Assembly: GCA_964016885.1 (NCBI GenBank)
Contig: OZ024766.1
Coordinates: 12,834,001-12,898,000 of the forward strand
DNA from: Eledone cirrhosa
Lineage: Eukaryota
Length of the DNA: 64,000 nt
Direction: 5' to 3'
Position numbers and translations under genes: made by a program
Notes under the pieces: model-generated
Told to the model about the DNA's origin: nothing
Databases searched by the model: none
What the model saw: only the letters and a program-made list of their open reading frames with translations
In this document: positions 1 to 64,000 of the stretch, one piece after another
Layout of the letters: every line of letters begins with the position of its first letter
Position numbering within the stretch: the first letter of the stretch is position 1

Positions 1-3000
1 TGGGACTATTGCTATGTTAACTACAGGAGCTAATATCCTAGGGACTATTGCTATGTTAACTAAAAGAGCTAATATCCTGGGTACTATTGCTATGTTAACT
101 AAAGGAGCTAATATCCTAGGGACTATTGCTATGTTAACTAAAGGAGCTAATATCCTAGGGACTATTGCTATGTTAACTACAGGAGCTAATATCCTAGCGA
201 CTATTGCTATGTTAACTAAAGGAGCTAATATCCTGGGGTCTATTGCTATGTTAACTAAAGGAGCTAATATCCTGGGGACTATTGCTATGTTAACTAAAGG
301 AGCTAATATCCTGGGGACTATTGCTATGTTAACTAAAGGAGCTAATATCCTGGGGACTATTGCTCTGTTAACTACAGGAGCTAATATCCTAGGGACTATT
401 GCTATGTTAACTACAGGAGCTAATATCCTGGGGACTATTGCTATGTTAACTACAGGAGCTAATATCCTGGGGACTATTGCTATGTTAACTACAGGAGCTA
501 ATATCCTGGGGACTATTGCTATGTTAACTACAGGAGCTAATATCCTGGGGACTATTGCTATGTTAACTACCGGAGCTAATATCCTACGGACTATTGCTAT
601 GTTAACTACAGGAGCTAATATCCTGGGGACTATTGCTATGTTAACTAAAGGAGTTAATATCCTAGGGACTATTGCTATGTTAACTAAAGGAGCTAATATC
701 CTGGGGACTATTGCTATGTTAACTAAAGGAGCTAATATCCTGGGGACTATTGCTATGTTAACTACAGGAGTTAATATCCTGGGGACTATTGCTATGTTAA
801 CTAAAGGAGCTAATATCCTATGGACTATTGCTATGTTAACTACAGGAGCTAATATCCTGGGGACTATTGCTATGTTAACTAAAGGAGCTAATATCCTGGG
901 GACTATTGCTATGTTAACTAAAGGAGCTAATATCCTAGGGACTATTGCTATGTTAACTACGGGAGCTAATATCCTGGGGACTATTGCTATGTTAACTACA
1001 GGAGCTAATATCCTAGGGACTATTGCTATGTTAACTACAGGAGCTAATATCCTAGGGACTATTGCTATGTTAACTACAGGAGCTAATATCCTGGGGACTA
1101 TTGCTATGTTAACTACAGGAGCTAATGTCCTAGGGACTATTGCTATGTTAACTAAAGGAGCTTATATCCTGGGGACTATTGCTATCTTAACTACAGGAGC
1201 TAATATCCTGGGGACTATTGCTATGTTAACTAAAGGAGCTAATATCCTGGGGACTATTGCTATGTTAACTAAAGGAGCTAATATCCTGGGGACTATTGCT
1301 ATGTTAACTAAAGGAGCTAATATCCTGGGGGCTATTGCTATGTTAACTACAGGAGCTTATATCCTGGGGACTATTGCTATGTTAACTAAAGGAGCTAATA
1401 TCCTGGGGACTATTGCTATGTTAACTAAAGGAGCTAATATCCTGGGGACTATTGCTATGTTAACTAAAGGAGCTGATATCCTCGGGACTATTGCTATGTT
1501 AACTAAAGGAGCTAATATCCTGGGGTCTATTGCTATGTTAACTACAGGAGCTAATATCCTGGGGACTATTGCTGTGTTAACTAAAGGAGCTAATATCCTG
1601 GGGTCTATTGCTATGTTAACTAAAGGAGCTAATATCCTGGGGACTATTGCTATGTTAACTACAGGAGCTAATATCCTGGGGACTATTGCTATGTTAACTA
1701 CCAGAGCTAATATCCTAGGGACTATTGCTATGTTAACTACAGGAGCTAATATCCTGGGGACTATTGCTATGTTAACTAAAGGAGTTAATATCCTAGGGAC
1801 TATTGCTATGTTAACTAAAGGAGCTAATATCCTGGGGACTATTGCTATGTTAACTAAAGGAGCTAATATCCTGGGGACTATTGCTATGTTAACTACAGGA
1901 GTTAATATCCTGGGGACTATTGCTATGTTAACTAAAGGAGCTAATATCCTATGGACTATTGCTATGTTAACTACAGGAGCTAATATCCTGGGGACTATTG
2001 CTATGTTAACTAAAGGAGCTAATATCCTGGGGATTATTGCTATGTTAACTAAATGAGCTAATATCCTAGGGACTATTGCTATGTTAACTACGGGAGCTAA
2101 TATCCTGGGGACTATTGCTATGTTAACTACAGGAGCTAATATCCTAGGGACTATTGCTATGTTAACTACAGGAGCTAATATCCTAGGGACTATTGCTATG
2201 TTAACTACAGGAGCTAATATCCTGGGGACTATTGCTATGTTAACTACAGGAGCTAATATCCTAGGGACTATTGCTATGTTAACTAAAGGAGCTTATATCC
2301 TGGGGACTATTGCTATGTTAACTACAGGAGCTAATATCCTAGGGACTATTGCTATGTTAACTAAAGGAGCTAATATCCTAGGGACTATTGCTATGTTAAC
2401 TAAAGGAGCTAATATCCTGGGGTCTATTGCTATGTTAACTAAAGGAGCTAATATCCTGGGGACTATTGCTATGTTAACTACAGGAGCTAATATCCTAGGG
2501 ACTATTGCTATGTTAACTAAAGGAGCTAATATCCTAGGGACTATTGCTATGTTAACTACAGGAGCTAATATCCTGGGGACTATTGCTATGTTAACTAAAG
2601 GAGCTAATATCCTAGGGACTATTGCTATGTTAACTACAGGAGCTAATATCCTGGGGACTATTGCTATGTTAACTACAGGAGCTAATATCCTGGGGACTAT
2701 TGCTATGTTAACTACAGGAGCTAATATCCTAGTGACTATTGCTATGTTAACTACAGGAGCTAATATCCTAGGGACTATTGCTATGTTAACTACAGGAGCT
2801 AATATCCTGGGGACTATTGCTATGTTAACTAAAGGAGCTAATATCCTAGGGACTATTGCTATGTTAACTACAGGAGCTAATATCCTGGGGACTATTGCTA
2901 TGTTAACTACAGGAGCTAATATCCTGAGGACTATTGCTATGTGAACTATAGGAGCTAATATCCTAGGGACTATTGCTATGTTAACTAAAGGAGCTAATAT

Positions 3001-6000
3001 CCTAGGGACTATTGCTATGTTAACTACAGGAGCTAATATCCTAGGGACTATTGCTATGTTACCTACAGGAGCTAATATCCTAGGGACTATTGCTATGTTA
3101 ACTACAGGAGCTAATATCCTAGGGACTATTGCTATGTTAACTAAAGGAGCTAATATCCTAGGGACTATTGCTATGTTAACTAAAGGAGCTAATATCCTAG
3201 GAACTATTGCTATGTTAACTACAGGAGCTAATATCCTGGGGACTATTGCTATGTTAACTACAGGAGCTAATATCCTGGGGACTATTGCAATGTTAACTAA
3301 AGGAGCTAATATCCTGGAGACTATTGCTATGTTAACTAAAGGAGCTAATATCCTGGGGACTATTGCTATGTTAACTAAAGGAGCTAATATCCTGGGGTCT
3401 ATTGCTATGTTAACTACAGGAGCTAATATCCTGGGGACTATTGCTATGTTAACTAAAGGAGCTAATATCCTGGGGACTATTGCTATGTTAACTACAGGAG
3501 CTAATATCCTGGGAACTATTGCTATGTTAACTACAGGAGCTAATATCCTGGGGACTATTGCTATGTTAACTAAAGTAGCTAATATCCTGGGGACTATTGC
3601 TATGTTAACTACAGGAGCTAATATCCTGGGGACTATTGCTATGTTAACTAAAGGAGCTAATATCCTGGGGACTATTGCTATGTTAACTACAGGAGCTAAT
3701 ATCCTGGGGACTATTGCTATGTTAACTAAAGGAGCTAATATCCTGGGAACTATTGCTATGTTAACTACAGGAGCTAATATCCTGGGGACTATTGCTATGT
3801 TAACTAAAGAAGCTAATATCCTGGGGACTATTGCTATGTTAACTACAGGAGCTAATATCCTGGGGACTATTGCTATGTTAACTAAAGGAGCTAATATCCT
3901 GGGGACTATTGCTATGTTAACTACAGGAGCTAATATCCTGGGGACTATTGCTATGTTAACTACAGGAGCTAATATCCTAGGGACTATTGCTATGTTAACT
4001 ACAGGAGCTAATATCCTAGGGACTATTGCTATGTTAACTACAGGAGCTAATATCCTAGGGACTATTGCTATGTTAACTAAAGGAGCTAATATCCTAGGGA
4101 CTATTGCTATGTTAACTAAAGGAGCTAATATCCTGGGGACTATTGCTACGTTAACTAAAAGAGCTAATATCCTAGGGACTATTGCTATGTTAACTAAAGG
4201 AGCTAATATCCTAGGGACTATTGTTATGTTAACTAAAGGAGCTAATATCCTGGGGTCTATTGCTATGTTAACTAAAGGAGCTAATATCCTAGTGACTATT
4301 GCTATGTTAACTAAAGGAGCTAATATCCTAGGGACTATTGCTATGTTAACTACAGGAGCTAATATCCTAGGGACTATTGCTATGTTAACTAAAGGAGTTA
4401 ATATCCTGGGGACTATTGCTATGTTAACTACAGGAGCTAATATCCTGGGGACTATTGCTATGTTAACTAAAGGAGCTAATATCCTAGGGACTATTGCTAT
4501 GTTAACTACAGGAGCTAATATCCTGGGGACTATTGCTATGTTAACTAAAGGAGCTAATATCCTAGGGACTATTGCTATGTTAACTACAGGAGCTAATATC
4601 CTAGGGATTATTGCTATGTTAACTAAAGGAGCTAATATCCTGGGGTCTATTGCTATGTTAACTAAAGGAGCTAATATCCTGGGGACTATTGCTATGTTAA
4701 CTAAAGGAGCTAATATCCTGGGGACTATTGCTATGTTAACTAAAGGAGCTAATATCCTGGGGACTATTGCTATGTTAACTAAAGGAGCTAATATCCTGGG
4801 GACTATTGCTATGTTAACTAAAGGAGCTAATATCCTGGGGACTATTGCTATGTTAACTACAGGAGCTAATATCCTGGGGACTATTGCTATGTTAACTACA
4901 GGAGCTAATATCCTAGGGACTATTGCTATGTTAACTACAGGAGCTAATATCCTGGGGACTATTGCTATGTTAACTACAGGAGCTAATATCCTGGGGACTA
5001 TTGCTATGTTAACTAAAGGAGCTAATATCCTAGGGACTATTGCTATGTTAACTAAAGGAGCTAATATCCTGGGGACTATTGGTATGTTAACTAAAGGAGC
5101 TAATATCCTAGGGACTATTGCTATGTTAACTACAGGAGTTAATATCCTGGGGACTATTGCTATGTTAACTAAAGGAGCTAATATCCTAGGGACTATTGCT
5201 ATGTTAACTAAAGGAGCTAATATCCTGGGGACTATTGCTATGTTAACTAAAGGAGCTAATATCCTGGGGACTATTGCTATGTTAACTAAAGGAGCTAATA
5301 TCCTAGGGACTATTGCTATGTTAACTACAGGAGCTAATATCCTGGGGACTATTGCTATGTTAACTAAAGGAGCTAATATCCTGGGGACTATTGCTATGTT
5401 AACTACAGGAGCTAATATCCTAGGGACTATTGCTATGTTAACTACAGGAGCTAATATCCTAGGGACTATTGCTATGTTAACTAAAGGAGCTAATATCCTA
5501 GGGACTATTGCTATGTTAACTACAGGAGCTAATATCCTAGGGACTATTGCTATGTTAACTACAGGAGCTAATATCCTGGGGACTATTGCTATGTTAACTA
5601 CAGGAGCTAATATCCTGGGGACTATTGCTATGTTAACTACAGGAGCTAATATCCTGGGGACTATTGCAATGTTAACTAAAGGAGCTAATATCCTGGAGAC
5701 TATTGCTATGTTAACTAAAGGAGCTAATATCCTGGGGACTATTGCTATGTTAACTAAAGGAGCTAATATCCTGGGGACTATTGCTATGTTAACTAAAGGA
5801 GCTAATATCCTGGGGACTATTGCTATGTTAACTACAGGAGCTAATATCCTGGGGACTATTGCTATGTTAAGTAAAGGAGCTAATATCCTGGGAACTATTG
5901 CTATGTTAACTACAGGAGCTAATATCCTGGGGACTATTGCTATGTTAACTAAAGGAGCTAATATCCTGGGGACTATTGCTATGTTAACTACAGGAGCTAA

Positions 6001-9000
6001 TATCCTGGGGACTATTGCTATGTTAACTAAAGGAGCTAATATCCTGGGGACTATTGCTATGTTAACTACAGGAGCTAATATCCTGGGGACTATTGCTATG
6101 TTAACTAAAGGAGCTAATATCCTGGGAACTATTGCTATGTTAACTACAGGAGCTAATATCCTGGGGACTATTGCTATGTTAACTAAAGGAGCTAATATCC
6201 TGGGGACTATTGCTATGGTAACTACAGGAGCTAATATCCTGGGGACTATTGCTATGTTAACTAAAGGAGCTAATATCCTGGGGACTATTGCTATGTTAAC
6301 TACAGGAGCTAATATCCTGGGGACTATTGCTATGTTAACTACAGGAGCTAATATCCTGGGGACTATTGCAATGTTAACTAAAGGAGCTAATATCCTGGAG
6401 ACTATTGCTATGTTAACTAAAGGAGCTAATATCCTGGGGACTATTGCTATGTTAACTAAAGGAGCTAATATCCTGGGGTCTATTGCTATGTTAACTACAG
6501 GAGCTAATATCCTGGGGACTATTGCTATGTTAACTAAAAGAGCTAATATCCTGGGGACTATTGCTATGTTAACTACAGGAGCTAATATCCTGGGGACTAT
6601 TGCTATGTTAACTAAAGGAGCTAATATCCTGGGAGCTATTGCTATGTTAACTACAGGAGCTAATATCCTGGGGACTATTGCTATGTTAACTAAAGGAGCT
6701 AATATCCTGGGGACTATTGCTATGTTAACTACAGGAGCTAATATCCTGGGGACTATTGCTATGTTAACTAAAGGAGCTAATATCCTGGGAACTATTGCTA
6801 TGTTAACTACAGGAGCTAATATCCTGGGGACTATTGCTATGTTAACTAAAGGAGCTAATATCCTGGGGACTATTGCTATGTTAACTACAGGAGCTAATAT
6901 CCTGGGGACTATTGCTATGTTAACTAAAGGAGCTAATATCCTGGGGACTATTGCTATGTTAACTACAGGATCTAATATCCTGGGGACTATTGCTATGTTA
7001 ACTACAGGAGCTAATATCCTAGGGACTATTGCTATGTTAACTACAGGAGCTAATATCCTAGGGACTATTGCTATGTTAACTACAGGAGCTAATATCCTAG
7101 GGACTATTGCTATGTTAACTAAAGGAGCTAATATCCTAGGGACTATTGCTATGTTAACTAAAGGAGCTAATATCCTGGGGACTATTGCTACGTTAACTAA
7201 AAGAGCTAATATCCTAGGGACTATTGCTATGTTAACTAAAGGAGCTAATATCCTAGGGACTATTGTTATGTTAACTAAAGGAGCTAATATCCTGGGGTCT
7301 ATTGCTATGTTAACTAAAGGAGCTAATATCCTAGTGACTATTGCTATGTTAACTAAAGGAGCTAATATCCTAGGGACTATTGCTATGTTAACTACAGGAG
7401 CTAATATCCTAGGGACTATTGCTATGTTAACTAAAGGAGTTAATATCCTGGGGACTATTGCTATGTTAACTACAGGAGCTAATATCCTGGGGACTATTGC
7501 TATGTTAACTAAAGGAGCTAATATCCTAGGGACTATTACTATGTTAACTACAGGAGCTAATATCCTGGGGACTATTGCTATGTTAACTAAAGGAGCTAAT
7601 ATCCTAGGGACTATTGCTATGTTAACTACAGGAGCTAATATCCTAGGGATTATTGCTATGTTAACTAAAGGAGCTAATATCCTGGGGTCTATTGCTATGT
7701 TAACTAAAGGAGCTAATATCCTGGGGACTATTGCTATGTTAACTAAAGGAGCTAATATCCTGGGGACTATTGCTATGTTAACTAAAGGAGCTAATATCCT
7801 GGGGACTATTGCTATGTTAACTAAAGGAGCTAATATCCTGGGGACTATTGCTATGTTAACTAAAGGAGCTAATATCCTGGGGACTATTGCTATGTTAATT
7901 ACAGGAGCTAATATCCTGGGACTATTGCTATGTTAACTACAGGAGCTAATATCCTAGGGACTATTGCTATGTTAACTACAGGAGCTAATATCCTGGGGAC
8001 TATTGCTATGTTAACTACAGGAGCTAATATCCTGGGGACTATTGCTATGTTAACTAAAGGAGCTAATATCCTAGGGACTATTGCTATGTTAACTAAAGGA
8101 GCTAATATCCTGGGGACTATTGGTATGTTAACTAAAGGTGCTAATATCCTGGGGACTATTGCTATGTTAACTAAAGGAGCTAATATCCTAGGGACTATTG
8201 CTATGTTAACTACAGCAGTTAATATCCTGGGGACTATTGCTATGTTAACTAAAGGAGCTAATATCCTAGGGACTATTGCTATGTTAACTAAAGGAGTTAA
8301 TATCCTGGGGACTATTGCTATGTTAACTAAAGGAGCTAATATCCTGGGGACTATTGCTATGTTAACTAAAGGAGCTAATATCCTAGGGACTATTGCTATG
8401 TTAACTACAGGAGCTAATATCCTGGGGACTATTGCTATGTTAACTAAAGGAGCTAATATCCTGGGGACTATTGCTATGTTAACTACAGGAGCTAATATCC
8501 TAGGGACTATTGCTATGTTAACTACAGGAGCTAATATCCTAGGGACTATTGCTATGTTAACTAAAGGAGCTAATATCCTAGGGACTATTGCTATGTTAAC
8601 TACAGGAGCTAATATCCTAGGGACTATTGCTATGTTAACTACAGGAGCTAATATCCTGGGGACTATTGCTATGTTAACTACAGGAGCTAATATCCTGGGG
8701 ACTATTGCTATGTTAACTACAGGAGCTAATATCCTGGGGACTATTGCAATGTTAACTAAAGGAGCTAATATCCTGGAGACTATTGCTATGTTAACTAAAG
8801 GAGCTAATATCCTGGGGACTATTGCTATGTTAACTAAAGGAGCTAATATCCTGGGGTCTATTGCTATGTTAACTACAGGAGCTAATATCCTGGGGACTAT
8901 TGCTATGTTAACTAAAGGAGCTAATATCCTGGGGACTATTGCTATGTTAACTACAGGAGCTAATATCCTGGGGACTATTGCTATGTTAACTAAAGGAGCT

Positions 9001-12000
9001 AATATCCTGGGAACTATTGCTATGTTAACTACAGGAGCTAATATCCTGGGGACTATTGCTATGTTAACTAAAGGAGCTAATATCCTGGGGACTATTGCTA
9101 TGTTAACTACAGGAGCTAATATCCTGGGGACTATTTCTATGTTAACTAAAGGAGCTAATATCCTGGGGACTATTGCTATGTTAACTACAGGAGCTAATAT
9201 CCTGGGGACTATTGCTATGTTAAATAAAGGAGCTAATATCCTGGGAACTATTGCTATGTTAACTACAGGAGCTAATATCCTGGGGACTATTGCTATGTTA
9301 ACTAATGGAGCTAATATCCTGGGGACTATTGCTATGGTAACTACAGGAGCTAATATCCTGGGGACTATTGCTATGTTAACTACAGGAGCTAATATCCTGG
9401 GGACTATTGCTATGTTAACTACAGGAGCTAATATCCTAGGGACTATTGCTATGTTAACTACAGGAGCTAATATCCTAGGGACTATTGCTATGTTAACTAC
9501 AGGAGCTAATATCCTAGGGACTATTGCTATGTTAACTAAAGGAGCTAATATCCTAGGGACTATTGCTATGTTAACTAAAGGAGCTAATATCCTGGGGACT
9601 ATTGCTACGTTAACTAAAAGAGCTAATATCCTAGGGACTATTGCTATGTTAACTAAAGGAGCTAATATCCTTGGGACTATTGTTATGTTAACTAAAGGAG
9701 CTAATATCCTGGGGTCTATTGCTATGTTAACTAAAGGAGCTAATATCCTAGTGACTATTGCTATGTTAACTAAAGGAGCTAATATCCTAGGGACTATTGC
9801 TATGTTAACTACAGGAGCTAATATCCTAGGGACTATTGCTATGTTAACTAAAGGAGTTAATATCCTGGGGACTATTGCTATGTTAACTACAGGAGCTAAT
9901 ATCCTGGGGACTATTGCTATGTTAACTAAAGGAGCTAATATCCTAGGGACTATTGCTATGTTAACTACAGGAGCTAATATCCTGGGGACTATTGCTATGT
10001 TAACTAAAGGAGCTAATATCCTAGGGACTATTGCTATGTTAACTACAGGAGCTAATATCCTAGGGATTATTGCTATGTTAACTAAAGGAGCTAATATCCT
10101 GGGGTCTATTGCTATGTTAACTAAAGGAGCTAATATCCTGGGGACTATTGCTATGTTAACTAAAGGAGCTAATATCCTGGGGACTATTGCTATGTTAACT
10201 AAAGGAGCTAATATCCTGGGGACTATTGCTATGTTAACTAAAGGAGCTAATATCCTGGGGACTATTGCTATGTTAACTAAAGGAGCTAATATCCTGGGGA
10301 CTATTGCTATGTTAACTACAGGAGCTAATATCCTGGGGACTATTGCTATGTTAACTACAGGAGCTAATATCCTAGGGACTATTGCTATGTTAACTACAGG
10401 AGCTAATATCCTGGGGACTATTGCTATGTTAACTACAGGAGCTAATATCCTGGGGACTATTGCTATGTTAACTAAAGGAGCTAATATCCTAGGGACTATT
10501 GCTATGTTAACTAAAGGAGCTAATATCCTGGGGACTATTGCTATGTTAACTAAAGGTGCTAATATCCTGGGGACTATTGCTATGTTAACTAAAGGAGCTA
10601 ATATCCTAGGGACTATTGCTATGTTAACTACAGGAGTTAATATCCTGGGGACTATTGCTATGTTAACTAAAGGAGCTAATATCCTAGGGACTATTGCTAT
10701 GTTAACTAAAGGAGCTAATATCCTGGGGACTATTGCTATGTTAACTAAAGGAGCTAATATCCTGGGGACTATTGCTATGTTAACTAAAGGAGCTAATATC
10801 CTAGGGACTATTGCTATGTTAACTACAGGAGCTAATATCCTGGGGACTATTGCTATGTTAACTAAAGGAGCTAATATCCTGGGGACTATTGCTATGTTAA
10901 CTACAGGAGCTAATATCCTAGGGACTATTGCTATGTTAACTACAGGAGCTAATATCCTAGGGACTATTGCTATGTTAACTAAGGGAGCTAATATCCTAGG
11001 GACTATTGCTATGTTAACTACAGGAGCTAATATCCTAGGGACTATTGCTATGTTAACTACAGGAGCTAATATCCTGGGGACTATTGCTATGTTAACTACA
11101 GGAGCTAATATCCTGGGGTCTATTGCTATGTTAACTAAAGGAGCTAATATCCTGGGGACTATTGCTATGTTAACTAAAGGAGTTAATATCCTGGGGACTA
11201 TTACTATGTTAACTACAGGAGCTAATATCCTGGGGACTATTGCTATGTTAACTAAAGGAGCTAATATCCTGGGGACTATTGCTATGTTAACTAAAGGAGC
11301 TAATATCCTGGGGACTATTGCTATGTTAACTAAAGGAGCTAATATCCTGGGAACTATTGCTATGTTAACTAAAGGAGCTAATATCCTGGGGACTATTGCT
11401 ATGTTAACTAAAGGAGCTAATATCCTAGGGACTATTGCTATGTTAACTAAAGGAGCTAATATCCTGGGGACTATTGCTATGTTAACTAAAGGAGTTAATA
11501 TCCTGGGGACTATTGCTATGTTAACTAAAGGAGCTAATATCCTAGGGACTATTGCTATGTTAACTAAAGGACCTAATATCCTGGGGTCTATTGCTATGTT
11601 AACTAAAGGAGCTAATATCCTAGGGACTATTGCTATGTTAACTAAAGGAGCTAATATCCTGGGGACTATTGTTATGTTAACTAAAGGAGCTAATATCCTG
11701 GGGACTATTGTTATGTTAACTAAAGGAGCTAATATCCTGGGGACTATTGCTATGTTAACTAAAGGAGCTATTATCCTGGGGTCTTTTGCTATGTTAACTA
11801 AAGGAGCTAATATCCTAGGGACTATTGCTATGTTAACTAAAGGAGCTAATATCCTGGGGTCTATTGCTATGTTAACTAAAGGAGTTAATATCCTGGGGAC
11901 TATTGCTATGTTAACTAAAGGAGCTAATATCCTAGGGACTATTGCTATGTTAACTAAAGGAGCTAATATCCTAGGGACTATTGCTATATTTAACTAAAGG

Positions 12001-15000
12001 AGCTAATATCCTGGGGTCTATTGCTATGTTAACTAAAGGAGCTAATATCCTGGGGACTATTGCTATGTTAACTACAGGAGCTAATATCCTGGGGACTATT
12101 GCTATGTTAACTAAAGGAGCTAATATCCTGGGGACTATTGCTATGTTAACTACAGGAGCTAATATCCTAGGGACTATTGCTATGTTAACTACAGGAGCTA
12201 ATATCCTAGGGACTATTGCTATGTTAACTAAAGGAGCTAATATCCTAGGGACTATTGCTATGTTAACTACAGGAGCTAATATCCTAGGGACTATTGCTAT
12301 GTTAACTACAGGAGCTAATATCCTGGGGACTATTGCTATGTTAACTACAGGAGCTAATATCCTGGGGACTATTGCTATGTTAACTACAGGAGCTAATATC
12401 CTGGGGACTATTGCAATGTTAACTAAAGGAGCTAATATCCTGGAGACTATTGCTATGTTAACTAAAGGAGCTAATATCCTGGGGACTATTGCTATGTTAA
12501 CTAAAGGAGCTAATATCCTGGGGTCTATTGCTATGTTAACTACAGGAGCTAATATCCTGGGGACTATTGCTATGTTAACTAAAGGAGCTAATATCCTGGG
12601 GACTATTGCTATGTTAACTACAGGAGCTAATATCCTGGGGACTATTGCTATGTTAACTAAAGGAGCTAATATCCTGGGAACTATTGCTATGTTAACTACA
12701 GGAGCTAATATCCTGGGGACTATTGCTATGTTAACTAAAGGAGCTAATATCCTGGGGACTATTGCTATGTTAACTACAGGAGCTAATATCCTGGGGACTA
12801 TTTCTATGTTAACTAAAGGAGCTAATATCCTGGGGACTATTGCTATGTTAACTACAGGAGCTAATATCCTGGGGACTATTGCTATGTTAAATAAAGGAGC
12901 TAATATCCTGGGAACTATTGCTATGTTAACTACAGGAGCTAATATCCTGGGGACTATTGCTATGTTAACTAATGGAGCTAATATCCTGGGGACTATTGCT
13001 ATGGTAACTACAGGAGCTAATATCCTGGGGACTATTGCTATGTTAACTACAGGAGCTAATATCCTGGGGACTATTGCTATGTTAACTACAGGAGCTAATA
13101 TCCTAGGGACTATTGCTATGTTAACTACAGGAGCTAATATCCTAGGGACTATTGCTATGTTAACTACAGGAGCTAATATCCTAGGGACTATTGCTATGTT
13201 AACTAAAGGAGCTAATATCCTAGGGACTATTGCTATGTTAACTAAAGGAGCTAATATCCTGGGGACTATTGCTACGTTAACTAAAAGAGCTAATATCCTA
13301 GGGACTATTGCTATGTTAACTAAAGGAGCTAATATCCTTGGGACTATTGTTATGTTAACTAAAGGAGCTAATATCCTGGGGTCTATTGCTATGTTAACTA
13401 AAGGAGCTAATATCCTAGTGACTATTGCTATGTTAACTAAAGGAGCTAATATCCTAGGGACTATTGCTATGTTAACTACAGGAGCTAATATCCTAGGGAC
13501 TATTGCTATGTTAACTAAAGGAGTTAATATCCTGGGGACTATTGCTATGTTAACTACAGGAGCTAATATCCTGGGGACTATTGCTATGTTAACTAAAGGA
13601 GCTAATATCCTAGGGACTATTGCTATGTTAACTACAGGAGCTAATATCCTGGGGACTATTGCTATGTTAACTAAAGGAGCTAATATCCTAGGGACTATTG
13701 CTATGTTAACTACAGGAGCTAATATCCTAGGGATTATTGCTATGTTAACTAAAGGAGCTAATATCCTGGGGTCTATTGCTATGTTAACTAAAGGAGCTAA
13801 TATCCTGGGGACTATTGCTATGTTAACTAAAGGAGCTAATATCCTGGGGACTATTGCTATGTTAACTAAAGGAGCTAATATCCTGGGGACTATTGCTATG
13901 TTAACTAAAGGAGCTAATATCCTGGGGACTATTGCTATGTTAACTAAAGGAGCTAATATCCTGGGGACTATTGCTATGTTAACTACAGGAGCTAATATCC
14001 TGGGGACTATTGCTATGTTAACTACAGGAGCTAATATCCTAGGGACTATTGCTATGTTAACTACAGGAGCTAATATCCTGGGGACTATTGCTATGTTAAC
14101 TACAGGAGCTAATATCCTGGGGACTATTGCTATGTTAACTAAAGGAGCTAATATCCTAGGGACTATTGCTATGTTAACTAAAGGAGCTAATATCCTGGGG
14201 ACTATTGCTATGTTAACTAAAGGTGCTAATATCCTGGGGACTATTGCTATGTTAACTAAAGGAGCTAATATCCTAGGGACTATTGCTATGTTAACTACAG
14301 GAGTTAATATCCTGGGGACTATTGCTATGTTAACTAAAGGAGCTAATATCCTAGGGACTATTGCTATGTTAACTAAAGGAGCTAATATCCTGGGGACTAT
14401 TGCTATGTTAACTAAAGGAGCTAATATCCTGGGGACTATTGCTATGTTAACTAAAGGAGCTAATATCCTAGGGACTATTGCTATGTTAACTACAGGAGCT
14501 AATATCCTGGGGACTATTGCTATGTTAACTAAAGGAGCTAATATCCTGGGGACTATTGCTATGTTAACTACAGGAGCTAATATCCTAGGGACTATTGCTA
14601 TGTTAACTACAGGAGCTAATATCCTAGGGACTATTGCTATGTTAACTAAGGGAGCTAATATCCTAGGGACTATTGCTATGTTAACTACAGGAGCTAATAT
14701 CCTAGGGACTATTGCTATGTTAACTACAGGAGCTAATATCCTGGGGACTATTGCTATGTTAACTACAGGAGCTAATATCCTGGGGTCTATTGCTATGTTA
14801 ACTAAAGGAGCTAATATCCTGGGGACTATTGCTATGTTAACTAAAGGAGTTAATATCCTGGGGACTATTACTATGTTAACTACAGGAGCTAATATCCTGG
14901 GGACTATTGCTATGTTAACTAAAGGAGCTAATATCCTGGGGACTATTGCTATGTTAACTAAAGGAGCTAATATCCTGGGGACTATTGCTATGTTAACTAA

Positions 15001-18000
15001 AGGAGCTAATATCCTGGGAACTATTGCTATGTTAACTAAAGGAGCTAATATCCTGGGGACTATTGCTATGTTAACTAAAGGAGCTAATATCCTAGGGACT
15101 ATTGCTATGTTAACTAAAGGAGCTAATATCCTGGGGACTATTGCTATGTTAACTAAAGGAGTTAATATCCTGGGGACTATTGCTATGTTAACTAAAGGAG
15201 CTAATATCCTAGGGACTATTGCTATGTTAACTAAAGGACCTAATATCCTGGGGTCTATTGCTATGTTAACTAAAGGAGCTAATATCCTAGGGACTATTGC
15301 TATGTTAACTAAAGGAGCTAATATCCTGGGGACTATTGTTATGTTAACTAAAGGAGCTAATATCCTGGGGACTATTGTTATGTTAACTAAAGGAGCTAAT
15401 ATCCTGGGGACTATTGCTATGTTAACTAAAGGAGCTATTATCCTGGGGTCTTTTGCTATGTTAACTAAAGGAGCTAATATCCTAGGGACTATTGCTATGT
15501 TAACTAAAGGAGCTAATATCCTGGGGTCTATTGCTATGTTAACTAAAGGAGTTAATATCCTGGGGACTATTGCTATGTTAACTAAAGGAGCTAATATCCT
15601 AGGGACTATTGCTATGTTAACTAAAGGAGCTAATATCCTAGGGACTATTGCTATATTTAACTAAAGGAGCTAATATCCTGGGGTCTATTGCTATGTTAAC
15701 TAAAGGAGCTAATATCCTGGGGACTATTGCTATGTTAACTAAAGGAGCTAATATCCTGGGGACTATTGCTATGTTAACTAAAGGAGCTAATATCCTGGGG
15801 ACTATTGCTATGTTAACTAAAGGAGCTAATATCCTAGGGACTATTGCTATGTTAACTAAAGGAGCTAATATCCTGGGGACTATTGCTATGTTAACTAAAG
15901 GAGTTAATATCCTGGGGACTATTGCTATGTTAACTAAAGGAGCTAATATCCTAGGGACTATTGCTATGTTAACTAAAGGAGCTAATATCCTGGGGTCTAT
16001 TGCTATGTTAACTAAAGGAGCTAATATCCTAGGGACTATTGCTATGTTAACTAAAGGAACTAATATCCTGGGGACTATTGTTATGTTAACTAAAGGAGCT
16101 AATATCCTGGGGACTATTGCTATGTTAACTAAAGGAGTTAATATCCTGGGGACTATTGTTATGTTAACTAAAGGAGCTAATATCCTGGGGACTATTGCTA
16201 TGTTAACTAAAGGAGCTAATATCCTGGGGTCTATTGCTATGTTAACTAAAGGAGCTAATATCCTAGGGACTATTGCTATGTTAACTAAAGGAGCTAATAT
16301 CCTGGGGACTATTGCTATGTTAACTAAAGGAGCTAATATCCTGGGGACTATTGCTATGTTAACTAAAGGAGCTAATATCCTTGGGACTATTGCTATGTTA
16401 ACTACAGGAGCTAATATCCTGGGGACTATTGCTATGTTAACTACAGGAGCTAATATCCTAGGGACTATTGCTATGTTAACTACAGGAGCTAATATCCTGG
16501 AGATTATTGCTATGTTAACTACAGGAGCTAATATCCTGGGGACTATTGCTATGTTAACTACAGGAACTAATATCCTGGGGACTATTGCTATGTTAACTAC
16601 AGGAGCTAATATCCTAGGGACTATTGCTATGTTAACTAAAAAGCTAATATCCTGGGGACTATTGCTATGTTAACTAAAGGAGCTAATATCCTGGGGACTA
16701 TTGCTATGTTAACTAAAGGAGCTAATATCCTGGGGTCTATTGCTATGTTAACTAAAGGAGCTAATATCCTGGGGACTATTGCTATGTTAACTAAAGGAGC
16801 TAATATCCTGGGGACTATTGCTATGTTAACTAAAGGAGCTAATATCCTAGGGACTATTGCTATGTTAACTAAAGGAGCTAATATCCTAGGGACTATTGCT
16901 ATGTTAACTAGAGGAGCTAATATCCTAGGGACTATTGCTATGTTAACTAAAGGAGCTAATATACTGGGGTCTATTGCTATGTTAACTAAAGGAGCTAATA
17001 TCCTGGGGACTATTGCTATATTAACTAAAGGAGCTAATATCCTGGGGACTATTGCTATGTTAACTAAAGGAGCTAATATCCTGGGGACTATTGCTATGTT
17101 AACTAAAGGAGCTAATATCCTGGGGACTATTGCTATGTTAACTACAGGAGCTAATATCCTGGGGACTATTGCTATGTTAACTAAAGGAGCTAATATCCTG
17201 GGGACTATTGCTATGTTAACTAAAGGAGCTAATATCCTAGGGACTATTGCTATGTTAACTAAAGGAGCTAATATCCTAGGGACTATTGCTATGTTAACTA
17301 GAGGAGCTAATATCCTAGGGACTATTGCTATGTTAACTAAAGGAGCTAATATCCTGGGGTCTATTGCTATGTTAACTAAAGGAGCTAATATCCTGGGGAC
17401 TATTGCTATGTTAACTAAAGGAGTTAATATCCTGGGGACTATTGTTATGTTAACTAAAGGAGCTAATATCCTAGGGACTATTGCTATGTTAACTAAAGGA
17501 GCTAATATCCTGGGGACTATTGCTATGTTAACTAAAGGAGCTAATATCCTGGGGACTATTGCTATGTTAAGTAAAGGAGCTAATATCCTAGGGACTATTG
17601 CTATGTTAACTAAAGGAGCTAATATCCTGGGGACTATTGCTATGTTAACTAAAGGAGCTAATATCCTGGGGACTATTGCTATGTTAAGTAAAGGAGCTAA
17701 TATCCTAGGGACTATTGCTATGTTAACTAAAGGAGCTAATATCCTGGGGACTATTGTTATGTTAACTAAAGGAGCTAATATCCTGGGGACTATTGTTATG
17801 TTAACTAAAGGAGCTAATATCCTGGGGACTATTGCTATGTTAACTAAAGGAGCTAATATCCTGGGGTCTTTTGCTATGTTAACTAAAGGAGCTAATATCC
17901 TAGGGACTATTGCTATGTTAACTAAAGGAGCTAATATCCTGGGGTCTATTGCTATGTTAACTAAAGGAGTTAATATCCTGGGGACTATTGCTATGTTAAC

Positions 18001-21000
18001 TAAAGGAGCTAATATCCTAGGGACTATTGCTATGTTAACTAAAGGAGCTAATATCCTAGGGACTATTGCTATATTTAACTAAAGGAGCTAATATCCTGGG
18101 GTCTATTGCTATGTTAACTAAAGGAGCTAATATCCTGGGGACTATTGCTATGTTAACTAAAGGAGCTAATATCCTGGGGACTATTGCTATGTTAACTAAA
18201 GGAGCTAATATCCTGGGGACTATTGCTATGTTAACTAAAGGAGCTAATATCCTAGGGACTATTGCTATGTTAACTAAAGGAGCTAATATCCTGGGGACTA
18301 TTGCTATGTTAACTAAAGGAGTTAATATCCTGGGGACTATTGCTATGTTAACTAAAGGAGCTAATATCCTAGGGACTATTGCTATGTTAACTAAAGGAGC
18401 TAATATCCTGGGGTCTATTGCTATGTTAACTAAAGGAGCTAATATCCTAGGGACTATTGCTATGTTAACTAAAGGAGCTAATATCCTGGGGACTATTGTT
18501 ATGTTAACTAAAGGAGCTAATATCCTGGGGACTATTGCTATGTTAACTAAAGGAGTTAATATCCTGGGGACTATTGTTATGTTAACTAAAGGAGCTAATA
18601 TCCTGGGGACTATTGCTATGTTAACTAAAGGAGCTAATATCCTGGGGTCTATTGCTATGTTAATTAAAGGAGCTAATATCCTAGGGACTATTGCTATGTT
18701 AACTAAAGGAGCTAATATCCTGGGGACTATTGCTATGTTAACTAAAGGAGCTAATATCCTGGGGACTATTGCTATGTTAACTAAAGGAGCTAATATCCTG
18801 GGGACTATTGCTATGTTAACTACAGGAGCTAATATCCTGGGTACTATTGCTATGTTAACTACAGGAGCTAATATCCTAGGGACTATTGCTATGTTAACTA
18901 CAGCAGCTAATATCCTGGGGACTATTGCTATGTTAACTACAGGAGCTAATATCCTGGGGACTATTGCTATGTTAACTACAGGAGCTAATATCCTGGGGAC
19001 TATTGCTATGTTAACTACAGGAGCTAATATCCTGGGGACTATTGCTATGTTAACTACAGGAGCTAATATCCTGGGGACTATTGCTATGTTAACTACAGGA
19101 GCTAATATCCTAGGGACTATTGCTATGTTAACTAAAAAGCTAATATCCTGGGGACTATTGCTATGTTAACTAAAGGAGCTAATATCCTGGGGACTATTGC
19201 TATGTTAACTAAAGGAGCTAATATCCTGGGGTCTATTGCTATGTTAACTAAAGGAGCTAATATCCTGGGGACTATTGCTATGTTAACTAAAGGAGCTAAT
19301 ATCCTGGGGACTATTGCTATGTTAACTAAAGGAGCTAATATCCTAGGGACTATTGCTATGTTAACTAAAGGAGCTAATATCCTAGGGACTATTGCTATGT
19401 TAACTAGAGGAGCTAATATCCTAGGGACTATTGCTATGTTAACTAAAGGAACTAATATCCTGGGGTCTATTGCTATGTTAACTAAAGGAGCTAATATCCT
19501 GGGGACTATTGCTATGTTAACTAAAGGAGCTAATATCCTGGGGACTATTGCTATGTTAACTAAAGGAGCTAATATCCTGGGGACTATTGCTATGTTAACT
19601 AAAGGAGCTAATATCCTGGGGACTATTGCTATGTTAACTACAGGAGCTAATATCCTGGGGACTATTGCTATGTTAACTACAGGAGCTAATATCCTAGGGA
19701 CTATTGCTATGTTAACTACAGAAGCTAATATCCTGGGGACTATTGCTATGTTAACTACAGGAGCTAATATCCTGGGGACTATTGCTATGTTAACTACAGG
19801 AGTTAATATCCTGGGGACTATTGCTATGTTAACTACAGGAGCTAATATCCTGGGGACTATTGCTATGTTAACTACAGGAGCTAATATCCTAGGGACTATT
19901 GCTATGTTAACTACAGGAGCTAATATCCTGGGGACTATTGCTATGTTAACTAAAGGAGCTAATATCCTAGGGACTATTGCTATGTTAACTAAAGGAGCTA
20001 ATATCCTGGGGACTATTGCTATGTTAACTAAAGGAGCTAATATCCTGGGGACTATTGCTATGTTAACTACAGGAGTTAATATCCTGGGGACTATTGCTAT
20101 GTTAACTAAAGGAGCTAATATCCTGGGGACTATTGCTATGTTAACTAAAGGAGCTAATATCCTGGGGACTATTGCTATGTTAACTACAGGAGCTAATATC
20201 CTGGGGACTATTGCTATGTTAACTAAAGGAGCTAATATCCTGGGGTCTATTGCTATGTTAACTAAATGAGCTAATATCCTAGGGACTATTGCTATGTTAA
20301 CTAAAGGAGCTAATATCCTGGGGACTATTGCTATGTTAACTACAGGAGCTAATATCCTGGGGACTATTGCTATGTTAACTAAAGGAGCTAATATCCTGGG
20401 GACTATTGCTATGTTAACTACAGGAGTTAATATCCTAGGGACTATTGCTATGTTAACTAAAGGAGCTAATATCCTGGGGACTATTGCTATGTTAACTAAA
20501 AGAGCTAATATCCTAGGGACTATTGCTATGTTAACTAAAGGAGCTAATATCCTGGGGACTATTGCTATGTTAACTACAGGAGCTAATATCCTAGGGACTA
20601 TTGCTATGTTAACTAAAAAGCTAATATCCTGGGGACTATTGCTATGTTAACTAAAGGAGCTAATATCCTGGGGACTATTGCTATGTTAACTAAAGGAGCT
20701 AATATCCTGGGGTCTATTGCTATGTTAACTAAAGGAGCTAATATCCTGGGGACTATTGCTATGTTAACTAAAGGAGCTAATATCCTGGGGACTATTGCTA
20801 TGTTAACTAAAGGAGCTAATATCCTAGGGACTATTGCTATGTTAACTAAAGGAGCTAATATCCTAGGGACTATTGCTATGTTAACTACAGGAGCTAATAT
20901 CCTAGGGACTATTGCTATTTTAACTAAAGGAGCTAATATCCTGGGGTCTATTGCTATGTTAACTAAAGGAGCTAATATCCTGGGGACTATTGCTATGTTA

Positions 21001-24000
21001 ACTAAAGGAGCTAATATCCTGGGGACTATTGCTATGTTAACTAAAGGAGCTAATATCCTGGGGACTATTGCTATGTTAACTAAAGGAGCTAATATCCTGG
21101 GGACTATTGCTATGTTAACTAAAGGAGCTAATATCCTGGGGACTATTGCTATGTTAACTACAGGAGCTAATATCCTGGGGACGATTGCTATGTTAATTAC
21201 AGGAGCTAATATCCTAGGGACTATTGCTATGTTAACTACAGGAGCTAATATCCTGGGGACTATTGCTATGTTAACTACAGGAGCTAATATCCTGGGGACT
21301 ATTGCTATGTTAACTAAAGGAGCTAATATCTTGGGGACTATTGCTATGTTAACTAAAGGAGCTAATATCCTGGGGTCTATTGCTATGTTAACTAAAGGAG
21401 CTAATATCCTGGGGACTATTGCTATGTTAACTACAGGAGCTAATATCCTGGGGACTATTGCTATGTTAACTAAAGGAGCTAATATCCTGGGGACTATTGC
21501 TATGTTAACTACAGGAGCTAATATCCTAGGGACTATTGCTATGTTAACTACAGGAGCTAATATCCTAGGGACTATTGCTATGTTAACTAAAGGAGCTAAT
21601 ATCCTAGGGACTATTGCTATGTTAACTACAGGAGCTAATATCCTAGGGACTATTGCTATGTTAACTACAGGAGCTAATATCCTGGGGACTATTGCTATGT
21701 TAACTAAAGGAGCTAATATCCTAGGGACTATTGCTATGTTACCTACAGTTGCTAATATCCTGGGGACTATTGCTATGTTAACTAAAGGAGCTAATATCCT
21801 AGGGACTATTGCTATGTTAACTACAGGAGCTAATATCCTGGGGACTATTGCTATGTTAACTACAGGAGCTAATATCCTGGGGACTATTGCTATGTTAACT
21901 ACAGGAGCTAATATCCTAGGGACTATTGCTATGTTAACTACAGGAGCTAATATCCTAGGGACTATTGCTATGTTAACTACAGGAGCTAATATCCTGGGGA
22001 CTATTGCTATGTTAACTAAAGGAGCTAATATCCTAGGGACTATTGCTATGTTAACTACAGGAGCTAATATCCTGGGGACTATTGCTATGTTAACTAAAGG
22101 AACTAATATCCTAGGGACTATTGCTATGTTAAATACAGGAGCTAATATCCTGGGGACTATTGCTATGTTAACTACAGGAGCTAATATCCTGGGGACTATT
22201 GCTATGTTAACTACAGGAGCTAATATCCTAGGGACTATTGCTATGTTAACTAAAGGAGCTAATATCCTAGGGACTATTGCTATGTTAACTACGGGAGCTA
22301 ATATCCTAGGGACTATTGCTATGTTAACTACAGGAGCTAATATCCTAGGGACTATTGCTAAGTTAACTACAGGAGCTAATATCCTAGGGACTATTGCTAT
22401 GTTAACTAAAGGAGCTAATATGCTAGGGACTATTGCTATGTTAACTAAAGGAGCTAATATCCTAGGAACTATTGCTATGTTAACTACAGGAGCTAATATC
22501 CTGGGGACTATTGCTATGTTAACTACAGGAGCTAATATCCTGGGGACTATTGCTATGTTAACTAAAGGAGCTAATATCCTGGGGACTATTGCTATGTTAA
22601 CTAAAGGAGCTAATAACCTGGGGACTATTGCTATGTTAACTAAAGGAGCTAATATCCTGGGGTCTATTGCTATGTTAACTACAGGAGCTAATATCCTGGG
22701 GACTATTGCTGTGTTAACTAAAGGAGCTAATATCCTGGGGACTATTGCTATGTTAACTACAGGAGCTAATATCCTGGGGACTATTGCTATGTTAACTAAA
22801 GGAGCTAATATCCTGGGGACTATTGCTATGTTAACTACAGGAGCTAATATCCTGGGGACTATTGATATCTTAACTAAAGGAGCTAATATCCTGGGGACTA
22901 TTGCTATGTTAACTACAGGAGCTAATATCCTGGGGACTATTGCTATGTTAACTACAGGAGCTAATATCCTAGGGACTATTGCTATGTTAACTACAGGAGC
23001 TAATATCCTAGGGACTATTGCTATGTTAACTACAGGAGCTAATATCCTAGGGACTATTGCTATGTTAACTACAGGAGCTAATATCCTAGGGACTATTGCT
23101 ATGTTAACTAAAGGAGCTAATATCCTGGGGACTATTGCTATGTTAACTAAAAGAGCTAATATCCTAGGGACTATTGCTATGTTAACTAAAGGAGCTAATA
23201 TCCTGGGGACTATTGCTATGTTAACTACAGGAGCTAATATCCTAGGGACTATTGCTATGTTAACTAAAAGAGCTAATATCCTGGGGACTATTGCTATATT
23301 AACTAAAGGAGCTAATATCCTGGGGACTATTGCTATGTTAACTAAAGGAGCTAATATCCTGGGGTCTATTGCTATGTTAACTACAGGAGCTAATATCCTG
23401 GGGACTATAGCTATGTTAACTAAAGGAGCTAATATCCTGGGGACTATTGCTATGTTAACTACAGGAGCTAATATCCTAGGGACTATTGCTATGTTAACTA
23501 AAGGACCTAATATCCTGGGGTCTATTGCTATGTTAACTAAAGGAGCTAATATCCTAGGGACTATTGCTATGTTAACTAAAGGAGCTAATATCCTGGGGAC
23601 TATTGTTATGTTAACTAAAGGAGCTAATATCCTGGGGACTATTGTTATGTTAACTAAAGGAGCTAATATCCTGGGGACTATTGCTATGTTAACTAAAGGA
23701 GCTAATATCCTGGGGTCTTTTGCTATGTTAACTAAAGGAGCTAATATCCTAGGGACTATTGCTATGTTAACTAAAGGAGCTAATATCCTGGGGTCTATTG
23801 CTATGTTAACTAAAGGAGTTAATATCCTGGGGACTATTGCTATGTTAACTAAAGGAGCTAATATCCTAGGGACTATTGCTATATTTAACTAAAGGAGCTA
23901 ATATCCTGGGGTCTATTGCTATGTTAACTAAAGGAGCTAATATCCTGGGGACTATTGCTATGTTAACTAAAGGAGCTAATATCCTGGGGACTATTGCTAT

Positions 24001-24748
24001 GTTAACTAAAGGAGCTAATATCCTGGGGACTATTGCTATGTTAACTAAAGGAGCTAATATCCTAGGGACTATTGCTATGTTAACTAAAGGAGCTAATATC
24101 CTGGGGACTATTGCTATGTTAACTAAAGGAGTTAATATCCTGGGGACTATTGCTATGTTAACTAAAGGAGCTAATATCCTAGGGACTATTGCTATGTTAA
24201 CTAAAGGAGCTAATATCCTGTGGTCTATTGCTATGTTAACTAAAGGAGCTAATATCCTAGGGACTATTGCTATGTTAACTAAAGGAGCTAATATCCTGGG
24301 GACTATTGTTATGTTAACTAAAGGAGCTAATATCCTGGGGACTATTGCTATGTTAACTAAAGGAGTTAATATCCTGGGGACTATTGTTATGTTAACTAAA
24401 GGAGCTAATATCCTGGGGACTATTGCTATGTTAACTAAAGGAGCTAATATCCTGGGGTCTATTGCTATGTTAACTAAAGGAGCTAATATCCTAGGGACTA
24501 TTGCTATGTTAACTAAAGGAGCTAATATCCTGGGGTCTATTGCTATGTTAACTAAAGGAGTTAATATCCTGGGGACTATTGCTATTTTAACTAAAGGAGC
24601 TAATATCCTAGGGACTATTGCTATGTTAACTAAAGGAGCTAATATCCTAGGGACTATTGCTATGTTAACTAAAGGAGCTAATATCCTGGGGTCTATTGCT
24701 ATGTTAACTAAAGGAGCTAATATCCTGGGGTCTATTGCTATGTTAACT
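1..24748. repeat. 39-bp tandem satellite, ~635 monomers, consensus GGGACTATTGCTATGTTAACTA(A/C)AGGAGCTAATATCCT(G/A); open at window start
   Basis: Uninterrupted 39-bp periodicity; two common polymorphic sites plus private variants and 1-bp indels; ends at TGTTAACT 24748. Confidence 0.99.
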
Positions 24749-25195
24749 GTGGTGGGAAAGCTATTCCACTTAACGCAGCTCTGCTGATTCACTCAAAGCC
24801 GTGCATCAATCTTTGTGGTATAAACCATTCGCCAAGCTGGAGCTTCATCTGGTATGTCCGTCTTCCTCCCAATCACTGCGAAAGACGCAGCCTACAAAAA
24901 CGCCACCTCGGAAACGCATCTGACATCACTCCTCCTCCACCTCCGGTCAAGCGTCCCCAGCTTCTGATCTCCTCCTCCACACAGCTCCCCCCCTCCTGAT
25001 CCCAAGGATCAATGTCCCCCTCAGACTGCTGCATGTAATAATCTGCCGTCCACCCAGGCAGTCGGCGATCCCGTCGCGATCTCTGTAATGTTGGGGCGGC
25101 GCTTTCTATTTCCTCTTCCGGTTCCTCGGAGTCCATCAACACAACGATTCTACGGACATCCAGGACGTGACATGGCACTCCGTTCACAGACACTA
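24748..25195 (-). mobile_element. Gypsy LTR retrotransposon 3' fragment (integrase C-terminus, PPT, 3' LTR ~24748-24983)
   Basis: ORF 24873-25202 (VSVNGVPCHVLDVRRIVV..SAAPTL) is homologous to 58590-58973; LTR TG..CA resembles 58262-58507; purine tract GGAGGGGGGGAGC on - strand abuts the LTR. Confidence 0.85.
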
Positions 25196-25860
25196 AACAC
25201 AATAACAGGAAAAATTATTTTGTTTAACACACCCCTTCTCTCTAACTGTTAAAATTAATGTAGGAAGAAAATTCCTCGACCTCCTAGACAAACATTTTCC
25301 CCCTAATCATAGATATAATAAGATATTTAATAGAAATGTAGTCAAAATCAGTTACTCTTGCTGCAGATCAATGAAGACTAAAATTACCAACTCTAATCGT
25401 ATGAGAGTAAATCCAGGATGCAGTTGCAGGAAGCCGGAAGAATGCCCATTACAGGGTAAATGTAATACCAAATCCATTGTGTATGAGGCCAAATTGACAC
25501 TGGTGATTAATAACCAGCCAGCCAGGATTGAACGATATGTTGGCTTGACTCAGGATAGATTCAAAATCAGGTATTATGCACATGCCGCTTCTTTCAAACA
25601 CCCTGAAAAAAGAACAGCAACAGCGCTGGCAAATAAAGTGTGGGAATTCTAAGACAAAAACATTCCGTACACTATTGATTGGTCTATTTTAGAGACCATT
25701 CAAGAGAATACCAAAGGGGCACAAAGAAATGTTCTTTGTGCACCATGAAAAAATTCTCCAAAACTTGAAAGCCCCTTCCACTTGCCTCAACTGCAAGATC
25801 GAGATCTTCAGATGTTGTCCACATCTGAAATCGTATCTACTTTTTAACTGGATTAACAGT
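25196..25860 (+). mobile_element. Penelope-like element remnant: linker and GIY-YIG endonuclease, decayed
   Basis: Translates LFNTPFS..VGRKFLDLLDKHFP..KISYSC..CSCRKPEECPLQGKC..SIVYEA..YVGLT..FKIRY..H; stop at 25650 and frameshifts afterwards. Confidence 0.85.
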
Positions 25861-26999
25861 CCTACGATTACTCAGCCACCTTGAGCTTCTTCTTTACTCA
25901 TCACGCCCTCCACTCACCACGAATATTATTACCTTATGAACTCATACTTCCTAACCATATATACTTTTTCTCCCTCATCTTCTTCTATATATCTCTTTAT
26001 TTTTATTTTTATCATTTTTTTCAGTTGACTTATAATCCCCCTACTTTCTACCTTACCTTTTACACATACACACCCACCACCTTTATCCTTTATTCAGATC
26101 ACTTTTTAACCAGATACTCTTATCTAGATCTCATCACAAACCTTTTACAACACTTTTTTCCCTTACCTGTTCTTAATAATTGTGTTTATTATTTTATTTC
26201 AATTTTACTCCCCTTTTGTCCTTACTTACCCACTAGGTTTTTTAATGTACTCACATGGGGTTGTGTGCGGGCGGATATGCAGACAGAATTATGTTGCTAA
26301 ACTGCCAAGCTATTTCGTCCGATTACGTTCTGGTTTCAAATATTTCTTCACAGTTCTCTATAAACTTTTCTGGCTTTTCTTTTGAGAATATATGGTGTAT
26401 TTTCAATCAATTTGTTTTGATTAAAGTTTAAGCAAAGAATCGCTGCTTTCACCCTTAACTGGATCTTCTGAAACTAAAAAAATCAATCTGTGAATGCAGA
26501 AGTAAATATTTCGAAAAACGTTGCAACCGAAGGAAAACAGGAAGACGATATTTTGGTTGAATGGAAAATAGCGAAGATAATACGTCAGCAATGAGAACAA
26601 TAGAGTAAGTTAAATATACATGCTCTACTTATTTCCTCAATGCATCACCATTTGAAATTTGAAAATGACAGAACCACAAACGCTGAAAATAACTGTAATC
26701 TTTTCATCTGGTGCATCAAAAATAGCAGAGGAGAAAGTAGCTACAAACATGTTCTATCAAGAAGACTTCCGACGTATTCATATATATCAAATTCCAACAA
26801 AATCGAATGGAAACTGTGGAAATACATCGCCTATATACAGACAGATATTTTAGTTTATATAGAGAGAAATTATTGTGAATAATTTTAATCATCAACTACA
26901 AACTTGTTTATAAACATCAGTTCATTTTATCTCTGGAAAATTTTCTTATCAAAACAAGGAACGACAATTGTTAATGCTATATGTTTCCTGAACTTTAAT

Positions 27000-27063
27000 A
27001 GTGATAATTGTTTCTTCTTTTGGCACAAGGCCAGCAATTATCCCAGTGCATTACTGGTACTTT
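27000..27063 (-). mobile_element. SINE 3' fragment (family of 47258-47444)
   Basis: Reverse complement matches AAAGTACCAGTAAT..CACTGGG..AATTGCTGGCCTTGTGCCAAAAG. Confidence 0.7.
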
Positions 27064-28024
27064 AATAGTGATAATGTGGTTTAAAAGCTTCCAGTTATTT
27101 CCGACGGTATGCCAAGTATCTTTGTAACGATAACAATTCTGTTCCACCTTTTTGTCGATGACACTCCGTGTCCAAATATACCACAAAATATTCGGCCATT
27201 CTCGTATATTGTTTGAATATTAATGGGAAACTGCAGACACTTTGGAGTGGGACTGTGTGAAATTTATAAACTCTAGTATGTTTTGATAAATCTAAGTGTT
27301 GACAGCCAATTTTTTAAGCTTTAATTGATACAATTCTGCTTCAGTCAGTTTCCATTATCTCATTGTAGGTAAAGTGCCGTAGAAATAATAATGTTTTAAC
27401 TATATTGACGTATTCTGTGAGATTATTATTACTAATAATAATAATAATAATAATAATAATATATATATATATATATATATATTTATTTATTAAAATGACG
27501 GATTAAAGTTTAAGCAAAGAATCGCTGCTTTCACCATTAACGTGATCTGAAACTTGTCGCGATTTTTCATTCAAATTGCAAGCCATATAGATATGTAGTG
27601 ACGCCATCCTAAAACACGGCGTGATTGGGGTGTTTTAAATCTAGCGCACGTATCTTTCTAGGTGGGAATACAGTGGATTTCCTGGAAATTAAATATTTCA
27701 TTTCATGAGAAACTACGCCACATCATGAATTGGTTGTTCCACATGTTACAGGACAGTGAGAAATAGGTTTAAATCACCAGCATCTGAACAATTAGCTTTC
27801 CTGGTCTTTCTTGACTTTACATTTGGACTTGAAATATAAAGTACGTATTATTTGTATTGTTAACACAGAAGATATTGTGTACTTTTCTACACTCCAGGTA
27901 AAACAATCCTCATTTATTAAGACACAAACACACACACATTCTCTCTCTTACACTTTCTTATACCTACATCAGTCTTACACAGTCATATATCTTCAGAACT
28001 TCGTAGAATTCTTCAAGAATTACT

Positions 28025-30110
<2,086 letters not shown>

Positions 30111-30367
30111 CAGTTACTTATACACAAACACACAGAGGAAAGAAAGTTTTCTAACTGTGAAACATGAGACATCCTTCCTCTTATAAATCTAAACTTATTT
30201 TCCACCAATATCAAATGTGAATACTTGGCAGTTTGATAGACTCAAAACACTGCTGGCCATTTTTACAAATATATTTTTATTTGAAATTGAAATCTTTCTC
30301 TGATCTATTCTTGACTTTTTGAATTAATTTTAAATCTATGCCAGAAATTTACGCATTGGTTTGTCAA

Positions 30368-31323
30368 CACCAACATTGCCTCCTATAGTGTGTGTAATTA
30401 AGGGCCCTCTATCATCTAAGGTAATGACTTCTCTGCTCTGATAAATTTTAAAGGCCTACACCAACATTCCCTATTGTAGTGTGTAATTGAAGGGCCCTCT
30501 ATCATCTAAGGTAATGACTTCTCTGCTCTGATAAATTTTAAAGGCCTACACCAACATTCCCTGTTGTAGTGTGTAATTGAAGGGCCCTCTGTCACATAAG
30601 GTAATGTCTTGTCTGCTATGTTAAATTTTAAAGGCCTACACCAACATTCCCTGTTGTAGTGTGTAATTGAAGGGCCCTCTGTCACATAAGGTAATGTCTT
30701 GTCTGCTATGTTAAATTTTAAAGGCCTACACCAACATTCCCTGTTGTAGTGTGTAATTGAAGGGCCCTCTGTCACATAAGGTAATGTCTTGTCTGCTATG
30801 TTAAATTTTAAAGGCCTACACCAACATTCCCTGTTGTAGTGTGTAATTGAAGGGCCCTCTGTCACATAAGGTAATGTCTTGTCTGCTATGTTAAATTTTA
30901 AAGGCCTACACCAACATTGCCTGTTGTAGTGTGTAATTGAAGGGCCCTCTGTCACATAAGGTAATGTCTTGTCTGCTATGTTAAATTTTAAAGGCCTACA
31001 CCAACATTCCCTGTTGTAGTGTGTAATTGAAGGGCCCTCTGTCACATAAGGTAATGTCTTGTCTGCTATGTTAAATTTTAAAGGCCTACACCAACATTCC
31101 CTGTTGTAGTGTGTAATTGAAGGGCCCTCTGTCACATAAGGTAATGTCTTGTCTGCTATGTTAAATTTTAAAGGCCTACACCAACATTCCCTGTTGTAGT
31201 GTGTAATTGAAGGGCCCTCTGTCACATAAGGTAATGTCTTGTCTGCTATGTTAAATTTTAAAGGCCTACACCAACATTGCCTGTTGTAGTGTGTAATTGA
31301 AGGGCCCTCTGTCACATAAGGTA
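30368..31323. repeat. 90-bp minisatellite, ~10.6 copies
   Basis: AAGGCCTACA recurs at 30451, 30541 ... 31261; single-copy homolog at ~38068-38153. Confidence 0.97.
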
Positions 31324-31575
31324 TTGCTGTGAGTGTCTAGCCTCAGAAACTTTAGAGGGTAACACCAACAATCTCTGTTATAGTAATGGAAGGAGTAGTT
31401 TTACCTGTTTTTCTTTTTTTTATTGATTTCATTGTTTTGTAAATAATTTATTAAATTTTCATAATAAATTTTATAAATTCTATTTATGTCCTAAATTTCA
31501 TTCTATTTGTTGTTAATAAAAGAATTATATTTAAGGAATTTATCAACTCTGTAACTTCAACCTTTTTTTATTTTG

Positions 31576-33375
31576 CCATCTAAATCTCTGTTATTAACAC
31601 CATATGTAATGATATCATCTTGTTAGTAGTTTTAATACATCTAACACCCATCTAAATCTCTGTTATTAACACCATATGTAATGATATCATCTTGTAAGTA
31701 GTTTTAAAACATCTAACACCGATCTAAATCTCTGTTATTAACACCATATGTAATGATATCATCTTGTTAGTAGTTTTAATACATCTAACACCCATCTAAA
31801 TCTCTGTTATTAACACCATATGTAATGATATCATCTTGTAAGTAGTTTTAAAACATCTAACACCCATCTAAATCTCTGTTATTAACACCATATGTAATGA
31901 TATCATCTTGTTAGTAGTTTTAATACATCTAACACCCATCTAAATCTCTGTTATTAACACCATATGTAATGATATCATCTTGTAAGTAGTTTTAAAACAT
32001 CTAACACCCATCTAAATCTCTGTTATTAACACCATATGTAATGATATCATCTTGTTAGTAGTTTTAATACATCTAACACCCATCTAAATCTCTGTTATTA
32101 ACACCATATGTAATGATATCATCTTGTAAGTAGTTTTAAAACATCTAACACCCATCTAAATCTCTGTTATTAACACCATATGTAATGATATCATCTTGTT
32201 AGTAGTTTTAATACATCTAACACCCATCTAAATCTCTGTTATTAACACCATATGTAATGATATCATCTTGTAAGTAGTTTTAAAACATCTAACACCCATC
32301 TAAATCTCTGTTATTAACACCATATGTAATGATATCATCTTGTTAGTAGTTTTAATACATCTAACACCCATCTAAATCTCTGTTATTAACACCATATGTA
32401 ATGATATCATCTTGTAAGTAGTTTTAAAACATCTAACACCCATCTAAATCTCTGTTATTAACACCATATGTAATGATATCATCTTGTTAGTAGTTTTAAT
32501 ACATCTAACACCCATCTAAATCTCTGTTATTAACACCATATGTAATGATATCATCTTGTAAGTAGTTTTAAAACATCTAACACCCATCTAAATCTCTGTT
32601 ATTAACACCATATGTAATGATATCATCTTGTAAGTAGTTTTAATACATCTAACACCCATCTAAATCTCTGTTATTAACACCATATGTAATGATATCATCT
32701 TGTAAATAGTTTTAATACAACTAACACCCATCTAAATCTCTGTTATTAACACCATATGTAATGATATCATCTTGTAAGTAGTTTTAATACATCTAACACC
32801 CATCTAAATCTCTGTTATTAACACCATATGTAATGATATCATCTTGTTAGTAGTTTTAATACATCTAACACCCATCTAAATCTCTGTTATTAACACCATA
32901 TGTAATGATATCATCTTGTAAGTAGTTTTAAAACATCTAACACCCATCTAAATCTCTGTTATTAACACCATATGTAATGATATCATCTTGTAAGTAGTTT
33001 TAATACATCTAACATCCATCTAAATCTCTGTTATTAACACCATATGTAATGATATCATCTTGTAAGTAGTTTTAATACATCTAACACCCATCTAAATCTC
33101 TGCTATTAACACCATATGTAATGATATCATCTTGTAAGTAGATTTAATACATCTAACACCCATCTAAATCTCTGTTATTAACACCATATATAATGATATC
33201 ATCTTGTAACTAGTTTTAATACATCTAACACCCATCTAAATCTCTGTTATTAACACCATATGTAATGATTCATCTTGCATGTAGTATTAATACATCTAAC
33301 ACCTATCTAAATCTCTGTTATTAACACTATATGTAATGATATCATCTTGTGAGTAGTTTTAATACATCTAACACA
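31576..33375. repeat. 72-bp minisatellite, ~25 copies, 144-bp dimer in the 5' part
   Basis: TAAATCTCTG at 31581, 31653, 31941 etc.; alternating TTAG/TAATAC and TAAG/TAAAAC variants. Confidence 0.97.
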
Positions 33376-33603
33376 AACATTTCAATATTGTTTAAAATCA
33401 TTGAAATTCTATCACTCTTCGTATATTTTACAACTGAAATTTAGAAATTTGACAATATCCTGGTTATAGGGCCACTAACTTTGGTGGTATCATTGTTTCC
33501 CTAAAGAAACAAGAAAAATTAAAACTTATTCACAAAATATCACAAACTGTTGAAGTATTAGTTGTTTGTTGTTGAACTTGTAGTAATGGAGATTTCTGGC
33601 ATT

Positions 33604-34261
33604 CTTGGTCCCTACACCACCTCCCTACTAACTGTTATCACGGTGGAGTTAGCCACACACCGAAGTGTCTTGTTAAACTATAGTGGTGGAGACAATTGTC
33701 AGACTTGGTCCCTAAACTACCTCCCTACTAACTGTTATAAGGGTGGAGTTAGCCACCCACAGGAGTGTCTTGTTAAACTATAGGGGTGGAGACAATTGTC
33801 AGACTTGGTCCCTAAACTACCTCCCTACTAACTGTTATAATGGTGGAGTTAGCCACCCACAGGAGTGTCTTGTTAAACTATAGTGATGGAGACAATTGTC
33901 AGACTTGGTCCCTAAACTACCTCCCTACTAACTGTTATAAGGGTGGAGTTAGCCACCCACAGGAGTGTCTTGTGAAACTATAGGGGTGGAGACAATTGTC
34001 AGACTTGGTCCCTATACCACCTCCCTAATAACTGTTATCACGGTGGAGTTGACCACCCACAGGAGTGTCTTGTTAAACTATAGGGGTGGAGACAATTGTC
34101 AGACTTGGTCCCTATACCACCTCCCTACTAACTGTTATTAGGGTGGAGTTAGCCACCCACAGGAGTGTCTTGTTAAACTATAGTGGTGGAGACAATTGTC
34201 AAACTTGGTCTCTATACCACCTCTCTACTAACTGTTATCAGGGTGGAGTTGGCAACACACA
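33604..34261. repeat. 100-bp minisatellite, ~6.6 copies
   Basis: GACAATTGTC at 33691, 33791 ... 34191. Confidence 0.96.
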
Positions 34262-34564
34262 GAAGAGAGCCTCACAAGTTTTAAAAGCTATTTCAACTCA
34301 TCTCACTTACTGTCCCCCAGGGTGACCCCCTATCACCATTCTGTCCTCTCCTGGGACCACAAGGTAGCTGGTACCTAGTGTTCTCCATGACAGAAAGAAT
34401 TCTCCCACCCTGTCCAGGTTTGTATCATTGGGGGTAGTGATGGTATAGTTTACTGATTGTTGTTAGTCACAGTCAATTATAAGAAATGTTTCAAGAAATA
34501 TGAAGCAACAAATATTATTTGCTAAAACTAGTTAAATCTCTATGGATTTGTAAGTTAGGCTCAA

Positions 34565-34750
34565 GAGCAGCAGATTTAGGAGAGGGGCAAAGTTGATTAA
34601 ATCAACCCCAATACATGACTAATATATTTTATCAACTCTAGAATTATGAAATAATTATTTGATCTTGGCAGGATTTGAACTGAGAATGTTAAGAACCAGA
34701 ACAAATACTGCAATGATATTTTATCTGGTGCTCTACCAATTCTGCCATTC
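34565..34750 (-). mobile_element. Old tRNA-derived SINE (duplicated at ~39945-40128)
   Basis: Reverse complement has B-box-like AGTTCAAATCC and GGGGTTGATTTAATCAACTTT as in SINE 51073-51300. Confidence 0.6.
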
Positions 34751-34946
34751 TACCATCTTTGTTTAAATCTATATTAAAGTAAATGTAGAATATGTCCATC
34801 TACCATGTGAAATTCTACTGAGATCATCCCAGAACTACACAATAGTGTTTCAATAGAACACATACACACAAACATTTTATTACCTAAATTTCAGTCTTAC
34901 ACTGTAATATCAATTCTCAACTTTTAAATATACTTCAAGAATTACT

Positions 34947-35722
34947 ATGGAGGACGTTAAACAGTTGGACATTTCTAATGCCACTGTTTCTACCAATATA
35001 GATACAGTTACACAGACATACAGTGGTGAGAAACTTCTACCTAGTGAAACATGTACTGAACATGGATCATTACACAGAAATACTTGTAGTGACCTACATT
35101 CCGCGGGCTCACATACATTCTCTGTGCGTGATTTGGCTCAGCTCAGCCAATCATTGCCAGTAGAAGAGAATGTATCTCTACGCGCCCTGAGGGAAAAGTT
35201 CCCGCGTTGATTTGAAGAATCAGCCTCTCGCTTACTGTCTGTGAAAAGATAAACACCTAACTTTCTTTCGTCGTGAAATCACTAGCCAACATGTAACACA
35301 ACTTAACCACGGCCTGGCAACACTTCAGCCAGAGGACCGTGTCTTCTGAAAGCCTTAATTCATTGTTTCATCTCTCTTGGCATGTCAGCTATTCAGCTCT
35401 ACTCAGCTCAATCTTTGTAAATAAATATTGTACATACAACCCAGTGACCTGTTATATATTCCTGAATATAGTTGTGAGATTTGTAGGAAAACTTTCTCAT
35501 CAGAAGATGAATTATCCTCACACAAACACATACATATTAAAGACAAACCCTATCACTGTTAAATATGTGGGAAATCTTTCACTGAAAAAACTAATTTTGT
35601 TAGACACTTATGTAATCACACAGGAGTAAAACCCTGTCACTGAAATATGTAGGAAATATTTTGCTTCTAACAGTAATTTAACTGTATACAAAAGAACACA
35701 TACTGGACAAAACCCTATTACT
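34947..35722 (+). pseudogene. C2H2 zinc-finger gene copy B, interrupted by a solo LTR, with stops and a frameshift
   Basis: MEDVKQLDIS leader; after 35460 resumes PEYSCEICRKTF..HC*ICGK; truncated after ~3 fingers. Confidence 0.88.
35085..35456 (+). mobile_element. Solo LTR (372 bp) inserted in ZNF-B
   Basis: Termini TGTAGT..GTTATA; flanking TACT/TATT 4-bp TSD (empty site AAATATTCCT in paralogs); AATAAA at ~35419. Confidence 0.75.
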
Positions 35723-35780
35723 CTCAATTCGGAGAAGTAGCGGGTCTACCTTAAGCGACTCTATGAGCTATGCACTTTAT
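35721..35780 (-). mobile_element. Short RTE LINE fragment homologous to the 99-bp repeat unit
   Basis: Reverse complement encodes ..ESLKVDPLLLRIE and matches 42026-42090. Confidence 0.65.
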
Positions 35781-36089
35781 TTAATAACATTATTCCAAGG
35801 ACCCTATTTCGGCCACTTGTATTTATGATCATATTCTCATATTCAACTCCGCTAGAAAAAGCGAAATGCAACGCAAATTCGGAGTCATGATGGCAAGCGC
35901 TCCATGGGCTAAAGAGACCAGGTTATAAAGGCCATACAAACTGAGAAGGTGGTCAAGAAGGCATTAACCACCTAAGCCAAAAAAGCAAGTCAAGCTAAAC
36001 GGGTCAGACAAAATAAATGACATATATATATATACATGTGTGTGACTAAACTGCAGAATATCGTCTTTGTTGACGTAAGACAGTAGAGA

Positions 36090-36345
36090 GTGATATTTGG
36101 CTGCTATTTCTACCAGGTCAAGCAACTAGGTAAGAGTCTCTCTACGGGTAGTCAACTCTGTTCCTATGGTGGTAAGTAGGGAGTTAGCCCTAGGGCCAAG
36201 GACACCGGAAGTCTCTACTGCCAAGGGCACGACCGCAAACCTGTCGAGGAGCGAAATGTGTAATTCCTTTACTTTAAGACTTTAAGGTGTGTGTTGGCTG
36301 CTATTTCTACCAGGTCAAGTAATCAGGTAAGAGACTCCGTCGTTG
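36090..36345 (+). repeat. Two diverged copies of a short interspersed motif TTGGCTGCTATTTCTACCAGGTCAAG..GGTAAGAG
   Basis: Copies at ~36097-36145 and ~36295-36340. Confidence 0.6.
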
Positions 36346-36994
36346 AAACGTTTTAAATATTTCACTGAGTGATGCTGCTTGTTTTACCAGGGGTTGGATA
36401 CCATTGATGGAGTGAATTGATATAACTGAAGGTCTTTCTGAAGGTATTAAATTATGTCAGGGACTTTTAACGTATGACACCGGTGTTATTCAGGGGAGTG
36501 AAGCGTTACCAACGACATCACGTACCAGCTATCTTAATTATAACTTTAATTAATCTAATTATATCTTGTGTAGGAATTATCTCATGTTAGGGTGAAAGTT
36601 AATATTCTGTAGATAACCTAGAGTGAGCTACATGTTCCAGGGTAGGTGTTCCATCTCCTACATGATTAAATATTTCATTTCATGAGAAACTACGCCACAT
36701 CGTGAATTGGTTGTTCCACATTTTACAGGACAGTGAGAAATAGGTTTAAATCACCATCTGAACAATTAGCTTCCCTGGTCTTTCTTGACTTTACATTTGG
36801 ACTTGAAATATAAAGTACGTATTATTTGTATTGTTAACACAGCAGATATTGTGTACTTTTCTACACTCCAGGTAAAACAATCCTCATTTATTAAGACACA
36901 AACTCACACACTCTCTCTTACACTTTCTTATACTTACATCAGTCTTACACAGTCATATATCTTCAGAACTTCGTAGAATTCTTCAAGAATTACT

Positions 36995-37912
36995 ATGGAA
37001 GACGTTAAACACTTGGACATTTCTACCAATATAGATACAGTTACACAGACATACAGTGGTGAGAAACCTTTACCTAGTGAAACATGTACTGAACAAGGAT
37101 CATTACACAGAAATATTCCTGAATATAGCTGTGAGATTTGTAGGAAAACTTTCTCATCAGAAGATGAATTATCTACACACAAACACATACATATTAAAGA
37201 CAAACCCTGTCATTGTGAAATATGTGGGAAATATTTCAGTGTGAATTCCAATTTAATTAGGCATTTACGTAGTCACAGTGGGGAAAAACCATTTCACTGT
37301 GAAATATGTGGGAAATCTTTCGCTAGGAAAGCTAATCTTGTTAGACATATACGTATTCACACCGGAGAGAAACCTTTTCACTGTGAAATATGTGGGAAAT
37401 ATTTTGCTGATAGTGATGCACTTATAGTCCACAGAAGAACACACACTGGAGAGAAACACTTCCATTGTGAAATATGTGGGAAAACGTTTGTGCAAAGCTG
37501 TGATTTAACTGTACATAAAAGAACACACACTGGAGAGAGACCCTATCACTGTGAAATATGTGGGAAATCTTTTGTAACAAGCAGTAATTCAACTATACAT
37601 AAAAGAACACACACTGGAGAGAAACCCTATCATTGTGAAATATGTGGGAAAGCGTTTATACAGAGCAGTTCTTTAACTGTACATAAAAGAACACACACTG
37701 GAGAGAAACCGTATCCCTGTGAAATATGTGGGAAATCTTTTGTAACAAGCAGTTCTTTAACTGTACACAAAAGAACACACACTGGAGAGAAACCCTATCA
37801 CTGTACAATATGTGGGAAATCTTTTAGCTGGAGTAATGTTTTAACTACACATGAAAGAACACATACTGGAGAGAAACCCTATCACTGTGAAATGTGGGAA
37901 ATCTTTCATTAA
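36995..37912 (+). CDS. C2H2 zinc-finger protein (copy C), 305 aa, 9 intact fingers, no recognisable effector domain
   Basis: Open ORF with CxxC..F..L..HxxxH repeats and TGEKP linkers; 10th finger frameshifted (CEMWEIFH); probable splice acceptor CAG|TCTTAC at ~36942. Confidence 0.88.
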   Translation: MEDVKHLDISTNIDTVTQTYSGEKPLPSETCTEQGSLHRNIPEYSCEICRKTFSSEDELSTHKHIHIKDKPCHCEICGKYFSVNSNLIRHLRSHSGEKPFHCEICGKSFARKANLVRHIRIHTGEKPFHCEICGKYFADSDALIVHRRTHTGEKHFHCEICGKTFVQSCDLTVHKRTHTGERPYHCEICGKSFVTSSNSTIHKRTHTGEKPYHCEICGKAFIQSSSLTVHKRTHTGEKPYPCEICGKSFVTSSSLTVHKRTHTGEKPYHCTICGKSFSWSNVLTTHERTHTGEKPYHCEMWEIFH

Positions 37913-38368
37913 TAACAGTGAATATAATAAACACAAAATAACACACACTAGTGAAAAACTTTTCATGCAGTGAAATATGTGGAAAATGTTTTTTCTTTAA
38001 CAGTTACTTAGACACAAACATAAAGAGGAATGAAACTTTTCAACTGTGAAACATGAGACATCTGAGTTAATGTCTTCTCTGCTCTGATAAATTTTAGAGG
38101 ACTACACCAACATTCGTGGTGTAGTGTGTAATTGAAGGGCCCTCTGTCACATGAGATTCTCTGTTATAGTAATTGAAGGAGTAGTTTTACCTGTTTTTAT
38201 TTTTATTTTTGACTCACTTTTTTTTATTGATTTCATTGTTTTGTAAATAATTTATTAATTTTTCATAATTAATTTTATAAATTGTATTTATGTCCTAAAT
38301 TTCATTCTATTTGTTAATAAAATAATTATATTCAAGGAATTTATCAAGTTCAAACTTTTTTTTATTTT

Positions 38369-38580
38369 GCCATCTAAATCTCTGTTATTAACACCATATG
38401 TAATGATATCATGTAAATAGTTTTAATACATCTAACACCCATCTAAATCTATGTTATTAACACCATATGTAATGATATCACCTTGTAAGTAGTTTTAATA
38501 CATCTAAAACCCATCTAAATCTCTGTTATTAACACCATATGTAATGATATCTTGTAAGTAGTTTTAATACATCTAACACA
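38369..38580. repeat. 72-bp family repeat, ~3 copies
   Basis: Same unit as 31576-33375. Confidence 0.93.
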
Positions 38581-38723
38581 AACACTTCAATATTGTTTAA
38601 AATCATTGAAATTCTATCACTCTTCATATATTTAACAACTGAAATTTAGAAATTTGACAATATCCTAGTTAAAGGGCCACTAACTTTGGTGGTGTCATTG
38701 TTTCCCTAAAGAAAAATTAGAAG

Positions 38724-39638
38724 AGTTAGCCACCCACAGGAGCATCTTGTTAAACTAGAGTGGTGGAGACAATTGTCAGACTTGGTCCCCATACCACCTC
38801 CCTACTAACTGTTATTAGGGTGGAGTTAGCCACCCACAGGAGTGTCTTGTTAAACTATAGTGATGGAGACAATTGTCAGACTTGGCCCCTATACCACCTC
38901 CCTACTAACTGCTATCAGGGTGGAGTTGGCAACACACAGGAGTGTCTTGTTAACCTATAGGGGTGGAGACAATTGTCAGACTTGGTCCCTATACCACCTC
39001 CCTACTAACTGTTATTAGGGTGGAGTTAGCCACCCACAGGAATGTCTTGTTAAACTATAGTGATGGAGACAATTGTCAGACTTGGTCCCTATACCACCTC
39101 CCTACTAACTGCTATCAGGGTGGAGTTGGCAACACACAGGAGTGTCTTGTTAAACTATAGTGATGGAGACAATTGTCAGACTTGGTCCCTATACCACCTC
39201 TCTACTAACTGTTATTAGGGTGGAGTTAGCCACCCACAGGAATGTCTTGTTAAACTATAGTGATGGAGACAATTGTCAGACTTGGTCCCTATACCACCTC
39301 CCTACTAACTGCTATCAGGGTGGAGTTGGCAACACACAGGAGTGTCTTGTTAAACTATAGTGATGGAGACAATTGTCAGACTTGGTCTCTATACCACCTC
39401 TCTACTAACTGTTATCAGGGTGGAGTTGGCCACCCACAGGAGTGTCTTGTTAAACTATAGTGATGGAGACAATTGTCAGACTTGGTCCCTAAACTACCTC
39501 CCTACTAACTGTTATAAGGGTGGAGTTAGCCACCCACAGGAGTGTCTTGTTAAACTATAGTGATGGAGACAATTGTCAGACTTGGTCCCTAAACTACCTC
39601 CCTACTAACTGTTATCAGGGTGGAGTTGGCAACACACA
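38724..39638. repeat. 100-bp minisatellite, ~9 copies
   Basis: GACAATTGTC at 38768 ... 39568; same unit as 33604-34261. Confidence 0.96.
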
Positions 39639-40319
39639 GAAGAGAGCCCCACAAGTTTTAAAAGCTATTTCAACTCATCTCACTTACTGTCCCCCAGGGT
39701 GACCCCCTATCACCATTCTGTCCTCTCCTGGGACCACAAGGTAGCTGGTACCTAGTGTTCTCCATGACAGAAAGAATTCTCCCACCCTGTCCAGGTTTGT
39801 ATCATTGGGGGGTAGTGATGGTATAGTTTACTGATTGTTGCTAGTCACAGTCAATTATAAGAAATGTTTCAAGAAATATGAAGCAACAAATATTATTTGC
39901 TAAAACTAGTTAAATCTCTATGGATTTGTAAGTTAGGCTCAAGACCAGCAGATTTAGGAGAGGAACAAAGTTGATTAAATCAACCCCAATACATGACTGG
40001 TAATATATTTTATCAACTCTAGAATTATGAAATAATTATTTGATCTTGGCAGGATTTGAACTGAGAATGTTAAGAACCAGAACAAATACTGCAATGATAT
40101 TTTATCTGGTGCTCTACCAATTCTGCCATCTTTGTTTAAATCTATATTAAAGTAAATGTAGAATATGTCCATCTACCATGTGAAATTCTACTGAGATCAT
40201 CCCAGAACTACACAATAGTGTTTCAATAGAACACATACACACAAACATTTTATTACCTAAATTTCAGTCTTACACTGTAATATCAATTCTCAACTTTTAA
40301 ATATACTTCAAGAATTACT

Positions 40320-41205
40320 ATGGAGGATGTTAAACAGTTGGACATTTCTAATGCAGCTGTTTCTTTCCATTTTGACATATGTGGGAAATCTTTCAGTGAG
40401 AGAAGTAAGCTTGTTGGGCATAAACGTAGTCACACCGGAGAAAAACCTTTCCACTGCAAAATATGTGGGAGAACTTACACTGAAAATGCAAGTCTTTTAG
40501 TTTACAGAAGAACACACACTGGCGAGAAACGATATCATTGTGAAATATGTGGGAAATCTTTTGACAATAGCAGCAATATGATTAAACACAAAAGAAGACA
40601 TACTGGAGAAAAACCCTATCACTGTGAAATATGTGGAAAATCTTTCTCTGAGAATGTTAGTCTTGTAGTTCACAAAAGAACATAGTGGAGAGAAACCTTT
40701 CCACTATGAAATATGTGGAAACTCCTTTGCCACTAGCAGTAAATTGACTGTCCATAAAAGAACACACACTGGAGAGAAACCTTTTCAATGTGAAATATGT
40801 GAGAAATCTTTTGCCACTAGCAGTCGTTTAACTGTCCACAAAAGAAAACACACTGGAGAGAAACCCTATACCTGTGAAATATGCACAAAATCCTTTGCCA
40901 CTAACAGTGAATTGACTGTCCACAAAATAAAACATACTGGAGAGAAACCTTTCCATTGTGATATATGTGAAAAATCCTTTGCCATTAATCGTGAATTGAC
41001 AGTCCACAAAAGAACACACAGCGGAGAGAAACTTTTCCACTGTGATATATGTGGGTAATCTTTTGCCACTAGCAGTCATTTAACTCCACAAAAGAACACA
41101 TGCTGGAGAAAAAGCCTTCAACTCTAAAATATATGGGAAATCTTTTACACACAACTCTGACCTGGTTGACCATGTATGCAGCCACACTGGTAAAAACCCT
41201 TTTGT
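40320..41205 (+). pseudogene. C2H2 zinc-finger gene copy D, ~10 fingers, frameshifted with stops
   Basis: ORFs 40320-40685 and 40744-41058 in different frames; TAA at 41056; Cys->Phe/Tyr substitutions. Confidence 0.88.
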
Positions 41206-41598
41206 AACTGATTTAGTCACAAACAAATATTTATGCATGTAACAGAATGTGTGACTGTAAGTCAGACAGACTCCTGTCCCCAGCTTGTCTGGGAAGTTTG
41301 AAGACCCACTTTACTACTAACTTTGACTATGTAGACCTGTTCAACCCTTGTCAGCAGGGAAAGTGGGCATTAAACAATGAAGATTATAGTAACAAACACA
41401 CACTTGAGGAAAACCTTTTAAGTATAAAATGTGAAACATCGTTTTACAAATCTAAAGCTATTGTCCACCAACATTGTAGGGGAACCTTTATTACTTCTAT
41501 AAAGTCCAAACATTGCTTGTCATTTTTGTAATGATATTTTTAGTTGGAATTAAATTTTTATTAATATCTGATTCTTGTCTTCTTGAATTCATTCTTAA

Positions 41599-41975
41599 TC
41601 ATCATCATCATCATTTAACATCTATCTTCCACGCTAGCATGGGTTAGATGGGAATTGTCCCGCTTGAGGCAAGATTGATCGAGTGACCGTGTCTTGCTCG
41701 TATAGGACTGTATCTGGCAGGTTTTCTACGGCTGGATGCCCTTCCTAACACCAACCACATTTACAGTGTGGACTGGGAGCCTTTTTACCTCGTCTCCTAC
41801 AGGACAACTTTACAGCATGGACTGGGTGCTTTTTTGTCGTGACACCTGCACAACCTCTATAGTTTGGACTGGATGTTCTGTGGTAGCAACATAATTTACA
41901 GAGAAAGGGTGGTGTTGGTGGGAGAGAGACGATGGAGTTGGGTTGTATATTTGGTTAAGAGGTGCCTACTGCTAG
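41599..41975 (-). mobile_element. RTE LINE 3' UTR fragment with (GAT)n tail
   Basis: Reverse complement of the 49915-51070 3' UTR, including the GGTTGGTGTTAGGAAGGGCATCCAGC motif present only once here. Confidence 0.85.
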
Positions 41976-42024
41976 TAAAAACCTACTGATATGATGCTGG
42001 TTAAAATATTTGTTACTCATGTAT

Positions 42025-43435
42025 GAGTGCATAGCTTGGAGATCAGATAGTCACTCCAGGTAGAGTCGCTACTTCTCTGAATTGAGAGATCACGGCTCTG
42101 ATACTATGGACGTGTGGTTAGAATGTCTTAGGAAAGAATTAGTGGAGAGTCACTCCAGGTAGAGCTGCTACTTCTCTGAATTGAGAGACCACAGCTCTGA
42201 TACTATGGACATGTGGTTAGAATGTCTCAGGAAAGAATCACTGGAGAGTCACTCCAGGTAGAGCTGCTACTTCTCTGAATTGAGAGATCACAGCTCTGAT
42301 ACTATGGACATGTGGTTAGAATGTCTTAGGAAAGAATTAGTGGAGAGTCACTCCAGGTAGAGCTGCTACTTCTCTGAATTGAGAGACCACAGCTCTGATA
42401 CTATGGACATGTGGTTAGAATGTCTCAGGAAAGAATCACTGGAGAGTCACTCTAGGTAGAGCTGCTACTTCTCTGAATTGAGAGATCACAGCTCTGATAC
42501 TATGGACATGTGGTTAGAATGTCTCAGGAAAGAATCACTGGAGAGTCACTCTAGGTAGAGCTGCTACTTCTCTGAATTGAGAGATCACAGCTCTGATACT
42601 ATGGACATGTGGTTAGAATGTCTCAGGAAAGAATCACTGGAGAGTCACTCCAGGTAGAGCTGCTACTTCTCTGAATTGAGAGATCACAGCTCTGATACTA
42701 TGGACATGTGGTTAGAATGTCTCAGGAAAGAATCACTGGAGAGTCACTCCAGGTAGAGCTGCTACTTCTCTGAATTGAGAGATCACAGCTCTGATACTAT
42801 GGACATGTGGTTAGAATGTCTCAGGAAAGAATCACTGGAGAGTCACTCCAGGTAGAGCTGCTACTTCTCTGAATTGAGAGATCACAGCTCTGATACTATG
42901 GACATGTGGTTAGAATGTCTCAGGAAAGAATCACTGGAGAGTCACTCCAGGTAGAGCTGCTTCTTCTCTGAATTGAGAGATCACAGCTCTGATACTATGG
43001 ACATGTGGTTAGAATGTCTCAGGAAAGAATCACTGGAGAGTCACTCCAGGTAGAGCTGCTACTTCTCTGAATTGAGAGATCACAGCTCTGATACTATGGA
43101 CATGTGGTTAGAATGTCTCAGGAAAGAATTGCTGGAGAGTCACTCCAGGTAGAGCTGCTACTTCTCTGATTTGAGAGATCACAGCTCTGATACTATGGAC
43201 ATGTGTTTAGAATATCTCAGGAAAGAATTGCTGGACAGATTTTAAAGGCAAAACCAACCGGCAGGTGACTCAGAGGTACATTCCGAGCAAGATGGTTGGA
43301 TAACATCCATGAACTTGGCTGGTCTCGGTTAGATGGTTGCAGATGGTTGCTTCTGACAGGACCCACTGGAAGGAGAGTTTGAGGACTCTGCCCCCCATGA
43401 CCCCCTCAGGAATAAGTGGGCGAAGAAGAAGATAC
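42025..43435 (+). mobile_element. Decayed RTE LINE 3' end containing a 99-bp tandem expansion
   Basis: Reads HSLEIR*SLQVE.LLL*IERSQL*YYGHVVRMSQERI..ILKAKPTGR..RWLDNI, then a (GAA)n-like tail. Confidence 0.8.
42050..43236. repeat. 99-bp minisatellite, ~12 copies, LINE-derived
   Basis: TCACTCCAGG at 42051, 42150, 42249 ... Confidence 0.97.
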
Positions 43436-43547
43436 ATCCACTGTTCCATGCTTGTATGGATTTGAAATTCTGTGAGTGTCTAGTCTCAGAAATGTTAGAG
43501 GGTTGGAAGTGGTATGACAACTGGTGGGTGTAAAAGTAGTTGGCTAG

Positions 43548-44020
43548 AATTTGCAGATGACATGGTGTTATTTAACTCAACAGAAGATGATCCCAGATGT
43601 TAACTTGATAGGTTTGCTACCAAGCCCTGCATGACAGGACTGAAAACTGGTGCTGTGAAGACTGAGATACTCCTCTTCTCAGAGGAGCCTGCACAGGGCA
43701 CCCTACATGTGAGTGGAGTTCCACTGAAGCAGGGGGAGATGTTCAAGTATCTAGGGTCTGTGTTCATGAGTTGATGAAGGCAAGAGGCAGAATTAAATGC
43801 AAACATTACAGGAGCTAGTGCAGTAATGTGTCAACTTCAACATTTGGTATCAGAAGAAGGGAGGTAGGTGTAAAAGTAAAACTCACTGACTTCAATTTGG
43901 TGCCAACCCTTACCCCAACCCTTACCCTTACCCTTGGCAATGAATCTTGGGTAATGACCAAAGTATTTATGGTGTAATGTTACTTGACAGAGTACACAAC
44001 TCGGAGATCAGAGTTACACC
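43548..44020 (+). mobile_element. Decayed RTE LINE RT fragment
   Basis: FADDMVL, FKYLGSVF, PTLTLGNESWVMT, LLDRVHNSEIR motifs with stops and frameshifts. Confidence 0.8.
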
Positions 44021-44040
44021 AGGTGATGATATGTGTGTAT

Positions 44041-44655
44041 CATCATCATCATCATCATTTTACGTCTGCTTTTCGTTGCTTGCAAGGGTGGGATGGCTCA
44101 TTTTCAGCATCTCTCCACTTGTCACGTTCCTTTGTCATCTCCTCTGTGATCTTCAGCGATCTGAGGTCTTCTCTCACCACCTCCGGCCATGTTTTACGTG
44201 GTCTACCTCTTCTACGTCTTCCTTCTGCTGGGATATCTTGGCACTTCTTCACTCAGCAGTCATCCTCCATGCACATCACATGTCCATACCATCGCAGTCT
44301 CCTCTCCTGCACACCACAACGTATCCCTCTTATACACAGTTTCTCTCTCAACACATCCATGCTGGGTCATTCACACACATTGACATTACACATTCAATGG
44401 CCTCGGAACACCCCCCTCCCTTGCTAATCTGATCCCCTAGGTACCGGAAGCTCCCAACCATTTCTATAGAACCTACCTGCAATTGAAAAATGTGTCTATC
44501 ACTGCGACTCTTACTGTCAAATGTCCCTGTACATCTACTGCATATGTAGTATTCCCTACCTGTTAGTTTGCCTGCTGTCCCACTACATCTCTTGTGTACC
44601 CAAGATCTGCATTGTGTACATTCTATAGAATTTGTGCCAACTCCTTTTCTATCGA
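44041..44655 (-). mobile_element. RTE LINE 3' fragment with partial PHD finger and (GAT)n tail
   Basis: KGVGTNSIECTQCRSWVHKRCSG..CSRC..FRYLGDQIS; RRRGRPRKTW; homologous to 49100-49896. Confidence 0.88.
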
Positions 44656-44714
44656 ACACATATATATATAAGGTACATATATACAATATACCCCTATGAA
44701 GAAGCTAGATGGAA

Positions 44715-46000
44715 AGTATACCAGGCAAGGAGAGAAGCAGAAAATGAAAAGTTTAAGTATGTTTTAGAATTCGAGGACCAAAAATGAGAGGTGTCCAGGA
44801 TTGTAAAGTAATGTGTCAAGGAAAACCATGATGTTATCGGGGAGAAATACATTCCTAACAACAATGGCTCCTCTTACCCTCACTGACATTGAAAAGAAAG
44901 CTGCTTGGAGATGTTGTTATGAGGAGCTGATGAACAAGGAAAATACATGGGAGGTAAACAGCCTGCCCCATGTGTACCCAGCAGAAGGCCCAGCTGTAAG
45001 TAGCAGCCTAGTAAGTAAGACAATTAAGAAGATGAAGATGGGTAAAGCAGCCAGGCCATTGGGAGTAGTTGCTGAGATGTTGAAAGTATCTGGGACGGTG
45101 GGACACACCCTAACTACCCTTGTTATAAACCAAGTAATACAGAATGGTGACATTCCCAGTGACTGGAATAGCAACATCATCGTCAACTGTTACAAAGGAA
45201 AAGGAGATGCCCTAGAGAGAACTACAGAGGTATCAAGCTGATTGAGCAGCTCATGAAAGTTATAGAAAGGCCATTGCACAAGTTTCCTATCATTTGAAGG
45301 CTGAGATCTTTGATACTTACACCCTACCAGTTGTATTATATGGTCTTGACTGTGGTAACTGGATGACAAGGTCACTTGAGAAGCTCTCTTACATTCCAGA
45401 ACCACATAATGAGACTTATGACTGGCAAGTGGCTCAGCAACTGTATCTGTATCAGTGAGCTGCTCAACATTACCAGACTTAGTCCAATTACATCAATTGT
45501 CAAGTCAAGAGTACTCAAACTATATGGTCATATAAAAAGATCAACTTGTGAGTAGGTTATGTCTGGAAGGAAGGTTGGCTGGTAAGAGAAGCAGGGGCCA
45601 GCAGCCAAATCAATGGCTTGATAATGTCAACTTATGGACTGGACTTGATCTTTGCTCTTTAAACTCTGCGGTTGGTATTCAAACTTTGTGGAGAACAATA
45701 TCTCATGTTGATGCGCAGACTGCAACTGGTGGAGTTTAGTGTCGTGAGAATTGCACAACTAATTAGTGATTGTATACACATAAATGGGATGCAGTTTGGA
45801 TTTGTGCCAGGAAAAAGCACACCTGAGGCCCTCTTATTTGTGAAGCAAATACAGGAGAAGTAACTGGGTAAAAGCAAGCCACTCTACTTAGCATTCGTGG
45901 GCCTAGAGAAAGTGTTTGACAGAATCCCTCGACCCTTACTCTGGTGGGACCTCAGAAAACAAGGGGTAAAGGAGTGGACGTAAGATCATTATAAGTCATG
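44715..46000 (+). mobile_element. Decayed RTE LINE middle fragment, split by another LINE fragment (~45290-45735)
   Basis: 44813-45241 aligns to the N-part of ORF 47971; resumes ~45740 (MQFGFVPGKST); insert has LYGH..LEGRLAGKRSRG..WLDNV. Confidence 0.8.
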
Positions 46001-46084
46001 TAAAGAGAGGGGGGGGGCACCACATCACTCTGCACACACCACATCATTACACCATTGGTCTTTCCAATTGATGATATAATCTAC

Positions 46085-46232
46085 AATCTACCAGTTGTAA
46101 CTCCTGGCAGATAGAGCAAGGTGAAATAAAGTGTCTTGTTGAAGGACTTAACACATCACCTAGTCTACGAATTCAACTCAGAATCTCGTGGTTGTCAATA
46201 CAACTCTCTTACCACTAAGCTACATGTCTTCC
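46085..46232 (-). mobile_element. Degenerate tRNA-derived SINE
   Basis: GTGAAATAAAGTGTCTTG and the B-box complement resemble SINE 56090. Confidence 0.6.
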
Positions 46233-46364
46233 TATGTTTTAGTGATAGTGGACAGTGAATGATGATGATGATGGTCATTTTATTTGATAGATTGACCAGT
46301 TGATCATCTCAATTGTGTATTATTGCCTTTGTTTTCACAGGGTCCCTTGTAGTAATGAGTAAAA

Positions 46365-46560
46365 GGTAATAGAGTATTGGTTAGGGTGTTGAACTCAATG
46401 ATAAACTTGTGAGTTCAATTCCTGGGCTTGGCAGCATGTTCTGTTGTACAATAAAACATTTTATTTCACGTTGCTTCAGTCCAATCAGCTGGAATAAAAT
46501 AAGTTGTGACAATTCTGGTTCCAAGTTATATCAGCCTTTCACTTTCCTTTGGACAACATC
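46365..46560 (+). mobile_element. Degenerate tRNA-derived SINE
   Basis: GTGAGTTCAATTCC B-box then TTTATTTCACGTTGCT as in SINE 56090. Confidence 0.55.
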
Positions 46561-46664
46561 ATATAGTCTATATATATTGTGTGTACTGAATATATATATA
46601 GTGATAACATGGTATGTGTAGCTCTTTAGTTCTTAGACCAGATTGTTTCAACAGGAATATATGT

Positions 46665-47100
46665 CAACTAATTGTCTCCATTGATTTCAGTTGGTGACAG
46701 CTTGTTGACATCCATGCCAGCTGATGTTGACAGTTTGTGGGACACTTTGGAATGTGTCCACCAGGTCATTTGCGGCTGGTCTCTTTTCCACTTGCCTTCA
46801 AGGGGAATCCATGTCATCGCTGTTTTGGACAGGTGATCTTCTGGGAGGTGCAGAATGTCACCTGCAAAATGGAACCAACATTCCATGATGATCTCCTGCA
46901 GTGTATGTGACCCTGCTTTCCACAGGATCTTACCAGCTAACCTTTACAATCCTATGCAGGCTCCTCTGATGGAAAGTCTTTAGAGACCTATCAATCTTCA
47001 CAGTGTGTTTCCATGTTTCACAGTCAGAGATGGCCACAGGAAGTACAATGCTAGTGTACAAGCGCAGCTTAAAATACATGCTGAGGGCTCTGTTTGATCG
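46665..47100 (-). mobile_element. Decayed RTE-type LINE 3' coding fragment
   Basis: WFHFAGDILHLPEDHLSKTAMTWIPLEGKWKR..TW resembles RTE C-terminal W.GH..R..W.P..GKR.RG.P..TW. Confidence 0.7.
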
Positions 47101-47257
47101 AGTGCATCAATTGGATCAATGATCCAATCGATTGATTTTGAACAACATATTAAATATACTCTGGGAGTTTATTTAACATTAGCTATTGAGTACACTGAGA
47201 TGCAATCGTTCCTAGCAGTGGTACCCTTGCCAGTTATTATTATTATTACGAGACAAT

Positions 47258-47444
47258 GGCCAGTGGATTGGCAGTGTCGGTAGAGGGTCGGACGCCATGC
47301 TTTGACGCATAGAGTTACGGCCCTTGCCATTCTGAGTTCAAATCCCGCCGAGGTTAACTTTGCCTTTCATCCTTATGGGGTCGATAAAATAAAGTACCAG
47401 TAATACACTGGGTAATTGCTGGCCTTGTGCCAAAAGTCGAAACA
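47258..47444 (+). mobile_element. tRNA-derived SINE with flanking direct repeat
   Basis: A-box-like head, B-box GAGTTCAAATCC; ATTATTATTACGAGACAAT on both sides (47239-47257, 47445-47463). Confidence 0.85.
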
Positions 47445-47970
47445 ATTATTATTACGAGACAATCACCTGATCACCTATAGATCCGGGGGAACATACCAGC
47501 CAGGTAGATTATATCCTTACCAGAGGACGTGACAGAGTGTCTGTTGTAAACACTAAATCCCTCCCCCATGAGGAATGCACCTCCCAACATAGACTACTAA
47601 TTAGCGACCTCATAGTCAGGACGAGACGTACTAGACAGCAGAAGAGGACTATCCTCAGGAGAAAAATATGGAAGTTAAAGGACCCCCACAGCCAGAAATA
47701 AATTCCAAAGCATATTACTTGATGCTTTCGACAGTAAGGAAGAGCATTTAGAGTCGTACAATATAGAGGAACAGTGGGAATTCCTGAAAGCAAACCTGCT
47801 GACGGCGGCAGACGAAGTCTGTGGCTGGAGCAGGCCCGTAGGTAGGAGGAGAGTAACATGGTGGTGGAACAGTAAGGTGGAGGAGTCAATTAAGGCCAAA
47901 AAGCAGGCTTGGAAAGTATGGGGGAAGTAGAGAAGACTATCAAGTAGCCAGGAGGGAAGCTAGGAGACAA

Positions 47971-49896
47971 GTGTACTTCGCAAGAAGAGAAGCAGAGGAA
48001 AGAAAGTTCAAGCATGTTCTACAACGTGAGGTGTTCAGGATTGCTAGGCAATGTGTCAAGGAAAACCGTGATATTGTCGGGGAGAAGTGTGTACTTAATA
48101 ATGATGGTGTACTTGCCATCACTGACGCTGATAAGAAGGTAGCTTGGAAGTGTCACTACGAAAGGCTTCTAAATGAGGAGAATAAATGGGAGAAAGACAG
48201 TCTCCCCCACATCGACCCAATAGAGGGACCGGGAGTGTTAGTCGGAGGTAGTATAATAAGTAAGGCAATCAAAGATATGAAGATGGGTAAGGCGGCTGGG
48301 CCTTCGGAAATAGTTGCTGAGATGCTGAAAGCCTCTGGAACGGTGGGACACACCATGGTCACCCGGATAGTAAACCAAGTCATACAGAATTGGGTTGTTC
48401 TGAAGGACTGGCGTAGCAGCATCATCATTAACTGTTACAAGGGTAAAGGAGATGCCCTAGATAGGAGTAACTATAGAGGCATTAAATTAATCGACCAGGT
48501 CATGAAGGTCACCGAAAAAGTTATAGCGCAACTAATCAGAGATAGAATTGATCTAGATGAAATGCAGTTCGGTTTTGTGTCAGGCAAAAGTACCACAGAC
48601 GCTCTTTTCATTGTACGACAAATACAGGAGAAGTACCTAGCTAAAAGTAAACCCCTATACTTAGCTTTTGTTGACTTGGAGAAAGCCTACGACAGAGTCC
48701 CCCGTTCCATTATCTGGTGGGCTCTTAGAAAACTAGGTGTTGACGAATGGCTTGTGAGAGCTATACAAGCCATGTATAAAGAAACAGTCAGCAAGGTTAG
48801 AATTAACAACGAATATAGTGAAGAGTTTAGTGTAAAAGTTGGTGTACATCAGGGCTCTGTTCTTAGCCCCCTACTATTTATTATTGCCCTTCAGGCTATA
48901 ACAGTGGAGTTCAAGACCGGCTGCCCATGGGAACTCCTATACGCAGACGATCTAACGCTCATAGCTGAATCAATGGCCGAGCTAGAGAAGAAATTCCAAA
49001 CATGGAAGCATGGCCTAGAATCAAAAGGGCTTAAAATTAACCTGGCTAAGACTAAAGTTCTAGTTTGTAGGAAAGAAAATAAGGCGAAGGTCCCTTCCGG
49101 GAAATGGCCATGCTCAGTGTGTAGGAAAGGCATAGGTAGAAACTCCATTTTATGTCCCAAATGCAAAGTATGGGTGCATAAAAGATGTAGTGGGATCACA
49201 GGTAAGCTAACTAAGAACATAGATTTTACATGTGGCCGGTGCTCTGGTGCAATAAGTAGCAGCAAATGCCCACAAAATACTAGCTCTTTCAATTGCGCAG
49301 AGGGTTCTATAGAAATAGTGGATAGCTTCCGTTACCTGGGTGACAAAATCAGCAGTGGGGGAGGGTGCTCTGAAAGTACAGTAGCTAGAGTCAGAACTGG
49401 ATGGAAAAAGTTCAGAAAGCTTATACCACTATTAGCCACTAAAGGGTTCTCCCTAAAAATGAAAGGCAGGTTGTATGATGCCTGCATACGAACAGCAATG
49501 TTGCATGGCAGTGAGACCTGGGCATTGTGTGCAGAGGATATACGCAGACTGGAGAGGAACGAAGCTTGCATGCTCCGCTGGATGTGTAATAGTAACATAC
49601 GTGAACGGCAAAGCATAAGCGAACTAAGGAAAAAATTAGAAATAAGAGGGATCAGATGTTGTTTACTCAAGAGAAGGCTACGTTGGTATGGACACGTGAT
49701 GCGCATGAAAGTCGATAGCTGTATAACAAAGTGCAGGGCAATAAAGATAGACGGTAGCTACGGTGTAGGCAGACCCAGAAAAACCTGGGACGAGCTGATA
49801 AATTCCGACCTCACACACTTACACCTCTCCAAGACAATGTCACTGGACCGAGACCTTTGGCGGTACTCAGTAATAGAGAAGACCCGCCTTACCTAA
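47971..49896 (+). CDS. RTE LINE reverse transcriptase (641 aa open portion) with internal PHD finger
   Basis: NYRGI, QFGF, FVDLEKAYD, GVHQGSVLSP, YADD (48940-48951), FRYLG, LRWYGHV, GRPRKTW. Confidence 0.95.
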   Translation: MYFARREAEERKFKHVLQREVFRIARQCVKENRDIVGEKCVLNNDGVLAITDADKKVAWKCHYERLLNEENKWEKDSLPHIDPIEGPGVLVGGSIISKAIKDMKMGKAAGPSEIVAEMLKASGTVGHTMVTRIVNQVIQNWVVLKDWRSSIIINCYKGKGDALDRSNYRGIKLIDQVMKVTEKVIAQLIRDRIDLDEMQFGFVSGKSTTDALFIVRQIQEKYLAKSKPLYLAFVDLEKAYDRVPRSIIWWALRKLGVDEWLVRAIQAMYKETVSKVRINNEYSEEFSVKVGVHQGSVLSPLLFIIALQAITVEFKTGCPWELLYADDLTLIAESMAELEKKFQTWKHGLESKGLKINLAKTKVLVCRKENKAKVPSGKWPCSVCRKGIGRNSILCPKCKVWVHKRCSGITGKLTKNIDFTCGRCSGAISSSKCPQNTSSFNCAEGSIEIVDSFRYLGDKISSGGGCSESTVARVRTGWKKFRKLIPLLATKGFSLKMKGRLYDACIRTAMLHGSETWALCAEDIRRLERNEACMLRWMCNSNIRERQSISELRKKLEIRGIRCCLLKRRLRWYGHVMRMKVDSCITKCRAIKIDGSYGVGRPRKTWDELINSDLTHLHLSKTMSLDRDLWRYSVIEKTRLT

Positions 49897-50062
49897 ATAC
49901 ATAGTAAAACCTACTACAGTCAGTAGGCATCTCTAACAAAATACACCCCCGTCCCACCACCCCCACCCCATCCACACCGCCCCTTTCAATGTAAAGTTAT
50001 GTTGGTGCCACAACATCCAGGCCGAAACAAATGAGATCGTGTAGGGGTCACGACAAAAAACA

Positions 50063-50966
50063 CACAGTCCACGCTGTAATGTGGCCATGTAGGCAACACG
50101 GTAAAAACCTCCCAGTCCCACACTGTAAATGTGGTTGGTGTTAGGAAGGGCATCCAGCTGTAGAAAACCCGCCAGACAGTCCACGCTGTAATGTGGCCGT
50201 GTAGGCAACACGGTAAAAACCTCCCAGTCCCACACTGTAAATGTGGTTGGTGTTAGGAAGGGCATCCAGCTGTAGAAAACCTGCCAGACAGTCCACGCTG
50301 TAATGTGGCCGTGTAGGTAACACGGTAAAAACCTCCCAGTCCCACACTGTAAATGTGGTTGGTGTTAGGAAGGGCATCCAACTGTAGAAAACCCGCCAGA
50401 TAGTCCACGCTGTAATGTGGCCGTGTAGGCAACACGGTAAAAACCTCCCAGCCCCACACTGTAAATGTGGTTGGTGTTAGGAAGGGCATCCAGCTGTAGA
50501 AAACCCGCCAGACAGTCCACGCTGTAATGTGGCCGTGTAGGCAACACGGTAAAAACCTCCCAGTCCCACACTGAAAATGTGGTTGGTGTTAGGAAGGGCA
50601 TCTAGCTGTAGAAAACCCACCAGACAGTCCACGCTGTAATGTGGCCGTGTAGGCAACACAGTAAAAACCTCCCAGTCCCACACTGTAAATGTGGTTGGTG
50701 TTAGGAAGGGCATCCAGCTGTAGAAAACCCGCCAGACAGTCCACGCTGTAATGTGGCCGTGTAGGTAACACGGTAAAAACCTCCCAGTCCCACACTGTAA
50801 ATGTGGTTGGTGTTAGGAAGGGCATCCAACTGTAGAAAACCCGCCAGACAGTCCACGCTGTAATGTGGCCGTGTAGGTAACACGGTAAAAACCTCCCAGT
50901 CCCACACTGTAAATGTGGTTGGTGTTAGGAAGGGCATCCAGCCGTAGAAAACCCGCCAGACAGTCC
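50063..50966. repeat. 112-bp tandem repeat (~8 copies) within the LINE 3' UTR
   Basis: Unit with GGTTGGTGTTAGGAAGGGCATCCAGCTGTAGAAAACC recurs every 112 bp. Confidence 0.96.
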
Positions 50967-51072
50967 TATGCGAGCAAGACAACCACTCTTGCCTCAAGTG
51001 GGAAAACCCCCGTCCAAACCCATGCAAGCGTGGAACACGGACGTTAAACGATGATGATGATGATGATGATTA

Positions 51073-51300
51073 GGGCGGTGGATTAGCAGTGTCAGTAGAG
51101 GGCCGGACGCCATGATTTGCAGCATAGAGTTACCCCCCTTTATGATCTGAGTTTAAATCCTGCCGAGGTTAACTTTGCCTTTCATCCTTACGGGGTCGAT
51201 AAAATAAAGTACCAGTCACGCAGTGGGGTCGATTTAATCGACTTTCCCTTCCGCCAAAATTGCTGGCCTTGTGCCTACGGTATATAAGAAACAATTATTA
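51073..51300 (+). mobile_element. tRNA-derived SINE (same family as 47258)
   Basis: Shares GAGGTTAACTTTGCCTTTCATCCTTA.GGGGTCGATAAAATAAAGTACCAGT. Confidence 0.88.
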
Positions 51301-51386
51301 TCATTATAATAATAATAATAATAATAATAAATATATATATATATATATGGAATATAAGAATCAAAGAACTGTTCAAAACATTATTG

Positions 51387-51433
51387 TGCTTACAGCTGTT
51401 TCCTCCAAACCGAGGTTTGGATTCTTCGGAGCA
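51387..51433 (-). ncRNA. Degenerate type I hammerhead ribozyme
   Basis: UGCU-CCGAAGA-(UCCAAACC/GGUUUGGA hairpin)-GAAA-CAGCUG-UA-AGCA; U4->C and stem II closing mismatch. Confidence 0.4.
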
Positions 51434-51596
51434 ATTTATTAATGCATGGACAGTTATATGACCTCCTCTTCAGCCGAGAGACATACCGATACATATTCAA
51501 ACATTGATACATATTCAAACATTGTGGGTCAACATTCATTACAGAATTTAGAGTGGCAATACACACTTCGAGATTACATTTATATTAATAGGTACA

Positions 51597-51632
<36 letters not shown>

Positions 51633-51714
51633 TGGCTCTAGATATTGTTTATTGAGCTTGCTAATTGAGAAACACAAAATCCTAAACATATTTGATATGT
51701 TTTGATTCATTTTT

Positions 51715-51779
<65 letters not shown>

Positions 51780-51819
51780 ATACTTTGGGAAGGCCATGCT
51801 AAACAAATTCAGAAACGAA

Positions 51820-51852
<33 letters not shown>

Positions 51853-52034
51853 CAATACATAAACAGAGAAAGCCTTAAGCGATACTCTGACCAACTCCAT
51901 CTCACTCAACAAACATTAGGATATACCTAAGTATTTTCCCAATTTAGTGTTTGGGGTGCTAACTAATCAGTATTTTGTGGATAGCTGGTTGTATTACTTT
52001 ATATGAGACATTATTAAATAAATATCTCTTTCCT

Positions 52035-52158
52035 TCCAGACGGCCGTTTCATTATAAGATTTCTACAATTTGGGATAAATAATTTCCAGGTTATGTAGAA
52101 ACTTGTATATAATCCATAGTTTTATACACAAGCGGGCTCTTATAAACTCATCAGTGGA
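52035..52158 (-). ncRNA. Type I hammerhead ribozyme, canonical core, large branched stem II
   Basis: UCCA-CUGAUGA-GUUUAUAAGA...UCUUAUAAU-GAAA-CGGCCG-UC-UGGA. Confidence 0.75.
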
Positions 52159-52706
52159 TGCCCAAATTAATATCGATATAAGAATTATATCGACATTAAT
52201 AGATTAGTGATGGTCTCCCTCAGCGCTAAGAAGATCCAGCGCTTAGAAAATCCAGCAGTCCTCCCAAAGAAAAATTACACGCTGTCCCCAAAAGGGTAAA
52301 AGGAGGTCATCTTAAAATAAAACAATATATACGCTGGTCATTTAAACCTGTTAGGTATTAACCACGTGTATAAGAACTGAATTGGAAATTTAAAAGAATA
52401 ATCATATATAACCAATGCATACACAGAGATATTAAAACATTATATATATATATATATATATATATAATACATTTAGAAACACACAGATACATGCGGACAC
52501 ACACATATATACATGAATGCATCCGCACCCAACTGTGAGTTAAGGGTGCCAACTTCACCGATGTTGCTCAATGAATGACTGGGACAGACCAATTCAGTTT
52601 GAACCAGACTGAACCAGTATCAGAGTTAAAAATACATTATGAAGAGAGAAGAAACATTTAGATATAATTAGTAATAAAATGTATCATACCTAAACTGTTC
52701 CTAAAT

Positions 52707-52794
52707 TCCTCGACTACGTAGTTTCGTGGCATAAACAAAAACAATATATCAAAGATATAGAGTCCTTGCGAGGTCTGCCGACTTATCAAGAGGA
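52707..52794 (-). ncRNA. Type I hammerhead ribozyme (U3-A8 variant), inverted copy
   Basis: Reverse complement of 53423-53510. Confidence 0.8.
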
Positions 52795-53422
52795 TACCTC
52801 ATTTTACTAGTCTCAAGAACGCGTCTACACGACGTGAGAAAGAATCCCAAAAGGCGGAGGGGGAGATAGTCACGCGATATAACGGTCGAGAAACAGAGCT
52901 AAGCCTCCTATAACCACGAAAAAAATACCACGGAGGCGGAGGGGATATTCATATCGAGGCCGTAGAAGAGGTAGTGAAGAAGGCGAGAAGTATGAGTAAT
53001 GGAAGCTTTCCAGTTGTCCCCACACTTCAAAGATTGGTCTGTCCCAGTCATTCATTGAGCAACATCGGTGAAGTTGGCACCCTTAACTCACAGTTGGGTG
53101 CGGATGCATTCATGTATATATGTGTGTGTCCGCATGTATCTGTGTGTTTCTAAATGTATTAATAACTCCCTCTGGTCGAGCAATCTTTGAAGTGTGGGGA
53201 CAACTGGAAAGCTTCCATTACTCATACTTCTCGCCTTCTTCACTACCTCTTCTACGGCCTCGATATGAATACCCCCTCCGCCTCCGTGGTATTTTTTTCG
53301 TGGTTATAGGAGGCTTAGCTCTGTTTCTCGACCGTTATATCGCGTGACTATCTCCCCCTCCGCCTTTTGGGATTCTTTCTCACGTCGTGTAGACGCGTTC
53401 TTGAGACTAGTAAAATGAGGTA

Positions 53423-53510
53423 TCCTCTTGATAAGTCGGCAGACCTCGCAAGGACTCTATATCTTTGATATATTGTTTTTGTTTATGCCACGAAACTACG
53501 TAGTCGAGGA
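53423..53510 (+). ncRNA. Type I hammerhead ribozyme (U3-A8 variant), predicted cleavage after C53505
   Basis: Stem I UCCUC/GAGGA; core UUGAUAA and GAAA; stem II GU(C)GGCA/UGCCAC; palindromic stem III ACUACGUAGU; GUC triplet. Confidence 0.8.
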
Positions 53511-54013
53511 ATTTAGGAACAGTTTAGGTATGATACATTTTATTACTAATTATATCTAAATGTTTCTTCTCTCTTCATAATGTATTTTTAACTCTGATAC
53601 TGGTTCAGTCTGGTTCAAACTGAATTGGTCTGTCCCAGTCATTCATTGAGCAACATCGGTGAAGTTGGCACCCTTAACTCACAGTTGGGTGCGGATGCAT
53701 TCATGTATATATGTGTGTGTCCGCGTGTATCTGTGTGTTTCTAAATGTATTAATAACTCCCTCTGGTCGAGCAATCTTTGAAGTGTGGGGACAACTGGAA
53801 AGCTTCCATTACTCATACTTCTCGCCTTCTTCACTACCTCTTCTACGGCCTCGATATGAATACCCCCTCCGCCTCCGTGGTATTTTTTTCGTGGTTATAG
53901 GAGGCTTAGCTCTGTTTCTCGACCGTTATATCGCGTGACTATCTCCCCCTCCGCCTTTTGGGATTCTTTCTCACGTCGTGTAGACGCGTTCTTGAGACTA
54001 GTAAAATGAGGTA

Positions 54014-54101
54014 TCCTCTTGATAAGTCGGCAGACCTCGCAAGGACTCTATATCTTTGATATATTGTTTTTGTTTATGCCACGAAACTACGTAGTCGAGG
54101 A
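54014..54101 (+). ncRNA. Type I hammerhead ribozyme (U3-A8 variant), predicted cleavage after C54096
   Basis: Identical to 53423-53510, 591 bp downstream. Confidence 0.8.
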
Positions 54102-54170
54102 ATTTAGGAACAGTTTAGGTATGATACATTTTATTACTAATTATATCTAAATGTTTCTTCTCTTCATAAC

Positions 54171-54244
<74 letters not shown>

Positions 54245-54614
54245 TATCGAGAATTGGAATCTCGGCCCACGAAATAGCGAAGCACAATCTTCGAAATGCG
54301 TGGCAAAGGGCTCAATAGTTTGGATAAACCAGAGCTATAACTAACGTTTAAATACCAACACACAGAGACAATGCTTAAAATCATTCGCACAGCCGAAAAA
54401 ACGACCAGGAAAATTCGGGTCAGACAAATAATAATATAAATGAATGAAAAATATTTACCCGGACCCGCTAGAAGGATGGTAAATTCCACCATTTTGGTTT
54501 CTGCGGCTCCTAAATCAGTTACCGTCAGCTTACATAATATATATATATATGTATATATATATATACATCGTGCAATGTAAAGTGTGAAACAGCTTGGTAC
54601 CAGTAACGTCACAG

Positions 54615-55010
54615 CTCATCATTTAACATCCACTTTCCCTGCTAGCAAGGATTGGTCAGGTCTTCACAAACCAGAATGGAGTGGGGGGTCCACACCTCGT
54701 TTACATATTGTCCCACATTCTACTGAGTGTATTGTGGCACCCTTACTAAAGATGGTGTCATGTCTTCAACACAACTGAACCGTCCTCCCAACCTTTTGTT
54801 TGGCGAGTTTTGTGTGGCTGGGTACCCTCCCTACCACCAACAACTTTACATCACTCACTGGGTGTATTTATGTAGACCCCAACACTACGATGGTTGCCAT
54901 GCCCTTAACACAACTAAAGGGTCCTCAAAACCCTTCTTTTGTAAGCTCTCTGTGATTAGAAACGCTTCCTATCACATCCACATTAAAGCATGTGCTGGGT
55001 ACGTTTATCG
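54615..55010 (-). mobile_element. Degenerate RTE-tail element (LINE 3' end or SINE)
   Basis: CATCATTTAACATCCACTTTCCCTGCTAGCAAGG and degenerate GGCTGG..CCCT.CCTA.CACCAAC as in 41599-41760. Confidence 0.6.
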
Positions 55011-55017
55011 TGTAGAT

Positions 55018-55182
55018 CAGGCATGTCAAACTGAGGGTACCCCGACGACCACATGGGCATATTACAACTAATTTTTCTTTACTTTATATTACCAAGATAA
55101 AACATGCTCCTGCTGTAAAAACATATGTGCGGGCCTCAGATGTGCTTGTAAAGGGCCGTAGGCAGCATATTTTACATGCCTG
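55018..55182. mobile_element. hAT (Charlie-like) MITE
   Basis: TIR CAGGCATGT(C)AAA / TTTACATGCCTG; perfect 8-bp TSD GTGTAGAT (55010-55017, 55183-55190). Confidence 0.88.
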
Positions 55183-56089
55183 GTGTAGATCACCAACACT
55201 AGAGATATTGTAATGTCTTTGATACTACATAGGGGTCCTCTCAACCTATATATACTATACATATATATGTATACTGTAGAGATGCTATGTATACACTATT
55301 GGAAAGACAGCAGCACACTTGAGGAAGGAGCCCAGTGAGGTGGAGTGGGTGTTGCAATGGTCACATTCCTGCCCTTCATTAAGACATCTCTCTAGGTCAC
55401 ACTGTTATAAAGCTTGTGACTTCGTTTTCACCCAATGATGGAGACCAATTCTTCGTTATAGTTAAATACATTCGATGTTCAGAGAGTGGGAGTTGACCCC
55501 TGCTAAACCTTTCATCACTTAAAAAAGCTTCGAGCCCAGGCATCGCTTGATATGTGACATTTTTGCGATGCATGGCCTTCCTGGCCTTAGGCAAGTCTCT
55601 TGTAGGACTAAAACGCTACGTCCGTGGTGTTTATACTTAAGTATCAAGCGATGGCATTACTCGAAATCTAGTTGCAGCCATCAGCATGTATGTATACAAG
55701 TATACATATACACACAAGTATACATAAACACACGTAGACACACACACACACCCATGGGAAACAACTCAGCTACAGATAATAGTTGTCATTCTGAGTTATC
55801 GTTCTTGATTGTCAAATAGTTTAACGCTTGGCTCAGTGTGAGAACATGTACAGAGTAATTCAAAGACATTTACTGAAAGGTCTATAAACTAAAATTAATT
55901 GTAATTAATGTATGGGAAATTCACATCTCTTCAAATATGTCTATACATTACATATCAAAACTGTGTGATGTTATTACACGCTGAATGCTATTCAAACATA
56001 TTTTGTATTTAGTGGTAAGTTCTGTCTGTCTCTACACACAAACATATATGTGTATATATGTTTTCGTTGAAGTGTTGCACTATATATAT

Positions 56090-56418
56090 GGAGGCACATG
56101 GCTTAGTAGTTAGAGCATTGGCCTTGCAATCGAAAGGTTGTGAGTTCAATTCCCAGACCGGCTGATGTGCTGTTTCCTTGAGTAAGACACTTTATTTCAC
56201 ATTGCTCCAGTTTACTCAGCTGTAGAAGTGAGTTGATAGGGACTAATGTCCCTATCATTCCACTGCAAAGTGGTCGTGGAGGTGCCACGGCAAAAAAGCA
56301 CCCAGTACTCACTGTAAATGAGGTTGGTGTTAGGAAGGGCATCCAGCTGTAGAAATCAAGCCAGAATCCTTGCAAGCAGGGAAAAGTGGACGTAAAATGA
56401 AATGATGATGATGATGAT
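56090..56418 (+). mobile_element. tRNA-derived SINE with RTE-derived 3' part and (GAT)n tail
   Basis: A box TGGCTTAGTAG, B box GAGTTCAATTCC, CCTTGAGTAAGACAC core, GGTTGGTGTTAGGAAGGGCATCCAGC, tail shared with LINE 47464-51070. Confidence 0.88.
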
Positions 56419-56463
56419 ATATTTTTTCACTTGGTATTTTTACTATAGAAATATCTTGGTACA

Positions 56464-56663
56464 TATGAGGGTCGGCTGTAAAGTTCATAGACTAAAATAC
56501 TCTCATGGAATGTTCAAATGAGGTTTATTTTTCAACATAGTCTCTGGAAAAGAAACAATTCAGTTATTAATAAGAAGTGTTGAAATTAATGCATTCAACA
56601 TTTCACAGCTCTAGCATCACTCCTTCATGGTCAGCCTATGAACTTTCCTGCCCATCTTCGTTA
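56464..56663. mobile_element. Tc1/mariner-derived MITE
   Basis: Imperfect TIRs TATGAGGGTCGGCTGTAAAGTTCATAG / CTATGAACTTTCCTGCCCATCTTCGTTA; TA at both ends. Confidence 0.65.
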
Positions 56664-56834
56664 AAAAGTGACAAGACTCACTCAATTACATGCTACAACA
56701 GGGTTTACTTGTGTCCCACCTCGCCTAAATAGTTTCGTAAATATTATTAAATAAAGTTATTGTAATTGAACTTTTTAAATAAATTTTTTAAATAAAACCC
56801 GTCTCACTGTCGTATGTAATAACTGTTACTGATT

Positions 56835-57185
56835 TAGGGACAACGACAATAGTTTTGGTGGGAGGGGTAGTCCAATAAACCTACCTTAGTGCGTTACTGG
56901 TACTTTGTTTTATAGACCCCGTAAATGTGAAAGGAGAGGCTACCCTCGACGGCATTGGTTTCACAGTCAATTTCTTTCAGAAAGGATAGATAGATACGGG
57001 GAACAAGAGAGTGGGTGTGTATGTGATACAGAGATATAGAGGAAGAATCGATCCCAGTACTGGACTGCTACTTTTATTTTGTTGATCTCGATAGGATGAA
57101 AATCAAAGTTGACTTCGGTGGTATTTGAACACAGAGCGCAGATCTTGAAGGAATACCACAAGGAATTTTCTGCCAATTCACCGCT
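56835..57185 (-). mobile_element. Two degenerate SINE fragments (family of 51073)
   Basis: TACTGGTACTTTGTTTTATAGACCCC and GGATGAAAATCAAAGTTGACTTCGGTGGTATTTGAAC. Confidence 0.6.
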
Positions 57186-57319
57186 TTGGACATAAATGTA
57201 TTCTCAACAAAATGAAAGACTTGATGAAAGACGTCGATAAGCAGTAATTAATCTATCTAATTAGGTAAGTGCAACTATATCGATCTACTAAAGGGGGGAA
57301 TGAAAAGAAAAGTAAAAAG

Positions 57320-57750
57320 AAAGGGATCAAGTAGCGAAAGAAATGGAGAGGGGGGAAGGACAGATTCTAGTCCCTAGTCTGAATGGTGGCTCAGCCGTAC
57401 CCCGTGGTCAAAATGGAAAATAGATTACTGCAGAGAATGGCCAGAGACACCTGCTACACCAGCCACACCACCTCACAAGAATCCCCCCTCAAACAGGCCA
57501 CCATCTGTTTCAATTAAAATACAGAGATATATCTGTATTCTCTTCTTTTAAATTATTTTATATTTTAATTGAAACTGACGGCGGTCCGGTTAAGGAGAGA
57601 ACCTCGTGAGGTGTGGTGGTTGGTGCAGTGGGTGTCTCTGGTCATTCTCCGCGGCAATGTCTTTTCCATTTTGACCACGGGGTTCTGCTCAGACTGGGGT
57701 CTATTGTCTGTTCTTCTCCCACTCCCTTTCTTTCGCTACTTGATCCCTTT
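57320..57750. repeat. Diverged inverted repeat, ~200-bp arms, ~40-bp spacer
   Basis: AAAGGGATCAAGTAGCGAAAGAAA / TTTCTTTCGCTACTTGATCCCTTT; CCCCGTGGTCAAAATGGAAAA / TTTTCCATTTTGACCACGGGG. Confidence 0.85.
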
Positions 57751-58589
57751 TTCTTCCTCCCTTTTTTGTTTCCTCTGATAGTGTTTTGTTTTTAATTTGA
57801 TACTCTTCAATAATCTTTACACAAGGTCCATGGTTTTTCATGGTATTGTGAGATTTTCTATATTGAATATGTTTGTTTTTATGTTTAATTCTTTAAATGA
57901 TATACTTAGAATAAATCATAATGAGCCACTTACTCTCGGCTCCCAAATAATAGGAGGGGGGGGGGGGGAGTGACCGGCTCGGTAAGGAAACGGTCAGTGA
58001 AGTCTTGTATTTCTAGTTATAGGTGACACTACTCAGATTTTCTGGATTTCTGGCTCGGTACTCCGTGTTGCACCTTTTGAGTGTAAATTAAAATAGAAAT
58101 CAAAATATTGCTTTGCTTATCAAACAATTTGATCACCTCCTAAAATACTTTATCGAACATTTTTCAAAATCGAAACACTATCTTATGAGACATAAAGGCA
58201 CACACAGGTGCTACCCAACGTCTATATATGCATCTATATATATACCAAGCATGGGAAACCTTGTAATGAGAAAGCTACTGCACCTACCGCAATTCTGCTA
58301 GCTCACTCAGCGAGATAGGCTCAGCCACGTGGGTATAATGCGTTTGCCAAGTTGCAGCTCGCAATTTGCACGTCCGCCCTCGCGGGTCACAGCCGAAAGA
58401 GGGCCCACAGATGCTCCTGGGTACGCATCTTACGTCACTTCCTCTTCCGCCTCCGGTCGATCGTCTCCAGCTTCCGGTCACCCCCAAACCACCACACCAT
58501 CCCCACATGCCCCCCTGATCTCAAGGATCAATCTCCCCCTCACACTGCTTCTTGTGATAATCTGCCGTCCATCCAGGCGGTCAGCGATC

Positions 58590-59200
58590 TCATTGCGATC
58601 CCCGTAATGTTGGGGCGGCGCTTTGGATTTCCTCTTCCTTGGAGTCCGTTGACACAACGACAATACGGACATCCCGGATATGACTTGGCACTCCGTCCAC
58701 GGACACGTTATTCTGAGAATTTACGGCCATCACCGTTCCCTTTCCCCATTGAGATGTGCAACGTGCGTCTGGGGGCTTAACCCAGACTTCCTCGCCCACC
58801 TGTACGAATGCGTTCTCTCTCTCCACTGGCCGTTGTGGTACAGTGCACGGGTGCCACCAGTCGTATCTGTATATTGCTCTGTGTGGCACCGATTCCTCAG
58901 CCTGTCCCACCCGAGGGGACATGTTGTACCAAAACACTGCCTCCATTGGTGATATGTTCCCCCGCCCCGCCATCTTTACCTCCCTGCGACCTCCACATTC
59001 AATCTTCCTACCGTCGACTGCCTTTACGCTACTCTTCCCTCAACACTTCTGCACCACCCCCGGGGTCAATAGTGTCGTCGTACAGCCGGTGTCCACTATA
59101 GCTCGTAATGGCTTCCCCCTCACAAAGATTTTTACCACGGGCAGCGCCTCTACTTGCGAGGAGTAGCTACGGGCGCAGTAGCCCCCCTTGGACCATTTCC
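58590..59200 (-). pseudogene. pol: pol remnant: aspartic protease joined in frame to integrase C-terminus
   Basis: -1 frame to gag reads LPVVKIFVRGKPLRAIVDTGCTTTLL, TGA at ~59040, then AVFWYNMSPR..VGEEVWVK. Confidence 0.8.
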
Positions 59201-59914
59201 CTGGTCGCAACTGGTAGCGATGTGGCCTGGCCGCTTACACCGGTAACAAATTATGTCCGGCATTGACTCTCTACAGTCTCTCGCCATGTGCGCGCCCTGG
59301 CACCTAAAACAACCAGCTGTAAACGTTCGCGGGCGACTGCGCGCCCTGTTTGTCTCTCTTTCGCCATTTCGCTGTCGGCTGCCCCGCGCCTCCGTCACTG
59401 CTAGTGCCGCATCACTCTTCTTGGCATCCTCTGCTATGATGCGGGCTTGCTCTATCAGTGCACACATCTCCACTTCCTTGTAGCCAGGTATTTTCTGCAG
59501 TATCACCGCGATATCATCCGGAAGTCCGTTTATGAACGCCAACCGCACTGCATGTTCGCATTCCACCTGAAACCCAGCCAGCATGGCCAGTGGCCTTATC
59601 TCCGCTGCAAAAATATCCACACGCTCACCGTTTCACCTAATCCTTGCCAGCTTAGCAAACCGGGTAAGCGGTCCTCCCTCGAATGCTTCCATCATACGCC
59701 GCTCAATTTTTTGCGCGTCCCTCTGGCTGAGGTCGTCCATCTCGAGGTACAACGCTAGCGCGTCACCTTCAAGATGGAGTGCGATGAGGCCCGCTACATC
59801 GTCTATCTTTTGCAGCTCAGCGACCAGCCGAACCTTTCGCATCCAGGCGACAATGTCACCTTCACCGGTAAAAGCTCTAATTACTTCTCCGCTCATCCGT
59901 AATCTCGTCGTCAT
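59150..59914 (-). pseudogene. gag: gag with one in-frame TGA (59633-59635)
   Basis: ORFs 59633-60013 and 59150-59620 share a frame; CFRCQGAHMARDC and CYRCKRPGHIATSC. Confidence 0.85.
59160..59201 (-). promoter_or_regulatory. Candidate -1 ribosomal frameshift signal (G GGA AAU plus stem-loop)
   Basis: Heptamer 59201-59195 in gag phase; GCUAC/GUAGC stem downstream; -1 frame open into protease. Confidence 0.7.
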
Positions 59915-60029
59915 CTCCTTAGTCCTGCGATGAGTAACAAACAACAGAATCTTCTCTGTTTTCCGGCAGCTTTGTCTTAAAAAAATAATTCTTCCTTTTT
60001 TGTTTTTATTCAATTGTAAGTCTTCAGAT

Positions 60030-60041
60030 GCCGAAATAGCT
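60030..60041 (-). promoter_or_regulatory. Non-canonical primer-binding site AGCTATTTCGGC, complementary to tRNA-Phe nt 1-12
   Basis: Immediately follows the 5' LTR end (..GTTACA); + strand reads GCCGAAATAGCT. Confidence 0.6.
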
Positions 60042-60336
60042 TGTAACGAGAAAGCTACTGCACTTACCGCAATTCTGCAAGCTCACTCAGCGAGCTAGGC
60101 TCATCCACGTGGGTATAATCCGTTCGCCAAGTTGCAGTTTGCAATTCGCACGTCCGTCCGTCGCGGGTTACAGCCGAAAGAGGGCCCACCAATGCTCCTG
60201 GGTACGCATCTCACGTCACTTCCTCTTCCACCTCCGGTCACCTCCTCCACACCACCACACCATTGACACAGAGATATGGCTCATCAGCAGGCGGGTCACA
60301 AGCGCTAATTTACATTCGTGCCCACATTAAAAAAAA

Positions 60337-60526
60337 CAGGGGTGGTAACTCAGGTTGTTTTGATTTGTTTCTTCAGCATTCGTACACGTTGTTTTCCTCG
60401 ATCGTAAATATGATTGAAAGATAAATTACGACTGAAAAGTTGGGGTAAAAGATCTGAAAGATTTCACTTTGGTGACTTAGGCGAGCCATTCAGAAAGCTT
60501 CGTGGGCTGCAGGTTGCCCATACGTG
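60337..60526. mobile_element. Possible old hAT MITE
   Basis: Degenerate TIRs CAGGGGTGGTAAC / GGTTGCCCATACGTG; no TSD seen. Confidence 0.35.
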
Positions 60527-60691
60527 TTTATATGTCAATATATGTCTGTGTATGTATGTGATAGTTAGGTGTGTAACTACAGTTACGCGCCGTTAGAAGG
60601 ACTCAATGTTGTTACGGGGTTCGTCTCGATTAGGATGTATTCCAGGGTTACGGCTGTAATTTACAGAGTGTAGATTGAAAAGAATCGAAGT

Positions 60692-60775
60692 CATATTACA
60701 ATTGTTTCGATATCAGGTTAGGGTACAATCAAGATGACGGGACCCGACACTTTATTTGACATCTCTTCAGATATG
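60692..60775 (-). ncRNA. Type I hammerhead ribozyme, canonical core
   Basis: CAUAU-CUGAAGA-GAUGUCA...UGAUAUC-GAAA-CAAUUG-UA-AUAUG. Confidence 0.8.
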
Positions 60776-61112
60776 TGAATATATAGCTGCAAAGGCAGAT
60801 TTAAACTGTTAATAGAGGTCTCGATATCTATTTACAATTATTAATGGGTCTTTAGGGGGCCGAGGGAGTAACGGTATGTTTACATTTAAAGGTTGAAGAA
60901 TAAATAATAATAAATATTATATATATATAACTTCTACGGAGTATATAAATCTTATTTAATTCCTTACATCAGAAAACGAATGTTACCCTTTCAGATGAAA
61001 TATGGTGTAAAGAATAAAATTTAAGAGTTTTGTTTTCTCAATCATATATTTCTGCTAATATATATATATATATATCTTTTTCAGCTGAACTGATTGGAGA
61101 CGCGTGAAATGA

Positions 61113-61189
61113 TCTCTCTCTCTCTCTCTCTCCATATATATATATATAGAATCGCTGTTTTGGATTTTAGTCTTCAAATTTATTATTAT

Positions 61190-61282
<93 letters not shown>

Positions 61283-61342
61283 TGTGTGTGTGTGTGTGTG
61301 TGTGTCTGTGTCTGTCTGTGTGTGTGTGTGTGTGTGTGTGTG
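61113..61342. repeat. Compound microsatellite (CT)n/(TA)n/(TG)n
   Basis: Direct reading; other (TA)n tracts at 27460, 51600, 51720, 51820, 52440, 54172. Confidence 0.95.
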
Positions 61343-61427
61343 CTTCATTTCACGTATCTCCAATCAGTACAGTTGAAAAAGCCGAGTAGCAGCATCAGAT
61401 GGAATTTAACGAAAATTGGATTGAAGG

Positions 61428-62106
61428 TGTGAATTGATATAACTGAAGTTGTTTCTCAATGTATTAAATTATCTAGGGGACTTTTAAGTCATGACACCGG
61501 TGTCAACTAGACGGTGAGATATTACCATTTATATCAGCTCCATTGTTACAACTTAAACCTCAACTCATTTTATCTTTTATGGTGATTATTTCATATTAAG
61601 GTGAAATGAACCAACATTATAACACGATCAACTACCAACACAACACTTAAATTATTGCTATATATGTACACAGGCACATATGATGGCTGCCCCCTCGTTA
61701 TCGAGTATGGCCATTGTACGAAAAAAAATAATTATATATATATATATATATATATTTATACTCACACACACACAAACATACAATTATTTTAGTTGCTTCA
61801 TTCATTTTCATTTTTCACATTTCTAGTTTATTACCTTTAATAATGTGTTTTGTTTTAATATGAACAGTTATGTAACATTAATAATGTTATTTATACAAAT
61901 CTGAATAAATTACTAACATATAGATTGAGCGTGTGAAGTAATATAACGGAAGTTGTTTCTGAATGTATTAAATTATGTGGGGGACTTTTAAGTCATGACA
62001 CCGGTGTCAACTAGACGGTGAAATATTATCATTTATATCAGCTCCATTGTTACAACTTAAACCTCATCTAATTTTATCTTTTATGGTGATTATTTCATAT
62101 TAAGGT
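61428..62106 (+). repeat. Two copies (~61428-61603, ~61932-62106) of a module also found upstream of ZNF-C (~36412-36600)
   Basis: Shared GTATTAAATTAT..GGGACTTTTAA..TGACACCGGTGTCA.. Confidence 0.85.
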
Positions 62107-62504
62107 GGACGTTAATGTTTGTAAATAACATAAGGTGACTTATTTACCTTATAGTTGTTGTTTTATCACCTGTATTATTAAATATTGAGGTGGTTGTTCA
62201 ACACACACGTCGTCTTTTGAAATTATGGATATTAATTCTGTCACCTGAACTGTCCTCAATAACAAGAACCTTAAATTACGAAGATTTATTCGTCTGTTTT
62301 ATGAGCTGAGGATGTTATTGTGAATAGAGCTTCTCTCTCCTTAACAAAAATAAAAAAATATATACACACACACATATATATGTAAGCACTTGCTTTTTAT
62401 TCTTGCAAGATCAGTCTTACGCTTTCATACATCTTATTACTTTACCAACTGGATGCTACATTTCTTAAGATATGAGTGGAAGTGGTGAGATTCATTTATG
62501 AAAT

Positions 62505-63263
62505 ATGTCTGAATATAGTTGTGAGATTTGCAGGAAAACTTTCTCTTCAAGACTGAAACTATCCTCACACGAGAAAATACACAGAGAAAAAACCTTCCAC
62601 TGTGAAATATGTGGGAAATCTTTCATAAATAATTCTGCTCTTGTCGTCCACATACGGAGTCACACTGGAGAAAACCCCTTCCATTGTGAAATATGTGGGA
62701 AATCATTTTCTCAGAGTTCTCAACTTGAACCTCACAAAAGAACACACACTGGTGAAAAACCCTTCCATTGTGAAATATGTGGGAAATCATTTTCTCATAG
62801 TTCTCAACTTGAACCTCACAAAAGAACACACACTGGCGAAAAACCCTTCCATTGTGAAATATGTGGGAAATCTTTCACCCAGAAGTACAATCTTGTACAA
62901 CACAAAAGAAAGCACACAGGAGAAAAACCTTATTCATGTGAAATATGTGGGAAATCTTTTTCTGATAGTTCTAATCTTGTAAAACACACAAGAATACATA
63001 CTGGTGAAAAACTTTATTCATGTGAAATATGTGGGAAATCTTTTTCTGATAGTTCTCATCTTGTAAAACACAAAAGAATACATACTGGTGAAAAACCCTT
63101 CCATTGTGAAATATGTGGTAAATCTTTTTCTCGGAGTTCTCATCTTGTACGTCACAAAAGAATACATACTGGTGAAAAACCTTATTCGTGTGAACTATGC
63201 GGGAAATCTTTCACTGTGAATTCGTCACTGGTTGTTCACCTACGTAGTCAACATTTGCGGTAA
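62505..63263 (+). CDS. C2H2 zinc-finger protein (copy E), 252 aa, 9 fingers
   Basis: Intact ORF; first finger EYSCEICRKTFSS shared with copy C; upstream CAG|TCTTAC at ~62414. Confidence 0.88.
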   Translation: MSEYSCEICRKTFSSRLKLSSHEKIHREKTFHCEICGKSFINNSALVVHIRSHTGENPFHCEICGKSFSQSSQLEPHKRTHTGEKPFHCEICGKSFSHSSQLEPHKRTHTGEKPFHCEICGKSFTQKYNLVQHKRKHTGEKPYSCEICGKSFSDSSNLVKHTRIHTGEKLYSCEICGKSFSDSSHLVKHKRIHTGEKPFHCEICGKSFSRSSHLVRHKRIHTGEKPYSCELCGKSFTVNSSLVVHLRSQHLR

Positions 63264-63817
63264 ACCCCATCACTGTGAAATATGAAAAACACAAATATTC
63301 AGACACAATTTGGAAGGCAGAATATAAAATGTGAAGCTTGAGAAATCTTATACATCTCAACATATATTTGTGTGTGTGTGTATATATATATATATATTTT
63401 ATTATTTTTATTTTTTAATACATTACTCAAAGGGCAGAAATATACTGACATATATCAAAGATTACCACAATAACTAGGGAGCGGAGGACAAGATAAGCTG
63501 GACATTGCTACTGAGGGTAGGATGAGCTGGCTATTGTGGTGGATACCTAAACATTGTAAGACCCTAGTGCGATGACTGAGATTGACCTACATAGATCAGA
63601 TGTCTCAGGATGTCCAGCTGGAGATTAATGATGTCAGGAATACCATGGGAGATTGTGACATCTAAAAAAGAAGAGTAGAATTGTTATGGCCAATCCAGCT
63701 GACCTAATAAATCTAAACTATAATAAAGTAAGGAGCACGGGACTGTGTACGGTTTATAATGTTTTATCCCACTAGTAAAATAAGTTGCATTACTTTGAAT
63801 AAATAATTGTTTCTACA

Positions 63818-63925
63818 TTACTGGTACTTTATTTTATCGGCCCCGTAAGGATGAAAGGCAAAGTTAACCTCGGTGGGATTTGAACTCAGAATAGCAAGGG
63901 CCATACCTCAATGCATCAAAGCATG
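63818..63925 (-). mobile_element. SINE fragment (family of 47258/51073)
   Basis: Reverse complement TTCTGAGTTCAAATCCCACCGAGGTTAACTTTGCCTTTCATCCTTACGGGG. Confidence 0.85.
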
Positions 63926-64000
63926 AATGAATAATAAATGAATATTACATAATTTATCTACTAAATTTCGTGGCTGTTGATTAAATATATTTTGTTTAAA

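Follow-up and report, generated by a model that had tools for sequence, protein, structure and literature searches.

A hammerhead retroelement of Eledone cirrhosa with two fixed 3' ends, probably copied from one reused RNA monomer by a Penelope-like enzyme

A set of 591-bp units in a 64-kb stretch of Eledone cirrhosa DNA (the whole 64,000-nucleotide stretch is called the window below) is probably the insertion of a protein-free hammerhead retroelement, a non-LTR retrozyme, produced by two-site copying of one likely circular monomer by a Penelope-like enzyme. Three observations from related loci carry this reading: arms arranged head to head unite two different 3' end sites, the same pairing occurs in an autonomous Penelope-like element (PLE) family of the same genome, and sequence variants, among them a strand-specific excess of A>G changes, tend to fill every unit of an array and both of its arms.

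The element in the window and its hammerhead motifs

The element (Table 1) holds the 591-bp unit as an inverted arm of 572 bp and a tandem arm of 1137 bp that are about 99% identical, as an earlier note on this DNA had described, with few base differences between the minus-strand arm at 52465-53036 and the plus-strand arm at 53033-54169. The note's account also held for the junction, where the arms overlap by exactly ATTG, and for the setting of the element in (TA)n, which proved to be (TA)13 on one side and (TA)35 on the other; such flanks would mask any target-site duplication. Close to its site A end the tandem arm carries one substitution and a 2-nt deletion. The longest Met-started frame of the element has 75 codons and no PLE protein match was found within the 64-kb window, in agreement with the claim that neither a reverse transcriptase (RT) nor an endonuclease is encoded. 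The further claim that the copies start at different phases of the unit is correct for the 5' (junction) ends but not for the outer 3' ends, which are fixed across the family. The monomer had also seemed long for a metazoan retrozyme, a view we revise, as 591 nt falls inside the published range of 51-972 bp (10.64898/2026.07.22.740005).

Table 1. Features of the element, in window positions; unit numbering starts at m1 = 53506, the base after the predicted cut
Feature	Positions	Strand	Basis
Left (TA)n target tract, (TA)13	52441..52466	.	
Inverted arm, from m266 across the cut site to its end at site B (m247)	52465..53036	-	
Hammerhead motif (type I) in the inverted arm; cut predicted after 52712	52707..52794	-	
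ATTG microhomology joining two 5'-truncated ends	53033..53036	.	Arm alignment and sequence
Tandem arm, from m119 across two cut sites to its end at site A (~m80)	53033..54169	+	
Hammerhead motif 1, predicted cut after 53505	53423..53510	+	
591-nt monomer between cut sites (m1-m591)	53506..54096	+	
Site A (m71-80): 3' end across the family, putative reverse-transcription start 1	53576..53585	+	
'Tail', ~165 nt between sites A and B, two predicted hairpins	53586..53752	+	
Site B (m238-247): 3' end across the family, putative reverse-transcription start 2	53743..53752	+	
Hammerhead motif 2, predicted cut after 54096	54014..54101	+	
Right (TA)n target tract, (TA)35	54172..54241	.	

The hammerhead call rests on a purpose-made descriptor and not on Rfam, a scan of which returned no hammerhead family at E<=1 and weak miRNA matches only. 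The descriptor matches at all three places where the earlier note had put a type I hammerhead, with cut sites after 53505 and 54096 on the plus strand and after 52712 on the minus strand, and its background over 20 shuffles was 0.1 matches per shuffled window (0 for the strict form). The core belongs to the U3-A8 variant; stem I has 5 bp, stem II is long, and stem III is palindromic, with 10 bp predicted to pair in a dimer. Core columns are nearly invariant across about 335 units. The U3-A8 variant has been described for schistosome PLEs, and PLE-type hammerheads are reported to cleave poorly (PMC4209133); among Xenopus retrozymes, one of nine constructs cleaved and eight of nine gave no cleavage (10.64898/2026.07.22.740005). 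In a 161-nt segment, the predicted energy of the hammerhead fold is -29.8 kcal/mol against -34.7 kcal/mol for the lowest-energy fold. Covariation among 15 hammerhead regions showed no gain over a shuffle control (195/500), with the fifth helix mis-registered, and the double changes found by RNAalifold in 9/167 pairs on six units are counted as no evidence. Five arms begin at m1-3 where 1.3 would be expected (P=0.01), which may be a weak hint of cleaved templates.

Two more hammerhead-like motifs and one unrelated tandem repeat were seen in the window. Directly left of the element, at 52030-52170 on the minus strand, lies an unrelated motif with a predicted cut near 52039. It has a C3-G8 core, a palindromic stem III and a very long stem II, is about 190 nt away from a (TA)n tract, and probably terminates a different PLE or retrozyme family. 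The other motif, at ~60690-60790 on the minus strand, has a palindromic stem III and a cut near 60697. A 112-bp unit is present at 50064-50966 in 8.1 tandem copies that are 97% alike; the descriptor finds no hammerhead in this array, and part of the unit recurs as a dispersed SINE-like repeat with a solo match at 56310-56365.

Family size, fixed ends and the pairing of arms

A search of the genome with the monomer gave 923 candidates, of which 40 were scored, yielding 208 matches; the matches listed are 99-100% identical. The exact motif in which m80 is joined to TA occurs 2,013 times (reversed control, 0), and the family comprises at least 2,013 dispersed insertions; the m245-247 end motif, searched in the window's variant only, occurs 183 times. 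We examined 138 loci of an estimated total of at least 2,700 insertions, of which 38 were taken by top identity, 60 by the m80 end motif and 40 by the m245-247 end motif, so that in 100 loci one end was picked by an exact end motif while the partner end was free of selection. Assignment of the 2,013 site A ends to an ORF-bearing element was considered and rejected, all 60 of those sampled belonging to the retrozyme family.

The 3' ends of arms fall at sites A and B, with 203/223 at m80, m245 or m247, and (TA) repeated at least four times follows 217/223 of them. The 5' ends are scattered along the unit. The earlier note's picture of a young, non-autonomous, hammerhead-bounded element inserted in the manner of Penelope is borne out across the 138 loci. 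Its description of the copies as circularly permuted applies to the scattered 5' ends, but the 3' ends sit at two sites and are not freely permuted. Small clusters of 5' ends were seen at m174-180 and m371-377, the bases of predicted hairpins (10 and 9 of 219 arms, within 5 nt), which suggests stalls of the RT.

Contiguous head-to-head pairs, sought by a search symmetric for both ends, follow a strict rule: 82/82 are A/B, with no A/A and no B/B pair. Two further A/B pairs, at L066 and L084, have gaps of more than 60 nt and stand outside this tally. Set aside were L075, which has one odd end at m36, L147, which is cut by the edge of the extracted stretch, and the second copies in L101 and L102, which are local duplications; an apparent A/A pair at L151 was rejected as a neighbouring relative in which the second arm continues past A. 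In the top-identity set, whose loci were selected without regard to their ends, single arms divide almost evenly between A (seven) and B (eight), and independent use of the sites would therefore give about half same-site pairs. Overlaps of at least 2 nt were found at 41/69 junctions, a BLAST-defined count that may be an overstatement. By analogy with PLEs, we infer that one PLE subunit serves each end site and each DNA end. The A/B rule alone does not distinguish a circle from a linear multimer. In the literature searched, mostly open-access articles, there is no report of strict end pairing.

A sister family with 1,825 candidates, which matches the unit at about 74% identity along its length, has the same hammerhead core and both end sites, and its three opposite-strand pairs seen are all mixed-end. 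No same-strand PLE motif was found in 30 of its loci, and since this family is also ORF-free, the lineage has been without an ORF for some time. Members were seen at L107:2616-2930 and L221-L250, and L151:142-430 holds an intermediate relative that shares the hammerhead core and the pair of end sites. Several more hammerhead families were noted at L121, L124, L136, L138, L139, L140, L222, L223 and L238, most of them 40-145 nt from (TA)n tracts. Such tracts also collect nested insertions, as at L079, where the element lies within a tract that ends a Neptune-type copy.

Relation to Penelope-like elements

The same genome holds a Neptune-type PLE family (L098, L099, L123, L126, L127, L129 and L140) that encodes an RT, a CX4CX2C linker and a GIY-YIG domain in long frames; the L098 frame is apparently frameshifted upstream, and in L100, a member of a related family, the frame runs for 1025 codons from its ATG. 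The label reflects the C-terminal position of GIY-YIG in the domain order and the CX4CX2C linker rather than an RT tree, and would also admit Nematis. This family has a U3-A8 hammerhead with a palindromic stem III, and its copies end in (TA)n at +76-80 and +141-146. Its head-to-head pairs comprise six mixed, one odd and no same-site pairs. A comparison of the unit with 53 PLE loci (30 + 23, from 10,597 GIY-YIG candidates) gave no match beyond simple repeats and one nested copy, and the partner is therefore inferred from behaviour. On this footing we hold with reasonable confidence that the mobilising partner is a Neptune-type PLE, and the sequence evidence makes it very likely that the element itself is a non-autonomous PLE-type retroelement. 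Published work describes a PLE protein that cuts and extends both strands, starts at two internal sites and is a predicted dimer; in vitro, uncleaved RNA was its main substrate, start sites were not homologous to the target and no reads ended at the cut site (PMC11167929). The PLE 'tail', an extension of 30-40 bp that is often confined to one end (PMC8557442, PMC3846280), has been equated with two internal RT start sites (PMC11167929), and the origin of PLE inverted arms with a one-end tail is stated to be open (PMC8557442).

Two other origins of this architecture were weighed. An ordinary remnant, the 5'-truncated pseudo-LTR (pLTR) of an ORF-bearing Penelope element, would account for the PLE-type hammerhead, the tail and the inverted arms, and at L170 the 5' end of an arm is joined to PLE coding sequence. 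This junction, formed by a truncated ORF (L170:1609-2700, minus strand) from a PLE family without the linker motif that abuts the arm and is not continued on the arm's far side, may be read as a template switch or a target deletion. It is one of 138 loci; PLE coding sequence lies within the extracted stretch at ten loci and is joined to an arm at L170 only, while 59/60 single-arm 5' flanks are free of such a join. Nor is any upstream body common to the 60 flanks, save short inverted arms and a 147-bp match at L063 that ends short of the junction, and the 591-nt head-to-tail units lack an ORF, as do those of the sister family. The possibility, raised in the earlier note against its own reading, that other copies would always be the pLTR of an ORF-bearing Penelope is not borne out, with one joined locus among the 138. 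From these sequence comparisons, the pLTR-remnant explanation appears largely refuted, and we give it only the slightest chance. Inverted arms could also arise by fold-back self-priming on an antisense template, as in the rotifer PLE model, and the head-to-head geometry agrees with the description given there (PMC3846280). However, the 5' ends of paired arms lie within 20 nt in phase in 8/77 pairs against 5.3 expected, arm lengths within pairs are uncorrelated, and the edited-looking strand is the sense strand. Fold-back junctions were rejected for want of an excess of close-phase 5' ends, and this origin of the inverted arms is very improbable.

Variant patterns and the RNA template

Within arms, the sequence reads through the cut site 356 times, and the unit junctions are exact at the cut site in 355/355 cases. 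Variants found in at least five insertions are present in all covering units in 190/211 cases and in both arms in 96/111, leaving 15/111 inherited variants that differ between arms. Among private variants, 28 fill all units, 15 of these spanning both arms, and 11 are in some but not all units. A change made at the RNA stage, or in a single donor unit, that appears in every unit and in both arms indicates that one monomer was copied repeatedly. A change on a linear multimer would mark single units, and mixed templates would give mosaic arrays, which are rare. The repeated copying of one monomer proposed in the earlier note is thereby supported, and the variants make it likely that one RNA monomer was reused for all units and both arms; a circle is the simplest template for such copying. 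Arrays also turn over after insertion, as indicated by the partial-unit variants, the differences between arms and a 3-unit block duplication at L083. That block was considered as a circular trimer and rejected, the other arm being without the marks. A 621-nt contig from four sequencing runs of unrecorded kind spans one unit and fits tandem DNA and a circle alike.

The variants that fill arrays are strongly asymmetric. On the ribozyme strand, A>G makes up 28/72 all-unit variants and T>C 10/72 (expected share 0.38, P=1e-5), while single-unit changes comprise 8/172 A>G and 29/172 T>C. In arrays with at least three covering units, A>G accounts for 21/36 all-unit but 2/97 single-unit changes (P=7e-13). 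The excess recurs in each of three samples and persists when all-unit variants are polarised on the sister family (A>G 24, T>C 7). Per base, the rates are 28/132 for A>G and 10/213 for T>C, an asymmetry of about 4.5-fold that rises to about 11-fold with at least three units. A-to-I editing gives A>G on one strand, and on the strength of this pattern we lean towards ADAR as the source. Candidate editing positions include m14, m277, m340, m357, m395 and m537. The same mostly open-access literature holds no report of edited retrozyme copies.

The neighbour preference of ADAR appears only as a non-significant trend (a 5' G at 3/28 A>G sites versus 28/132), so a DNA-level origin of the mark in the donors stays a rival: monomer reuse would hold, but the A>G changes would stem, not from ADAR, but from polymerase error or from DNA mutation linked to transcription of the donor loci. 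Transcribed DNA in mammals has a sense-strand A>G bias, which counts for such an origin, yet DNA strand asymmetry is usually smaller than the roughly 4.5- to 11-fold seen here, and predicted pairing is higher at A>G sites (0.75 versus 0.61, figures that carry no significance value). We regard this origin as doubtful, though well worth weighing. Reuse of a monomer is itself called into question if a PLE dimer began copying at A and B on an uncleaved linear multimer transcribed from a donor array, with arrays later lengthened and homogenised by unequal exchange and gene conversion and the hammerhead a weak passenger. The PLE protein mainly used uncleaved RNA in vitro (PMC11167929), the 356 read-throughs require an intact bond, and both the L083 duplication and the variants confined to some units fit post-insertion change. 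Such a template should, however, leave single-unit marks, whereas A>G shows the opposite distribution; moreover, private variants at L147 fill all 7-8 units of both arms, and several young lineages each have long uniform arrays. We therefore consider the linear multimer distinctly unlikely and retain the reused, likely circular monomer.

Proposed mechanism and comparison with known systems

Under the monomer-reuse reading, a tandem transcript would be cut by its hammerheads, which probably act as dimers or are assisted by protein, and the cut monomers would be ligated into a 591-nt circle, some adenosines of the RNA monomer being edited to inosine. A Penelope-like, probably Neptune-type, enzyme would cut a (TA)n tract, and the two subunits of its RT-endonuclease dimer would hold the RNA at A and at B, respectively. 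A single cDNA would be primed by each of the cut DNA ends, aided by the TA-like bases at the start sites, and both RTs would pass the ligated cut site repeatedly. Joining of the two cDNA ends through microhomology would then give a head-to-head insertion, and failure of one cDNA a single arm. In its boldest form, in which the Penelope dimer grips one hammerhead-made circle at two fixed sites, priming occurs on both sides of the (TA)n cut and both cDNAs roll round the circle, writing A-to-I edits into every unit, the scheme is a tentative one. If true, this dimer-on-one-circle reading would prove from genome sequence that an animal retrozyme retrotransposes by a rolling circle, the family would be evolving largely by RNA editing, and the PLE architecture of inverted arm plus tail would have a general explanation.

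Retrozymes, their Penelope link, the 'tail' and a unit of such length are already known. A specialist would find three features new: the pairing of two fixed end sites, its counterpart in an autonomous element, and the A>G mark that spans whole arrays. The family is a large, young natural experiment on retrozyme movement and on PLE inverted arms, in which a strict two-site end rule is common to a retrozyme and an autonomous element of the same genome. The strand-specific A>G mark tells changes at the RNA stage apart from those at the DNA stage and speaks for the reuse of one monomer, a variant test applicable to any retrozyme family; if editing is its source, it would be a route by which RNA edits become heritable. 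An in vitro assay could start from the family's 591-nt monomer as a defined substrate, with two predicted start sites and with candidate enzymes to hand, and the long-proposed round-and-round copying of a likely circular RNA becomes testable.

Non-LTR retrozymes are tandem type I hammerhead repeats, with circles reported in coral, mussel and axolotl, and PLEs have been proposed as their movers (PMC7229834); a 2026 preprint ties retrozymes to pLTRs (10.64898/2026.07.22.740005). Both sources state that the mechanism of mobilisation is open, and in their available text neither describes end sites or a mutation signature for retrozymes. In the mostly open-access literature searched, neither this family nor any cephalopod retrozyme is reported. 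Like metazoan non-LTR retrozymes, the Eledone element is tandem and ORF-free, with one type I hammerhead per unit, GC below 50% (42%), a stable predicted fold (folding z -5.16), a length within the published range, and PLEs in the same genome. Its hammerhead differs in being of the PLE type, U3-A8 with a long stem II, and every sampled insertion is a short, dispersed array in (TA)n that has two fixed ends and, in many cases, an inverted arm. Circles have been demonstrated for metazoan non-LTR retrozymes; for the Eledone family a circle is the likely form.

The RT and GIY-YIG ORF between pLTRs that defines an autonomous PLE is absent, whereas the inverted, 5'-truncated arm with a tail at one end that marks PLE mobilisation is found in 82/82 pairs. 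The insertions share with those of PLEs (PMC8557442, PMC3846280, PMC11167929) partial tandems, a head-to-head 5'-truncated arm, a one-end tail, two internal RT start sites and microsatellite targets. Unlike PLEs, the retrozyme has no ORF and its tail is about 165 nt rather than 30-40; its start sites end in TA-like bases that match the target, whereas Anolis PLE starts are non-homologous (PMC11167929), and its one-end tail is strict where that of PLEs is described as 'optional' or 'often' present. The Neptune-type family resembles the retrozyme in its U3-A8 core, palindromic stem III, (TA)n target and mixed-end pairs, and in a first end about 76-80 nt after the cut and a second preceded by TTTCTAA. 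It differs in its 66-nt tail, short stem II and encoded RT and GIY-YIG, and the two have no alignable sequence in common. A further parallel is found in Chlamys PLEs such as MRC1, which are likewise non-autonomous, multicopy head-to-tail elements moved by PLE enzymes but whose 3' ends, unlike those of the retrozyme, resemble the autonomous partner and most of which are described as lacking canonical hammerheads (PMC8557442).
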